64,000 nucleotides of DNA. Origin: Acidobacteriota bacterium (GTDB lineage Bacteria; Acidobacteriota; UBA6911). The first letter of the stretch is position 1; each line of letters starts with the position of its first letter. The stretch spans positions 5,216,001 to 5,280,000 of the forward strand of contig OY761556.1 of assembly GCA_963664705.1 (NCBI GenBank), given 5' to 3'. Of the stretch, positions 1-64,000 are shown piece after piece. Made by a program: the position numbers and the translations under genes. The notes beneath the pieces are model-generated. The model saw nothing but the letters and a program-made list of their open reading frames with translations, ran no database searches and was not told the DNA's origin.

Positions 1-1
1 C

Positions 2-973
2 AACGACGCCAGCAATCCTCAGAACATGTTCATGCGGGCCAAGGACTCTCCTTTCAACCGCATGGAGCAGTATTTCAATCTTCAGAAGGCGCCGCAGGTC
101 AAGTTTGAAGATCTCAAGGCTGTCATCACAGCTCACATCAACTACAACGCCCTGCCCTATGATTATCGATGGGATTTCATTAAGCTTTCGTCGGATAAGA
201 TTCTCGTTCCTGTTACGGTTGAACTCAGCAATAAGGATCTCGAGTTTAAGAAGGAACTCGATTTCAACCGGGCAACGGTCAATGTGTACGGAAGCGTCAC
301 CAGCCTGACCGGCCGGATTTACTACGAATGGGAAGATGTCATCAGCGTCGAGTATTCGAATGACTATTTCCAGATGGGGAAAAACAAAAAATCCGAATAC
401 CAGAAGATCATCGGGCTGCCTCCGGGTCAACGCTATAAGCTGGATCTCGTGTTGAAGGACGTCAACAGCAAGACAATGGGGACACAGCAATTTGCTCTAA
501 ATGTTCCCAAGTATGATGATGCCGCTTTGCAATCCAGCAGCATTATCCTGGCGCAATCGGTTTCGGCGGCGCCGACCAGCTCCGATCAGCTGCAGCAATA
601 CGTGATCGGAGATATGAAGATCATCCCGAATGTACGAGGCGAGTATCAGTCAGGTCAGAGTCTGATTCCATACATGCAGGTCTACAACATGGAAATCGAC
701 CAGACCAGCCAGAAGCCATCGCTGGATGTCACCTTTACCGTGAAAAACGGCGATAAGGTCGTCGAAGAACTGAAAACCTCCTCTGTGAATTCCGAGCAGT
801 TCTTCTACGGCCAGCGTGTTGTGCTTCTTGGAAAGATACCGCTCGCCGCACTGGCCCCGGGGAAATACAAGCTGGAGATCAAAGTTGTCGACAATATCTC
901 CAACCGATCCGTTGCCACGATGGCAGATTTTAAAGTGAAGGAATCGATCCAATCCGTCTCCCAGACCAAATAG
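2..973 (+). CDS. GWxTD-domain-family protein, C-terminal part (5' end outside window)
   Basis: Frame is open from base 2. The sequence (..LQKAPQVKFEDL.., SSIILA..VIGD.KI.P, PG.Y.LEIKV.D) resembles the C-terminal beta domains of acidobacterial GWxTD proteins. The GWxTD motif itself is not in the window. Confidence 0.7.
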   Translation, partial: NDASNPQNMFMRAKDSPFNRMEQYFNLQKAPQVKFEDLKAVITAHINYNALPYDYRWDFIKLSSDKILVPVTVELSNKDLEFKKELDFNRATVNVYGSVTSLTGRIYYEWEDVISVEYSNDYFQMGKNKKSEYQKIIGLPPGQRYKLDLVLKDVNSKTMGTQQFALNVPKYDDAALQSSSIILAQSVSAAPTSSDQLQQYVIGDMKIIPNVRGEYQSGQSLIPYMQVYNMEIDQTSQKPSLDVTFTVKNGDKVVEELKTSSVNSEQFFYGQRVVLLGKIPLAALAPGKYKLEIKVVDNISNRSVATMADFKVKESIQSVSQTK

Positions 974-1021
974 GGGAGTGATCGAGACAACCACTTTTTT
1001 CTCAAAGAGTTAAGCTGAACC

Positions 1022-1067
1022 ATGCCCCTAAGAAGGCGCTAAATGCAATTTTTTAGGGGCATTTTTT
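1022..1067 (+). terminator. Probable intrinsic terminator
   Basis: ATGCCCCTAA / TTAGGGGCAT inverted repeat followed by a T-run, just after the stop at 973. Confidence 0.65.
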
Positions 1068-1091
1068 GGTTTTAGGCAGGATTCTCATTCT

Positions 1092-2072
1092 ATGGATGTA
1101 TCCATCGTCATCCCCACATGGCGAGGCCGACACCTTCTTGAGGCATATCTTCCTTCCGTTATTGCCGCATCAGATCACTATCGCAAGACGCGGGACTCCC
1201 GGACTGAAATTATCGTTGTGGAGGACGCGGGGGGAGATGACACAACCGCCTGGCTGCGATCCAATTATGGCGATAAGGTGCAGTTACTGGAGCATGAAAG
1301 GAACCTGGGATTTTGCGCCGCATGTCAGACCGGTTTTGAGCAGGCCCGATTCCCCGTTGTCCTGCTGCTGAACAACGATGTGCGGCTCGAGCCGGACTGC
1401 ATCGCATCCTTCATTCCCCATTTCGAGGATCCAACGGTCTTTGCGGTAACCGGCAAAATGTTCAATCAGAAAGGGGATACGTTTTGCAACGGGGGTAAGA
1501 TCGGTCGTTTCCGGCGAGGGATGTGGAGCAGCTATCAGAACTATGATGTGCCGGGCAGCGCGTCCGATGGCAAACCGTACCTGTCATTTGCAGCGATAGC
1601 CGCTTTTGCGGCCTACGACAGGGAAAAGTATCTGCAAATCGGCGGTCTTGACCCGCTCACGGCGATGTATGAAGACATCGAAATTTCCTATCGAGCCTGG
1701 AAGCGTGGATGGACAATTCGATATGAGCCGGGCAGCGTGGCCTATCATGATGCCAGCCAAACCATTAAACGCTTTTACCGTGGTCAATCGCGGGACATGC
1801 TCTCGAGGCGCAGCCGCATCCTGATGCACTGGATTCTGCTTCATGACAGAAAAATGTTTCTCCAGCACGTTGCATCGATGGTGGGTCGCCTCCTGGCAAG
1901 CTGGATAGTGCTGGACTGGTCTTTTTATTGGGCTATTGCAACCGGTTTACGGAACATCCGCGTGATCCGGCGCAAGCGGATGGAAAACAAACGGAGCGCG
2001 GTACGATCCGATCGCGAGTTGATTCGACTGCTGGAGGATTTTTACCGATCGGCCCCAATCAGGATTTACTGA
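1092..2072 (+). CDS. Glycosyltransferase family 2
   Basis: VSIVIPTW, IIVVED, NLGF.AAC, LLNND, YEDIEISYRAW motifs. Confidence 0.92.
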   Translation: MDVSIVIPTWRGRHLLEAYLPSVIAASDHYRKTRDSRTEIIVVEDAGGDDTTAWLRSNYGDKVQLLEHERNLGFCAACQTGFEQARFPVVLLLNNDVRLEPDCIASFIPHFEDPTVFAVTGKMFNQKGDTFCNGGKIGRFRRGMWSSYQNYDVPGSASDGKPYLSFAAIAAFAAYDREKYLQIGGLDPLTAMYEDIEISYRAWKRGWTIRYEPGSVAYHDASQTIKRFYRGQSRDMLSRRSRILMHWILLHDRKMFLQHVASMVGRLLASWIVLDWSFYWAIATGLRNIRVIRRKRMENKRSAVRSDRELIRLLEDFYRSAPIRIY

Positions 2073-2080
2073 CCGGTTCC

Positions 2081-2857
2081 ATGATAGAATCATCCTCCAT
2101 GCAGCCGATATCGGCCACCATCATTACATTTAACGAGGCACACAACATCCGGGAGGCGCTTCAGTCGTTGTCCTGGGCGGATGAAATTATCGTCGTGGAC
2201 AGCGGGAGCAGTGATGCTACCTTGGATATCTGCCGCGAATTTACAGACAGGATATTCCAGCGCGGCTGGACCGGCTATGTAGACCAGAAGAACTTTGCGG
2301 TGGAAAAAGCAAGCCACGACTGGATCTTCTCGCTGGATGCCGATGAGAGAGTCAGCGTGGAACTCCGGAACGAAATTCGGGATTTGGTCGGATCCGGATT
2401 CTCTAAGCCTGGCTACAGAATACCTCGCGTTGCATTCTTCATGGGACGCTGGATCCGTCACGGAGACTGGTACCCAGATTACCAGCTGCGCCTCTTCGAC
2501 AGGAGACAAGGCAGATGGGAGGGCGGCCGGGTCCATGAATCGGTGCGCTTGCCGGAAAAGCCGGATATTTTGCGGGGAGAAATACAACATTACACCTATC
2601 GAAGCCTGTCAGACTATCTGCGGCGGCTGGAAGTCTATTCCAACCTGGCTTCTTTCGACTATCGCCAGCGTGGAAAGCGCGCCACTCGGCTTAGCCTGTT
2701 GGGCCACCCGGCCGCAACTTTTATCAAGGCCTATATTCTGAAGCGCGGTTTCATGGATGGGACGCCGGGATTTGCGGTGGCGGTCATGGGCGCGGTTTCT
2801 GTTTTCTTCAAATACGCCAAGCTTTATGAGCTGCAAAGGACTGGCTCCGCCCGATAA
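2081..2857 (+). CDS. Glycosyltransferase family 2 (KdtX/LgtF-like beta-glucosyltransferase)
   Basis: ISATIITFNE, IIVVDSGSSD.T, DWIFSLDADE, YPDYQLRLF, VHE motifs. Start is 2081 or 2099, not 1928. Confidence 0.9.
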   Translation: MIESSSMQPISATIITFNEAHNIREALQSLSWADEIIVVDSGSSDATLDICREFTDRIFQRGWTGYVDQKNFAVEKASHDWIFSLDADERVSVELRNEIRDLVGSGFSKPGYRIPRVAFFMGRWIRHGDWYPDYQLRLFDRRQGRWEGGRVHESVRLPEKPDILRGEIQHYTYRSLSDYLRRLEVYSNLASFDYRQRGKRATRLSLLGHPAATFIKAYILKRGFMDGTPGFAVAVMGAVSVFFKYAKLYELQRTGSAR

Positions 2858-2884
2858 GCTAGGTGGGGAGGCAACTCCAAGTCT

Positions 2885-2913
2885 TTGCGTATAGGTGTTC
2901 CCGGGAGTATAGT
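2885..2913 (+). promoter_or_regulatory. Putative sigma70 promoter of the rfb operon
   Basis: TTGCGT-N17-TATAGT. Confidence 0.5.
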
Positions 2914-2926
2914 ACGCCCTGATACT

Positions 2927-2998
2927 TGGATGAAGTTCAGAGCATCTTACCTGATTTCTGACTCCTGACTTCTTTCTTTATTAATCCAATTTCATCCA
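2927..2998. repeat. Heptamer array (CTGAYTY)x3 nested in an 11-bp imperfect inverted repeat
   Basis: ctgattt-ctgactc-ctgactt at 2951-2971, flanked by tggatgaagtt / aatttcatcca. Confidence 0.55.
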
Positions 2999-3011
2999 TG
3001 TGAGGTTGCAC

Positions 3012-3764
3012 ATGAAGGGAATAGTACTGGCAGGCGGGCTTGGAACGCGGCTGTATCCTTTGACAAAGGTGACGAACAAACACCTGTTGCCCATTTATGA
3101 CAAACCCATGATTTACTATCCGATCGAACGGATGGTGGATGCTGGGATTCGCGATATCCTGATCGTGACAGGCGGCAACAGCGCGGGGGATTTCCTGAAG
3201 CTCCTCGGAAACGGCAGAGAGTTTGGGCTCAACCATATCAATTACACCTACCAGGAAGGGGAAGGTGGAATTGCAGCGGCATTGTCTCTTGCTGAGTTTT
3301 TCGCGGATCAGAACCCCATCTGTGTCATCCTGGGGGATAACATTGTAGAAGGCTCGATAGCCCAGTACGTCAGGAATTTTGATCAGCAGGGTGGCGGCGC
3401 GAGAATCCTGCTGAAAGAGGTTGCCGACCCGCAGCGCTTCGGCGTTCCCGAAATCAAAGGGGACAAGATTGTTCGCATCGACGAGAAGCCGTCAAAACCT
3501 GCATCCCAGTATGCCGTTACCGGCATTTACATGTACGACCCGGACGTTTTCAAAATTATCAAAACGCTCAAGCCTTCCGGAAGAGGAGAGTTGGAGATCA
3601 CAGATGTAAATAACGCCTATATTGAGCGTGGAAAGATGCAATACGACATTTTGGACGGGTGGTGGACCGATGCCGGCACTTTTGACTCGCTGATTCGCGC
3701 ATCCAACCTGGCCTTCCAAAACGCCGAAAATCAGAGGAAGAAATCCATCAAGGCTGCAAAATAG
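3012..3764 (+). CDS. rfbA: Glucose-1-phosphate thymidylyltransferase (short SpsI/RmlA type)
   Basis: MKGIVLAGGLGTRLYPLT, KHLLPIYDKPMIYYP, SGRGELEITD, WTDAGT. Confidence 0.93.
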   Translation: MKGIVLAGGLGTRLYPLTKVTNKHLLPIYDKPMIYYPIERMVDAGIRDILIVTGGNSAGDFLKLLGNGREFGLNHINYTYQEGEGGIAAALSLAEFFADQNPICVILGDNIVEGSIAQYVRNFDQQGGGARILLKEVADPQRFGVPEIKGDKIVRIDEKPSKPASQYAVTGIYMYDPDVFKIIKTLKPSGRGELEITDVNNAYIERGKMQYDILDGWWTDAGTFDSLIRASNLAFQNAENQRKKSIKAAK

Positions 3765-3800
3765 GGGCCTGAAAACGGACGACGAGTAGAGAGAGTACCT

Positions 3801-4832
3801 ATGATGAAGCTACTGGTTACAGGCGGAGCCGGTTTTATCGGATCGAATTTCGTCCGATACATGCTCGCGAAATATCCCGAATACCACATCATTAACCTGG
3901 ACAAACTCACCTATGCCGGCAATCTCGAGAACCTGGCCGGTTTAGAGCGGGATACGCGGCATGAATTCGTCCAGGGAGACATCTGCGATGCGGAAGTTGT
4001 AGCCGGAATTTTGCAGCGCGGCATTGATTCCGTCGTTAATTTCGCGGCCGAATCTCACGTGGATCGCAGCATCCTGCACTCGCAGGAATTCGTTCGAACC
4101 AACATTGTTGGCACTCTGAATCTGCTGGAGGCTTGCCGGAAAGGCAAAATCGGCCGCTATATTCAGATCTCCACAGATGAGGTTTATGGGAGCCTGGGAC
4201 CTGACGGATTTTTTACCGAATTGAGCCCCATCGCCCCTAACAGCCCCTATGCAGCGAGCAAGGCTTCCGCGGACCTGCTGGTGCGCAGCTATTTCCATAC
4301 GCATGGGTTTCCCGGAATCATTACGCGATGCTCCAACAATTACGGACCCTATCAGTTTCCTGAAAAGCTGATTCCGCTGCTGATCAGCAATGCCATGGCC
4401 GGAGAGTCGCTGCCGATTTACGGGGATGGTCTGAACATCCGGGATTGGATTCATGTTCGCGACCACTGCTCGGCAATCGATGCAGTGCTTCATCATGGAA
4501 AGCCCGGAGCGGTCTATAATGTCGGCGCGAGGCAGGAATTCACCAATATTCATGTGGTCCGCTCGATCCTGAAACTGTTGGGCAAGGACGAGTCCCTGAT
4601 TCGATACGTTGAAGACAGGCCGGGACATGACCGGCGGTATGCCATCGACAGCTCCAGGATTGAAGAGGAGTTGGGCTGGAAAGCTTCAACCCTGTTCGAC
4701 GCGGGGCTGAAGGAAACGATCGACTGGTATTGCGGAAACACCGGGTGGGTGGAGCACGTGCGCAGCGGAGCTTACCGCACCTATTACGACCGGATGTACC
4801 TTCAGCGCGAGCAGACGCTCTCTCAGCGATAG
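3801..4832 (+). CDS. rfbB: dTDP-glucose 4,6-dehydratase
   Basis: GGAGFIGSNF, DKLTYAGN, AAESHVDRSI, STDEVYG, YAASK, NNYGPYQFPEKLIP, DRPGHDRRY. Confidence 0.97.
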   Translation: MMKLLVTGGAGFIGSNFVRYMLAKYPEYHIINLDKLTYAGNLENLAGLERDTRHEFVQGDICDAEVVAGILQRGIDSVVNFAAESHVDRSILHSQEFVRTNIVGTLNLLEACRKGKIGRYIQISTDEVYGSLGPDGFFTELSPIAPNSPYAASKASADLLVRSYFHTHGFPGIITRCSNNYGPYQFPEKLIPLLISNAMAGESLPIYGDGLNIRDWIHVRDHCSAIDAVLHHGKPGAVYNVGARQEFTNIHVVRSILKLLGKDESLIRYVEDRPGHDRRYAIDSSRIEEELGWKASTLFDAGLKETIDWYCGNTGWVEHVRSGAYRTYYDRMYLQREQTLSQR

Positions 4833-4846
4833 TAACAGAAACCTCT

Positions 4847-5701
4847 ATGAGAATTTTGCTAGTGGGTGCTCGAGGAATGCTTGGGACGGATCTGCTGGAA
4901 ACGATCCGGGACGTTCATGAGGTCCTGGATTTTGATATACCGGAGATCGATATTACGAGCCTGGAGGAATGCCTTTCGGCCGCGGCAAAATACCGCCCGG
5001 AAGTCATCATCAATTCAGCCGCATACACGCGCGTAGACGACTGTGAAACGCATGCCGATCAGGCCTTTCTCGTCAATGGCGAAGGAGCCAGCAATCTCGC
5101 ACAGGCGGCGGCAGCACAGAAGGCTCTGCTGGTCCATTACAGCACCGACTATGTCTTTGACGGATTGAAGCAGGGAGCCTATCTGGAAGAGGATACGCCC
5201 AACCCGCAGAGCATTTACGGAAAATCCAAACTCAGCGGAGAAAACCTGATTCGCGGCTGCTCGCCGAATCACCTGATATTGCGGACATCCTGGCTTTTTG
5301 GAAAAAATGGACCGAATTTCATTCGGACGATTGTCGGGGCGGCGGCGAATGGACAGCAACTGCGGGTAGTCAATGATCAGCAGGGGAGCCCCACCTACTC
5401 GAAAGACCTTGCGGCGCATACCTTGCGCATGATTGAAGCGGACTGTCGCGGAACCTACCATGTTACGAACAGCCAGGCATGCACCTGGTTCGAGCTGGCA
5501 GGCAGGGCTGTGGAATGGGCGGGCCTTCAAAATACTCCCATTGTTCCCGTCTCCACCTCCGCGTTCCCCAGGCCCGCGCGACGGCCATCCAACTCTGTCC
5601 TCGCCAATGCGCGGCTGCAAAGGGAAGGGCTTCCATTATTGCGATCCTGGCAGGAAGCCGCACGGGAATACATCGAGCAGAATCTAAAACATAAATCGTA
5701 G
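4847..5701 (+). CDS. rfbD: dTDP-4-dehydrorhamnose reductase
   Basis: GARGMLG, AAYTRVD, STDYVFDG, YGKSK, DQQGSPT, PARRP. Start is the ATG at 4847. Confidence 0.95.
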   Translation: MRILLVGARGMLGTDLLETIRDVHEVLDFDIPEIDITSLEECLSAAAKYRPEVIINSAAYTRVDDCETHADQAFLVNGEGASNLAQAAAAQKALLVHYSTDYVFDGLKQGAYLEEDTPNPQSIYGKSKLSGENLIRGCSPNHLILRTSWLFGKNGPNFIRTIVGAAANGQQLRVVNDQQGSPTYSKDLAAHTLRMIEADCRGTYHVTNSQACTWFELAGRAVEWAGLQNTPIVPVSTSAFPRPARRPSNSVLANARLQREGLPLLRSWQEAAREYIEQNLKHKS

Positions 5702-5716
5702 GAACGCTCCGAGTCT

Positions 5717-5746
5717 TTGCGCCTTCGGGGCAATTCTATGTATAAT
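5717..5746 (+). promoter_or_regulatory. Putative sigma70 promoter of smpB
   Basis: TTGCGC-N18-TATAAT. Confidence 0.5.
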
Positions 5747-5801
5747 CTAATAATTCTTATGCGGGCCTGATGCCCGCATTCTGTTTTGACGGAAGCGAAA
5801 A

Positions 5802-6266
5802 ATGGCAGAAAAGCAGGTCGGAGAAAAATTAGTTGCCGCCAATCGGAAGGCCTTCCACGAATATTTCATCCTGGAAAAGCTGGAGGCGGGAATTGTCCTG
5901 CTGGGCACGGAAGTCAAAGCCATTCGTGAAGGTCGATTGAATCTCAAGGACAGCTACGCGCACGTGCAGGGAGGCGAGACCTTTCTTTTCAACTGCCACA
6001 TCAGTGCGTATTCGCATGGAAACAGGGAAAACCATGATCCGACGCGAACGCGGAAACTGCTGTTGCATCAAAGGGAAATCCAGAAGCTCATCGGGAAAAC
6101 CCAGGAAAAAGGCCTGACGCTTGTTCCTTTGCGCGTATACCTCAAGCGGGGAAAGGTGAAAGTGGAGCTCGGCGTGGCGCGCGGCAAGAAGCTGGTCGAT
6201 AAGCGAGAGTCCGAGAAACGCAAGGAAGCAGATCGGGAAGCAAAGTCTGCAATGAAGCATCGGTGA
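5802..6266 (+). CDS. smpB: SsrA-binding protein
   Basis: [38 protein letters not shown]. Confidence 0.97.
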
Positions 6267-6315
6267 TAAATCCCAATCATCCAGTCCTGAATCGAGGGAC
6301 ATCCATGGAGGTATT

Positions 6316-7794
6316 ATGCAGATCGAGTATCAGCCTGGAGACTACCGAGAGCTCGCGTGTGATGTACTGGCATTCTCAATATTCGAGGAAGACAAAGCCG
6401 GCAAGTCTCTTGAGCCGCTGAATACGCTTACGCGAGGTGCCGTGAAATCGGTTTTATCTTCCGGCGAGTTCAAACCGGATCTGCATAACGCCTATAGAAT
6501 TTTTAAGCCGGCAGGATTGAAAGCTCGATATCTGCTCCTGCTGGGGGCCGGGAAAAAATCTCAATTTGAACCGGCAAGGCTTCGCGACCTCGCGGGCACA
6601 GCGGTGCGCTGCGCCAAGCAAAGCTCCGGCAAAACCGTTGGATTTCTATGCATCGGCAATCATCCCCCGGAAATAGCCTCGAGGCTGGCGGCCGAAGGTG
6701 CGCTGTATGCTGATTATCAGTCCGACATCTATAAAACCCGGGACAAGGAAAACAAAGAGGTTGAAAAGTTCCTGATCCTGTTCAACGGGAAGGCTCCGAA
6801 GGAAGCGGTTTGCGAGGGAATCCGGCGAGGCGTAATCATTGGAGAAGCAACAAATTTTGTACGCACGCTGTCCAATGAACCGGCCAATATTCTGACTCCT
6901 TCGCAGTTTGCCGTACGCGCCCTGGCTATGGCCGAGCAGTCCGGCCTGTTTGCGCGCGTGATGGAACAGGAGGAAATGCAGAAGCTGGGAATGAACACTC
7001 TCCTGGCTGTCAGCCGGGGCAGCGATGAGCCTCCAAAACTGATCATCCTTCAAACGCATGAGAATCTGGAAAAGCGAAAAGGGCCGATTTTCGCGCTCGT
7101 GGGGAAGGGTGTCACGTTTGACAGCGGCGGCATCTCCATCAAGCCTTCAGCAAAAATGGAGGACATGAAAGGGGACATGTCCGGCGGCGCTGCCGTACTG
7201 GGAGCCATGATTGCGCTGGGCCGGCTTCGCCCACGAATTCCTGTAATCGGCATTATCCCCGCAGTCGAAAATCTTCCGAGCGGCAAGGCAACGAAGCCTG
7301 GGGATGTCGTGAAGTCCTACCAGGGAAAAACGGTGGAGATCATCAACACCGATGCCGAAGGACGCTTGATCCTCGCCGACGCGCTGCACTATGCCCGGAC
7401 GCTGGGCGCCACGCATCTCATCGATATTGCCACGCTCACGGGCGCAGTGAACATTGCGCTGGGTCGCGTAAACGCAGGTGTTCTGGGTACGGACCAGAAA
7501 ACTATCGACCGGCTGCGTGCCAACGCCAGGATTACGGGCGAGAAGCTCTGGCAGCTCCCCATCGATGACGAGTATCGCAAGCTGATCCGAAGCGACATTG
7601 CCGATATCAAAAATGTCGGGGACGGCTCAGCAGGCGTCATTACGGCAGCAAAATTTCTTCAGGAGTTTGTAGGAGAAGCTCCCTGGGTCCATCTGGATAT
7701 TGCGGCCATGGATATCGATCATGACGGTCGTCCCTATGCCTGCAAGGGTGCTACCGCATTCGGCGTCCGCACGCTGATTGAACTGTTGGCGTAA
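6316..7794 (+). CDS. pepA: Leucyl aminopeptidase (M17)
   Basis: VGKGVTFDSGGISIK, MKGDMSG, NTDAEGRLILAD, IATLTGA, WVHLDIA. Confidence 0.96.
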   Translation: MQIEYQPGDYRELACDVLAFSIFEEDKAGKSLEPLNTLTRGAVKSVLSSGEFKPDLHNAYRIFKPAGLKARYLLLLGAGKKSQFEPARLRDLAGTAVRCAKQSSGKTVGFLCIGNHPPEIASRLAAEGALYADYQSDIYKTRDKENKEVEKFLILFNGKAPKEAVCEGIRRGVIIGEATNFVRTLSNEPANILTPSQFAVRALAMAEQSGLFARVMEQEEMQKLGMNTLLAVSRGSDEPPKLIILQTHENLEKRKGPIFALVGKGVTFDSGGISIKPSAKMEDMKGDMSGGAAVLGAMIALGRLRPRIPVIGIIPAVENLPSGKATKPGDVVKSYQGKTVEIINTDAEGRLILADALHYARTLGATHLIDIATLTGAVNIALGRVNAGVLGTDQKTIDRLRANARITGEKLWQLPIDDEYRKLIRSDIADIKNVGDGSAGVITAAKFLQEFVGEAPWVHLDIAAMDIDHDGRPYACKGATAFGVRTLIELLA

Positions 7795-7856
7795 TTCACG
7801 GCCTTCCGGAGCAACGCCAACCGGCCACGAAGTCAAATAAGCGATTACGGTAGAAG

Positions 7857-8882
7857 TTAAGCTGTCTGGGATCGGGGATGAGCTAGGCGCAGAGCCCAGT
7901 GAATAGCGGAATTCATGCTGGCGTGTTTTGCGATCCCTTTTCCGGCAATATCATAGGCCGTACCGTGATCGACGGATGTGCGGATAAATGGTAGACCAAG
8001 GGTTACATTTACCGTATCGCCAAATCCTATCAGCTTGATGGGCGCCAGCCCTTGATCGTGATACATGGCTAGTACCGCATCAAACTCCCCGTTGTAAGCC
8101 CTATAGAACAGCGTGTCGGCCGGCAATGGCCCGTGGATTGAAACTTCGGGGAAGTCTTTTTGTGCTCGCTCCACGGCAGGAACAATGTGAGCCTCGTCTT
8201 CGCTGCCCATTATCCCGGATTCACCCGCGTGAGGGTTGAGTCCTGCGACCGCTATGCGCGCACACGGCAAGCCCAGCTTCCGGAATTCCGTGATCAGAAT
8301 GTGCAGTTTGCGGTATACAAGCTCTGCGGTTACGGATTCGATAACGTCTCGCAGGGAAAGATGAATAGTCGCAAGAACCACTTTGAGGCGCTCGGTCAGA
8401 AAAGCCATCGCAATTTCCTGAGCACCCGAGAGATGAGCGAGAAACTCTGTATGGCCGGGAAAGTCATACCCCGCCGACTGGAAGTATTTTTTATTCAGCG
8501 GCGCCGTTACCATGGCATCCAGCAATCCCCGTCGACAGATGGAGGCGCATTCAAGGATATTGCGTGCTGCCGCATCACCGCTTGCTTTGGATCCAACGCC
8601 GATTTGGACAGGTCCGGAGGGAATATCGACAATACAGCGGTCCGGCACGGACCGCGTTTCCGCAAAATCGTGGACCGTCAGCCGCTCGAACTCGAACGGA
8701 ATCTTCAAGAGGGCAGACCTCGACCGTAACAGATCCCAGCAGCCGAAAAGCGCCAGGCGGCATGTGCCCAGAAATGCCTGCTCCCTGGCCGAGAGCAATG
8801 CTATTTCCGGACCTACACCGGCCGGGTCTCCCGTTGTTATTCCGAGCTGAGGATATTTTGCTAATTCTGGCAAGAGTGGCAC
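7857..8882 (-). CDS. pdxA: 4-hydroxythreonine-4-phosphate dehydrogenase
   Basis: GDPAGVGPE, GHTEFL, GLNPHAGE, MYHDQG, RTSVDHGTA. Confidence 0.95.
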   Translation of the reverse strand: MPLLPELAKYPQLGITTGDPAGVGPEIALLSAREQAFLGTCRLALFGCWDLLRSRSALLKIPFEFERLTVHDFAETRSVPDRCIVDIPSGPVQIGVGSKASGDAAARNILECASICRRGLLDAMVTAPLNKKYFQSAGYDFPGHTEFLAHLSGAQEIAMAFLTERLKVVLATIHLSLRDVIESVTAELVYRKLHILITEFRKLGLPCARIAVAGLNPHAGESGIMGSEDEAHIVPAVERAQKDFPEVSIHGPLPADTLFYRAYNGEFDAVLAMYHDQGLAPIKLIGFGDTVNVTLGLPFIRTSVDHGTAYDIAGKGIAKHASMNSAIHWALRLAHPRSQTA

Positions 8883-8962
8883 CGCCCGCCACAGGTCACG
8901 AGGGGTGAAGCTGTGAAGTATGCCTGCTATTAAGCATTCACTGCGCGATTGTGTTCAGCACT

Positions 8963-9289
8963 CTACTCCAAATCCACCTCATCGGGTTCCTGATCTTCAT
9001 TCTGCTTATACATGTACTTGATGACATGCTTCAGTATCAACAGATTGGGTCCATCACTTCGATGTACTTTGATGCAATTTTTGTCGTACCACTCAATGAC
9101 TCCTCTGATCTCCTCGCCGTCAGTCAGTTTGACGACCATCGGAGTCTTCGCAGCCATTTGTTTGATATAATAATAATTTTCCGCGTTCGTTATATCGGGC
9201 GGTACGCGTTTCCGAGGCACTGGCCCATACCGCGGCATCTGGTCCTTGATTTCGGACAAGCTCGGACGAATAAGTTTACGGTTCACCAT
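8963..9289 (-). CDS. Hfq-like Sm-fold RNA chaperone (acidobacterial type with N-terminal extension)
   Basis: Sm1-like [18 protein letters not shown] and Sm2-like [18 protein letters not shown] before the ATG at 9289. Confidence 0.8.
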
Positions 9290-9418
9290 TAGACTTCCTC
9301 CAGGGGAGGTTACAGATAGAGCGATATCAATTTTCCGCGAGCGATACTGTACATTTAAGTACGAAAGCGAGCGCACGAAAAGCCGTATTAAAAGCAATTG
9401 TAGAACGGCATTCTATCT

Positions 9419-9447
9419 TTGACAAGAGAAAATTAATCCGCTAAATT
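9419..9447 (+). promoter_or_regulatory. Putative sigma70 promoter
   Basis: TTGACA-N17-TAAATT upstream of the TPR gene. Confidence 0.5.
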
Positions 9448-9457
9448 TGGCCATACA

Positions 9458-9910
9458 ATGGACTTACAAAGAAAGATTTGTTCCCTTTTTGCAACTGTTC
9501 CAAAATTTCGCATTCTAGCATTTTTGTTTCCGCTGTCACTTCTCCCAGGTCTGTCCTATGCCGCCCAAAAGCCCGGTTTGATCCGGGATACCGGCGTGGC
9601 GGACGCCGTGGAGACCGCACCGGAGGCCAAAGTGCCGGATCCGATTTTATGCGAGAAAAATATTAGTATCGGCGACTTTTACTTCAAACAGAAGAATTAT
9701 GCTGCGGCAATTCGCAGATATCTTGACGCCATCGAGTATCAGGCTGATTCGGCTCGAGCGCACGATGCGCTGGCCCGAGCCTATCAGAAGAACGATCAGG
9801 CAGCCAAAGCGATCGCGGTATACAGGCAGTTTATCGAGAAAAACCCCGATTCGCCCAATATCGCCGAATTCCGTACGAAGCTTGCCAGGCTGGAAAAAAG
9901 CGCCAAATAG
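9458..9910 (+). CDS. Exported tetratricopeptide-repeat protein
   Basis: Hydrophobic N-terminal signal, then TPR pattern IGDFYFKQKNY.AA..RY..A and LARAYQK...A.A.Y. Confidence 0.8.
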   Translation: MDLQRKICSLFATVPKFRILAFLFPLSLLPGLSYAAQKPGLIRDTGVADAVETAPEAKVPDPILCEKNISIGDFYFKQKNYAAAIRRYLDAIEYQADSARAHDALARAYQKNDQAAKAIAVYRQFIEKNPDSPNIAEFRTKLARLEKSAK

Positions 9911-9971
9911 ACGCCCCGCGCCTGACTCCCCTTTAAATCCAAACGGTGGCAGTCAGAGCACCGGTTAAAAT

Positions 9972-11057
9972 CTATCCATGATGCGTTCCAAGGGCGACGA
10001 ACATCGACTCGACTGCAAGTTGTTTATTAACATTATTTTGCAGGTCACGTTTGAGTTTTTCGACGGCATGAATCGCACGCACGTAGACTTCACGTGAAAT
10101 GGATCGGGCCAGCTGCGTCAGAGTTTCCCGCAAATCTCGCTGAGCCACGCGATCCGGCGCAACGTCGCAAAAATAGATATCCCGCAGCAAGGCCGATACG
10201 GTTTCGATCCACAGCAAAAACAGCTCTTTATCCTTTTCCTTTGTAACCTGAACCGCGATGTTGCTGACTTCAACGAATCTCCCGCGCCGGAGAAGCAGAT
10301 TTACAAACTGAAGCGCCTGGGTCCGAATCTCCCGGTATTCCGTGGTATCGACACTGAGAGCCGTGCCGAGGCTTCCCCCGCTAATAGCGGCAGCCAGGCG
10401 CGCCTCTTCCGCTGCCATCCGCGCATTCGTGGCCAAAAATCGCTCAATCGCCTCCTGCGGAATCGCGCCGAACTGAAGCATGCGCGAACGCGAGCGGATC
10501 GTCTGTAGCAGCGAATACGGGTTTGCCGTAATCAGGATCAGGATCGTGCGGCTGGCCGGTTCCTCCAATGTTTTGAGCAGGGAATTCTGGGCGGCCGCCT
10601 GCATCTCGCCTGCAGGATCGAAAATGACCACGCGGTAGCGAGCTTCTGCCGGCTGAAATGCAATCTCGTCAATCAGGTCCCGGACCTGATCAATCGTGAT
10701 GATGCTTTTTTCATCGGGCTCAATCAAACGAACATCCGGATGCCGCCTGGCTCGGATCTGGCAGTTGGCGCAGGTTCCGCAGAAACCGGTCTTGAGTGTT
10801 TTGCATGGCAAATGACGGCTTTCCAGAATGGCCAGGATCCGCCGGCACGCCGAACAATGGCCGCAAGCGCTGTTCGAAACCGGGGACAGGCAATTCAACT
10901 GCTGGGCAACCAGCAGAGCCAGCGTGGCTTTACCGACGCCTTGCGGCCCGGCAAAAATCATGGCATGCGGTAGGCGATCCTGGGCGATCGCCCGTTTCAG
11001 GATCTCGACGGAATGCGCATTTCCAATAAAACTATCCATGTTCGCCGGAACTGTCAT
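9972..11057 (-). CDS. holB: DNA polymerase III delta-prime subunit
   Basis: HAMIFAGPQGVGK, Cys clusters, HPDV, NSLLKTLEEP, TIRSR. Lies downstream of tmk. Start is 11057 or 11039. Confidence 0.93.
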   Translation of the reverse strand: MTVPANMDSFIGNAHSVEILKRAIAQDRLPHAMIFAGPQGVGKATLALLVAQQLNCLSPVSNSACGHCSACRRILAILESRHLPCKTLKTGFCGTCANCQIRARRHPDVRLIEPDEKSIITIDQVRDLIDEIAFQPAEARYRVVIFDPAGEMQAAAQNSLLKTLEEPASRTILILITANPYSLLQTIRSRSRMLQFGAIPQEAIERFLATNARMAAEEARLAAAISGGSLGTALSVDTTEYREIRTQALQFVNLLLRRGRFVEVSNIAVQVTKEKDKELFLLWIETVSALLRDIYFCDVAPDRVAQRDLRETLTQLARSISREVYVRAIHAVEKLKRDLQNNVNKQLAVESMFVALGTHHG

Positions 11058-11067
11058 GATGCCTCTT

Positions 11068-11700
11068 TCAGGAGAACCAGCCGTCCAGCAGCCGGCAAAC
11101 CCGGTCCGATACTTCGTCCGGAGTCCCCGATGCCGGCACAACACTGATGCGCTGCGGTGCGCCTATCGCCAGCTCAAGGTATGCCGCGCGCACCTTTGCG
11201 TGAAACTCAATTGCTTCCGCTTCAAAACGGCCTTCGGCTAAAGCTATTTCTGACTCGAGGTTTCGGGCCCGCGCTCGTGCCAGTCCGATCTCCGCGTCAA
11301 GATCCAGCAGAATCGTCTTATCCGGTTCAATAATGCCGAGGATTTTGCTCAGTTGTTCTATTTCGGCCCCGGGGATGCCGCGTGCCACTCCCTGATAAGC
11401 TCGCGTGGCATCCTGGTAACGATCCGACAGGACGACAACTCCCCTGCCCACCGCCGGCTCAATGACTTCCTTGATGTGTTGATATCGATCCGCCAGATAA
11501 AGCAGCAACTCGCTGCGAGAATCAATGCGATAGCCGTGCAGCCCCAGAAGAACGCGTCGGAGTGCCACACCGAATTCTGTTCCCCCCGGCTCCCTCGTAA
11601 TCAGGCATTCGATGCCCTTTTTTTCCTCGAGAAAAGTCTTGGCGCGGGCTATTTGCAGGCTTTTTCCAGAACCTTCAATTCCCTCAAATGTGATAAACAC
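11068..11700 (-). CDS. tmk: Thymidylate kinase
   Basis: FITFEGIEGSGKS, TREPGG, LSDRY, AYQG, RFE. Confidence 0.97.
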   Translation of the reverse strand: MFITFEGIEGSGKSLQIARAKTFLEEKKGIECLITREPGGTEFGVALRRVLLGLHGYRIDSRSELLLYLADRYQHIKEVIEPAVGRGVVVLSDRYQDATRAYQGVARGIPGAEIEQLSKILGIIEPDKTILLDLDAEIGLARARARNLESEIALAEGRFEAEAIEFHAKVRAAYLELAIGAPQRISVVPASGTPDEVSDRVCRLLDGWFS

Positions 11701-11857
11701 AGGGATCCTTGCAACTGTTGGTGAATATCTCTTAGAATTCCGCTGAGAGCAGCTTCCGCCATGGCGGTGCCGCCTTCAGAGTAACAAAGCACGATGCGCA
11801 ACTCAACAGGCGCGCGGTCCTGCTTCGAATTCGAATAATGCGGAAGATTATACATTG

Positions 11858-12553
11858 ATGGATTACATTGCCCGCAACATAGAAGAAATACGAGAACAAA
11901 TGGCGAACGCTGCCACGCGGTGCGGACGCAGGATCGATACGATCTCGCTATTAGCTGTCAGTAAGACATTTCCGAAGGAACTGGTCGCCGCTGCCGCTGC
12001 AGCCGGCATTCGTATGTTCGGCGAGAACCGAGTGCAGGAAGCGGAAACAAAGATTCCGCTGCTTTCCGATATGCCCGACTTGCAATGGCATTTGATCGGG
12101 CATCTGCAGACCAATAAGACCAAGCGGGCGGTGGAATTGTTCGACGTTATTCACTCGGTGGACAGCGTTAAACTTGCAGCCAGGCTCGACCAGTTCAGCC
12201 AGGAAGCCGGGAAGATACTGTCGGTGCTAATCCAGGTTGATCTTGGAGGGGAAGAGACCAAATTTGGAGCAGATCCGGAACGGATTCGTGAAATCGTGTC
12301 GGCGGTATCCGACTGCAGGAGTCTGCGCCTCGATGGACTGATGACAATTCCGCCGTTTTTTGAGGACCCGAATCGGGTCCGCCCTTACTTTGCAAAGCTT
12401 CGAGAGATTCGGGATGCTTTGGACGCCGAACAGCCGGGATGTCTCGGACTGAATCACCTGTCCATGGGCATGAGCCATGATTTTGAGCAGGCGATTGAGG
12501 AAGGCGCTACTATTTTGCGGATAGGAACTGCTATTTTCGGGATGCGTGCATGA
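11858..12553 (+). CDS. yggS: PLP homeostasis protein YggS family
   Basis: LLAVSKT, FGENRVQE, WHLIGHLQTNK, LSMGMSHDFE.AI.EGAT.LRIGT. Confidence 0.95.
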   Translation: MDYIARNIEEIREQMANAATRCGRRIDTISLLAVSKTFPKELVAAAAAAGIRMFGENRVQEAETKIPLLSDMPDLQWHLIGHLQTNKTKRAVELFDVIHSVDSVKLAARLDQFSQEAGKILSVLIQVDLGGEETKFGADPERIREIVSAVSDCRSLRLDGLMTIPPFFEDPNRVRPYFAKLREIRDALDAEQPGCLGLNHLSMGMSHDFEQAIEEGATILRIGTAIFGMRA

Positions 12554-12852
12554 ATTCCACAGAGTTGGATATCCGCGCAACTGCTGAAGGGCTTTGTGTC
12601 CGGCTGCACGTCCAACCGCGGGCGAAGCACAGCGAAATCTCGGGCACTCATAACGGAGCGCTAAAAATGAAGATCACCGCTCCACCCGTTGACGATGCCG
12701 CAAACCGGGCCGTCATTGAGTACTTTTCTTCTCTCTTCGGTATTCCAAAATCCAATCTCCGGATAATCTCCGGCCTGAAATCCAGAGAAAAAACCCTTCA
12801 AATCAAAGGTCTCTCTCTTTCCACTTTCATCTCGGGGATCGGACCGACATAG
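12550..12852 (+). CDS. yggU: DUF167 (YggU) family protein
   Basis: VQPRA, APPVD.AAN, SG.KSR.K. Overlaps yggS by ATGA. Confidence 0.88.
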   Translation: MNSTELDIRATAEGLCVRLHVQPRAKHSEISGTHNGALKMKITAPPVDDAANRAVIEYFSSLFGIPKSNLRIISGLKSREKTLQIKGLSLSTFISGIGPT

Positions 12853-12893
12853 GGCTTGCATGGCCCCTGGCTTCATTTCAGGCCAAGCCGACG

Positions 12894-13652
12894 TTATAGT
12901 TCAGAAGCAAGTGACACGACGACGGCGGTGATGTTATCCGGACCACCGCCGGAATTGGCTGCGGCCACCAGAATATCGCTCAACTGCCGGACATCGCCTC
13001 CTCCGCTCAGAAGAATGCGGCAGAGTTCTGCATCCGACAGAACATCTGTCAGGCCATCCGAGCAAAGCAAGAAGAGGTCTCTTTCCATGATCGGACCGGT
13101 CCACAGATCCGCTTCCACTTGAGGCTGCGTCCCGATTGAGCGTGTAATCAGGTTTTTGCGTGGATTTCTCGAAATGCCTTCCTTGGTGATCATGCCGCTT
13201 TTATACAGAGGCCAGACCAGCGAATGATCTTCGGTCAACTGCACAAGCTCGCCGTTGCGCAGAAGGTAGGCGCGGGAGTCTCCAACCTGGGCCACATGAT
13301 AGCGGTCGATCGTAAACGTCAATGCCGTCAAGGTGCTCCCCATTCCGCGATACTCGGCATTGGCTTTTTGAGTTTCGTACACGGTTGTGTTCGCATCGTG
13401 AACGGCGAACCGGAGGCGCTCTTCGATACTCGGAAGGGCGTGATTTGCGGACAAGATGGCCTGCACTTTTTCGGCCGTCATGCGGCTGGCAATTTCACCC
13501 GCAGCGTGACCGCCCATACCATCGGCCACAATGAATATTCCATTGCTAACATCAGTAATAAAGTAATCTTCGTTGGAAATCCTGATTCTTCCCTGATCGC
13601 TTTTTGCTCCACATTCGATGTGCAAGGATATCGCTCCGATTATCTGATTCAA
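12894..13652 (-). CDS. PP2C-family Ser/Thr protein phosphatase (Stp1-like)
   Basis: GRIR.SNED, VADGMGGHAAGE, MGSTL, VGDSRAY, LLCSDGL, GGPDNIT. Confidence 0.95.
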   Translation of the reverse strand: MNQIIGAISLHIECGAKSDQGRIRISNEDYFITDVSNGIFIVADGMGGHAAGEIASRMTAEKVQAILSANHALPSIEERLRFAVHDANTTVYETQKANAEYRGMGSTLTALTFTIDRYHVAQVGDSRAYLLRNGELVQLTEDHSLVWPLYKSGMITKEGISRNPRKNLITRSIGTQPQVEADLWTGPIMERDLFLLCSDGLTDVLSDAELCRILLSGGGDVRQLSDILVAAANSGGGPDNITAVVVSLASEL

Positions 13653-13828
13653 CCTGCATACTAGTCACTCTCACTTTAGAACTAAACTACCAACTTTCAA
13701 AGCGTTTTAAACCGAGCACCCATGCACAACAAACCGAAGAATCCACACGATTTGAGTTCATTGCGGCACGCGCCCTGTCAAACGCCTGTTATGGTAGAAT
13801 ATCGCTTAAATCTATTTTGAGGAAATTC

Positions 13829-15592
13829 ATGAGACATTGGCAATTCCGCACTCGGGTCCTTTGTTCGATGCTTGCCATCTTCCTTTGTACTCTTCTCGGC
13901 TATGCCGGCGTGTCCAGAGCCATCCAGGATCAATACAAGAAGACCTATGAAAACAAGGCAATGTTTCTGAAAATCCCGATCTACTCGGAACGGCAGATGG
14001 TTCTCATCAGCGGGCAGACCTTCCGTGTGGAACAAGGCACTGGAGCGCCACGATTCAAAGTCGGGGATCAGCTTCGCGTGCTTCTTGTTGATTTTGGAGG
14101 AGACGAAATCAAGTTCAAACTGGGGACTATCGGAGCTCCGGGAGGCGTGGAGCTGGGATTCAAGTTTGATTCCAGCCTGCAGGAAGGGTTTGCCAATAGA
14201 GATGTTTTCGATCGGGCGCTGCAGGCCACTTTGACCGAGGGATTGAAGTATACGGATATCGACGAAGCCAAAGACAGTTTTGTCAGGGATCAATTCGACC
14301 GGGCGGTGAAGGAAATGGCGGGATCCGCATCCATCAGCCGGGAGGCTGTTCTCAAAAACATTGCTCCATTCGTACCGGCCTATCTGGAAGCGCAGCGCGA
14401 TATTGATAACCTGAAAAACAGGGTCCAGGATATTTCTTCTCAGCTATCCCAATCACAATCCGAGAATCGCAAGCTTGAATCTGATTCCCGGGCGCAGCAG
14501 GCGGAATTGACGCGGCTTCGAAACACCAATGCTTCCTTGCAGGATAAACTCGAAGGCTATACCTCGCAGATTTCCAAGCTGGGGGATGAGGTTCGTGATG
14601 CCAAGGGAAACGCGCAGGGATACCAAAAAGAACTGGCCAATATTCAACGTTCGCTTAATATGCGGGTGGATTCCAATCGCGACCTGACGGCACAAATCTC
14701 GGATCTCGGCCAGGTTTTGAAGAAGCTGCAAAAGGACAATGATTCTCTGGCGAACCAGGTCTCTTCGCTGCGGGCAAACCTGGATGCGCAGCAGGCATCG
14801 AATGCGCGCCTGGTTGCTGATAATGAAGAATTCAAGGCGGAAACCCGCAGTTTGAAGAGCACCCTCGCAACCCTGACTTCTTCTAAAGATTCGCTGGGCA
14901 GGCAGTATCTCGATCTGAAGACCGAGAAGGAAAAACTCGACGACTTAACTCAAGCCGTCAAGTCGCTGCGCACCCGGGTTGAAGAGGAATCTTCTGAAGG
15001 CGGCGCTTATACCAGCAAGGTAAATGTATACCTGAAGGATGTATTGATCGGCTCTCTATACTGGAACGTTCCGGCCTACCTGAATCGAAATGAAACGAAA
15101 GCCACCGATGCAAGTTTTTCCGCGGCTTCGATTGACTACGTGCGGCTGAATCCCGAGGAGCGGCATATTCTGAAAACGCTGGGAGAGAAACTGAAAATCC
15201 GCCTCGACCTCGTCTCCTCCTTGGATTCCATGACGGTGACGCCGGGTCCGAACAAACCGATCCAGGAAACCGGGGAGCGAGATCAATCCAAATGGCAATG
15301 GAATATCGACAACCAGGGATCAAAGGATGTGCGGCTCGTGCTGACGGCCCGATTGATCAACAAGGATGCGCGGGAAATTCCGCTTTTCCAGCAGGAGAGC
15401 CTCGTAGCCGCCTCCAACATGGTTCGACAGGTTCGTGGGTATCTTCAACCGATACCCGTGATTGTAGGAGCAATCCTCGGATTCCTTCTTTTCGGCATTG
15501 TCGGTGTATTCCGGCGTGGATCGCGCCGCAGGCATATTGAGCCGCCCCGAGACAACCTTCGCACCGATTACGTGGATAAGAAACAGCTTTAA
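13829..15592 (+). CDS. Hypothetical exported long coiled-coil protein with C-terminal membrane anchor
   Basis: GAGG RBS, N-terminal hydrophobic signal, about 200 aa of heptad-like coiled coil, C-terminal TM followed by RRGSRRR. Confidence 0.75.
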   Translation: MRHWQFRTRVLCSMLAIFLCTLLGYAGVSRAIQDQYKKTYENKAMFLKIPIYSERQMVLISGQTFRVEQGTGAPRFKVGDQLRVLLVDFGGDEIKFKLGTIGAPGGVELGFKFDSSLQEGFANRDVFDRALQATLTEGLKYTDIDEAKDSFVRDQFDRAVKEMAGSASISREAVLKNIAPFVPAYLEAQRDIDNLKNRVQDISSQLSQSQSENRKLESDSRAQQAELTRLRNTNASLQDKLEGYTSQISKLGDEVRDAKGNAQGYQKELANIQRSLNMRVDSNRDLTAQISDLGQVLKKLQKDNDSLANQVSSLRANLDAQQASNARLVADNEEFKAETRSLKSTLATLTSSKDSLGRQYLDLKTEKEKLDDLTQAVKSLRTRVEEESSEGGAYTSKVNVYLKDVLIGSLYWNVPAYLNRNETKATDASFSAASIDYVRLNPEERHILKTLGEKLKIRLDLVSSLDSMTVTPGPNKPIQETGERDQSKWQWNIDNQGSKDVRLVLTARLINKDAREIPLFQQESLVAASNMVRQVRGYLQPIPVIVGAILGFLLFGIVGVFRRGSRRRHIEPPRDNLRTDYVDKKQL

Positions 15593-15611
15593 ACTGGTGG
15601 TGTTGTGGCTG

Positions 15612-17426
15612 CTAATCGGGCTGGCTGCCGGTTGGAATCAGCCGAGTTGCGGAATTCCAGGCCCGGATGCGTGCGGCATCCGGTGGATTGAGAAAGTGGA
15701 AGTTGTATCGCTTGTTGTTCCGCGTCTTGATTGCCAATTCACTCCCTTTGAGATCGAACATCCGGAGCCCTTTGTAGGATTCATACAGGCTGTGATCCGT
15801 TTCCGATGTTCTGAACTCCATCCCTTCTTCCGTAAACTGAATCGTTCCCCGGCAGCTCGAAAATGTATGTTTGTGCTCCACAGGGAATGGAACTTTGAGG
15901 ATTGAATTTGCCTGGGCTCGATCCTGAAGATCCTGGATCATGGCCTGGAGCTTTTCCGGGCTATATTTATCCGCCCCGCCCAGCTCCTTGGCTTTCCGGA
16001 GATGCTCCTGTGCTTTGGCAAAATTGTTGCGGTGGTAATCGTAAAGCAATCCAAGATTCAGATGGGCCAGGGCATTATTTGGATTGAGGGACAGGCATTT
16101 TTCAAACTGAAGAATGGCGGTATCCAGCTGTTTCTGGTTTTGATAGCTCGCGCCCATATAGAAATAGGCTTCGTCGCTGTTCGGCTCGTATTTCAGGTAC
16201 TCTGCCCAGTCATCAATTGAGTTCTGATAGGCACCCGATCGGAAGGATGAAAGCGCATTCTGACGCAGGGATGTAATCTTCTTGCGCAGTTCCTGCTGCT
16301 CACTGTTCTTCTGTGCGCGCTGCTGCTCCTGTTGCGTCTGTTCCGCGATCTTCGATTCGACCATGGCAAGGCGGCCCTTGCTGTAGGTGTCTTCGGGAAA
16401 ATACTGCACCATCAGACCGAAATCATTGCGGGCACCCTGCCAGTCGGAAGCGGCGATTTTGGTATCGCCTCGCGTCTGCAGCAGTTCCTTCAAATGAGCA
16501 AAGGCTTCCCGCACATAACCGTTATTCTTATCCAGGCGCTGGATACTGCGGATAGCATCCAATGCATTATCTTTATCCGGCGGCACGAGGCTGCCGGCTT
16601 TCAGTGCAGCATCCGCCCGGGCTTTCCAATCCTGGATTTGCTTTTCTCGATCCTGCACGCTTGCATCCAGCTTGGCCGTGACATCCGCAAGCCGTTCCCC
16701 GATCGAGATGTCGTTTGGCAGCAGCAAGAGCAGATTCTTGTACTGCTTTTCGGATTCGAGCCAATCCTCGCGCGCATAGGCAAGCTCGGCCAGCCGCCGT
16801 ACCGTCTCACTCAACTTGGTTTTGACTTCGATGGCATAGCTGTTTGCAGGATCAATAGCCAGAATCTTTTCCGCAAAATACAGGACGTTATAGTCGTCCG
16901 GCGGAGGCAAAAGTATGTTTTCCTTTGCTGCGGTATCCAGCTTTTTGCGCCACGCTTCGACTTCGGCAAGTTGCTCATTGGTCAGTTGGGGCACAATCGG
17001 CTCCATGCTCCAGTGCATGGTTTCCGCCGCATACGGCATCACGGTGACCGGCTGAATCAGATCCTTGAAGCCTTCCTTTGTGCTTTTCAGCTGATGTGCA
17101 CCGCTCCGAAGATCGGTGATCGTGATTGGGGAGGCCCCTTTCAACTTGCCGTCGAGAAATATAAATGCACCCGGGGGAGTCGTCTTGATCGTCAGGCTTC
17201 CGTATTTTGGTTTCCAGTATTGATACAGGAAGGCGGCGGCAAAGCCCACGACCGCACACAGCACAAGGATAGTGATCCCCAACATCAGGGTCCTTATCCT
17301 GATCTGGGCATGTTTTTGCGGAGATGGCGGGTCGACAAGTCTGCCTGCACCCATGGCCGTGCCATCTGCAGGGCAAAACTCGAACGAATCCGGATAGGAA
17401 TTACCGCATTCAGGACACTCTCTCAT
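15612..17426 (-). CDS. Zn-ribbon / TM / PEGA / TPR protein
   Basis: CPECG..FCPADG, one TM helix, PEGA (L.IKTTPPGA.IFLDG..G.SP), TPRs (EAYFYMGASY, AHLNLGLLY). Start is 17426 or 17447. Confidence 0.8.
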   Translation of the reverse strand: MRECPECGNSYPDSFEFCPADGTAMGAGRLVDPPSPQKHAQIRIRTLMLGITILVLCAVVGFAAAFLYQYWKPKYGSLTIKTTPPGAFIFLDGKLKGASPITITDLRSGAHQLKSTKEGFKDLIQPVTVMPYAAETMHWSMEPIVPQLTNEQLAEVEAWRKKLDTAAKENILLPPPDDYNVLYFAEKILAIDPANSYAIEVKTKLSETVRRLAELAYAREDWLESEKQYKNLLLLLPNDISIGERLADVTAKLDASVQDREKQIQDWKARADAALKAGSLVPPDKDNALDAIRSIQRLDKNNGYVREAFAHLKELLQTRGDTKIAASDWQGARNDFGLMVQYFPEDTYSKGRLAMVESKIAEQTQQEQQRAQKNSEQQELRKKITSLRQNALSSFRSGAYQNSIDDWAEYLKYEPNSDEAYFYMGASYQNQKQLDTAILQFEKCLSLNPNNALAHLNLGLLYDYHRNNFAKAQEHLRKAKELGGADKYSPEKLQAMIQDLQDRAQANSILKVPFPVEHKHTFSSCRGTIQFTEEGMEFRTSETDHSLYESYKGLRMFDLKGSELAIKTRNNKRYNFHFLNPPDAARIRAWNSATRLIPTGSQPD

Positions 17427-17471
17427 CGGAGTAGCACGATAACACATCGTGCGCTGATCAACAAATATCAG

Positions 17472-17504
17472 CCGGGAGCGCTCTGCGGAACGAAGCGCTC
17501 CCGG
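17472..17504. repeat. REP-like palindrome (GGGAGCGC family)
   Basis: ccgggagcgct-N11-agcgctcccgg, a perfect 11-bp inverted repeat. Confidence 0.6.
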
Positions 17505-17520
17505 GTAAGTTCTGCGCTAT

Positions 17521-18897
17521 CTAGGAGAAGCTAAATTTGGAACGGGACAGAAATTCGCCTGTTCCGGGACGGCCCATGACCTTGCCTTCGCGGGCAATCA
17601 CCCGACCGCGCTGGAGGACGAGCCAGGTCGATCCCCGGACCTTCATCCCTTCATAGGGAGTATAGTCCGATCGGGACAGAGCCATGGACTTCGATATTAC
17701 AAACTCCGCCTTTGGATCAAAAATGACCATGTCGGCATCACTGCCTACTGCAAGCGTTCCCTTGCGAGGAAACAGTCCGAACATTCTGGCCGGAGTTGTG
17801 CAGGCCAGATCGACAAGCTTGTTCGGAGAAATTTTTCCCGTATGAACTCCGGCGGCGCAAAGAAGCGAAAGCCGGTCCTGAATCCCCGGGATACCACGCG
17901 GAGCCTGGGTAAAATTCTCTTTGCCTAGATTCTTCTGCCCGGCATAGTTGAAAGCGCGATGATCGCTTCCAACCGCATGAATGTCTCCACTCGAGATCGC
18001 CTTCCAGAGAACATCCCCGTGCCAGGCAGGACGTAATGGAGGCGTGCAATAGTACTTAATGCCCTCAGACTCTTCATAACGATCGCTCGTCAGCATCAGG
18101 TATTGCGGGCAAGTTTCCGCGTACACCGCCTGTCCACGATCGCGAGCCGCTTTGATTTTTTCGATCGCATGGGCAGAGGAAAGGCTTGTGAGATAAATGG
18201 GAGCTTTGGCCATTTCGGCAATGCTGAGCGCACGGGCGGTTGCCTGCGCCTCCACCTCGGGCGGCCTTGCGCCTGTGATAAACCTCGGAAGCGTCTTCCC
18301 TTCAGCCACCAGCCGGCGCAAAAACAGGTCAATGATCTCACCATTCTCAGCATGCAGGCACGGCAGTGCTCCGGCATTCGTCACGCACTGAAGGAACTCC
18401 AACAACTGAGAATCGTTGACGTGCCGTTCGCCGTTCCCATCCAGTCTGACATGGAAGCTGGTTACCCCTGCTTCCACCATCGCCGGAATCTCGCCGAGAA
18501 TACCGGCATTGACCTCGCACACGGCGATGTGGAGCCCATAGTCCACAATCGCTCGAGTGGCAGCCTTGGTCTTCCAGTCCTCAAGCGTTTGCGCAAGCGT
18601 TGTACCCGGAACCTGTTCCGCGTAATCCACCACCGTGGTGGTGCCGCCGGCCGCCGCGGCAGCAGTTCCTGTCTCAAAATCGTCGACAGTGGTCATTCCA
18701 TCGCACTGCGCATCCATGTGGGTATGGACATCCACCGCACCCGGCAAAACCCATTTGTCTGCTGCATCGATGATCTCGCTGGCAATCTTGGATATCTCTC
18801 TCCCGATTTCAGAAACAATCCCGTTTTTCACCAGCACGTCGGCTTTGTACATGTCGCTAGCCGTTATGATGGTCCCATTCTTAATCAAAGTCGTCAT
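17521..18897 (-). CDS. hydA: Dihydropyrimidinase/D-hydantoinase homologue with substituted metal ligands
   Basis: LIKNG, PGAVDVHTH, AAAGGTTT, HAENG, ETCPQY, GSDH, KGTLAVGSDAD. The canonical SFK reads SFH and the VH reads TS. Confidence 0.85.
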   Translation of the reverse strand: MTTLIKNGTIITASDMYKADVLVKNGIVSEIGREISKIASEIIDAADKWVLPGAVDVHTHMDAQCDGMTTVDDFETGTAAAAAGGTTTVVDYAEQVPGTTLAQTLEDWKTKAATRAIVDYGLHIAVCEVNAGILGEIPAMVEAGVTSFHVRLDGNGERHVNDSQLLEFLQCVTNAGALPCLHAENGEIIDLFLRRLVAEGKTLPRFITGARPPEVEAQATARALSIAEMAKAPIYLTSLSSAHAIEKIKAARDRGQAVYAETCPQYLMLTSDRYEESEGIKYYCTPPLRPAWHGDVLWKAISSGDIHAVGSDHRAFNYAGQKNLGKENFTQAPRGIPGIQDRLSLLCAAGVHTGKISPNKLVDLACTTPARMFGLFPRKGTLAVGSDADMVIFDPKAEFVISKSMALSRSDYTPYEGMKVRGSTWLVLQRGRVIAREGKVMGRPGTGEFLSRSKFSFS

Positions 18898-19021
18898 AAT
18901 CTCTCCAGCATCAATCCCGAGAGTTGTTCAGGAATATCGACAAGTAAAAATACGAATCGAGCCAAGATCGCAGTGAACAGCTGCGGAAATCCCGTGCGAA
19001 AAAAGAGCCTAGCTGCAGAAT

Positions 19022-19530
19022 GTTTCAATCGCCCCGCACACCTGCCGCAGGGCGGTATCTAGTACAACCAGATCTTGCCGTGCTCTGCTTCACCATTTGC
19101 CGGCGGTCTGATATTGCCGATTTTCGTCACAGCTCGAGTATGGAGAGGGCACGCGCATCCGGTATCCCTTTCCGGGCTTTCCACCGGATGAAGCGGGGCA
19201 TTCGGCCCATTTTCCCCTCATCCTTAACTCCACTATTCGTGTCGGTACTCCGCTATCTCGGAGATTTCACTACGATCGAAATTCCTCCGTTTTGGCGCGG
19301 CGTCCATGGCGCCCGCACCCTTTATTGGCGGCAGCCACTCCAGGCCGCCGCAAAACCTAATGTCCAAGGGTGAAAATAAGCAACACCACCCTCAATCCCT
19401 TCGGTCTGCCAGGGGATAAGGCCTGCCTGTAATCGCACTCTTTCGAATCGAATCGGACCGAAGGCGGGGATTTCGGCGATTTGCGCGGCCACTCTGAACC
19501 GCGTACCCCTGCTCGTTTTACGAGCAACCG
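19022..19530 (-). ncRNA. Candidate large (~500 nt) structured non-coding RNA, family not recognised
   Basis: At least eight hairpins, several closing only with G-U pairs on the minus strand. One GAAA tetraloop, a long-range AAUCGCC/GGCGAUU pairing, an upstream extended -10, a downstream U-run and no credible ORF. Confidence 0.6.
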
Positions 19531-19535
19531 TGCTG

Positions 19536-19544
19536 ATTATAACA
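19536..19544 (-). promoter_or_regulatory. Extended -10 promoter (TGnTATAAT) driving the candidate RNA
   Basis: Minus strand reads TGTTATAAT, about 7 nt before the first hairpin. The -35 match is poor. Confidence 0.6.
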
Positions 19545-19689
19545 AAGACCGGAGAGGCAGACTACGGATTCCATGGATTAATGCAGAATAATCGAACCGG
19601 AATTTCTCTCTGCACTGTGCTGAAATACCCTCTAACCGCTTGATATTCGTAATCTTCCTGCCGGATACTTAAGCAAATGGAGGCTTCTT

Positions 19690-21339
19690 ATGGACTCCAC
19701 ACCCAGAATCAAAGCGCCTCGCGGCAACCAACTCCAATGCAAAGGATGGCAGCAGGAAGCTGCCATGCGGATGCTGATGAACAATCTGGACGAAGAGGTG
19801 GCAGAGCGTCCTCAGGACCTTGTAGTCTATGGTGGCAGCGGCAAAGCTGCGCGCAACTGGAGCTGTTACTCATCCATCATTCGCTCTTTGCAGCAGCTGG
19901 AAAATGATGAGACCCTTCTGGTCCAATCCGGCAAACCCGTCGGCATATTCCGGACACACGAGTATTCCCCGCGAGTGCTGATCGCCAACTCAAACCTGGT
20001 AGGCCGCTGGGCAGACTGGGAGGAGTTCCGCCGCCTGGAAGCCCTGGGGTTAATGATGTATGGGCAGATGACCGCAGGCAGCTGGATTTATATCGGCAGC
20101 CAGGGGATTGTGCAGGGGACCTATGAAACTTTCGCTGCAGCGGCTCGCCGTCACTTTGCAGGAACGCTGCAAGGCAGGATCCTGGTATCCGGCGGATTGG
20201 GCGGCATGGGAGGAGCTCAGCCCCTAGCGGCCACCATGGCCGGCGCTGCTTTTCTGGGCATAGAAGTGGATCCGGCCCGAATTCAGAAACGAATCCAAAC
20301 GGGATACTGCGACAGGATAAGCTTCAGTCTCGAAGAAGCGCTCGCACTTGTAGAACAGGCCGCCGCCGGAAAAAAGCCCCTCTCGGTGGGACTGGTTGGA
20401 AACTGCGCGGAAGTACTTCCCGAACTTGTGCGGCGCGGTTTTGTCCCGGACCTCCTGACCGATCAGACCAGTGCGCATGATCCACTTAACGGGTACATAC
20501 CCGCGGGGATCTCATTAACCGACGCGGAAGCCCTGCGACGCGATAATCCCGGCGAATACCTTCAACGCAGCATGGCATCCATCGCCACGCATGTACGTGC
20601 CATGCTGGAGCTGCAGGCAAAGGGAGCCATTACCTTCGACTATGGAAACAACCTTCGCGGGCAGGCTTTGAAAGCGGGCGTGGCAAACGCCCTTGATTTT
20701 CCCGGCTTTGTGCCGGCATATATTCGCCCGCTGTTTTGTGAAGGACGCGGTCCTTTTCGATGGGTCGCGCTCTCGGGCGATCCGGAGGATATTGCTCTTA
20801 CCGATGCGCTGGTTCTGGAGATGTTCTCAGAAAACGAAGAACTGTGCCGATGGATCCGGATGGCAAAGGCGAGGATTCGCTTTCAGGGTTTGCCCGCACG
20901 CATCTGCTGGCTGGGCTACGGCGAGCGGGCTGCCCTGGCTCTCCGGATGAATGATCTGGTTGCCGGCGGCAAACTGCATGCGCCCATCGTCATCGGTCGC
21001 GATCACCTGGATTGCGGTTCCGTGGCGTCGCCTTACCGTGAGACGGAAGGCATGAAGGATACGTCCGACGCGGTCGCCGACTGGCCGATCCTGAATGCAT
21101 TGTTAAACACAGCAAGCGGCGCATCCTGGGTTTCATTTCATCATGGCGGCGGAGTTGGAATGGGGTATTCTCTCCATGCAGGACAGGTCACTGTGGCCGA
21201 TGGCACAAACGCCATGCGGGACAGGATTGAACGGGTGATGACGAATGATCCCGGGATCGGTGTCGCTCGCCACGCGGATGCGGGGTATGAGGAGGCTCAG
21301 GAATTCGCCAGAATCCGAGGCATCAGAATTCCAGGCTGA
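19690..21339 (+). CDS. hutU: Urocanate hydratase
   Basis: [50 protein letters not shown]. Confidence 0.98.
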
Positions 21340-21467
21340 GAGCCCTCTCGCTTTATAGCACCGGACTTGCCCGGCTTTTGGGGAGATCTGAATATCCGGC
21401 AAAAATGTGGGCTAATTTGATCAAATCAGGTTCCATAAATAAATGGCGTGATTAGTTTTTATATTTG

Positions 21468-21736
21468 AACCGCGAAGACCTCGAAGACCGCAAAGATTTT
21501 TTGGCTCATTTTGCTGCTGGGCAATGAGCTAGTGTGATGGATAGGAAAGAAGTTGCTCATCATATCGTCGATTCAGCGGTGGCAATCCATACAGCGCCAG
21601 GATTGTTGGAGTCCGTTTATCAGCGGTGCTTAATGTGTGGAGCATCATGGATGGAATCCACCGTATGATCTGGCGAGAACGATAACCGTAAAACCTGCAA
21701 AATATTTTCTTTGCGGTCTTCGAGGTCTTCGCGGTT
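21468..21736. mobile_element. Mini-cassette bounded by perfect 29-bp inverted repeats with internal 9-nt periodicity
   Basis: aaccgcgaagacctcgaagaccgcaaaga (21468-21496) and its exact reverse complement (21708-21736). Confidence 0.65.
21537..21685 (+). pseudogene. Internally deleted GxxExxY (PDDEXK_3) family gene
   Basis: MDRKEVAHHIVDSAVAIHTAPGLLESVYQRCL.. stops at 21668. A shifted frame gives IMDGIHRMIWRER*, resembling the family C-terminus. Confidence 0.8.
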
Positions 21737-21876
21737 AATGGGGTTACTATTCGGTCAAGTCAGATGCGGGGTATGAGGAGGCTCAGGAATTCGCCGGAAT
21801 CCGAGGCATCAGAATTCCAGGCTGAGAGCCCTCTCGCTTTATATCAGCCAATTCAAACAGGACTCACGAAACTGAA

Positions 21877-22254
21877 ATGATCTATTCGCGCAAAGAGGCA
21901 CGTCGCATTTTGCTGGCGCTTCGTGCAGAAATGCTTGTTTATCTGCAGACTCGTGAGGATGAAACGCACTTCTGCCGACGCTGCCTTCTGCCTCTGCCCG
22001 AAGGCGCATACGATGCCTACGATTTCTGTCCGTGGTGCTCCAAGTCGCAGGGTGGCATGGAACCCCGCCTGGACGAATCACGAAAGATTATTGAAAGCGA
22101 AGAGCTGGAACGGCGGATTGAGATTCAATGCGGGGAATGCGGAGCGGAGTACGAACAACCCGCCCGCTATCCCTACAAGTTTTGCCCGGTCTGTGGAGCT
22201 CCCTTCGCGGCCGAAGACGAAATCATCATCGAGCTCCCCTGGCTTGTATCCTGA
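21877..22254 (+). CDS. Hypothetical double zinc-ribbon protein
   Basis: CRRC..CPWC and CGEC..CPVCG pairs. Confidence 0.7.
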   Translation: MIYSRKEARRILLALRAEMLVYLQTREDETHFCRRCLLPLPEGAYDAYDFCPWCSKSQGGMEPRLDESRKIIESEELERRIEIQCGECGAEYEQPARYPYKFCPVCGAPFAAEDEIIIELPWLVS

Positions 22255-22274
22255 AACCGCGGATTGCCGGCTTC

Positions 22275-23573
22275 TTACTGTTTTCCAAAAACGCGCTCAA
22301 AAATGGCGTCCACATTGCGAAGCTGGAGTTCCGGATTTGCCACCGACTTGATTTCCTCATTCGTAAGGATTTTGGTTATGTCCGGATCTTCGAGCAGAAC
22401 CTGGACAAAATCCTTATCTTCGTCCCACACCTTCATCGAACATCGCTGAATCCAGCGGTATGCGTCTTCTCGCAAGACTCCCTTTTTGGTGAGATCCAAA
22501 AGCAGCTGGCCCGAGAATGCCATCCCGCGTGTTAGGGCAATGTTTTTAAGCATCCGATCCGGGTAAACCACCAGCTTCGAGATAATTTTCGTCATTGCGC
22601 GGAGTATGTAGCACAGGACGCCGGTCGCATCCGGAAGGATCACACGTTCCGCCGAAGAATGGGAGATATCCCGCTCGTGCCACAAGGCCACATTCTCCAG
22701 CGCGCTCACGGCATAGCCGCGAAGGAGGCGCGACAGGCCGGATATTTGCTCGCATTTGACCGGGTTCCGTTTATGCGGCATGGCGGACGAGCCTTTTTGT
22801 CCGGAAGCAAACGGCTCTTCCGCTTCCCGCACCTCTGTCCTCTGGAGATGCCGGATTTCGGTTGCGAACTTATCCAGGCTGGCGCCAACAATTGCGATGG
22901 AGCAAATGAATTCGGCATGCCGGTCTCTCTGAAGCGTCTGCGTGGAAATTGGAGCAGCCTTCAGTCCCATCCTCTCGCAGACAAGGGCTTCCACCTCGGG
23001 ACCCAGGTGCGCGAACGTTCCGACGGCGCCAGACAGTTTGCCGACCGATACTCCCTCTGCCGCATGTTCCATTCTTTCCAGGTTGCGGCGCATCTCATCG
23101 TACCAGACGGCCAGCTTCAATCCGAATGTGGTCAGTTCAGCATGCACACCGTGGGTGCGCCCCATCATGAGTGTTCGGCGATGCTCCTGTGCGCGCACTC
23201 CAATGGCAGCCCTGAGCTCGCGCATGGCGGTCAGAATTTTTTCACTCGCCTGCTTGAACTGCAGACCCCGGGCGGTATCGACGACGTCGGTAGACGTCAG
23301 GCCCCAGTGTATGTACCGTGAATCCGGTCCGACATACTCGGCAACGCTGGTGGTGAAGGCGATCAGGTCGTGATGCGTGATATTTTCGATTTCCTTAATA
23401 CGCGGAACCGAGAAATCCGCCTTCTTTTCGATCGTTTCCATGGATTCCCTGGGGATCCATCCCTTCTCGCACAAAACGCGGCAGGTTTCCAATTCAACAC
23501 GGAGCCAGGTTCGGAACATATTTTCTTCCGACCAGATTTCCTCCATATCTTTGGGCATGTAACGGTCGATCAT
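22275..23573 (-). CDS. purB: Adenylosuccinate lyase
   Basis: MIDRY, HWGLTSTD, GRTHGVHAE, GSSAMPHKRNP, WHERDISHSS. Confidence 0.97.
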   Translation of the reverse strand: MIDRYMPKDMEEIWSEENMFRTWLRVELETCRVLCEKGWIPRESMETIEKKADFSVPRIKEIENITHHDLIAFTTSVAEYVGPDSRYIHWGLTSTDVVDTARGLQFKQASEKILTAMRELRAAIGVRAQEHRRTLMMGRTHGVHAELTTFGLKLAVWYDEMRRNLERMEHAAEGVSVGKLSGAVGTFAHLGPEVEALVCERMGLKAAPISTQTLQRDRHAEFICSIAIVGASLDKFATEIRHLQRTEVREAEEPFASGQKGSSAMPHKRNPVKCEQISGLSRLLRGYAVSALENVALWHERDISHSSAERVILPDATGVLCYILRAMTKIISKLVVYPDRMLKNIALTRGMAFSGQLLLDLTKKGVLREDAYRWIQRCSMKVWDEDKDFVQVLLEDPDITKILTNEEIKSVANPELQLRNVDAIFERVFGKQ

Positions 23574-23624
23574 AATTGGGTGTCCTCTCTGAATTTCGAA
23601 GAATCGATCGGAACTTTCCTCAGC

Positions 23625-24410
23625 TCAGAATCGATAGATCCTGCTGATCTGGTCGGGACGGGCTAACTCGATTCGCGTTTGCGAAATCATGGGGCCGGAT
23701 CTCGCTTCCAGCCCTCGCTGAGCCGTCAGCAGTGCAAGTTCGGGAAGATTATTTTTCTGGCTGAGGTGGGCCAGTACCACATAGCCGGCTTTTCCGTCAA
23801 AATCATTTTCAAGGTACTGTGCAACGGAATCATTCGAAAGATGCCCGCGGCGGCTCATTACGCGCTGTTTCAAAGCCCATGGGTATGGCCCGACCTTGAG
23901 CATCTGAACATCATGGTTTGATTCCATGATAATTCCATCGCAGCCCTTCAACCGTTCCAAAACGAGGTTGGACAGGTATCCAAGATCCAACACGATGCCA
24001 AGCTTGACCCCATCCTTCTCGACGACAAAGCCCAGAGGCTCGACGGAATCGTGAGGCACCGAAAAGGACGTAAAGCAAATCCCACGTATATCGAATTGTT
24101 CTCCGGCTCGGATAGGCCGATGCTTTGCAGGATCCAATTTCATCTCGGAGCTGCGGAATACCTCCTCGGTCATGAACACCGGGATGTCGAGATCCTTGGC
24201 AAACGGCGCCACACCGCGGCAATGGTCTCCATGCTCGTGTGACACAACGATCGCCGAGATGGTTTCCGGCTCAATATTGCACTCCCTCAGCCGTCTGGCG
24301 GTTTCGCGTCCGCTCAGGCCGACATCCACCAGGATGTGGCTTTCGCCATCACTCACAAGAGTGGTGTTTCCCGAGCTTCCGCTGCCGAGTATCGTGAAGC
24401 TGAGCCCCAT
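23625..24410 (-). CDS. MBL-fold metallo-hydrolase (YycJ/WalJ-like)
   Basis: LGSGSSGN, SHEHGDH, PHD, ESNHD, GHLSN, LAHLS. Confidence 0.9.
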   Translation of the reverse strand: MGLSFTILGSGSSGNTTLVSDGESHILVDVGLSGRETARRLRECNIEPETISAIVVSHEHGDHCRGVAPFAKDLDIPVFMTEEVFRSSEMKLDPAKHRPIRAGEQFDIRGICFTSFSVPHDSVEPLGFVVEKDGVKLGIVLDLGYLSNLVLERLKGCDGIIMESNHDVQMLKVGPYPWALKQRVMSRRGHLSNDSVAQYLENDFDGKAGYVVLAHLSQKNNLPELALLTAQRGLEARSGPMISQTRIELARPDQISRIYRF

Positions 24411-24412
24411 GG

Positions 24413-25675
24413 TTATGCGTCCAATGGTACCGATTTAAGCTCTTCGCTATTTCGGCTGGTTAACGCCGTTAGAGTGAAATACGATGTATCAAATATTCTG
24501 TTTGCCATATCCCGGATTTCCTGCGCCGTGACGCGTTCCACGCCGTTCAGGATCTCCTCGAGAGTATGGAACCGGCCGTAATGAATCAACTGCTGCGCCA
24601 GGTAGGTCATCCGGCTGCTTGAACTCTCGAGCCCGAGCATGACGGAGCCCTTTATGTTCTCCTTCGCCCGCTTCAGTTCTTCTCCGCTTATGAGCTTCTC
24701 CCGAAGGCTCCTGCATTCCTTCAGAGTCAACTCGACTACTTCCAGCGCCTTTTCAGGCGCACTTCCGGCATAAACCACCAGGGATCCAGCATCCTGGTAA
24801 AGGTTCAGCATGGAAAAGATCGAGTATACCAGGCCGCGTTTTTCCCGGATGTTCTGAAATAGCCTCGAACTCAAACCTCCGCCCAGCACATTGCATAGCA
24901 GGTGTGCGCAGTACCTTTCCGTAGACATAACGGGAGGAGCAATAGTACCCAGGCAGATATGCGTCTGCTCCAGGTGAGTTTTGCGGCGAATCAGACGGCC
25001 GGCATTCACTGCGGGTGCATGCCCTGGATCGGTTACGGTCCCGGTTTCAAGTCCGGAGAAATACTTCTCGGCCAATCGCTGAACGTCGCGGTGCCGGATG
25101 TTTCCTGCCACCGCAACAACCATGTTGCTTGCTTTGTAGTGTTGTCGGAAAAATCCCTTCACGTCCGCGCGCGTAATCTGATTTACAGATTTCTTGGTCC
25201 CGGAAATAGGCCATCCGAGCGGATGATTCTTCCAGAACTTTTCCTGGTACAGGTCGAGTATCAGTTCCTGGGGCGAATCCTCAACCATGTTGATTTCTTC
25301 GAAAATGACATTCCGCTCCCGCTCAACCTCCTTTGCCGGAAAGGCGGGATTCAGAACAATATCCGCCAGGAGATCAAAGGCAAAGGGCAGATGTTCATCC
25401 AGCACTTTCGCGTAAAAACCGACGTATTCCTTTTCGGTAAACGCGTTGAGCTGCCCTCCGACCGAATCAATGGATTCCGCGATGCGGGCTGCGGAGCGGG
25501 TCCGCGTTCCCTTGAACAAAAGATGCTCGATAAAATGGGATATGCCGGTCTTATCGGCTGTTTCAAACCGCGAGCCGCATTTGACCCATACACCCAGTGA
25601 AACGGAACGAAGGTGCGGCATGACCTCAGACGCAATCACGAGGCCGTTTTTCAGTGTTTTTTTCTGTACATCCAT
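24413..25675 (-). CDS. M16 (pitrilysin-family) zinc peptidase
   Basis: HFIEH inverted zinc motif, NAFT, SRLFQNIREKRGLVY. Start may be as far up as 25693. Confidence 0.93.
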   Translation of the reverse strand: MDVQKKTLKNGLVIASEVMPHLRSVSLGVWVKCGSRFETADKTGISHFIEHLLFKGTRTRSAARIAESIDSVGGQLNAFTEKEYVGFYAKVLDEHLPFAFDLLADIVLNPAFPAKEVERERNVIFEEINMVEDSPQELILDLYQEKFWKNHPLGWPISGTKKSVNQITRADVKGFFRQHYKASNMVVAVAGNIRHRDVQRLAEKYFSGLETGTVTDPGHAPAVNAGRLIRRKTHLEQTHICLGTIAPPVMSTERYCAHLLCNVLGGGLSSRLFQNIREKRGLVYSIFSMLNLYQDAGSLVVYAGSAPEKALEVVELTLKECRSLREKLISGEELKRAKENIKGSVMLGLESSSSRMTYLAQQLIHYGRFHTLEEILNGVERVTAQEIRDMANRIFDTSYFTLTALTSRNSEELKSVPLDA

Positions 25676-25723
25676 AGGTTGTCGGCTCATCAAAATTTGA
25701 ACGTATTAATTACCATATTGAGT

Positions 25724-25799
25724 AAGGAGAAGCCAGCAGTCAGAAGACGTAAGCCCGGAATACATCGTCACGGCCGCAGCTTCAGGCTTCTGTCTCCTT
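25724..25799. repeat. Degenerate inverted heptamer array
   Basis: agccagc-agtcaga-agacgta-agcc followed by gcttcag-gcttctg-tctcct. Confidence 0.45.
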
Positions 25800-25833
25800 T
25801 CTTTGACCACGCAAAGACGTGTAAAATGAAGCC

Positions 25834-26889
25834 ATGCTGGATGGGACAAAACATAACTTTGTGGGCGCCTCCTTTGAGGAAATAGCGGCCGCCATTGGCG
25901 GGCTGGATCAGCCGCGCTATCGTGCGCGTCAAATCTACGCGGGAATCTACCGGCGCCTGCTGCAATCCTGGGATGGTTTTTCGGATCTTGGGAAGCAACT
26001 CCGGGAAACGCTCAAAGAACAGTTCGTTATTGAGTACCCTCCCGTACAACAGGTGTTTGTCTCCCGGGATGGAACGCGCCGGTATCTGTTCGAGGTCGGT
26101 CCGGGACAGCGGATCGAGTCTGTGTTCATTCCGGAAGAGCGCAGAGATACTTTCTGCATATCCACCCAGGTGGGCTGTGCCGTCGGCTGTCTATTCTGCG
26201 TCACCGGAAAGCTCCCCATGCGTCGCAATCTGCTGCCGGGCGAGATTGTTGGTCAGATCCTGTCTATGCAGGCCGATCGAGGCACCGCTGTAAAGCGTCT
26301 GAATATTGTCATCATGGGCATGGGTGAGCCGTTTCACAATTATGATAACGTTATGAAATCGATACGATTGATGACCGACGATGGCGGAATGTCCATTTCA
26401 CCCCGCCGAATCACCCTCTCCACGTCGGGCGTCGTACCGGGAATCCAGAGGCTGGCAGAGGAACCTGTCATTCCGAACCTTGCCATATCACTGAACGCAA
26501 CCACTGATGCTGTTCGCGACCTTCTTATCCCGATAAACAAGAAGTGGAATATTGCAGCACTGCTGCAGGCCTGCCGGGATTTTCCACTCGCACATCGCCA
26601 GAGAATTACTTTCGAATATGTGCTGATCGGAGGAATGAATGATTCGCCGGAGGATGCCCGGCGGCTGGCGCGGCTGCTTCAGGGTCTCCAGAAAAAAATA
26701 AACCTGATCCCGCTTAATGCAGACCCATGGATCCCCCTGAAGGCTCCAAGCCCGGAGCGGATTCAGGAATTCCAGCAGATCCTGATCGATCATCAAATCA
26801 CGGTTAACGTGCGGCGTCCACGCGGAGAAGATGTATCCGCCGCCTGCGGCATGCTGGCCGGACGGGAGCTTGCACCGGCTCGCTTGTAA
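25834..26889 (+). CDS. rlmN: Dual-specificity RNA methyltransferase RlmN
   Basis: CISTQVGCAVGCLFC, MGMGEP, ITFEYV, NLIP, SAACG. Confidence 0.95.
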   Translation: MLDGTKHNFVGASFEEIAAAIGGLDQPRYRARQIYAGIYRRLLQSWDGFSDLGKQLRETLKEQFVIEYPPVQQVFVSRDGTRRYLFEVGPGQRIESVFIPEERRDTFCISTQVGCAVGCLFCVTGKLPMRRNLLPGEIVGQILSMQADRGTAVKRLNIVIMGMGEPFHNYDNVMKSIRLMTDDGGMSISPRRITLSTSGVVPGIQRLAEEPVIPNLAISLNATTDAVRDLLIPINKKWNIAALLQACRDFPLAHRQRITFEYVLIGGMNDSPEDARRLARLLQGLQKKINLIPLNADPWIPLKAPSPERIQEFQQILIDHQITVNVRRPRGEDVSAACGMLAGRELAPARL

Positions 26890-26925
26890 AGACGCAGCGG
26901 CCGCCGGAACAATTACTGCTGCCTG

Positions 26926-27756
26926 TTATGGAATGACGGAGGCGCTCCCGGTGAGCTTCCACCCTATCACAGCCATCATCCGACCGGATAACGTCCCCTG
27001 CGCGCGGTAAGAAAAAAACAGATCGGGCCGGCAGACTGTACAGGCACACGAATCATACCGATTTCCCGGCGGAATGCCGGCAGTATCCATCTGGATATCC
27101 AGCACGCCGCATAAATCCAGCAGGTACTTGCCGGGACGATCCTCTCGCGGCTTCACCAGGTGCGTGCACCTGTATTCCCTTTCAAAAGGCTCGATGACAT
27201 CGTCGCCCACCTCAAAGCAGCAGCTCCGAATGCCCGGTCCCACGGCAACGAGAAGATCTTCCGCACAACTTCCGAAAGCACGCTTCATTTCGGAGATTGT
27301 CCCCGGCAAAATGCCGGATAGTGTTCCGCGCCAGCCGGAATGCACCGCCGCAATGGCATGATTTACGGGGTCGGCTATCAACACCGGCAGGCAATCGGCA
27401 ACCTTCACTCCGAGAGCAATGTTTGCTGCCGAGGTGGCAATTGCGTCTCCTTCCGATTGTTTCCATTCCGAGAGTTTATCCTCTATGATATGAACACGAT
27501 TGGAATGGACCTGGTGCAGCGTGGCAAGCGGCAATTCTTCCAGCCCGAGCGCGGACAGGAATCGCTGACGATTCTCGTCAACGCGGGTATCGGAATCCCA
27601 GGGCAGGTAATTGAGATTCAGAGAATGCCCGTTGCCGCCGGATCCTCCTTTGCGTGTGGAAAAGCCGTGGCGAAGGTCCGGGATCGTTTCAAATGCGGTA
27701 CAACTGTAAAAACTAATCCCCCGGGATTCACGAAGGGTAAAGCCTTCCTTCTTCAT
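26926..27756 (-). CDS. pgeF: YfiH/PgeF family (laccase-domain) protein
   Basis: HGFSTR.GG, QVHS, ADCLPVL, HSGWRG, GPGI..CCFEV, FFSYR. Confidence 0.92.
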   Translation of the reverse strand: MKKEGFTLRESRGISFYSCTAFETIPDLRHGFSTRKGGSGGNGHSLNLNYLPWDSDTRVDENRQRFLSALGLEELPLATLHQVHSNRVHIIEDKLSEWKQSEGDAIATSAANIALGVKVADCLPVLIADPVNHAIAAVHSGWRGTLSGILPGTISEMKRAFGSCAEDLLVAVGPGIRSCCFEVGDDVIEPFEREYRCTHLVKPREDRPGKYLLDLCGVLDIQMDTAGIPPGNRYDSCACTVCRPDLFFSYRAQGTLSGRMMAVIGWKLTGSASVIP

Positions 27757-27812
27757 GTCACGAATTCTGGGGTGTTGCAACCCTCTCTGTCAACTCGCAT
27801 TCGGAGCTAGCA

Positions 27813-28187
27813 ATGATCATCGGCACTGGAGTGGATCTGGTTGAAATCGAGCGATTGCGCAAGGTACTCGAAAAACTCAAAGACCGTTTTGTGCATCGGG
27901 TATTTACAGCTCAGGAACAACAGTATTGCAGCGCCCATCGGGATCCGGCTCCCCATTTCGCCGCCCGCTTTGCCGCCAAAGAAGCTCTCTTCAAAGCGCT
28001 TGGCACCGGGTGGGCGCGGGGAGTGACCTGGCTGGATGTAGAGGTGCGCCGGGAAAGACAGGATGCCCCGATCCTGCGCCTGTCGGGTGAAGCGCTAAGA
28101 CTTAGCGAGTCCATGGGGGCGCACAAAATACACTTGAGCCTGTCCCACTCCGATCAGTGGGCGATTGCGATGGTTATCCTGGAGTAA
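27813..28187 (+). CDS. acpS: Holo-ACP synthase
   Basis: GTGVDLVEIER, AARFAAKEA.FKALGTG, LSLSH. Confidence 0.96.
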   Translation: MIIGTGVDLVEIERLRKVLEKLKDRFVHRVFTAQEQQYCSAHRDPAPHFAARFAAKEALFKALGTGWARGVTWLDVEVRRERQDAPILRLSGEALRLSESMGAHKIHLSLSHSDQWAIAMVILE

Positions 28188-28612
28188 GGCATTGCATTTG
28201 TGTTTCGGCTGCGGTTTCCCTCACTCAAAAACATCCACAACGCGGGATTCCTCGGGCTGCTCGAACTTTGTGATGGCGCGGAGCAGTTCTTCCATGAATG
28301 GGCTGGTTACACGCCCGGGTGCCGGCTGCGCCGCCCCTTCGGACGGTTTTACCAGCTCCGCGGCAGCGGCGATCTCAACCTCGATTTTCTGAAGTCCAGA
28401 GGTCCCTTCCGGCGGCCGGGAGGGCATCCGCATTTTCTGCTCAGCTACATTCCACTGTAGATCGCTTTGATCCAATATCCTTAAAATCGATGGCAACAAC
28501 ATATAGCTGTAAATGCTCCCGGGCAGACAGATCGGCTTTCCACACCGGCCGGTTTGTGAGCGGAATCACCAAGCTGTTTCTCTACAACCAATAGGATGGC
28601 AAATATATGCAA

Positions 28613-29914
28613 TTAAACGGCAGAGCCGCGGGTTGCGGCAGGTGCAACTTCGTCAATGCAGATGTTCAGAAGGCGATTCGGAGGAATGGCGAGTCCGGGA
28701 ATTCGGACATGGATATAGTTGCTTGTCAGAACAACCGACTCTCCCAGGTCTTCCTCTTTGGCGAGCGTTATGGCGGGGAGAATCTGTCCCAGAAACCGTC
28801 GACGGAACGCCAGGCTCTTTTCGCGGGAAATGTCCAGCAGTCTGTGAAGACGCTGCTTCATCACCGCCGAAGGTATCCGGCCGGGAAGTGCGCAGGCTTC
28901 GGTTCCTTCCCTTGGAGAAAAGGGAAATACGTGAAGGTAGGTCAGCGGGGATTCCTGCACCAGCGTACAGGTTTCGGCGAAATCCTCGTCCGTTTCACCG
29001 GGGAATCCTACAAGGATATCGGTTCCGAGCCCGACATCCGGAATGGCCTCCTGCACGGCTCGAAAGAGTTCCCGAATACGGGCCGCTCTGTATGGACGCC
29101 TCATCGCTTTCAGAATGCGATCACTTCCGCTTTGGATTGGAACGTGGAAGTGGCGGGCAAAAACGGAATTCTCTGCCACCAGTTGAATGATCGCGCGTTC
29201 AAACATCATCGGCTCAATGCTGCTCAAGCGCACGCGGCCAAGGCCTGGGATCGGCACGATATCGCGCAGCAGATCAATCAGATGTCCATGCCCTTTGATT
29301 TTGCGCCCATAGGTACCCAGATTGATTCCCGTTAAGACTATCTCCTGGAAACCCGCATCCACGAGAGACCGGATTTCGGCAAGAATATTTTCCGGTCGCA
29401 CGCTTCTGCCCGGGCCGCGCACATGTGGAACAATGCAATAGGAACAGCGGCAATCACAGCCATCCTGCAGTTTGACCAGTGGCCGGGTTTTTCCTCCGGT
29501 AGAGGCCATGGGTGAAAGCAGACAGTCCGCATCCGCGGACAGGGGAGCATGAATGATCTTTCCCTGGGCTTGATGTTCGAGGTCATCCAATATTTCGGGC
29601 AGCCGGTCTCGCTCGGCATTTCCAATGACAAGCCGGACTCCGGGAATCGCGGCTAAAGTCTCAGGATCCCGCTCGGCATAACATCCGGTTACGATGACAT
29701 TTGCATCGGGATTCTCGCGGTGAAGCCGCCGAAGTGTCTGGCGAATCTGCTGATCCGATCGATGAGTTACCGTGCAGGTATTGACGATAATGAAGTCGGC
29801 GTCATTGGCATTCTCCACCTCCGACATGGAACGGCGGCACAGACCTTCACGGATTGCCGCGCTGTCAGCCTGATTGCAGCGACAGCCGAAGGTCCGGACA
29901 GAAAACTTAGACAT
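28613..29914 (-). CDS. mtaB: tRNA threonylcarbamoyladenosine methylthiotransferase
   Basis: TFGCRCNQAD, VNTCTVT, TGCYA, KLQDGCDCRCSYCIVP, HVFPFSPREGT. Confidence 0.92.
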   Translation of the reverse strand: MSKFSVRTFGCRCNQADSAAIREGLCRRSMSEVENANDADFIIVNTCTVTHRSDQQIRQTLRRLHRENPDANVIVTGCYAERDPETLAAIPGVRLVIGNAERDRLPEILDDLEHQAQGKIIHAPLSADADCLLSPMASTGGKTRPLVKLQDGCDCRCSYCIVPHVRGPGRSVRPENILAEIRSLVDAGFQEIVLTGINLGTYGRKIKGHGHLIDLLRDIVPIPGLGRVRLSSIEPMMFERAIIQLVAENSVFARHFHVPIQSGSDRILKAMRRPYRAARIRELFRAVQEAIPDVGLGTDILVGFPGETDEDFAETCTLVQESPLTYLHVFPFSPREGTEACALPGRIPSAVMKQRLHRLLDISREKSLAFRRRFLGQILPAITLAKEEDLGESVVLTSNYIHVRIPGLAIPPNRLLNICIDEVAPAATRGSAV

Positions 29915-30413
29915 CCCTGGCTTTCCTTAATGCAGCGTCCCGCTGCTCCACCTTATCCGCCAACTGCTTTTTATATTTGTGCAGACGCTCCGCAAGCGCT
30001 GCATCGCCACGGGCAAGAATTTGGGCGGCCAGCACCGCCGCATTGCTGGCGCCGGCCTTTCCGATCCCCATGGTTGCTACCGGAACACCGGCCGGCATCA
30101 TGGACGTGGAAAGCAGCGCATCCAACCCGTTCAAAGGAGAGGAATCAATGGGAACGCCGATCACAGGAAGGATTGTGTGGGCGGCTATGACGCCGGCCAG
30201 ATGCGCCGCAGCTCCCGCACAGGCAATAACAACCTGCACTCCGCGATTTTCCAGCTCCACGGCATATTTCTGCGTGCGATCGGGAGAACGATGCGCGCTG
30301 GAAATCACCAGTTCATTTTCAATGCCGAAATCCTTCAGTACTTTCAGCATATCTTCAATCACGGGATAATCTGAATCGCTGCCCAGCACAATGGCGACTT
30401 TAGGTTGGCTCAC
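29907..30413 (-). CDS. purE: N5-CAIR mutase
   Basis: GSDSD, SAHR, AGAAAHLAG, PVIGVP, MPAGVPVAT. GTG start at 30413 after GGAGAGG. Confidence 0.96.
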   Translation of the reverse strand: MSQPKVAIVLGSDSDYPVIEDMLKVLKDFGIENELVISSAHRSPDRTQKYAVELENRGVQVVIACAGAAAHLAGVIAAHTILPVIGVPIDSSPLNGLDALLSTSMMPAGVPVATMGIGKAGASNAAVLAAQILARGDAALAERLHKYKKQLADKVEQRDAALRKARDV

Positions 30414-30501
30414 AATATCCTCTCCGAAATAGGGGCAACCCTGCCCCTTTCCACGGTTTCCAAATCGGTTTTTCGTCGTCACGCAAAGGGAAAGAATGCT
30501 C

Positions 30502-31779
30502 CTATTTTTTCAAACCCTTCATCCCAATGTCCCGGCGATAGTGCATGCCCTCAAAATTTATCTTGTTAACGGCCTCATACGCCGACATTATCGCGGACGA
30601 GAGGTCCTGATCCACGGCGGTCACGCCAAGAACGCGGCCTCCGTCAGTAACGAACCGGTCGCCTTCGAGGCGGGTCCCGGCGTGAAACACGGCGACGCGT
30701 CGATCTTCTTCCGCCATTTCAAGTCCTGATATAATTTTACCTTTTGCATACGGGCCGGGATAGCCTCCGGACGCCAGCACCACGCAAACAGCGGCTCCGC
30801 TGTTCCAGGTTGCCTTGTAGGAATTCAAACGACCCTGGCAAAGCGCTTCGCACAGCTCGGCAAAATCGCTGGTCAGCCGTGTCAGGATGACCTGGCATTC
30901 CGGATCTCCCATCCGGACGTTGAACTCCATTACCTGCGGTCCCCGGCTGGTCAACATCAGTCCGGCATACAGGATGCCTTTAAACGGAAATCCTTCATTT
31001 TTCATCCCCTCAATTACGGGACGTATCACTTTTTTTAGAACGGTCCGCTCAAGATCGGGACCAAGAATATCGTCGGTCGAATAGGTTCCCATTCCTCCGG
31101 TATTCGGACCGGCATCGTTGTCATAGGCGGCTTTATGGTCCCTCGCTGCCACCGCGGGGAGTATCGTCTCACCATCGGTGAACACGATGTATGAAGCTTC
31201 AATCCCTTCCAGGAATTCCTCGAGCACAATCCGGTCGCCGGATGCACCGAATTCGCGATCCACCATAATCCTCTGAATGGCGGAGCGGGCCTCCTCTTCC
31301 GTCTGCGCCACGACAACGCCCTTTCCGGCTGCCAAGCCATCCGCCTTAACAACAAGCGGATAACGCGCTTCGCCGGATTTCAGAAACGCGAGAGCCATGT
31401 CAGGATCCGTATAGATGGCATATTGAGCGGTAGGAATCTTGTGCCGGGCCATGAAGTCTTTTGCAAAAACTTTGCTGGATTCAAGCTGCGCCGCATCCGC
31501 CGAGGGGCCCAGGACCGGAATGCCGGCCACTGTCAGGGCATCTGCCAGCCCCGCTGCCAGGGGCGCTTCAGGCCCAATGACAACGAAATCCACTTTTTCC
31601 TTCCGCACAAAATCGATAATGCCGGCAGCGTCTTCCTGTGGAATAGGTACACATCTGGCTATCCGCGAAATGCCCGCATTCCCAGGCGCACAGAAGATTA
31701 CGCGCACACGGGAGCTTTGCTTTAGTTTCCAAACGAGGGTGTGTTCTCTTCCACCGGATCCGATTACAAGTATTCTCAT
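30502..31779 (-). CDS. purD: Phosphoribosylamine--glycine ligase
   Basis: GSGGREH, GPEAPL, KADGLAAGKGV, GPNTGGMG, EFNVRMGDPE, GGRVL. Confidence 0.98.
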   Translation of the reverse strand: MRILVIGSGGREHTLVWKLKQSSRVRVIFCAPGNAGISRIARCVPIPQEDAAGIIDFVRKEKVDFVVIGPEAPLAAGLADALTVAGIPVLGPSADAAQLESSKVFAKDFMARHKIPTAQYAIYTDPDMALAFLKSGEARYPLVVKADGLAAGKGVVVAQTEEEARSAIQRIMVDREFGASGDRIVLEEFLEGIEASYIVFTDGETILPAVAARDHKAAYDNDAGPNTGGMGTYSTDDILGPDLERTVLKKVIRPVIEGMKNEGFPFKGILYAGLMLTSRGPQVMEFNVRMGDPECQVILTRLTSDFAELCEALCQGRLNSYKATWNSGAAVCVVLASGGYPGPYAKGKIISGLEMAEEDRRVAVFHAGTRLEGDRFVTDGGRVLGVTAVDQDLSSAIMSAYEAVNKINFEGMHYRRDIGMKGLKK

Positions 31780-31822
31780 ATGGCCTCAAAAATTATTTAC
31801 AATAGCGCATGCGCGTCAGGCA

Positions 31823-31893
31823 AGCCTGCTGGGAGCGCCATGGAAGTTGCCGCGCTCTTGACAGTGAGACGCCGGCGCTCCCAAGTGCAGGCT
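31823..31893. repeat. REP-like long hairpin (GGGAGCGCC family)
   Basis: agcctgc-tgggagcgcc ... ggcgctccca-agt-gcaggct. Confidence 0.6.
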
Positions 31894-31898
31894 CGCGA

Positions 31899-32780
31899 TC
31901 AACCGTTCAGGTGGAGCGATTTCAAATAGGCCCGAAACTCCGGACCCAGCTCTTCATTCTTTAAGGCAAACTCCACGGTTGCCTGCAAAAAGCCCAGCTT
32001 ATCGCCGGCATCATGCCGCTTCCCATTAAACTTAAATGCCAGGACTCGCTCGCGCGCAAGCAGTCGCCGCAGCCCATCCGTCAACTGGATTTCTCCACCG
32101 CTTCCCTTACCCGTTTCCTCGAGCATTTCAAAAATCGCCGGCGTCAGTATGTATCTTCCGATAATCGCGAGATTGGAAGGAGCTTCCCCTCGCTTGGGTT
32201 TTTCCACCATATCGCTGACTTCGTACAATGCGCCGTTCCCTTCCGGCATCTGGCGCCCTTTTATGATGCCATAGCGCCCGGTTTCCTCCTCGGGAACTTC
32301 CATCAACGCCACTACGCTCGTGTGGTAGCGCTCATAGATGTCCAGCATCTGCCGGATACAAGGGACCTCTGAAACAATTACATCATCTCCCAGCAGAACA
32401 GCAAACGGCTCGTCGTTCACCAGGGGCCGTGCCACCAGAATCGCATGCCCCAGACCCAGTGCCTCCTTCTGCCGAATATAAGCAAGGTGCACCATCTCCG
32501 ATACGGTGCGCACCCGGTTCAGCAGATCCGATTTGCCCCGCTCTTCGAGTATTTTCTCCAACTCATACGAAACGTCGAAATGATCCTCAATCGCGGTTTT
32601 GCCTCTGCCGGTAATAATGACGAGGTTTTCAATTCCGGAGGCCATTGCTTCCTCTACCGCATACTGAATAATGGGCTTATCCACAAGCGGAAGCATTTCC
32701 TTCGGCTGGGCCTTGGTCGCCGGAAGGAAGCGCGTGCCCAATCCTGCTGCAGGGAAGACTGCTCTTCTGACTTTTTTCAT
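31899..32780 (-). CDS. galU: UTP--glucose-1-phosphate uridylyltransferase
   Basis: AVFPAAGLGTRFLPATKAQPKEMLP, LGLGHA, VEKP, GEIQLTD. Confidence 0.97.
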   Translation of the reverse strand: MKKVRRAVFPAAGLGTRFLPATKAQPKEMLPLVDKPIIQYAVEEAMASGIENLVIITGRGKTAIEDHFDVSYELEKILEERGKSDLLNRVRTVSEMVHLAYIRQKEALGLGHAILVARPLVNDEPFAVLLGDDVIVSEVPCIRQMLDIYERYHTSVVALMEVPEEETGRYGIIKGRQMPEGNGALYEVSDMVEKPKRGEAPSNLAIIGRYILTPAIFEMLEETGKGSGGEIQLTDGLRRLLARERVLAFKFNGKRHDAGDKLGFLQATVEFALKNEELGPEFRAYLKSLHLNG

Positions 32781-32970
32781 GTGGTTTCTCTCGAGCCGCC
32801 CCGTTTCTGTGGGTCTATGTTCCTATCTGCAACCGTTTGCTGAAAATGTGATTGAAACAATGGCATCTCGCAAAGTCAATGATAGAATGCAAACTGGTGT
32901 CGGTTGCCCGGCTCATTATCCGTAAGGGAGCGCGGACGCGGATACCATTTTACTGGGGAAGGAATCCACC

Positions 32971-34248
32971 ATGCTGGATAAGAATTTTGTGCAGGAAAAC
33001 CTGGATTTTGTCCGCGAGCGGCTTGCGGCTCGCGGCGGCAATTATCCACTGGATGAGCTCATCGCTACCAATGCGGAGCGGAAAAATATGTTGCTCCAGG
33101 TCGAGGAACTCAAACGCAGACGCAATGAGGAGTCGGAGGCAATCGGAAAACTGAAGCGCGCTGGAAGCGATACTTCAGAACGACAAGCCAAGGTAAGAGA
33201 AATTTCGGCCGAGATCAAATCGCTAGAAGAAAGATCGGGCGGTGTCGAACTGCGCCTGGATTCAATACTTCACGGAATTCCAAATCTCCCGCATTCCTCG
33301 GTGCCGATCGGTTGCGACGAAAACTCCAATTGCGAGGTACGCCGGTGGGGCAATGCACCCGTTTTTGACTTCCAGCCGCTGGATCATGTAGAGCTCGGAA
33401 CATCCCTGGGCATCCTCGATATGGATCGAGCATCCAAAATCGCCGGCGCAAGGTTCTCGCTGTTGCTCAAAGCCGGCGCTTTGATGGAACGCGCCTTGAT
33501 AAACTTTATGTTGGACGTTCACACCAGGTTTCACGGTTACGAGGAAGTTGTGCCGCCTCTCATGGCAAATGCCAACAGCCTCTTCGGCACAGGGAATCTC
33601 CCCAAATTTGCACAGGATCTCTTCAAGATTGAAGGGTGGCCCTACTACCTGATACCGACGGCAGAGGTTCCAGTCACTAATATTTACCAGGACGAAATAC
33701 TGGACGCTTCCGAGCTGCCGAAGAAATTTGTCGCCTACACGCCATGCTTCCGCAGCGAGGCCGGATCCCATGGGAAGGATGTTCGAGGCCTTATCCGCCA
33801 ACATCAGTTCAATAAGGTCGAACTGGTCAAGTTCGTTGAGCCGTCCAAATCCTACGAAGAGCATGAGTCTCTTACAAGGGATGCGGAAGACATCCTTCAG
33901 CGGCTGGGACTGCACTATCGCGTTGTTGTCCTCAGCACTGGGGACATGGGTTTTTCCAGTGCAAAGACCTACGATATTGAGGTCTGGCTTCCAAGCCAGA
34001 ACCGGTTCAGGGAAATTTCGTCCTGCAGCAACTTCGAGGCATTCCAGGCCAGGCGCGCGAAAATACGCGTCCGGAACGAGGATGGGAAACGTCAGTTCAT
34101 TCACACGCTGAATGGCTCAGGGATTGCTATCGGTCGGACCTGGCTTGCTATTCTCGAGAACTATCAGCAAAAGGATGGCTCCGTCGTCATTCCCGAAGCG
34201 CTGAGACCCTATATGGGGGGGATGGAAGTAATTCAAAAAGCAAAATAG
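32971..34248 (+). CDS. serS: Serine--tRNA ligase
   Basis: [35 protein letters not shown]. Confidence 0.98.
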
Positions 34249-34263
34249 TTTGACGCGATCTGC

Positions 34264-34308
34264 AAAAAAAGGCGGAAACCATGGAGGAGTTTTGGTTTCC
34301 GCCTTTTT
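34264..34308. terminator. Bidirectional intrinsic terminator
   Basis: A-run, GGCGGAAACC / GGTTTCCGCC stem, T-run, between convergent genes. Confidence 0.85.
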
Positions 34309-34327
34309 CTTTTCTAATTACAGATTT

Positions 34328-34993
34328 CTAGCGGGTTTTGGCGACGGTACTTTCGTTCTCGGCCGGAACATACAACGGCTTGTCCAGTACGATATTCAAT
34401 GAAGAGCCTCTCGGAAGCTCAATCTCTTTGCCCCGTGAGCTGAATACCGTGGCCAATCCTACTGCCGCTCCAATTCCGGCTCCAATCCCGGCGCCTCTTC
34501 TTCCACCGGCAATAGTTCCAATGCCGGCTCCGATAAGACCGGGCGTCAATACCCTTCCGAAATCCTTCCCGGTAGAACCTTCGCCCTCAATGGTCCCTTC
34601 CGTGCTGAGTCCGCTGTTCCCTTCCCGACCCACTCCCGCCAGGGTTGCAACGATAGGCATGGGACCTCGACCCGGAATTTCAATGGTCTGAAAGAGCAGC
34701 GTCATTGCAGCCTTCCCCTTTACACGGCCCGGCCGAAGAATGCGCGCAATGCTCCCGGTCACCTGACTCCCTTTCGGAACTGCGATGCGATCTCCGATCG
34801 TAACGGGTTCTGTTACGATCGCTTTGAACACATCCCCTTCAATGTTTTTAGTGCTGATATTATTGTTCAGTTGCAGGTAGATCCGTGTACCTTCGGGCAG
34901 GACGACCTCTGACGCCGCCGAACCTAGCTGGGGAGACAGGGCCATAATGAAAAGCAGCACACCTATCAGTTGTAAGCTGCTGTATTTTCTCAT
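34328..34993 (-). CDS. Exported TrbI/VirB10-like beta-domain protein with glycine zipper
   Basis: Signal peptide, LPEGT.I.L.L, VPKGS.V.G, GAGIGTIAGG..GAGIGAGIGAAVG. Start uncertain (34993-35029). Confidence 0.7.
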   Translation of the reverse strand: MRKYSSLQLIGVLLFIMALSPQLGSAASEVVLPEGTRIYLQLNNNISTKNIEGDVFKAIVTEPVTIGDRIAVPKGSQVTGSIARILRPGRVKGKAAMTLLFQTIEIPGRGPMPIVATLAGVGREGNSGLSTEGTIEGEGSTGKDFGRVLTPGLIGAGIGTIAGGRRGAGIGAGIGAAVGLATVFSSRGKEIELPRGSSLNIVLDKPLYVPAENESTVAKTR

Positions 34994-35205
34994 CTTTTCA
35001 TTTTTACACGGCCACATATTCACTTCCAATCACTAAAATGGATGATGCATTGTCCCCAAGGGTTCAGCTTTTCTTGGGTGCCATCCCAGGGAAAACTCGG
35101 AAAGAAGTGGACCGGCACCAAAGAAATACAACTAAATAGAAGAAAATAAAAGAGATTTATTCTCTCTTTCTTGACTGTGCCCTGTAAGGCTGATAGTTTT
35201 CAGCC

Positions 35206-35940
35206 ATGGAATACGAGTCTTCGCCTGTAGAAGTGCCCGGAAAATCATGGGGCGATCGCCTTCAGGCTTTTATCGAAGTCCTCCTGCTCTCCGGGCTCGC
35301 ATCAACATTTCTTGCTTCTCTTGGCCTTGCGCTTTTTCATATCCGAAGTATGGAGCGCCTTCTTCAGGATGTTCGACTCCTTTCGCTCTACCTGCTGGCT
35401 GAATCGGTGATCACATTGCTGTTGCTGGCAGGAATGCTAAAGCTGCACCGGGAATCGATGGCCAGCATCGGATTCTGCTGGGCAAACTGGAAAAGGAATT
35501 TGGTTACGGGCCTGGCCCTCGTTCCCTTTCTGTTCATGATCAATGGGCTGGTCGCCATCCTCTTTAAGCTTTACCTGCCAAAGTATTACATGGAGGATAA
35601 TCCTCTCATTCAAAATGTTCACACACCCCAACAAGTGGCGCTCCTTATCTTTTCGGCTCTTATCGCCGGAGGATTTAAGGAGGAAATGCAGCGCGCCTTC
35701 ATCTTGAACAGATTTAGGAACCATCTCGGAGGCGCGGGAGTCGGGCTGGTCCTTTGGAGCCTCGCCTTCGGAGCAGGCCATTACGTCCAAGGGGCTCAGG
35801 GTGTCGTGATTGCATCGCTCTATGGATTCCTTTTTGGAATCATGTACCTTCTCAGCGGAAGCCTCGTTGCACCTATAGCTGCCCACGGTGCCTACGACGC
35901 ACTGGCGATCCTGGCCTACTGGCTGTTACCGACACATTAA
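35206..35940 (+). CDS. CPBP (CAAX/Abi) intramembrane glutamic endopeptidase
   Basis: Multiple TM helices with EE..R, F.AGH and H..YD motifs. Confidence 0.88.
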   Translation: MEYESSPVEVPGKSWGDRLQAFIEVLLLSGLASTFLASLGLALFHIRSMERLLQDVRLLSLYLLAESVITLLLLAGMLKLHRESMASIGFCWANWKRNLVTGLALVPFLFMINGLVAILFKLYLPKYYMEDNPLIQNVHTPQQVALLIFSALIAGGFKEEMQRAFILNRFRNHLGGAGVGLVLWSLAFGAGHYVQGAQGVVIASLYGFLFGIMYLLSGSLVAPIAAHGAYDALAILAYWLLPTH

Positions 35941-36047
35941 ATGGCGGATATCGCTTCCCGGCGTTTCGTTTTCCGGAGCGTCACTCCGAACGTAATCCTA
36001 TTGGTCCCCGCTTTTTACGCCGATAATGATGCCCGACAAGGTTCGCT

Positions 36048-37442
36048 ATGAATACCCGCAGCAAGATGCTGGAAATACTGCTGGAATTGCACCACAAAAG
36101 TCGCAGCGGTATTCTCCGTGGCCAAAGGGATACCAAGAAGAAACAGCTGGTTCTGAATAACGGCCTTCTGGCTTTTGCTGAAAGCAATGTCCCGGAAGAG
36201 CATCTCGCCCATATCATGGTTGCAATGGACCTTATCCCGCGCGCCAGCCTGAACGACATCGTCACTTTTATGAAGGAAGGCAAAACAAGTGAGGAAGCTC
36301 TTCTCTCACTTCCGGAAGCCGATCCGCGAAACATTGAAATGGGAAGGCGGGAACAGGCCATCCAGATTACGGCCTCACTTTTGGGTTGGGAAGGCGGCGA
36401 TTTCCGGCTGCATCGTGGAGACAATTTTGCCCCTCCGCCGTCAAATCTGAATATGCCGATGCTGGAACTGGCGACACTCGCGGTGCGAAGGGCTGTCTCC
36501 AAGCGAATCCTATCCATGCCTTCCGGTTTTTTGAGCGGCACGCTCGAAGTCATGGATACTCGCGGTCGGGAATTCCCCCTAAATTCTGCAGAACTGCAAG
36601 CCCATTCCGCGCTGAAGTCCGAACGACCCGCGGCGGAACTGCTCCCGTTGATTCCTGAAGGTTCATTGAAACCAGAGCACACCTTGCTTGCCCTGTATCA
36701 TCTTGGACTGATCGAATACCATGAGAAGAAAGATGCGGCAGATGAAGCATCGGCCTCCAATCCGCTTGTACTAAGACTCAACGAACTGCAAACACAGTTT
36801 GAATCCGCCAATCTCTATGAAGTTCTGGCCGTCAGTGCAGACGCAACGCAGAACCAGATACAAGCCGCCTATCACGAACAGGCTAAACAACTGCATCCCG
36901 ACAGGTTCCAGACCAATGAATTCTCGCCGCGGATTCGGGCGGCCGCCGAGCGGGTATTCGCAAAGATCAACGAAGCCTATCACACGCTTAAAAATGTAAA
37001 CTCCCGAAAACTCTACGATCTGGAATTGCCTAAGAAAAAACCCGCCGTAACCCAACAGAAAGCTGCAGCCACGCAGAATGCCGAAACGGCGGAAGGTCTC
37101 TTCCGCGAAGGAAGGAGTCTTCTCGCAAAAGGAGATGTGGACACCGCCGTTGAACGTCTGCGCGGCAGTGTCTGGCTTTGCCCGGAAAAAGCTTCCTACA
37201 ACTATTATCTGGGCTTGGCCGAAGCACGCATCCCGAAGTTCAGAAAAAGCGCAGAAAGACATTTCCTCAAAGCCATCGAGCTGGAAGACACTTCGGTGGA
37301 TTCCCACCTGGCCCTGGCGCGGCTCTATATTGATGTCCGGCTTCCCAGAAAAGCGGAATTGCAGCTGGATAAGGTGCTTCTTTGGGAACCGAATCATGCC
37401 GAAGCCCAAATGTTGTCCGCTGAACTGAAAAAGCTCCGTTAG
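36048..37442 (+). CDS. J-domain (DnaJ) plus TPR protein with DUF4388-like N-terminus
   Basis: NLYEVLAV..AY...LHPDRF..F.KINEAY.TL J-domain, then C-terminal TPRs. Confidence 0.82.
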   Translation: MNTRSKMLEILLELHHKSRSGILRGQRDTKKKQLVLNNGLLAFAESNVPEEHLAHIMVAMDLIPRASLNDIVTFMKEGKTSEEALLSLPEADPRNIEMGRREQAIQITASLLGWEGGDFRLHRGDNFAPPPSNLNMPMLELATLAVRRAVSKRILSMPSGFLSGTLEVMDTRGREFPLNSAELQAHSALKSERPAAELLPLIPEGSLKPEHTLLALYHLGLIEYHEKKDAADEASASNPLVLRLNELQTQFESANLYEVLAVSADATQNQIQAAYHEQAKQLHPDRFQTNEFSPRIRAAAERVFAKINEAYHTLKNVNSRKLYDLELPKKKPAVTQQKAAATQNAETAEGLFREGRSLLAKGDVDTAVERLRGSVWLCPEKASYNYYLGLAEARIPKFRKSAERHFLKAIELEDTSVDSHLALARLYIDVRLPRKAELQLDKVLLWEPNHAEAQMLSAELKKLR

Positions 37443-37524
37443 TCTAAGTCTACCCTGTCCTGCATTTCCATGTTAAGATTCGCTCTCGCAAACGAAGCGA
37501 ACAATTCCAGTACGAGGTGATTGC

Positions 37525-38613
37525 ATGGAAAAGAAACAGCCACTTAGCTATCAAAGTGCCGGAGTGGACTCGGGACAAAAAGATCAGGCTATGGAACGCC
37601 TCGGCAATTGGGTCGAACGAAGCTTCACATTGCGCCCCGGCGAGGTCAAGCTTCCGCTTGGCTACTTTGCCAACGTGATAGATGGCGGTAACGGAATGGG
37701 CATTGCCGTTTCCACCGATGGGGTAGGAACCAAGATTCTCGTAGCAGAGATGCTCGATAAATATGATACCGTCGGGATCGATTGCATCGCCATGAACGTC
37801 AATGACGTTCTGTGCGTTGGAGCGGAGCCACTGGCGATTCTGGATTATATTGCGGTCCAGGTTCCCCATCCCGATCTTCTGGAAAGTCTTGCCAAAGGGC
37901 TTTATCGCGGAGCGGAGATGGCCCGCGTCACCATACCCGGCGGCGAAATTGCTCAAATAAAGGAAATGATCCAGGGGAAACGCGAAGGGTACGCCTTTGA
38001 CCTCGTGGCCACCTGCGTCGGCAAGGTTCCATTGGACCGAATCCTGATTGGCGCCGACATCAAGGCCGGCGATGCCATCATCGGATTGGCATCCAGCGGA
38101 ATTCACAGCAACGGCTTGACGCTGGCACGGCGCGTGTTCTTCGAAGATGCCGGTTGGGCTCCCGATCATTATGTTCCTGAATTCGGACGAACCCTCGGTG
38201 AAGAGCTTCTCGAACCCACACGCATTTATGTGCGCGAAGTGCGCGAAATGATCGACGCCGGATTGCGCGTCAAGGCGCTGGCACACATCACCAGCACGGG
38301 GTTCCTTAATCTCAGCCGCGCGACGGCGCCCGTCGGCTATGTATTGGATAAGTTGCCGGAAACGCCGGCTATTTTCCGATTGCTGCAACAGCACGGCGCT
38401 ATCAGTGATGCAGATATGCATTTCACATATAACATGGGTATCGGGTTCTGCGTTGTCATCGCACCGGAAGACGCAGACGCCGCCATGGCTATTGCCCGCA
38501 AACACAACGCTTCCTGCTCTGTCATCGGCCACACGGTCAATGATCCGGAAAGAAAGGTTCTTCTACCATCCGTCAAGTTGATCGGAAGCAATGATGTGTT
38601 TGAAAAGCAGTAG
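37525..38613 (+). CDS. purM: Phosphoribosylformylglycinamidine cyclo-ligase (AIR synthase)
   Basis: YQSAGVD, STDGVGTK, DCIAMNVND, GAEP, SSGIHSNG, AHIT, NMGIG. Confidence 0.95.
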   Translation: MEKKQPLSYQSAGVDSGQKDQAMERLGNWVERSFTLRPGEVKLPLGYFANVIDGGNGMGIAVSTDGVGTKILVAEMLDKYDTVGIDCIAMNVNDVLCVGAEPLAILDYIAVQVPHPDLLESLAKGLYRGAEMARVTIPGGEIAQIKEMIQGKREGYAFDLVATCVGKVPLDRILIGADIKAGDAIIGLASSGIHSNGLTLARRVFFEDAGWAPDHYVPEFGRTLGEELLEPTRIYVREVREMIDAGLRVKALAHITSTGFLNLSRATAPVGYVLDKLPETPAIFRLLQQHGAISDADMHFTYNMGIGFCVVIAPEDADAAMAIARKHNASCSVIGHTVNDPERKVLLPSVKLIGSNDVFEKQ

Positions 38614-39286
38614 ACAGGAGTAAGGAGACAGGAGACAGGAGACAAGACGCCGGCGCCCCAGTGCTTTGCTCCTGGCTTTGGCAGCCGGCAGACTCTCTAA
38701 AGCGAGACGAGCGGCAGATTGCTGCGCTTCCTTTTTGGTCTTGCCGGAAGACTCTGCAATGATATCTCCGTGAATTAACACCTGCACAACAAACGTCTTC
38801 CTCTGGTCAGATCCTACAAGTTACTCGGAAGCAATGATGTGTTTGAAAAGCAGTAGACAGGAGTAAGGAGACAGGAGACAAGACGCGCCGGCGCGCCGGC
38901 GCTTTGCTCCTGGCTTTGGCAGCCGGCAGACTCTCTAAAGCGAGACGAGCGGCAGATTGCTGCGCTTCCTTTTTGGTCTTGCCGGAAGACTCTGTAATGA
39001 TATCTCCGTGAATTAACACCTGCACAACAAACGTCTTCCTCTGGTCAGATCCTACAAGTTACTCGGAAGCAATGATGTGTTTGAAAAGCAGTAGACAGGA
39101 GACAGGAGACAAGACGCGCCGGCGCCCCAGCGCTTTACTCCTGGCTTTTGGCAGCCGGCAGACTCTCTAAAGCGAGACGAGCGGCAGATTGCTGCGCTTC
39201 CTTTTTAGTCTTGCCGGAAGACTCTGCAATGATATCTCCGTGAATTAACACCTGCACAACAAACGTCTTCCTGTGGTCTGGTCCTA
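38574..39286. repeat. Three tandem copies (243, 238, 232 bp) of the purM-end / (AGACAGG)n / REP-like / rnc-end segment
   Basis: Units start at 38574, 38817 and 39055, near-identical with scattered differences. Confidence 0.93.
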
Positions 39287-39881
39287 TTTCGGCCACTACC
39301 CGGTATTCCGGCTCCGGGCGGCCCATATTGTGCAAATGTTCCTGGAGCGCGGATTTGAAATCGCCGTAGGTCAACTGCTTCAGATCCAGTCCATTCAGGA
39401 ATTCCTCAATCTGCCGGTAGACAAAGTCCGAAACCGCATGAACGCCGCCATCCAGGTACATGGCGCCGATAATGGCTTCATAAGCATCGACGACAATGGC
39501 GCGTTTCGTTCGGCCGCCGGTTTTTTCCTCGCCACGGCTCAGGCGGATATAGTCTCCGAGATGAATCCCTTCGGCAAAAAGTACAAGGTTTGCGGCGCTG
39601 ACCAGGTAAGCCTTGATTTTGCTGAGTTCTCCTTCGGTTAATTCCGGATAATGCTGAAAGATCCGCGAGCTTACAATGAAGCCGAGAACGGCATCTCCCA
39701 GGAATTCCAGTGATTCGTTATTGCGCAGCTTCTCCCCTTCGTGCTCATTCACAAAGGAGCGGTGCGTCAGAGCCTGTGCAAGCAATTGCTGATTACCAAA
39801 TCTATATCCCAGAAGACTTTCCAATTCCTGCAATGATTTCTGCGGAACTGAATCTCCTGCAGGATTCTCATTCATACCCAC
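39135..39881 (-). CDS. rnc: Ribonuclease III
   Basis: ALTHRS, NESLEFLGDAVL, DAYEAIIGA, dsRBD (FKSALQE, GPDH, KKEAQQ.AA). Confidence 0.97.
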   Translation of the reverse strand: MGMNENPAGDSVPQKSLQELESLLGYRFGNQQLLAQALTHRSFVNEHEGEKLRNNESLEFLGDAVLGFIVSSRIFQHYPELTEGELSKIKAYLVSAANLVLFAEGIHLGDYIRLSRGEEKTGGRTKRAIVVDAYEAIIGAMYLDGGVHAVSDFVYRQIEEFLNGLDLKQLTYGDFKSALQEHLHNMGRPEPEYRVVAEIGPDHRKTFVVQVLIHGDIIAESSGKTKKEAQQSAARLALESLPAAKSQE

Positions 39882-39978
39882 ACCTCACCGGAAGCCCGAA
39901 TCAACATAAGCATACGTCTCCATAATTTCCAGAACAATCTTTAATGGAAGGCTTTGGCGGAAGTACCGGGGAGCCGTT

Positions 39979-41004
39979 TTAATTCCTTAATTTTCTAAAA
40001 TGGTCCCAGCCGGAGCGTGGAAGTGGACCCAGGCGTTCTCCATTGGGCGCTGCCATCCATATCTTTTCCTTTTCAGCGATCAGCCGCCCTATGCAGGTGA
40101 TCGGGGAGAATTTTGCAGGATACGTTTTCTCGAGCCTGGATCTGTTGGAAGCCGGCACAACGAACAGCAATTCATAATCCTCTCCGCCATGCAGCGCAAG
40201 CTGCACTGGATCACAGCCCCATGAAGCGGATTCCCGGAAAAACGGGAGGTCCGTCATGACGATCTCAGCGCCGACGCCGCTGGCCGCACAGATGCGCGGG
40301 AGGTCTGAAGAGAGTCCGTCGCTTAAATCCATCATGCTGCTTACCAGCCCGGACTGCGAAAGCCAAAGCCCGGCCTCGCACCGTGGGTCCGGATCGCGGT
40401 GGGCACGCAGCGCTTCCAAACGATGACGTCCCCGTATATTCCTGCCCTGACTTTTCTGAAGCAGCGCTAATCCTGCGGCAGAACGGCCAAGAATGCCCGT
40501 CACATAGACGAGATCCCCGGGTTTTCCGCCGGAACGATACACCACCTTTCGCTTGTGTGACTCCCCGAAGGCCGTTACGGATATCGCAAGGTGCGCTTTC
40601 ACGCCCGATAGATCCCCGCCGATCAGATCTGCTCCATACGTCTTCGCTTTTTCCGTCAGTCCGTCGTGGAAATCCATGATCCAGCGCTCAGGGATATCGG
40701 GAGTAACGGCCAGTGAAACAGTGTAGAACCTGGGGATGGCTCCCATGGCCGCAAGATCACTCAGGTTGACCGCCATTGACTTTCTGCCCAACAATCGAGC
40801 GCTGGTCCAGTCGCGGCGAAAGTCGATCTCTTCCACCAGCATGTCCGTTGTGATCAGCCAGTATTCCGTTGCACCACGCGGAAGAATTACGGCCGCGTCA
40901 TCTCCAATCCCTTTTTTAATCAGCGGGTTTTTCGCAGAATAGCGCTGCTGCAACAGGCGGACGAGTCGGTCTTCACTGGCAGGTCTCGCCTTTTTGGTGG
41001 CCAT
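39979..41004 (-). CDS. thiL: Thiamine-phosphate kinase
   Basis: GIGDDAA, NLSDLAAMGA, GGD, MDLSDGL, GGEDYELL. Start taken at 41004. Confidence 0.95.
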   Translation of the reverse strand: MATKKARPASEDRLVRLLQQRYSAKNPLIKKGIGDDAAVILPRGATEYWLITTDMLVEEIDFRRDWTSARLLGRKSMAVNLSDLAAMGAIPRFYTVSLAVTPDIPERWIMDFHDGLTEKAKTYGADLIGGDLSGVKAHLAISVTAFGESHKRKVVYRSGGKPGDLVYVTGILGRSAAGLALLQKSQGRNIRGRHRLEALRAHRDPDPRCEAGLWLSQSGLVSSMMDLSDGLSSDLPRICAASGVGAEIVMTDLPFFRESASWGCDPVQLALHGGEDYELLFVVPASNRSRLEKTYPAKFSPITCIGRLIAEKEKIWMAAPNGERLGPLPRSGWDHFRKLRN

Positions 41005-41022
41005 AGGGGGAACGTTTCCTAA

Positions 41023-41040
41023 GGGAGCGCCGGCGCTCCC
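41023..41040. repeat. REP-like perfect 18-bp palindrome
   Basis: GGGAGCGCCGGCGCTCCC between lon and thiL. Confidence 0.65.
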
Positions 41041-41069
41041 GGTCATTTCGCTTGCAAACCGTGATTCTA

Positions 41070-43451
41070 TCACGCAAGGGCATGCCGCAGTACATCGGTC
41101 ACCTTATCAACCAGGATAACCTCCATTTCCTTTCTTAGCTGCCTGGGTATTTCCTGAAGATCCCTTCTGTTAAAACGTGGAATCATAATGGTGTGGACTT
41201 GCCCGCGATGTGCGGCAAGGATTTTCTCTTTGATGCCTCCAACCGGCAAAACATCCCCCCGCAGAGTGATTTCGCCTGTCATCGCCATATCCCTGTGAAT
41301 CGCCCTTCCCGTGCATGCCGATATCAGCGCAGACACGAGGGTAATCCCCGCGGACGGGCCGTCTTTGGGAATGGCTCCTTCCGGCATATGGATATGGAAA
41401 TCGTGGCAGGCAAAGAACTCATCGGAGATCCCGTATTTCGCTGCATGAGCCCTTGCATAGCTCAAAGCGGCATACGCGGATTCCTTCATGACATCTCCCA
41501 TCTGGCCGGTCAGGATCAGGCTACCCTTGCCATTCATAGCCTGCGCTTCCACAAACAGGACTTCCCCTCCAACCGGAGTCCATGCCAGTCCTGTTGCGAT
41601 GCCGATCTGATCGTGATGCAGACGCTCTTCCTGGATATTTCTCGACGGCCCGAGATAACTTCGAACTTGCCTGGAGCTGATCTGAACAGGATTCTTCTTT
41701 CCGGTGGCAACACGCATTGCAATCTTTCGGCAAATGGAAGCCACTTCCCTCTCCAGGTTCCGCAATCCCGCTTCACGGGTGTAGCCCTGAATAATGGACC
41801 GTAGCTCCCGGTCGGGAACGGCCATGTCCTCTTTCGTCAATCCATGCGCTTCCAACTGTTTGGGAATGATATGACGCTTGGCAATCTGGACTTTTTCATC
41901 CTCCGTATATCCGGTAAGAGGGATTATCTCCAGCCGGTCGCGGAAAGCCGGATGAATCGTGTCCAGAACATTTGCGGTTGTAATAAAAAGCACATGCGAC
42001 AAATCAAAAGGAACGCCGAGATAGTTGTCGCGGAAAGTGTGGTTCTGTTCCGGATCCAACACTTCAAGCAATGCGGATGATGGATCTCCGCGAAAATCGA
42101 ATCCAAGCTTATCTACCTCATCCATCATGAATACGGGGTTGTTTGTCTTTGCCTGGTGTAGCCCGTGAATGATCCGTCCGGGCATTGCCCCCACATAAGT
42201 GCGGCGATGTCCCCGTATTTCGGCTTCATCATGGACACCACCCAAACTAACGCGCACGAAAGATCGACCCAGTGATCGGGCAATAGATTTTCCCAGGGAA
42301 GTCTTTCCCGTACCGGGCGGGCCCACAAAACACAATATGGGTCCCTTGCTGTCTTTCTTTAGTTTGCGAACAGCCAGGTATTCAATAATTCTGGCTTTGA
42401 TCTTTTCCAGTCCGTAGTGATCATCATTAAGGATTTTGCGTGCCTTGCCGAGATTCAGGTTGTCTTCTGTGGAAACACTCCACGGCAATCCGACCATCCA
42501 GTCCAGGTACGTGCGGATCATGGCCGTTTCCGCCATTTCAGGCGACATATGCTCCAGGCGCCGCACCTGTCTGTCAAATTCCTCGCGGGCTTCTAAAGGC
42601 AGATTCGCTTTATCCGCTCGTGCTACATAGTTCTGCAACTCCTCGGATAAATCTCCCCCTTCTCCCAGTTCGCTTTGAATGACTTTGAGCTGCTGCCGAA
42701 GGAAAAATTCCCGTTGTCCTTTGTCGATTTCATCCTTTGCCTGCGTGTTGATCTGCTGCTGGACGGTCAGCAGCTCGATCTCACGCATCAGGAACTCATG
42801 GATCCGTCGCAGGCGCTTTGAAGGATCCAGGATCGAAAGGATCTCCTGGGCTTCTTCTACTCTGAGCGAAAGATTGTTTGCTACAAGATCCGCAAGTCGT
42901 CCCGGATCATCCAGGTTGCCGGCAATGACTATGGCCTCCTGGGAAATGCCTTTGCCCAAAGCCGCCACTTTCTCGAAAGAGGTGGAGACATTTCTCATCA
43001 GTGCTTCCAGCCGGACGCCGGATATTTCCCGATCGCGCTCATCGAGAACCTGAATGCGCGCCTGCATATAGGGAAGATCGTCATTCCAACTCTGAATCTG
43101 CGCTCGAGCGATCCCCTGAACCAGAATCCGGATCTTGTCGTCGGGCATTTTGAGTTTTCGGATTACCGACCCTACGGTTCCGATATTATACATATCCTGC
43201 GGAACAGGGGTTTCTCCGGCCTGGTCCCGCTGAGTTACCAGAAGCACAATCCGATTATTGGTAAGTGCATAATCCAGGGCGCGAATACCCTTTTCCGTCG
43301 AAACCAGCAGCGGGACAATTGTATAGGGATACGTGACAACATCAGGAAGAGGCAAGACGGGCAGGAGCAACGGTATTTCGATCGTTTCCTCGTGGATTAC
43401 ATCTTCTTTTTCTTTCGGAAACCCTTTCTGATTCAATTCCGCAGCTGACAT
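41070..43451 (-). CDS. lon: Lon protease
   Basis: [48 protein letters not shown] before the ATG at 43451. Confidence 0.97.
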
Positions 43452-43667
43452 TATTGCCCTCCCTTCGACTCGATCATTGAACAACAAATGGTCGAACCAT
43501 TCACGATTCACGGATGCATCCGCATCATCGAGGATCGGCAGATTGTCAAATGGGGGCCACGGGCTGCTGCGAAGGATTCCTGGTGGTCTGAGACCCTTCT
43601 ACCCGTCCGAGACTATTGATTCCGATTCCGGGCAGCCAACAAAGTTTCAAAACAATTTAATGGATGG

Positions 43668-44123
43668 TTACTTCTTCGCGAAGAGTTCGTTGATTTCCGT
43701 CATGAATTCGCTGACATCTTCAAATTCAAGGTAGACGGAAGCAAACCGCAGGTAAGCGACTTTGTCGATTCGTTTGATTTCAGAAAGCAGTATCTTTCCG
43801 ATGTTTACCGATTCCAGCTCTCTCTCAGGGCTTTCCTGCACTGTTTGCTCAACTTTGTCGACGATCTTTTCAAGTTGCAGCAGGCTGACCGGTCTTTTTT
43901 CGCAGGCCTTCAGTAAACCGTTCAGGATCTTATTTCGATCGAACCGCTCTCTTCCCCCATCCTTCTTCACCACCATGTAGGGGATTTCATCACTCCGCTC
44001 ATAGCTGGTGAAACGACGGCCACAATTCAAGCATTGCCGCCGCCGCCGGATAGAATCTCCATCGCGGCTTTCGCGGGAATCAACAACGCGGTCTTTGAGG
44101 AATCCGCAATATGGGCACTTCAT
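43668..44123 (-). CDS. nrdR: Transcriptional repressor NrdR
   Basis: MKCPYC, DSR, RRRRQC..C..RFTSYE, ATP-cone, VAYLRFASVY. Confidence 0.97.
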   Translation of the reverse strand: MKCPYCGFLKDRVVDSRESRDGDSIRRRRQCLNCGRRFTSYERSDEIPYMVVKKDGGRERFDRNKILNGLLKACEKRPVSLLQLEKIVDKVEQTVQESPERELESVNIGKILLSEIKRIDKVAYLRFASVYLEFEDVSEFMTEINELFAKK

Positions 44124-44197
44124 GGCGCCGGTTTCATGCTCCGAAGCATCAGAAATGTCTAATTTCAACCGTGCATAGAATGGCACAACTTGTGGGA

Positions 44198-44280
44198 AAG
44201 AAGCAAGAAGCAAGGAGGAAGGAGGATCCTTGCTCCTTGCGCCTTGCTTCTTATTCTTGCCTCCTGTCTTCTTGCTTCTT
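44198..44280. repeat. Inverted pair of heptamer arrays
   Basis: aagaagc-aagaagc-aaggagg-aaggagg followed by ccttgct-ccttgcg-ccttgct-...-tcttgct. Confidence 0.75.
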
Positions 44281-44320
44281 TCCCACGCTGTGCGTATGCT
44301 AGCCCAAACGCATTATCATT

Positions 44321-44346
44321 GAACTTTCATCCAAGCGGTTTCGTTT
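44321..44346 (+). promoter_or_regulatory. Putative ECF-type (autoregulatory) promoter
   Basis: GAAC-N17-CGTT upstream of the ECF gene, matching the common AAC/CGT ECF pattern. Confidence 0.5.
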
Positions 44347-44384
44347 GTATGGTTGGGAACAGGATAGATACCAAGGAGCCACGG

Positions 44385-44963
44385 GTGCTCTCAGGCGACG
44401 ACAAACTTGTAGAGCGCTGTCTTCAAGGAGATGACTCCGCATGGGAAATGCTCGTAAACTCCTATGGGAAGCGCATTTACAACCTGGGCTACAGGTATAC
44501 AAACCGGCGGGACGAAGCGGAAGACCTGACTCAGGATATCCTGATCCGTGTGTATCAGAATCTGAAGAGTTACCGTGCAGAATCGGGGAGTTTTCAAAAC
44601 TGGATTCTGCGCGTGGCCCGGAACCTGGTGATCGACCATTACCGGCAGGTTCGTCGATTCCCACAGGCAGGGGGCAGCGAGGAGTTGGAAACCATGAATA
44701 TTCAGGATGACAAGGCTCCAAATCCGCAAAGAGCTGCTGAACAACTGGAGGCTTCCGCCTTTCTGCAAAGCGGACTCCAGTCTCTGTCTCCAGAACTCAA
44801 AGAAGCAATTGTACTTAGAGATTTGGAAGGGATGGCGTACAGCGATATGGCCGACATGCTGAATGTTCCGGAAGGTACGGTGAAAAGCCGAATCAACCGC
44901 GGGCGGCTGGAGCTGGCCAAACTTCTGGTAAAGCGACGTTCCCAGCTTGGGATGAAGGCGTAA
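44385..44963 (+). CDS. ECF RNA polymerase sigma factor
   Basis: AEDLTQD, F.NWI.RVARN..IDH.R, GTVKSRINRGR. GTG start after AAGGAG (alternative ATG at 44349). Confidence 0.93.
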   Translation: MLSGDDKLVERCLQGDDSAWEMLVNSYGKRIYNLGYRYTNRRDEAEDLTQDILIRVYQNLKSYRAESGSFQNWILRVARNLVIDHYRQVRRFPQAGGSEELETMNIQDDKAPNPQRAAEQLEASAFLQSGLQSLSPELKEAIVLRDLEGMAYSDMADMLNVPEGTVKSRINRGRLELAKLLVKRRSQLGMKA

Positions 44964-44975
44964 AGGGGGGAGCTC

Positions 44976-45605
44976 ATGGAATGTTCACGAATTGAGCTAT
45001 GGTTAAGCGAATACCTTGAATCCAGCCTTCCTGCCGAAGAAACGGAACATGTAACGAATCACCTGAAGAATTGTTCTGCCTGTTCCGCCCTTCTGACCGA
45101 GATGCGAACGGTCCTGTCTCTTTGCGACAACTATCCGGTGCTGGAGCTGGAGCCTGATTTTGTCGAACGGATTCTTCTCAGAACCTCCGGACGCCCGCGG
45201 ACGCGGTCTTTCCGGGAAAGGCTGACGCAGTATTTCGTTCGACCGCTTCTCACTCCAAAGTTTGCAGTCGGAGCCAGTCTCGCAACCTTATTCCTGGTGC
45301 TCATGGTTCCCAGGCTTCCCGCGTTCTTCTCGGCTTTATCTCCACAAGCCATGCTGCGCCTGCTTGACCGCGGTGTCAGCGGGCTCTATGGCGAAGGGTT
45401 GAAGGCCTATGAAGCGAAGAACGAATGGCAGGCGCAGTTCAATCGCATCAAGAACAATACCTGGAATAGCTTGCGATCCGTAATGGAACAGATGGATGGC
45501 CCGGTTGAAGGGCGAAAAAAACAGAATGACGAAGCCCCGCGAAAGGAAAATGCTCCCAAGGAAAAGAGCAGCGGCGTGCTGACGTCCACTTCGTCTCCGG
45601 CTTGA
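44976..45605 (+). CDS. Zinc-binding (ZAS/zf-HC2) anti-sigma factor
   Basis: MEC....LSEYL, HLKNCSAC (HxxxCxxC), one TM. Lies directly after the ECF gene. Confidence 0.88.
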   Translation: MECSRIELWLSEYLESSLPAEETEHVTNHLKNCSACSALLTEMRTVLSLCDNYPVLELEPDFVERILLRTSGRPRTRSFRERLTQYFVRPLLTPKFAVGASLATLFLVLMVPRLPAFFSALSPQAMLRLLDRGVSGLYGEGLKAYEAKNEWQAQFNRIKNNTWNSLRSVMEQMDGPVEGRKKQNDEAPRKENAPKEKSSGVLTSTSSPA

Positions 45606-45677
45606 GCCGGACTGCTGCGACGGGAAAGAACGATTGATACGAATCCGATGGTTTGAAGCGGATGTGAGGATATCGAT

Positions 45678-46322
45678 ATGAAATGCTCCTACCACCCTGC
45701 CGTTGAAGCTCAGGACACATGCCACGCATGCAAAAAGCTGATGTGCCCGGATTGCACTCACAAGGTCAAGGGAAAGTCTTATTGCCAGGACTGCCTCGCC
45801 GAGGGCGCAGAATGGGCCGCGACGGTGAAAGGGCTTAAGCTGCCGTCCGACGCCCCGAAGCGTGCCGCCTGGTGTGCCGTCATCCCAGGGATGGGGGCGG
45901 TTTACAACAATGAATACACAAAAGCGATTACCTTCTTTGCGGTCTGGGCCGCCATGATGGTAATGGGCGATAGGGTCAACGGGATTTTCGGATTTGGCGC
46001 CTTTGTTTTCATAATTTTCACAATTTTTGATGCCTACCGGACCGCCGAAGCCCTGGCTCGCCATCGGTTGCAATCCGGAGTACTCACGGATGCGCCTCCG
46101 CAACAGGATAGGACTATTATCGGATGGGGTGTTTTCCTGATCATCCTGGGCGTGATCTTCCTTCTGCAGAACATCATCCCCTACTACCTGTTTGTGAACA
46201 GGTTGTGGCCGCTTGTATTTGTCCTGCTTGGCGCCTACCTTGTCTACCGCGCTATTCAAAACCGGAACAAACAGTCGGGGAATGCCCCGACTCCGCCGTC
46301 CTTGCCAAAGGAGGGTGCATAA
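45678..46322 (+). CDS. B-box-like zinc finger plus LiaI/LiaF-like membrane protein
   Basis: CSYHP..C..C..C..C..YC..C, IPGMGAVYN, G..LI.LG..FLL.N...WP..L..LG TM module. Confidence 0.8.
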   Translation: MKCSYHPAVEAQDTCHACKKLMCPDCTHKVKGKSYCQDCLAEGAEWAATVKGLKLPSDAPKRAAWCAVIPGMGAVYNNEYTKAITFFAVWAAMMVMGDRVNGIFGFGAFVFIIFTIFDAYRTAEALARHRLQSGVLTDAPPQQDRTIIGWGVFLIILGVIFLLQNIIPYYLFVNRLWPLVFVLLGAYLVYRAIQNRNKQSGNAPTPPSLPKEGA

Positions 46323-46323
46323 C

Positions 46324-46548
46324 ATGTCTGCGCGTCCGATGGGTGGAGCACTCACTGCCGGCTTTATCCTGATAGTTCTAGGCGTCATTTTTCTGATTGA
46401 AAACTTCTATGCCCCTTTTTCAGCCTGGAGGCTGATCGCTCGTTACTGGCCTGTGGTCCTTATAATCATTGGTGTACGCAGAATTTACGACTACTTTGCC
46501 TGGCCGGAGATTCCTCCCGCGCCGGATTCCGCTGAGAAGAAGGAGTAA
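46324..46548 (+). CDS. Small LiaI/LiaF-like membrane protein
   Basis: G.ILI.LG..FL..N..YWP..LI.IG. GGAGG RBS before the ATG at 46324. Confidence 0.75.
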   Translation: MSARPMGGALTAGFILIVLGVIFLIENFYAPFSAWRLIARYWPVVLIIIGVRRIYDYFAWPEIPPAPDSAEKKE

Positions 46549-46551
46549 GCC

Positions 46552-48303
46552 ATGGCATACAAGCGTCGACCATCGCTACTGGGAGGACTGCTTTGGGCAA
46601 CCGTCGGGTTGCTTTTTCTTCTGCGAAATTTTGGGATCGGACCGGATGTATGGTCTGTTATCGGGCGTTTCTGGCCAGTCCTCCTTATCCTCCTTGGATT
46701 GGGAAAAATCATCGAATATTTCATGAAGAGAGACTCGGTGGCTATCCGGGTGGGAGAAATCATCGGGATTCTAATCCTGCTCCTTATCGGAACGGCTGTT
46801 TCCAGGGTATCGGAAAGCAGGAATTTTGCTCGACTCCTGCAGGAGATACCCGTGGAGGTCGGGGGGACACCCATGCGCCCGGGTCAATGGTTTGGCGATT
46901 CGCATACCTATTCGGAGGAAGTCGCCTATCCGCTTGAATCCTCCCTGCCAATCCGGGTTGAAAATGCCTATGGCCAGGTCACGATCACACCAGGCAGCGA
47001 TCGCGAAATCCGCGTGCGACTGCGAAAGGTCGTGTATGCGGATGAAGCACGCGCAAAGAGCTTCGCCGCCGAAATTCACCTCACGGGTGCAACGGAGAAT
47101 CGGGGCTCTTCCTCTGCCGAAGTTAAACCGGAAGCGGAACCCGGAAAAAAATCCGGGTCGGCGGTATTTGTTTTGCGCACTAATCGGGATTCCCTGTCCT
47201 CCCGGGATACAATGTTCAACACGGACATGGAACTCCTGGTTCCCAGGGACGCGCAAGTTCAGGTCGTCAACAGCTATGGAGAGGTTCGTGCCACCGGATT
47301 GAATGGGAAACTGGATCTGAGCACGACGCACCGTTCTCTTGAGGTTCGAGACTGCAGCGGACAATTCAACATCATGAGCCGCTATGCGGAATGCCGCCTC
47401 ACCAACCTGAAAGGCGACGTAACCGTCGATGGCCGCGGCAAAATCTACCTTGAAGACATCCGGGGCAATGTCACGGTAACCAATGAATACTCGCCTCTGG
47501 ATATCGCAAACATTGATGGCATCCTCAACGTTTCCGTCACGGAGGGGAACCTTAAAGTAGAAAAGGTGACAAAGCCTGTCGTGATTGATGCCAAGGGCGC
47601 GAAAGTGGAAGTCTCCGGGCTTCAGGACACTCTCAGGATAAAAAGCAGCCATCGAGACATCGAAATATCCGATGTAGCCGCCGCCGTTACCATTGAAAGC
47701 CGCTACAGCACCTTGAATCTTAAAAACGTAAAGGGAAGCGTCTCGATCAATTCGAATTCCGACAGTATTGAAGCCGATGATATCGGGGGTTCCTTTGTCA
47801 TGAAGGCGCGCGGAAGCGGAATACGGGCAGCCGGAGTCCGCGGTCCTCTGGATATTCAGACCACGCTGAAGGATGTTGTCGTCAATGATTTCGGCGACCA
47901 ATGCACGGTGAGGAATGAATACGCCGGTATCAGCGTCTCATCTCAGAAGCTCGGCAAAGGAGACCTGAACATTAAGAACCATAACGGCGATGTGGAATTG
48001 TATCTGCCGGAGGGAGCTTCTTTTTCCATCGATGCCATCGCCCGAAACGGCTCAGTCGAATCGGATTACGCCGGGCTCGCTCCGACAACAAGTGCAAATG
48101 TCGGCTCACTCAAAGCCCGTGTAAAAACAGGCAATCCGAAGATTACGCTGGAAACCGATTCAAGCGACATTCACGTCTATCGCACACGGGAAGATAAAGG
48201 GCATTCCTCCAATCAAGCGGAAGACGATGCCTTGCTTCCCGGCGGCATCCCGAATATTGCACTTATGTCGCCCATTCCGTATCCCTCGGGCAATGGGATC
48301 TGA
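46552..48303 (+). CDS. LiaF-like TM plus DUF4097-type beta-strand-repeat protein
   Basis: N-terminal WP-motif TM hairpin, then repeated G.v.v.. beta units and NG.V..D. Confidence 0.8.
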   Translation: MAYKRRPSLLGGLLWATVGLLFLLRNFGIGPDVWSVIGRFWPVLLILLGLGKIIEYFMKRDSVAIRVGEIIGILILLLIGTAVSRVSESRNFARLLQEIPVEVGGTPMRPGQWFGDSHTYSEEVAYPLESSLPIRVENAYGQVTITPGSDREIRVRLRKVVYADEARAKSFAAEIHLTGATENRGSSSAEVKPEAEPGKKSGSAVFVLRTNRDSLSSRDTMFNTDMELLVPRDAQVQVVNSYGEVRATGLNGKLDLSTTHRSLEVRDCSGQFNIMSRYAECRLTNLKGDVTVDGRGKIYLEDIRGNVTVTNEYSPLDIANIDGILNVSVTEGNLKVEKVTKPVVIDAKGAKVEVSGLQDTLRIKSSHRDIEISDVAAAVTIESRYSTLNLKNVKGSVSINSNSDSIEADDIGGSFVMKARGSGIRAAGVRGPLDIQTTLKDVVVNDFGDQCTVRNEYAGISVSSQKLGKGDLNIKNHNGDVELYLPEGASFSIDAIARNGSVESDYAGLAPTTSANVGSLKARVKTGNPKITLETDSSDIHVYRTREDKGHSSNQAEDDALLPGGIPNIALMSPIPYPSGNGI

Positions 48304-48323
48304 GGCCGACCAGGAGTCTCGCA

Positions 48324-49184
48324 ATGAAAAAACTGTCATGGGCCTTATGTTCGCTGCTGATATTATCCGGCTGCCGATTCGAGGATCGAATCCCCATCGA
48401 GATGACTTCGATGACCCGGACACAGCCTCTCGGAAACGAGAAATCGCTCGATTCGACCATCCGTTTTGATATCGGCTCTCTCGAGATTACCGGAGAAGAG
48501 AAAACCTCCTCACTCTATTCCCTGGATTTAGACTACGACAAGGCGAGCTTTACGCCGAATCTGGAATACAGCGCCGGGGGAGGGGGAGAAGGCCGGTTTA
48601 CCTTCGATTTGCACAGCATGCACAAGAGCGGCGTGCGCCGGGAACGCAAGAATAACAAGATGCGGCTTGCATTCAACGATTCTATTCCCCTGAGCCTCAA
48701 GGTGAATGCAGGAGTTGGGGATGCACGTCTCTCGCTATCAGGCATCAAGCTATCCCGCTTTGAATTCGAATCCGGCGTGGGCGGAGCCAAAATTTCCGCG
48801 TATGAACCCAATGCCGTTCCCTGCGAATACATCCGGCTGAAAAACGGGGTCGGCGGTTTTGAGGCCACCGGTCTCGGGAATCTGAATTTCAGAGAGTTCG
48901 AATTTGAAGGGGGAGTGGGTGGCGCGAACCTGGATTTCAGTGGGGAATGGAAGCAAAATGCCGACATCCGGATCCAGGTGGGCGTGGGCGGCGTAGACCT
49001 GCGCCTGCCCCGCGAGATCGGTGTGCGTGTTGAAGCGGAAAAGCACTTCCTAAGCGGACTGCACCTGGAAGAGTTTGACCAGCGCGATTCCTATTATTAC
49101 AGCAAGAACTATAATTCCGCGCAAATCAGGGTTTCGGTCAGAATCGATACGGGTATCGGCGGACTGAAAATCACCTGGCTCTAG
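48324..49184 (+). CDS. Lipoprotein with LiaF/DUF2154-like 'toast-rack' beta repeats
   Basis: Lipobox LSGC, repeated GVG.a.ldl units. Confidence 0.72.
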   Translation: MKKLSWALCSLLILSGCRFEDRIPIEMTSMTRTQPLGNEKSLDSTIRFDIGSLEITGEEKTSSLYSLDLDYDKASFTPNLEYSAGGGGEGRFTFDLHSMHKSGVRRERKNNKMRLAFNDSIPLSLKVNAGVGDARLSLSGIKLSRFEFESGVGGAKISAYEPNAVPCEYIRLKNGVGGFEATGLGNLNFREFEFEGGVGGANLDFSGEWKQNADIRIQVGVGGVDLRLPREIGVRVEAEKHFLSGLHLEEFDQRDSYYYSKNYNSAQIRVSVRIDTGIGGLKITWL

Positions 49185-49186
49185 CA

Positions 49187-49283
49187 ATTGACGAATTACG
49201 ATTGTGGGCTGACAATGAATGGTTGAGCGCATCAGGACTTGATATGCTTTTCAATCGTCAATCTACAATCGTAAACCGTCAAT
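49187..49283. repeat. Inverted pair of heptamer arrays
   Basis: attgacg-aattacg-attgtgg... followed by tcaatcg-tcaatct-acaatcg-taaaccg-tcaat. Confidence 0.7.
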
Positions 49284-50214
49284 GAAACTATATGGCTGGC
49301 TGGGTTTACTGCTCCTCATTATCTCCGAGTATTGCCTTCTCCACCGCATTGAGCCATTCGTCACCTGGTTTTATTGTTTTGCCTGGTGGTCCTATATTCT
49401 GCTTGCCGACAATCTCGTCCTGAAACTCCGAGGCTGGTCCCTTCTTCATGACAGGCAACGCGAATTCTGGTCCATGCTCCCAATTTCCGTCTTTATATGG
49501 CTTCTTTTCGAAGCCTACAATTTCGTTATCAGGAATTGGGCTTATACCATCGTCCCGCTGCAAATCTGGCAGCGCTGGGCCGGTTATGTGGTTGCCTTTT
49601 CGACGGTGCTTCCCGGAATTTTTATCACGGCCGACCTCGTGCAAATGCTGTTCAGGCGCTCGCCTACGGTTCAAACCTCCGGTTGCGAGCAAATACCCGC
49701 TCAGCCATCGACAAAACCTTCACTCCTGTTTTTTGTCCTGGGGCTTATTCTCACGATCGCCCCGCTGATTTTGCCGCGATACTTTTTCCCGGCCGTGTGG
49801 ATTGGACCCATTCTACTCCTCGATCCGATTCTGGAAAAAACCGGAGTTCAAAGCTTGTCGTTGGGCATCCATTTTGGAGACAGGACAAGGGTGTACAGTC
49901 TGCTGCTCGGAGGTTTTTTTTGCGGGATCCTGTGGGAATTCTGGAATTTCTGGGCCGGATCCCGTTGGACATACACCGTTCCGTTCTTTGGGCATCTGCG
50001 TCTATTTGAAATGCCGGTGTTGGGATTCCTGGGATTTCCGCCTTTTGCCTTGGAATGCTGGGTTCTATACCATCTCCTCCGGTCGATGGAACGGCATATG
50101 AATTCAAGAATTGCCCATATCGTATGGTGGATAGCTTTGGGGATTGTGTCGATAATAATAATGCGTGGGATGGACTCGCGCACAGTAATGCATTTTGAAC
50201 CGGTACGGTATTAA
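49282..50214 (+). CDS. Hypothetical multi-pass membrane protein
   Basis: Many TM helices, an internally repeated W..FE..N...W.Y motif, FEMP.LG.LGF.PF. Confidence 0.8.
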   Translation: MKLYGWLGLLLLIISEYCLLHRIEPFVTWFYCFAWWSYILLADNLVLKLRGWSLLHDRQREFWSMLPISVFIWLLFEAYNFVIRNWAYTIVPLQIWQRWAGYVVAFSTVLPGIFITADLVQMLFRRSPTVQTSGCEQIPAQPSTKPSLLFFVLGLILTIAPLILPRYFFPAVWIGPILLLDPILEKTGVQSLSLGIHFGDRTRVYSLLLGGFFCGILWEFWNFWAGSRWTYTVPFFGHLRLFEMPVLGFLGFPPFALECWVLYHLLRSMERHMNSRIAHIVWWIALGIVSIIIMRGMDSRTVMHFEPVRY

Positions 50215-50235
50215 TCCTCGACAGGGGGATGGAGC

Positions 50236-51057
50236 ATGCGTTTTTTCCCGGTAATTCTAGCCGTTCTTATGTTTCCCAATCTCCGGGCTCAGGAGCCCGC
50301 CGCGGTTGCGCCGCCTGCGGCACAGACGCCCTATGTGGAGCGGCAGGAAAAGGAGTTCAGTTTCTTTCCAGGCGGCAAGGTTGAAATAGCGGCGGAAGCA
50401 CCGGGGAATCTGAAAATCGTCGGATGGAGTCGGGGATCGGTCAAAATGGAAGCAGAGAAAATTGTTTATTACCTGTCTCCCGAAGAGGCCAAAGCGGAAA
50501 TTCAGAAATCTCCCGTTCGCGTCCGATATGGGCAGACCAGTTCTACCATCCGGACAACGCCCAGTCCATCCGCCAAGATGGAGGTGAACCTCACTATTTA
50601 CGTCCCGGGATATAAAACGGATATTAACGCAAAAATGAGTCGCGGGGATTTTGCGATTGAAGGTGTCAATGGATGGGTGGAATTGAGTGTGCTGACAGAA
50701 GGCAGCGTCGAGGCGAAATCGATGTCCGGCTATTTTTCCGCCACAACGCCTCATGGCGACATTGAGGTGGCTATGACCGGCCCACGATGGAATGGACTCG
50801 AGTTTGCGGCGGTGACCCAATCCGGATCGGCAAGCCTGGTCCTTCCGGCCAAGTATTCTGCCTCCCTCCAATTGGAAACCCGCAATGGTAAGATTTCTGT
50901 TGATTATCCGGCACAGGAAGTCGAAGGAGAACTCGTCCCCCCGGAAATCGAAATTCGAAAGACTTCACAAGTGCTGAAAGCGGCTGTAGGTGATGGAGGA
51001 GCCCCCATCAAGCTGATTACTTTTGCCGGAGACATTAAGTTATCAAAGAAGGAATAG
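50236..51057 (+). CDS. Exported DUF4097-type beta-repeat protein
   Basis: Signal peptide, T..G.I repeats, G.GG..I.L.T..GDI C-terminus. Confidence 0.72.
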   Translation: MRFFPVILAVLMFPNLRAQEPAAVAPPAAQTPYVERQEKEFSFFPGGKVEIAAEAPGNLKIVGWSRGSVKMEAEKIVYYLSPEEAKAEIQKSPVRVRYGQTSSTIRTTPSPSAKMEVNLTIYVPGYKTDINAKMSRGDFAIEGVNGWVELSVLTEGSVEAKSMSGYFSATTPHGDIEVAMTGPRWNGLEFAAVTQSGSASLVLPAKYSASLQLETRNGKISVDYPAQEVEGELVPPEIEIRKTSQVLKAAVGDGGAPIKLITFAGDIKLSKKE

Positions 51058-51117
51058 CGGAGGCTCCCGCCCGGACTGAAATTGTGCGTAATTCCTTCAT
51101 GACTGGACTCAGTCCTC

Positions 51118-52620
51118 ATGGTCTACATTGACGGCGAAACCTTGACGCTTGAAATGATGCGGCAGGTAGCTTGTGACGGCGAGCTTGTGGAACTGGCCCA
51201 GGCAGCTCGCCACCGGGTTCTTGCCGGCCGTCGCGTCATCGACCGCGCTCTGGACAGCGACATCCCTGTTTACGGAGTGACCACAGGCTTCGGTAAACTC
51301 AGCGATATCCGCATTCCGCACGACGAAATTCAACAACTCCAGATCAATCTTCTGCGCAGCCACGCCTGTGGAGTCGGCGAACCCCTGACCGAACCGGAGG
51401 TTCGGGCCGCCATGCTTCTTCGGGCAAACTCTCTGGCCAAGGGTTTTTCCGGAATCCGGCCCGAGACCATCGAAGCGCTGTTGAATCTGATGAATAGAGG
51501 AGTGGTCCCCGTAGTTCCATCCAAAGGATCCGTTGGGGCAAGTGGAGATCTTGCGCCTTCAGCGCATATGGCCCTGGTCTTGATTGGCGAAGGGGAAGCA
51601 TTTTACCGGGGCGAACGCCTTCCGGGCGCCATGGCACTGCAACGTGCCGGCGTTTTTCCTATGGAGCTGCATGCAAAAGAGGGGCTATCGCTTCTGAATG
51701 GAACGCAGTTTATGACGGCGGTGGGAGGTCTCTCTCTCTTGCGCGCGGAGAAGCTGGTGGAAACCGCGGATGTTGCCGCCTCCCTCTCCCTGGAGGTACT
51801 GCTGGGCAGCGTTGTCGCCGATGACGTGCGAATCCACCAGGTGCGTCCTCATCCCGGTCAAAGGATCACAGCCGCCCACATCAGCGGGATGCTTCGCAAC
51901 AGCGCTATTGTGGAATCCCACAAGAACTGCGGCAAGCTTCAGGACGCCTATTCCCTGCGCTGTATTCCGCAGGTGCATGGCGCTGTCCGGGATGCGCTGA
52001 TGCACATTCGCGCGGTTCTATCGCGGGAGATCAACAGCGCAACGGACAACCCTCTGGTTTTTGCCGAAGACGATGCCATCCTGGCGGGAGGCAATTTCCA
52101 TGGCGCTCCCATCGGCTATGCCTGCGACTATGCAGCCATTGCACTGGCCGACCTTGCCAGTTTTTCGGAACGCAGGCTGGAACGCCTGGTCAATCCCGAC
52201 CTCAGCGAGCTTCCGGCATTTCTTACGCCTCACCCGGGGCTTTCTTCGGGATATATGATGCTTCAGGTCATGGTGGCTTCGCTGGTTTCCGAAAACAAAA
52301 TTCTTTCGCATCCGGCTTCTGTCGACAGCATTCCAACCTCCGGAGATAAGGAGGATCACGTAAGCATGGGAATGACGGCGGCATTGAAGCTTCGATCCAT
52401 TATTGAAAACCTGGAAACCGTGCTTGCGGGCGAAATCCTCGCAGCCTGCCAGGCGATGGAATTCCGGAAGCCGCTGGAACCGGGCGAGGGGACGCGCAAA
52501 GCCTATGCGCTCGTGCGGCAGCATGTCCCGCCGCTTGAACAGGACCGGGAAATTACGCCGGATCTCGCCTCCTTGCGCGCACTCATCCGCCAAAATCGCT
52601 TCGCTGATCTACTTCTTTGA
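51118..52620 (+). CDS. hutH: Histidine ammonia-lyase
   Basis: VYGVTTGFG, RSHACG, GSVGASGDLAP (ASG/MIO), QDAYSLRC.PQ, GGNFHG, EDHVSM. Confidence 0.96.
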   Translation: MVYIDGETLTLEMMRQVACDGELVELAQAARHRVLAGRRVIDRALDSDIPVYGVTTGFGKLSDIRIPHDEIQQLQINLLRSHACGVGEPLTEPEVRAAMLLRANSLAKGFSGIRPETIEALLNLMNRGVVPVVPSKGSVGASGDLAPSAHMALVLIGEGEAFYRGERLPGAMALQRAGVFPMELHAKEGLSLLNGTQFMTAVGGLSLLRAEKLVETADVAASLSLEVLLGSVVADDVRIHQVRPHPGQRITAAHISGMLRNSAIVESHKNCGKLQDAYSLRCIPQVHGAVRDALMHIRAVLSREINSATDNPLVFAEDDAILAGGNFHGAPIGYACDYAAIALADLASFSERRLERLVNPDLSELPAFLTPHPGLSSGYMMLQVMVASLVSENKILSHPASVDSIPTSGDKEDHVSMGMTAALKLRSIIENLETVLAGEILAACQAMEFRKPLEPGEGTRKAYALVRQHVPPLEQDREITPDLASLRALIRQNRFADLLL

Positions 52621-52742
52621 ATCTTAGGGATTTAGCGGTAACCTCAAAGCCACGAAGTCTCAAAAAACTCTTCAATTTTTCTAAGAAAATTTGCTGAAGA
52701 TCGTTATTCCAGGTAAAGAAGCCGGAAGCCGATGAGGGCCTG

Positions 52743-53267
52743 ATGAAACCTCCCGAATCAAGCTGGGTATCATCCGTGATGACCGACTACGAAAAGCCTC
52801 TGACCCGCTACGCCGCCCACATCACGGGCGACATTGAGCGGGCCCGGGAGGTTGTCCAGGACACCTTTCTGAAGCTCTGTTATCAGAAACCGGCTCAAAT
52901 TCGCGATCATCTGGCGCAGTGGCTGTATACCGTCTGCCGGAACCAGGCGCTGGATGTGCGTCGAAAGGAGAGACGCATGACTGGACTAACCGATGCGCAG
53001 CTTCAAATGCAGGCTCGATCCGGGCCGGAGCTTTCCGCAGACCTGGAAAAGGATGAACAGCTCTCGGATGTACTCAGGATTTTGAACACTCTCCCCGAAA
53101 ACCAGCAGGAAGTACTCCGGCTGAAATTCCAGTCCGACTTGAGTTACCTGGAAATCAGCCGCATCACCAGTCTCTCGGTAAGCAATGTCGGTTTTCTCAT
53201 CCACACCGGGCTTCGCGCCATTCGCGAACGTATCCGCGTGCAACCGGCGATCAGGAGGGTGAAATGA
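52743..53267 (+). CDS. ECF RNA polymerase sigma factor
   Basis: VVQDTFLKL, WLYTVCRN.ALD..RK, LSY.EI, NVGFLIH. Confidence 0.9.
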   Translation: MKPPESSWVSSVMTDYEKPLTRYAAHITGDIERAREVVQDTFLKLCYQKPAQIRDHLAQWLYTVCRNQALDVRRKERRMTGLTDAQLQMQARSGPELSADLEKDEQLSDVLRILNTLPENQQEVLRLKFQSDLSYLEISRITSLSVSNVGFLIHTGLRAIRERIRVQPAIRRVK

Positions 53268-55756
53268 AATACGACGCGAACGATCCCAAATGGACAGCCT
53301 ACGCTCTCGGCGAAATCACCGACGCGCGGCAAAAAGCCGAGTTGGAACAACTGTTGAACGAATCTCCCGACTTAGGTCAGCTTGTGGATGAAATCCGCAG
53401 CACCGGCGAACTGCTTCAGCAGGAACTGCAGGCAGAGCCGGAACTATCGCTGACGACGGCACAGAAGCACTCTATCGAAAACAGCACCGCCTTGCCCAAA
53501 ACCTGGTTTGGCTTCAATTCCAGATGGGTGATGGCCTGTGCGGCCGCCTGGCTCATCCTGATTTCGATTGTCGCCATCCGGCAATTCCGACTGCAGCAAA
53601 ATAAAGCGCGGCAGAATGTCACGGCGGTTCAGCATATAAATGAAGGGAAACCTTCGCAACCTCCTCCACCCGTCAAAGAACAGGTTCATCCTGCCGCTAT
53701 CGCTACGGCAGGCAAACCGGCATTGCATACCCCCGCAGCTCACAATAAGCCGGAAGTGCCCCCTGCCGCCGCCACGGTTGCTGTGGCCGACAAACCCGAA
53801 AAACCTTCTCTCCAGCCGGTTCCACCACAAGCCGACAATAAGGCAATTCTTGCCGGAAACGTCATGGACATGACGGGCGCCGGGATCCCCGGAGTACAGG
53901 TGAGCATTGTGGATGATGCCACCGGAGCCCAAACAAAGACCTTCACGAACACGGCCGGCAGGTATGTGTTCCCTACTCTGACTCAGGGGAAACACACGCT
54001 GACTGCTCAAATGGCCGGTTTTCAAAAGGGCATCTATAAAAACCTGCCCATCGACCCGGCCCTTCCAACGAAGCTCGATATTCATCTGGAGGTTGCGTCG
54101 CTGCAACAGAGCGTGGAGGTGAGCGTCGCTTCGGACAACATGCTTTTAAGCACCTCTTCGGCACACAATAGTTTCATGCCTCCCACGACAGGCGCCATCC
54201 CTGGAGGCGTTGCTGGAGGCGTTGCCGGAGGAGTTGTCGGAAATCTGCTAAGCGGTGGCTATATGCCCTCCTCCCCGCGGCCGGCTCTTAAAGCGCGTGG
54301 CCAAGATCTGCTTCCGGTTCAACGGCAGTGGCGTCCCTTCAACACCGAAGCCTATGATCGTATCAGCGATAACAAGTTTCTGGATGTTGTGCAGAATCCG
54401 CTTTCCACATTTTCCATCGACGTCGATACGGCTTCCTATTCGAATATGCGCCGGTTTCTCGATATGGGGAAGCTCCCCCCAAAAGACTCGATCCGTATTG
54501 AGGAGCTGGTTAACTACTTCGACTATGATTACAAAGGCCCCAAGGACGATAAGCCTTTTGCCGCCAATGTTGAGCTTACCCAGGCACCCTGGAAACCGGA
54601 ACATAAACTCCTGCGAATAGGCATTAAGGGGAGGCCGATCGAAGCCGGGAAACGCCCGGCCGGCAATATCGTGTTTCTGCTGGATGTATCCGGATCCATG
54701 GCCGCTGAAAACAAGCTGCCACTGGTAAAGGAATCGATGCGGCTCTTCGTGAACCAGTTAAACGAATCCGACCGGATTGCGATCGTCGTCTATGCCAGTG
54801 CCACCGACATCCTTTTGCCATCAACGAGTGGCGACCAGAAAGAGAAAATCATGCAGGCTATCGATGGGCTGCATGCCGGAGGGAGCACCAATGGAGGCTC
54901 AGGCATTCAACTGGCCTATCAAACCGCTCAGGACAATATCATTCGGAACGGCATCAATCGCGTGATCCTCGCTACCGATGGGGATTTCAACGTTGGTATC
55001 ACAAACCGCGGAGATCTGACTCGATTGATCGAGGAGAAATCCAAGAGCGGAATCTACCTGAGCGCGCTTGGTTTTGGGATGGGCAACTATAAGGACGCAA
55101 CGCTGGAGCTGCTGGCCAAAAACGGCCACGGCAACTATGCCTACATCGATACTCTGAATGAGGCGAAGAAGGTCCTGGTGGAGCAAATGAACTCTACTTT
55201 GGTTCCCATTGCCAAGGATGTCAAAATCCAGGTTGAATTCAATCCGCGACTGGTGGGCTCTTATCGCCTCATCGGCTATGAAGACCGGCTCATGGCCAAG
55301 GAAGATTTTAACGATGACACAAAGGACGCCGGCGTCATTGGCGCCGGGCACGCGGTCACGGCGCTATACGAACTGGCACCTGCCGGAACGGAAGGCTCGA
55401 ATCCTTCCGTGGACCCGTTGAAATATCAAAAGCCGGTACAGGCTTCCGCGTCCGCGGGCAGCAGCGAACTGGCAACGATCAAAATCCGAAGCAAGGATCC
55501 GGAGAAAGATCAGAGCGTGCTGTCGGAATTCACGGTCCATGAATCCAAGAAGAAATTTGCGGAAGCTTCCGAGGATTTTAGATTCGGAGCAGCGGTCGCC
55601 GCATTCGGAATGGTGCTGCGTGATTCGCAGTACAAAGGAAGTGCCAACCTGGAACGAGTCCTGGAGTGGGCGAAAGAAAGCCAGGGTTCCGATAAATACG
55701 GTTATCGGCAGGAATTCATACGGCTGATCCACCGTGCGATCAGCATCTCTGATTAG
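53264..55756 (+). CDS. YfbK-like VWA protein fused to an anti-sigma-like N-terminus, a TM and a carboxypeptidase-regulatory-like domain
   Basis: TAYALGE N-terminus, TM, G.V.D.TGA.IPG, STFSIDVDTASY, DVSGSM MIDAS, TDGDFNVG, EDF.DD.KDAG. Confidence 0.88.
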   Translation: MKYDANDPKWTAYALGEITDARQKAELEQLLNESPDLGQLVDEIRSTGELLQQELQAEPELSLTTAQKHSIENSTALPKTWFGFNSRWVMACAAAWLILISIVAIRQFRLQQNKARQNVTAVQHINEGKPSQPPPPVKEQVHPAAIATAGKPALHTPAAHNKPEVPPAAATVAVADKPEKPSLQPVPPQADNKAILAGNVMDMTGAGIPGVQVSIVDDATGAQTKTFTNTAGRYVFPTLTQGKHTLTAQMAGFQKGIYKNLPIDPALPTKLDIHLEVASLQQSVEVSVASDNMLLSTSSAHNSFMPPTTGAIPGGVAGGVAGGVVGNLLSGGYMPSSPRPALKARGQDLLPVQRQWRPFNTEAYDRISDNKFLDVVQNPLSTFSIDVDTASYSNMRRFLDMGKLPPKDSIRIEELVNYFDYDYKGPKDDKPFAANVELTQAPWKPEHKLLRIGIKGRPIEAGKRPAGNIVFLLDVSGSMAAENKLPLVKESMRLFVNQLNESDRIAIVVYASATDILLPSTSGDQKEKIMQAIDGLHAGGSTNGGSGIQLAYQTAQDNIIRNGINRVILATDGDFNVGITNRGDLTRLIEEKSKSGIYLSALGFGMGNYKDATLELLAKNGHGNYAYIDTLNEAKKVLVEQMNSTLVPIAKDVKIQVEFNPRLVGSYRLIGYEDRLMAKEDFNDDTKDAGVIGAGHAVTALYELAPAGTEGSNPSVDPLKYQKPVQASASAGSSELATIKIRSKDPEKDQSVLSEFTVHESKKKFAEASEDFRFGAAVAAFGMVLRDSQYKGSANLERVLEWAKESQGSDKYGYRQEFIRLIHRAISISD

Positions 55757-55758
55757 GC

Positions 55759-55807
55759 AAAAAAAGCGGGGAATTCGAAGGAAGACTTCGAATTCCCCGC
55801 TTTTTTT
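55759..55807. terminator. Bidirectional intrinsic terminator
   Basis: A7, GCGGGGAATTCGAAG / CTTCGAATTCCCCGC stem, T7. Confidence 0.9.
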
Positions 55808-55819
55808 CTTGCTGTGTCC

Positions 55820-57580
55820 CTATTCCACAACCTTGATGTGAAGCTCGCGGAGCTGTTTGGGACCAAGGTCGGACGGCGCATCAAACATAATGTCGCTGCC
55901 GCTTGCCGTTTTTGGAAACGCAATGACTTCACGGATATTCGGTTCATCCGCCAGGAGCATCACAAGCCGATCAATACCGGGTGCCATTCCGCCATGCGGC
56001 GGCGCGCCGAATTCAAATGCATCCAGCATATGCCCGAATCGCTTCTGGATTTCTTCATCAGCGTACCCAAGGCAACGGAAGATGCGAGCCTGAACATCGC
56101 GACGATGAATACGGATGCTGCCGCTTGCAAGTTCGTATCCATTGCAAACCAGGTCGTACGCATCGCTCATGACTGAAGCGGGATCACTTTCGAGAATGTC
56201 CAGGTGCTCTGCTTTGGGACTCGTGAACGGGTGATGCGTAAAGCTCCATTTTTTATCTTCTTCGTCCCATTCGAACATCGGGAAGTCGACGACCCAGCCG
56301 AATGCCAGCAGATTCGGGTCCGCCAGTTTGAGACGGTCGCGGAATTCGAGTCGCAATGCACCCAGTGCTTTGCAGGCTGTAACCGGCTTGTCGGCAACCA
56401 TGCAGGCAAGGTCGCCTTCCTTCGCACCGGTCATGCGGGCGATTTCGGACACTTCCTCGGCGCTGAGCGATTTTGCCACAGACCCTTTCAACCCTTCCTT
56501 GGTCCAGGCCAAGGTCGCAAGTCCCTTGGCTCCCGCCGCGCGCACGAAATCGGTCAGCACATCGAGATCCTTGCGTGAGTAGCCGCCGCAGCCCGGAGCA
56601 ATGATGCATTTGATGACGCCTCCGGCTTGCAGCGTATCGGAAAAAACACGGAGATCGGTTTTCCGAACGGCATCGGAGACATCCATGATTTCCATCCCGA
56701 AGCGCAAATCGGGCTTATCCGTGCCGTAGCGATTGATTGCATCGGTATAGCTCATTTTGGGGAATGGCGTGAAGATCCGCTTGTGCGGCACGACTTCCGG
56801 AACAAGCCCCGTCACGAGGCCTTCAACCACAGCGAGAACGTCATCGCGCTCGACGAAAGACATTTCAAGATCGAGCTGCGTAAACTCCGGCTGGCGATCG
56901 CCGCGCAAATCTTCGTCGCGCATGCAGCGCGCGATCTGATAGTACCGTTCGTATCCGCCCACCATGAGGAGCTGCTTCAACTGTTGCGGGCTCTGGGGCA
57001 GCGCATAGAATTTTCCTCGCTGCACGCGACAGGGTACGACATAATCCCGCGCCCCTTCCGGAGTCGACTTGATCAGCATCGGCGTTTCGATTTCAACAAA
57101 GCCCAGCTTATCGAGGTAATTGCGCATGTACAGGATTGCTTTGTGGCGCAAAATGAAGTTCCGCTGCAGCCGGGAACGCCGCAGATCGATGTATCGGTAT
57201 CGGAGCCGCGTGGTCTCGTCGGTTTTGTATCCGTCGTCATCGAGCGGAAATGGCGGGGTTTTTGCGGGATTCAGGATCGTAATCGTTTGTGCCAATACTT
57301 CAATTTCCCCGCTTGCCAGATTGGGGTTGACCGTTCCATCAGGGCGCGGTCGGACAGTTCCGACTACCTGGAGCACAAATTCCGTGCGAGCCTGATCCGC
57401 AGCACTGAAAGCTTCACCCACGGTTGGATCTGCCGTAACCTGAACCAGTCCGGACCGATCCCGCAGATCAATAAAAATCAATCCACCATGATCTCTTCTC
57501 CGCTGCAGCCAGCCTGCCAGCGTTACCGTTTTACCGACATCCGTCAATCGCAGTTCACCGCAGTTTTGCATCTTCAACAT
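55820..57580 (-). CDS. aspS: Aspartate--tRNA ligase (probably non-discriminating)
   Basis: RDHGG..F.DLRD, TPEGARDY, LPQSPQ, RDEDLRGDRQPEFTQ, GAPPHGG. Confidence 0.97.
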   Translation of the reverse strand: MLKMQNCGELRLTDVGKTVTLAGWLQRRRDHGGLIFIDLRDRSGLVQVTADPTVGEAFSAADQARTEFVLQVVGTVRPRPDGTVNPNLASGEIEVLAQTITILNPAKTPPFPLDDDGYKTDETTRLRYRYIDLRRSRLQRNFILRHKAILYMRNYLDKLGFVEIETPMLIKSTPEGARDYVVPCRVQRGKFYALPQSPQQLKQLLMVGGYERYYQIARCMRDEDLRGDRQPEFTQLDLEMSFVERDDVLAVVEGLVTGLVPEVVPHKRIFTPFPKMSYTDAINRYGTDKPDLRFGMEIMDVSDAVRKTDLRVFSDTLQAGGVIKCIIAPGCGGYSRKDLDVLTDFVRAAGAKGLATLAWTKEGLKGSVAKSLSAEEVSEIARMTGAKEGDLACMVADKPVTACKALGALRLEFRDRLKLADPNLLAFGWVVDFPMFEWDEEDKKWSFTHHPFTSPKAEHLDILESDPASVMSDAYDLVCNGYELASGSIRIHRRDVQARIFRCLGYADEEIQKRFGHMLDAFEFGAPPHGGMAPGIDRLVMLLADEPNIREVIAFPKTASGSDIMFDAPSDLGPKQLRELHIKVVE

Positions 57581-57659
57581 AATCTGGTATTCCGTTCTTC
57601 AATAGATTTTCGAACAAAGATATTAAGATACATCAAAACCGCTCAAACCTGGGTTCGAA

Positions 57660-58892
57660 TTAATCCGAATTCCCAGTACCGCTGCCTGGATAGCGCGATC
57701 TCACATAGTTCTCAAGGATGGCAGTGAACTCCTGGATGAGAGTGTCGCCCTGCAAAACCGTCGCCAGCTTACCGTCGATATAAACCGGAGCCTTTGTGTC
57801 CTCGCCATTGCCTGGAAGCGAAATTCCGATATTTGCGTGTTTGGATTCGCCGGGGCCGTTGACCACACAGCCCATAACGGCAAGCGTCAATCCCTCTACC
57901 CCGGCATGCTGCTTCCGCCAGGACGGCATCCGGTTTCGAATATAGGTCTGGACCTGGTCGGCTATATTCTGAAATAGCGTGGAACTGGTGCGGCCACAAC
58001 CCGGACAGGCCGAAACCTGCGGCATAAACCGCCGAATCTCGAGCGACTGCAGGATCTGCTGCGCAACGATCACTTCCTCCGTGCGATCCCCTCCAGGGGA
58101 GGGAGTCAGGGAAACGCGGATCGTGTCTCCAATCCCTTCCTGCAACAGCACGGCAAGGCCCGCGGTCGAAGCCACAATTCCCTTGGCCCCCAGGCCGGCT
58201 TCGGTCAAGCCGAGGTGCAGGGCATAATCGCAGCGCTCGGCCAGCGTGCGGGAGACGGTGATCAGATCCTGAACACCGGATAGCTTTGCGCTGAGGATAA
58301 TATGGTCATGGGGAAGGCCGTATTGCTCGGCCATTTGGGCGGAATCCAGCGCGCTCCGGCACATCGCTTCCATCATGACATCCCGCGCATCCTTCGGCTG
58401 ACGGCTCCGCGAGTTTTCGTCCATCAATCTCGCCACAACCCCCTGGTCGAGCGATCCCCAGTTCACACCAATCCGGACGGGCTTGTCATTCTCCATGGCA
58501 ATCCGGATGATCTGCTGGAAATTATCGTCGTGCTTCTTCCCCACGCCAACATTGCCTGGATTAATCCGATACTTCGCCAAAGCCCGAGCGCACGCTGGAT
58601 TTTGCGACAGAAGCAGGTGGCCGTTGTAATGAAAATCGCCGATGATCGGTACCTGTCCATGGCGATCCTCGACCATTTTTGCGATTTCGGGCACAGCTTT
58701 GGCCGCCGCCGGTGTATTGACGGTAATGCGCACCAGTTCGGAACCGGCGGCCGCAAGAGCAACGATCTGCTCCGCCGTGCTTTGAATATCTTCGGAATTT
58801 GTGTTGGTCATGGATTGCACCACAACCGGCGCTCCACTGCCAACCATGATGCCGCCGACATTCACTCCGGTTGATTTTCTCCGCGAGATCAT
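57660..58892 (-). CDS. ispG: HMBPP synthase (GcpE)
   Basis: [57 protein letters not shown]. Confidence 0.97.
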
Positions 58893-59018
58893 TCCTGCTC
58901 CTTTTCAGAAGCCGGAATTATACCTCGAAGATGGGAAGGCTCGAAGAATGCCTTTGATTCTTTGAAGTTTCGAGGATGGGACCGGTTGGTGTATCCTGAT
59001 TCGCTCAGGAGGAAAGAT

Positions 59019-59558
59019 ATGTCTCAGGCTGGCGAAACGATCAGTGCGGTTCTTCTCGATGCGCAAACAATTCAGGCGCGAGTCAGAGAACTGGGAGCTC
59101 AGATTACCAGGGATTATCGCGGAAAAAAGCCGCACGTTGTCGGGATACTCAAGGGAGCCAGCATCTTCCATGCGGATCTTGTACGCACCATTGATCTGGA
59201 TCTGTCGTTTGATTTTATGGCGGTCGGAAGCTATGGAGCTCTGACCAAAAGCAGCGGAGAGGTTCGCATTCTCAAGGATCTGGACGAGAGCCTCGAGGGA
59301 AAAGATGTCCTTCTTGTGGAAGACATTGTCGATACCGGCCTGACACTTCACTATTTGCTGCAGAGTCTGCAGAACCGGAATCCGGAATCACTCAAAATAG
59401 CGGCTTTGTTGAACAAACCTTCGCGTCGGGAAATTCATGTGGATGTGGACTATATCGGTTTCGATATTCCCGATGAATTCGTGATCGGCTATGGTCTGGA
59501 CTATAACCAGCGCTATCGCCATCTGCAGGACGTACGCATTCTCCAACTAACCAATTGA
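59019..59558 (+). CDS. hpt: Hypoxanthine phosphoribosyltransferase
   Basis: GILKG, VEDIVDTGLT, FVIGYGLDY. AGGAGG RBS. Confidence 0.96.
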   Translation: MSQAGETISAVLLDAQTIQARVRELGAQITRDYRGKKPHVVGILKGASIFHADLVRTIDLDLSFDFMAVGSYGALTKSSGEVRILKDLDESLEGKDVLLVEDIVDTGLTLHYLLQSLQNRNPESLKIAALLNKPSRREIHVDVDYIGFDIPDEFVIGYGLDYNQRYRHLQDVRILQLTN

Positions 59559-60716
59559 AAATAAAAAGGAGGTGCCGACGGGAAGATGCAGGCCAAAATT
59601 TTCCGCAATGGTCTGCCCCATATCCGCCAGCGAGGACCTCGTCCCCAGATTTACCGTCGCCGACAAACTTCCGCTGTACGCGAGAATTGGAACATATTCA
59701 CGGGTATGATCGCTTCCGCGATAGGTGGGATCGCAGCCATGGTCTGCTGTAATAATAAGGCAATCATCCTTCCTCATGGCCGCCAGGATATCCGGAATCC
59801 GGCTGTCGAAATACTCCATAGCCCCGGCATAGCCTTTCGGGTCCCGCCGGTGGCCCCAAAGCATGTCAAAATCAACCAGGTTGGCAAATATCAGCCCCTC
59901 CGGCGCGCGTTTCAACGCTTCCAAGGTTTGATTGACTGATTCGACGTTATTGTGGGCCTCCAGATGTTCGCTGATACCGTTGAAATCAAAAATGGAAGGT
60001 ATCTTGCCGACGCCAATGCTTGCCAGGCCGGAGGCTTTCAGATAATCCAACAGCGTTTTGTCGGGAGGGGGGATAGCAAAATCCTTTCGGTTGCCCGTGC
60101 GCGTAAAGGCTCCCGGTTTTCCAATAAATGGGCGCGCAATCACGCGGCCCACCCGATCCGGTCCATCCAACAACTCCCGGGCAATGCGACACATTCGATA
60201 CAGCTCATCCAACGGAATGACTTCTTCATGAGCCGCGATCTGAAACACAGAGTCTGCCGATGTATAGACGATCGGTTTGCCCGTCCGGACGTGTTCTTCG
60301 CCCAGTTCTTTGATGATCTCTGTTCCGGAGGCCGGCATATTTCCAAGGATTGCGCGTCCGACTGCATTCTGGAAAGCGGCTATAAGGTAATCCGGAAATC
60401 CGCTCGGATAGGTTGGAAATGGCGTTGACGTCACCAATCCCGCCATTTCCCAATGACCGACCGTTGTATCTTTTCCGTTGGAAAATATTGCCGCTTTGCC
60501 ATAGGCGCCCTGGGGTGCGGCAACCGGCGGGAGAGACGGCATTGAGCGGATGTTGCCCAAACCAAGCTTCTGAAGATTTGGCAGAGCAGGCTTCTGTGAA
60601 GCAATGACGTGGCCGAGGGTGTCGGCGCCCGCATCCCCCCAATCGGCAGCATCGGGCATCGCCCCGATCCCCACGCTATCCATGACCATCAATATCATGC
60701 GCCCGAATTGCCTCAT
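59547..60716 (-). CDS. deoB: Phosphopentomutase
   Basis: DSVGIG, GKDT..GHWE, YTSADSV.QIAAHE, DFD..GHRRD, TADHG.DP, DHTRE. Confidence 0.96.
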   Translation of the reverse strand: MRQFGRMILMVMDSVGIGAMPDAADWGDAGADTLGHVIASQKPALPNLQKLGLGNIRSMPSLPPVAAPQGAYGKAAIFSNGKDTTVGHWEMAGLVTSTPFPTYPSGFPDYLIAAFQNAVGRAILGNMPASGTEIIKELGEEHVRTGKPIVYTSADSVFQIAAHEEVIPLDELYRMCRIARELLDGPDRVGRVIARPFIGKPGAFTRTGNRKDFAIPPPDKTLLDYLKASGLASIGVGKIPSIFDFNGISEHLEAHNNVESVNQTLEALKRAPEGLIFANLVDFDMLWGHRRDPKGYAGAMEYFDSRIPDILAAMRKDDCLIITADHGCDPTYRGSDHTREYVPILAYSGSLSATVNLGTRSSLADMGQTIAENFGLHLPVGTSFLFSIG

Positions 60717-60726
60717 TCTCACTCCG

Positions 60727-60800
60727 TCAGTGGTCGGTGGGCGATAGTGGCAGTTGGCATTCCGCTCTGATTCGATCTTTGGCTGCCCGCTATCGACTGC
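60727..60800. repeat. Degenerate inverted heptamer array
   Basis: tcagtgg-tcggtgg-gcgatag-tggcag followed by ctgcccg-ctatcga-ctgc. Confidence 0.55.
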
Positions 60801-62177
60801 TTATGGCTTTACGGCAATGCGATCCCGGTATTCCCTGGCCTTTTGCAGAATCTGGGTTTCGTTCATTGTCAGAACCTTACCGTCCAGCATCACAACTTTT
60901 CCATTGATAATGGTTGTCTGCACATCGGAGCCCTTGGCGGAATAGACAATTTGGGAATAGACGTTGTACAGGGGCTGCAGATGCGCCCGTCCGGTTTCCA
61001 CGAGGATAAGATCGGCCTTCTTTCCTGTTTCCAGGGATCCGATATCCTTGGCAAGCTGTAGCGCTTTGGCTCCGCCGATTGTCGCCATCTCCAAAACCTG
61101 GAGAGCGGGTACGACAGTGGGGTCCATGGATGAGAGCTTATGCAGTTTTGCGGCAAAGTCCATTGCTTCGAACATGTCCAGATTATTGTTGCTCGCTGCG
61201 CCATCCGTTCCAAGCCCTACCGGAATGCCGGCCGCCAGCATCTGTGGTATGGGTGCGGTGCCGGAAGAGAGCTTCATATTGCTTTCCGGATTGTGCGACA
61301 CGCTCACGCCATGCTTTTGGATAATGCCGAGGTCTTCCTGGCTGAGCCAGACGCCATGGGCGAACAGTACGTTGGGAGCAAGAACGCCGAGGCTTTCCAG
61401 CCACCGTGTCGCGCTCACGCCGTACTTGTCGTGCATTTGCTTTTCTTCGTCCTTTGTTTCCGAGACATGGATGATCAGGGGGACCGAATACTGGTCCGCC
61501 AGCCGTTTGCATTCCTTCAGGGACTCAGCCGTATTGGTATAGGGTGCATGGGGGGCAATGGCTGGAATGATCAGGGGATTAAACTTCCATTGCTCGATAA
61601 AGCGTTTGGCATAAGCCAGAGCCTCGGCGGTTGTCTTATTGTCCGGTGCGGGAAACTGGAGCACGGTTTCCCCGAGGACACCGCGCATTCCTGCGCTCGC
61701 CGTTACTTCCGCAATCTGATCCTCGAAATAATACATATCCGCATAGGTGGTGGTCCCGGACCGAATCATTTCGAGGCATGCCAGTGCCGTACCCCATCGC
61801 ACAAATTCCCGATTCACATTCTTCGCTTCCAGCGGAAAAATGTTTTTTTCAAGCCAGACATCCAGCTTAAGGTCATCCGCGATTCCGCGGAAAAGCGTCA
61901 TGGGCGCATGATTGTGTGTGTTGATGAGCCCCGGAAGAACCACTTTCCCTTTGGCGGAAAGGATGGTTCGCGCTTCATATCGCTTGGATATCTCGACGGC
62001 CGGTCCGATATCAAGAATGCGCTCCCCGCGAACGGCAATCGAACCGTTGTCGATGATGCGCCGGGCCGGATCCATGGTAACGATCATGCCGCCGCTGATA
62101 AGCAGATCGATTTTTTCTTTGGCGCTCAACCCGGAAACGGCGGAGAAAAGCAGAACAAATGTGAGTATATGTTTCAT
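60801..62177 (-). CDS. MtaD/SsnA-family amidohydrolase (nucleoside deaminase-like) with signal peptide
   Basis: MKHILTFVLLFSAVSGLSA signal, THNH, PHAPY, IHVSET, SNMKL.SG, GTDG.ASNN. Confidence 0.88.
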   Translation of the reverse strand: MKHILTFVLLFSAVSGLSAKEKIDLLISGGMIVTMDPARRIIDNGSIAVRGERILDIGPAVEISKRYEARTILSAKGKVVLPGLINTHNHAPMTLFRGIADDLKLDVWLEKNIFPLEAKNVNREFVRWGTALACLEMIRSGTTTYADMYYFEDQIAEVTASAGMRGVLGETVLQFPAPDNKTTAEALAYAKRFIEQWKFNPLIIPAIAPHAPYTNTAESLKECKRLADQYSVPLIIHVSETKDEEKQMHDKYGVSATRWLESLGVLAPNVLFAHGVWLSQEDLGIIQKHGVSVSHNPESNMKLSSGTAPIPQMLAAGIPVGLGTDGAASNNNLDMFEAMDFAAKLHKLSSMDPTVVPALQVLEMATIGGAKALQLAKDIGSLETGKKADLILVETGRAHLQPLYNVYSQIVYSAKGSDVQTTIINGKVVMLDGKVLTMNETQILQKAREYRDRIAVKP

Positions 62178-62203
62178 GGTTACAGGAGCGGACGACTCCG
62201 CCT

Positions 62204-63052
62204 TTATGAGGTGATGGTTGCCAGACGGGGAATGATTCCCGTAAGAAGCGAGCAGAAGGTGTCTTCCACCTGTTTCGTGGTATCCAGGACTTCCTGGTGC
62301 GTCAGTTTCTGCGGGAGAATTCCGGCCGCCATGTTGGTAATACACGATATTCCCAGCACGCGGATTCCCATGTGATTTGCAACAATAACTTCCGGTACGG
62401 TAGACATTCCCACCGCATCGGCTCCCAAAAGACGGCACATGCGGATTTCGGCCGGCGTTTCGTAACTTGGGCCGAGCAATCCGATGTAGACGCCCTGGCG
62501 AAGCTGGATCGCCTTTTCGCCGGCAAATTCCAGGGTCATTTCCCGCATTTGCGGATCATAGGCATGGCTCATGTCGGGAAATCGCGGACCCAATTCATCG
62601 ATGTTCTTTCCAACCAGGGGATTGGTTCCCGTCATGTTGATGTGGTCGGTAATCACCATCAGGTCGCCGGGCTTAAAGCCGGTATTGATCCCACCCGCCG
62701 CGTTCGTGACGATGAGCTGACGGATCCCGAGAGAGCCGAGCACCCTGGCCGGATATACAACATCCGCAACAGGATACCCCTCATACAGATGCACTCGCCC
62801 CTGCAACGCGATCACGGGCACACCGGCCACGGTTCCAATAACCAGGCTGCCGGAATGACCGACCACTGTAGAAGACGGAAAATGGGGAATGGCGCTGAAG
62901 GGAATAACGGTCTTTTGGGTGATGGATTCCGCAAACAGCCCGAGGCCAGAGCCTAAAACAATGCCAAGGCTCGGCCTGTGCGGGCTTTGACTGCGAACGA
63001 ATTCGACCGTCTCTTTTAGTTTTTGATACACGGCCAACCGTGCGTTCATCAA
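62204..63052 (-). CDS. punA: Purine-nucleoside phosphorylase (trimeric PNP family)
   Basis: LGSGLG, GRVHLYEG, TNAAGG, GPSYETPAE, GMSTVPE, TNMAAG. Confidence 0.94.
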   Translation of the reverse strand: MMNARLAVYQKLKETVEFVRSQSPHRPSLGIVLGSGLGLFAESITQKTVIPFSAIPHFPSSTVVGHSGSLVIGTVAGVPVIALQGRVHLYEGYPVADVVYPARVLGSLGIRQLIVTNAAGGINTGFKPGDLMVITDHINMTGTNPLVGKNIDELGPRFPDMSHAYDPQMREMTLEFAGEKAIQLRQGVYIGLLGPSYETPAEIRMCRLLGADAVGMSTVPEVIVANHMGIRVLGISCITNMAAGILPQKLTHQEVLDTTKQVEDTFCSLLTGIIPRLATITS

Positions 63053-63145
63053 AAAAATTGTATCTATCGGACCTAAAGGGGGGTGAACCCGGTCTGAACC
63101 GATAGGAAATACCAGTCAGAAAATCTGGAAAAGCCTGAGGTCCGG

Positions 63146-63343
63146 TTACGGACGAACGCTGCGCATCTTTTTCCGCAGGCGTTTGCGGGCTAAAGCTTGT
63201 TTGATGCGTTTCTTTTCGCCAGGTTTGAGGTAGAACGAGTGTTTCTTGACGTCCTTGATGATATCTTCCTGCTGAACCTTGCGTTTGAAGCGCCGAAGTG
63301 CGCTTTCGAGGGATTCACCTTCGTTTAAAATGACTTCCGCCAA
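63146..63343 (-). CDS. rpsU: 30S ribosomal protein S21
   Basis: GESLESALRRFKRKV..Y.KPG. TTG start after GGAGG. Confidence 0.95.
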   Translation of the reverse strand: MAEVILNEGESLESALRRFKRKVQQEDIIKDVKKHSFYLKPGEKKRIKQALARKRLRKKMRSVRP

Positions 63344-63371
63344 TCCAGAACACCTCCCTTCGTGACGGCAC

Positions 63372-63400
63372 AATGTACTCTTAGCTTGTTCGCCTGTCAA
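63372..63400 (-). promoter_or_regulatory. Putative sigma70 promoter of rpsU
   Basis: TTGACA-N17-TACATT on the minus strand. Confidence 0.6.
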
Positions 63401-63406
63401 GGCTTA

Positions 63407-63514
63407 CTAGCAACAGCCGGTGCTGGGCAATCGGCTGTGAAGATCGGGCTTTTGCGCGGAATTACAAATGCAAAGCCCAATTTTTGCTGTGAGTCACTGC
63501 CGACTGCCGGCTAG
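63407..63514. repeat. Inverted heptamer-like array enclosing a hairpin, after the gyrA stop
   Basis: ggcaatcggctgtga vs tcactgccgactgcc (2 mismatches), with an inner gggcttt/aaagccc stem. Confidence 0.55.
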
Positions 63515-64000
63515 TTACTGCCCGCCGCTTTCCTCGCCGGCGACGACAGTGACGCTGGCAACATAGTCCCCTTCTTCAATATCAATGCACTTGACCCCCA
63601 CCGCCGCTCGGGTCTGAGTATTGCGAATGTCGTCCGTATAGAGCTGAATAAGCTTGCCTTGCGCCGTGATCAGCATGACGGAGGATTCATCCTGCACATG
63701 GCAGGTATTGACGACGGTGCCGTTTTTCGATCCGACTTTGATGTTGATCACGCCGGACCCGCCGCGTCCCTGGCACGGATATTCTTCCACGTCGGTTCGT
63801 TTCCCGAATCCCTTTTCGGTCACGGTAAGAAACTGCCCGGGTCCTTTGAAGGCAGCCATGGCGACAACTTTATCGTCTCCCGACATGCGCACGCCAATGA
63901 CTCCACGGGCAGTTCGCCCCATCTGGCGCACATCCTTCTCGGAAAACCGGATGGCTTTTCCCATGCGTGTGGCCAGAAGGACATCAAACGAACCATCGGT
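63515..64000 (-). CDS. gyrA: DNA gyrase subunit A, C-terminal pinwheel (5' part outside window)
   Basis: G.AIRF...VR.MGR.ARGV.G, TEKGFGKRT, QGRGG.GV blades. Confidence 0.9.
   Translation of the reverse strand, partial: TDGSFDVLLATRMGKAIRFSEKDVRQMGRTARGVIGVRMSGDDKVVAMAAFKGPGQFLTVTEKGFGKRTDVEEYPCQGRGGSGVINIKVGSKNGTVVNTCHVQDESSVMLITAQGKLIQLYTDDIRNTQTRAAVGVKCIDIEEGDYVASVTVVAGEESGGQ

Follow-up and report, generated by a model that had tools for sequence, protein, structure and literature searches.

A long leader with predicted helices upstream of a dihydropyrimidinase-like gene in Acidobacteriota that appears to derive in part from a dead aminotransferase gene

Introduction

What kind of RNA, if any, is encoded ahead of a dihydropyrimidinase-like gene in an Acidobacteriota bacterium (GCA_963664705.1, contig OY761556.1), and where did it come from? 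The locus lies in a 64,000-nt stretch of this contig (the window), to which all coordinates refer. An inspection of the letters of this DNA (the sequence-only reading) had noticed a promoter box on the minus strand followed by eight stems and a run of six U residues, and had proposed a stand-alone RNA of about 500 nt in the class of OLE and ROOL, with a very long structured leader as the fallback. The origin of new structured RNAs in bacteria is an open question; traceable cases are few and are mostly short sRNAs from gene ends. We describe here a multi-helix leader of several hundred nucleotides that can be aligned base by base to its parent gene.

Results

The locus and its neighbours

The genes and signals around the element are the following.

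19690..21339, plus strand: hutU, divergent from the leader; in sister genera it holds the same place relative to an intact aminotransferase gene
19536..19544, minus strand: extended -10 promoter box (TGnTATAAT), TGTTATAAT; no -35 element found
18898..19530, minus strand: untranslated leader of the hydA-like gene, the whole element, about 630 nt
17521..18897, minus strand: dihydropyrimidinase-like gene (hydA*), above the TIGR02033 cut-off
15612..17447, minus strand: PEGA/TPR protein gene, in the same direction and 73 nt past hydA*

The PEGA/TPR gene and hydA* are likely to form one operon. In sister genera a divergent hutU and the promoter are followed by a class-III aminotransferase gene (PF00202), hydA and a TPR gene, sometimes with an extra ORF between the aminotransferase and hydA that we take, by its sequence motifs, to be aldehyde dehydrogenase-like. 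The window keeps this order minus the aminotransferase. Two of the six metal ligands are changed in HydA*: the carbamylated Lys is replaced by His149 and a β-metal His by Ser238 (residue table; alignment to 1k1d). The second β-metal His is absent from all family rows of at least 60% identity that cover the site, and the carbamylated Lys is mostly gone in the genus. The protein is nevertheless 75-94% identical among relatives while synonymous sites saturate. HydA* is likely a conserved bacterial pseudo-dihydropyrimidinase, judged by these residues, kept for another role and reminiscent of the animal CRMP proteins.

Elsewhere in the genome we found true RNase P RNA and tmRNA loci and two full-length rho genes (G000:C1:643143-644378 and 3893937-3895178, both above the TIGR00767 cut-off). 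On the far side of hutU, an 84-nt direct repeat (98%; 21277-21360 and 21763-21846) duplicates the 3' end of that gene. Between the two copies, perfect 29-nt inverted repeats (21468-21496 and 21708-21736) flank a broken reading frame, presumably of the GxxExxY proteins; one arm of the inverted repeat has 142 blast matches in the genome and thus belongs to a repeated element. Contigs from two DNA-type runs were identical to the window across the leader and gave no new variants.

Promoter and extent of the leader

The box TGTTATAAT lies on the minus strand at 19544-19536, where the sequence-only reading had placed it, and is conserved in homologues: it is kept ahead of long and short leaders, and ahead of the intact aminotransferase gene in sister genera. 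A sigma70 scan, which requires a -35 element, gave no entry for it. From the box we infer a start site near 19530-19529. The run of six U residues, proposed as the end of the RNA, is present at 19004-18999, but the terminator scan predicted none there, only 1 of the 13 aligned leaders has the run, and further downstream there is a helix arm that is conserved (18977-18966). We therefore treat the element as a leader that runs on into hydA* and measures about 630 nt, and not as a 500-nt gene. Its longest stop-free frame has 68 codons, and no conserved uORF peptide was found among the aligned leaders.

The element belongs to no family that we could recognize, as had been suspected: in the window region Rfam returned two weak matches at E 4.2, neither reaching the gathering score, and at 20 homologue or hydA loci it returned none. 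The families covered include RNase P RNA, tmRNA, SRP RNA, OLE, GOLLD, ROOL, HEARO and the riboswitches. ARAGORN found no genes in the window. A CRISPR-DR9-like hairpin at 19022-19058 (minus strand; a 37-mer ending in ATTGAAAC; E 4.2) is single copy and is not kept in the nearest relative, L116, and was set aside as a chance match.

Distribution among relatives

A blastn search of 61 genomes found short true matches in two relatives, both upstream of the same hydA-like gene; a 28-nt match in G044 lies in an unrelated context and was rejected as chance. DNA upstream of hydA orthologues was then taken from 51 family genomes and two collection scans, which gave 75 distinct upstream regions. Those from the genus of the window have the extended -10 box and a GGAG ribosome site in common, at a spacing of about 40 to 800 nt. 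Eleven distinct, mutually related long forms belong to two clades (A and B) of a quick HydA tree, with support of 96 and 99; both clades also include members that are truncated or carry internal deletions.

A covariance model of these 11 long forms gave full-length matches in 4 of the 30 genomes from the genus and partial ones in 5 others, at hydA in every case. Among 21 other family genomes it gave two weak matches, one in coding sequence and one at another promoter, and among 150 phylum genomes four weak matches, all in aminotransferase coding sequence. Every full-length match sits at hydA; no copy of the domain was found away from hydA* in the 51 family and 150 phylum genomes. Most relatives have leaders of 40-230 nt in the same gene context. 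The element is restricted to the genus, and relatives have repeatedly lost all or part of the leader. A mobile or repeated element was considered and rejected: the leader is single copy, phages gave one weak 32-nt blastn match, plasmids gave none, and the viral-contig pattern none.

A separate clade (L021, L022, L024, L026 and L147) has a leader of constant length, 233-234 nt, whose 5' part has no match to the long-form profile. This is possibly another stabilised relic.

The leader and the aminotransferase gene

Two parts of the upstream half are needed here.

19484..19526, minus strand: two promoter-proximal hairpins (19526-19510 and 19503-19484), seen again in homologues of clade A and in some of the short leaders, but weak among those of clade B
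19204..19378 (about), minus strand: frameshifted relic of a class-III aminotransferase gene, from the ARDIEE to the DEVQTG codons, on the same strand as the old gene

In other genera the covariance model, built from leaders only, matched the coding sequence of aminotransferase genes that lie ahead of hydA. When 13 leaders were made into a profile, it matched all 10 gene units, with scores of 30-47 bits; the best of 200 codon-shuffled controls scored 2.5 bits. A profile of the clade A leaders, which include that of the window, matched 5 of the 10. Run the other way, the gene-unit profile alone matched two long leaders (E 5.8e-9 and 1.2e-7; 37 targets) and gave no match to the leader of the window itself, so that the link runs via the homologues. 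Profile against profile, about 205 leader positions are colinear with the gene on its coding strand (score 62.8; the highest of 12 shuffles reached 13.6); in the window the relic is 54% identical to an intact gene over 169 columns. Alignment of the first ~150 nt (~180 profile positions) and of the last ~300 to the old gene is not above shuffles. The last 30 nt of the leader match the old spacer, and under the arms of helix P3 (described below) there are tentative colinear hints of Phe-Gly-Gly and Phe-Thr-Asn-Ser-Gly-Thr-Glu codons. Taken as sequence evidence, these matches make it almost certain that the middle of the leader originates from the aminotransferase gene.

Two indels are common to 11/11 leaders and a third is found in 9/11. 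Identity by old codon position is flat in the leaders (0.59/0.60/0.56), as opposed to 0.91/0.95/0.58 in the genes. The shared indels and the flat profile argue that the sequence has been non-coding since the common ancestor; in this model, the gene would have died once, in an ancestor of the genus, and would not have coded since. An intact orthologue (75-95% identity) was found in 8 of the 21 family genomes that belong to other genera and in 0 of the 30 from the genus itself, some genomes being incomplete, and the aminotransferase matches of the genus genomes are paralogues of 43-47% identity only.

Other remains of the same aminotransferase, upstream of hydA at L136, L203, L206, L135, L164, L140, L139, L158 and L063, are independent pseudogenes or relics at varied stages of decay, carried by other lineages of the family. 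The reverse pattern of loss also occurs: at G072:C42:17330-18697 a hydA orthologue with four TGA stops directly follows an intact aminotransferase gene. Within one family the locus is seen with the gene intact, as a young pseudogene, as an old relic and cleanly deleted.

The promoter-proximal hairpins gave no significant match to the aminotransferase. At an unrelated locus (L212:1561-1632, minus strand; G073:C25), a -10-like box and about 70 nt resemble the 5' end of the leader (21.8 bits); the genome concerned retains an intact aminotransferase-hydA pair. This match was located by the model and is therefore not independent; it may hint that the promoter-proximal part was derived from another locus.

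These results bear directly on the ancient, stand-alone RNA of about 500 nt, ending at the U run, that was first proposed. The promoter box, the many stems and the absence of an Rfam match are what such an RNA would show, yet its core comes from a protein gene, its matches lie only upstream of the hydA-like gene within a narrow range, it is often deleted in close relatives, no terminator is predicted, the U run is confined to 1 of 13 leaders, a helix arm lies beyond it, and the 3' half is not conserved. We regard this explanation as highly improbable. The fallback, a very long structured leader, is the idea that the data support.

Sequence conservation

Between the window and its relatives, identity at four-fold sites of the neighbouring genes is 0.24-0.49, where 0.30 is expected at random. 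For the relic core the values are 0.77 (nearest relative), 0.66 (clade A) and 0.50 (between clades), over a shuffled baseline of 0.35; for the 3' part they fall to 0.45 and 0.37 in the latter two comparisons. Conservation is uneven within one leader: against four clade A homologues, the 5' part gives z 8.9-23.8 and the middle of the 3' part z 2.5-3.8. Similarity of the 3' region to 9 of 10 homologues is near random (z -0.7 to 3.8).

18978..19203, minus strand: variable 3' region that the long-range helix would loop out; contains the 19190-19156 stem and the U run at 19004-18999

The 5' 300 nt are conserved above nearby synonymous sites; the intergenic control was contaminated by coding sequence. 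In the 5' domain, G/C positions change less often when paired (192/948) than when unpaired (87/267; 11 pairwise comparisons, not independent), whereas the 3' part has no such contrast (349/1101 and 114/322). A/U positions of the 5' domain show none either (0.30 paired, 0.31 unpaired), and an antisense fold gives a similar overall contrast between paired and unpaired positions. The excess of G over C is 0.07-0.21 in 10 long leaders and 0.02-0.09 in 12 intact genes; this skew could be mutational.

Conservation of this kind has to be weighed against a neutral relic, an old pseudogene eroding slowly in a relic-rich family, with hairpins inherited from codons or formed by chance. The family does hold relics of the same gene at all stages, the leader is frequently deleted, and even the 3' part is 0.64 identical to the nearest relative where four-fold sites are 0.45, so that a slower apparent rate than at synonymous sites may simply be usual for non-coding DNA here. 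A neutral relic would not, however, explain the uneven conservation along one leader or the lower rate of change at paired G/C, and pseudogenes are reported, in the accessible text of a Salmonella study, to be removed fast (PMC2916853). The helices described below divide in the same way: two of them are latent in the gene and the folding z-scores are weak in 6 of 10 leaders, but P3 and the long-range helix beat shuffles. We consider the neutral explanation improbable, though the strongest of the rivals.

The concentration of conservation in the first ~300 nt, together with the promoter box, could also suit a discrete RNA of about 300 nt, processed or terminated from the 5' domain and acting in trans as OxyS does, with hydA* a mere neighbour. 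There are published sRNAs from eroded genes, one of them from the gabT aminotransferase, in the accessible sections of one study (10.1101/2021.10.18.464853). No terminator is predicted, though, the most conserved motif pairs just upstream of hydA*, and the domain occurs nowhere else in the 51 family and 150 phylum genomes searched. A trans-acting RNA is unlikely, a little more so than the switch considered in the Discussion.

Folding and conserved helices

Folding of 19530-18990 against shuffles on both strands, a check that the sequence-only reading had proposed, gave a modest excess on the minus strand (z -1.64, 5/100 shuffles); since the plus strand also folds in excess (z -2.17, 4/100), folding alone does not pick a strand. 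The first 310 nt of the leader in the window gave z -3.10 and the whole leader up to the hydA start z -2.90 (0/20 shuffles). Over 10 long forms including that of the window, the first 310 nt ranged from z -3.27 to +1.84, being at or below -2 in four and unremarkable in six.

All eight stems of the sequence-only reading are where it had placed them. Its suggestion that they are under selection as RNA stood for some helices, above all P3, while the other listed stems are unsupported, shifting or not kept. The hairpins at 19526-19510, 19503-19484, 19393-19366 and 19351-19328 recur by eye in homologues with shifting registers; RNAalifold on the raw alignment recovered only 15 pairs, and these four hairpins were not among them. 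The CAUCCGGU/ACCGGAUG stem is not preserved in L116, and the 19289-19259 stem is displaced in the whole-leader fold. AAUCGCC (19481-19475) and GGCGAUU (19033-19027), proposed to join the two ends, are both present, but their pairing is not kept in the homologue alignment.

The hairpins and helices of the leader are as follows.

19398..19464, minus strand: helix P3, 7 conserved bp, 19463-19457 with 19405-19399 (CUUCGG/CCGAAG), enclosing a variable domain of ~50 nt
19328..19393, minus strand: hairpins 19393-19366 and 19351-19328, in homologues with variable registers, seen by eye without statistical support
19294..19319, minus strand: helix P8, G/C arms kept, loop variable; 85.5% of cells paired; latent in the Gly-Gly/Pro-Pro codons of the gene
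19266..19277, minus strand: 5' arm of the long-range helix, from the Ile-Val-Ala-Glu codons of the gene; the most conserved motif of the leader
19248..19263, minus strand: hairpin P9 (CUCCG/CGGAG); 87.3% of cells paired; both-sided changes at 2 pairs; latent in the gene
18966..18977, minus strand: 3' arm of the long-range helix; 12/12 bp with the 5' arm in the window
18901..18923, minus strand: hairpin predicted to cover GGAGAG, the Shine-Dalgarno sequence ahead of the hydA-like gene; probability that this sequence is paired 0.31-0.84 in 8 leaders

Near-duplicates (L117 and L025) were left out of the helix-conservation alignment, and two leaders without the core (L008 and L122) out of the shuffle and sliding tests. 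P3 is paired in 70/70 cells, with both-sided changes at 2 of its 7 pairs, and was reached by 0/400 conservation-preserving column shuffles; by run-length criteria it was matched in 2/300 shuffles at 90% and, as a 7-bp helix, in 18/300 at 80%. P8 and P9 are already predicted in the consensus of the aminotransferase gene, so that part of the pairing is inherited. Both-sided changes occur at 5 of the 26 pairs in the helix alignment test. Invariant positions lie mostly in helix arms; the loops are free to vary, and among unpaired nucleotides there is no conspicuous invariant motif.

The long-range helix (19277-19266 with 18977-18966) is absent from the sequence-only reading. It is the longest helix and ends about 70 nt ahead of the hydA start. 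Across 10 columns and 11 leaders 95/109 cells are paired, against 26-53% when the arms are slid, and 3/400 conservation-preserving shuffles did as well. Measured at its 5' edge, the best partner of the 5'-arm motif lies 77-84 nt ahead of the start codon in 8 of 13 rows; tested row by row, this partner was reached by 0/200 shuffles in four rows and was not above shuffles in 3 of the 13. The ensemble probability of the helix is 0.99 in the window and at least 0.72 in 5 of 8 leaders, and 0.47, 0.18 and 0.00 in the other three. Both-sided changes here are few: one column, plus two pairs, in the window and L116, in which A-U replaces G-C and which the alignment puts in the wrong place. The excess of G-U pairs over A-C mismatches, 4 to 0 in P3 and 11 to 5 in the long-range helix, favours the minus strand.

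The spacers of intact operons hold a similar motif, which pairs more weakly to the gene and beats 95% of shuffles in 3 of 17 rows; the motif pattern was derived from the sequences tested. In the outgroup spacer pairing, a C-G pair takes the place of the U-A pair of most leaders. At the arm site, the synonymous positions of intact genes are not constrained (0.44 vs 0.50). The 3' arm likely descends from this motif in the old aminotransferase-hydA spacer, and the weaker-pairing motif in intact operons suggests that a partial pairing probably predates the death of the gene and was tightened later. Taken together, the helices are probably under purifying selection.

Discussion

A stretch of RNA that is free of ribosomes is exposed to Rho and RNases. 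The death of the first gene of an operon would leave such a stretch ahead of the remaining genes, and two ways back to expression can be envisaged: the relic could be deleted, as it has been in most relatives, or folded, as in the long forms. In the latter, hairpins latent in codons and the partial pairing between the middle of the gene and the spacer would have been kept and then tightened, and the long-range helix would loop out the unconstrained 3' part, closing about 70 nt ahead of the start codon. Our preferred reading is that the element is the leader of the hydA*-TPR genes, that its middle is a relic of the aminotransferase gene and that the conserved helices likely keep the ribosome-free relic compact, which would spare the downstream genes termination by Rho and decay by RNases. 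We give this reading as a whole a probability of roughly 0.4. It would account for generic G/C helices with free loops, a closing helix, a mild excess of G over C and the tolerated loss of the leader; we count the two rho genes, the skew and the freely varying loops as points for it. From sequence we infer transcription, folding in the cell and shielding alike; given selection on the helices, shielding is somewhat favoured over sensing or action in trans.

A regulated switch in cis would use the same elements differently. A ligand, a protein or the ribosome would be sensed, and the long-range helix, a pairing with the 5' end and the Shine-Dalgarno hairpin would be toggled. The conserved motif does have mutually exclusive partners, the 5' end (94.9% of cells paired) or the 3' arm, and CUCCG can pair upstream or downstream; the Shine-Dalgarno sequence is predicted to be paired. 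However, the pairing with the 5' end has wobble changes only and a probability of 0.00 in 8/8 whole-leader ensembles, no loop motif is invariant, and most relatives manage the same gene context with leaders of 40-230 nt. In 7 of 13 rows a scan found a GTG within the 5' arm behind a GGAGG, a possible translation signal for such a switch, yet the distance is about 13 nt and the peptides are not conserved. We therefore regard a switch as unlikely. The same low standing applies to its most far-reaching form, in which the middle of a dead metabolic gene would have become a new riboswitch-like or ribosome-independent regulatory leader, a weak pairing between aminotransferase and spacer having been perfected to control a dihydropyrimidinase-like pseudo-enzyme and a TPR protein.

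The whole decay series within one family makes 'fold it or delete it' after the death of an operon gene directly testable. The locus also carries a caution for RNA motif discovery, as a convincing orphan RNA can be the relic of a gene.

Comparison with known systems

OLE, GOLLD, ROOL and HEARO are large bacterial ncRNAs with many stems. The leader is of their size class and has many predicted stems; unlike them (the comparison was made through Rfam only), it has no Rfam match, derives from a gene, is restricted to a genus, is unterminated and is often deleted. Riboswitches and other regulated leaders are located only upstream of one gene class, as this leader is.

Long-range mRNA pairings are known in translational coupling, with rplJL, infC-rpmI, atpHA and gnd as examples in the accessible text of one paper (PMC6728339). 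As in those systems, the helix joins the inside of an upstream frame to sequence before the next gene, and a weaker version is present in the spacers of the intact operon. In contrast to the systems described there, the 3' arm lies about 70 nt upstream of the start codon, clear of the initiation region, the upstream reading frame has been lost, and the intact genes are without synonymous constraint at the arm.

The closest published parallel is a set of sRNAs from eroded protein-coding genes, among them OxyS (peroxidase), STnc240 (gabT aminotransferase) and StyR-3 (Krieger et al., 10.1101/2021.10.18.464853 = PMC8825220). In the accessible sections of that paper, 10 of 62 overlaps are mid-gene, the least common class. 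Like those sRNAs, the leader has a covariance model that matches the coding strand of the gene at the same locus in relatives, keeps the promoter position of the parent gene and is restricted to a lineage. As far as the same sections go, it differs in being a mid-gene relic that remains joined to the next gene in the form of a ~630-nt leader, without a terminator and with several helices including a long-range one; it is known here from sequence. A literature search with few subscription papers in its scope returned no report of the element or of a leader from an eroded gene, and the supplements of Krieger et al. could list mid-gene cases.

Young pseudogenes are removed fast in Salmonella according to the accessible text of Kuo and Ochman (PMC2916853). 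The relic resembles ordinary bacterial pseudogenes in its frameshifts, its deletions and its lack of codon constraint. Unlike them, it has lasted in species between which synonymous sites are nearly saturated, and it is conserved above those sites.
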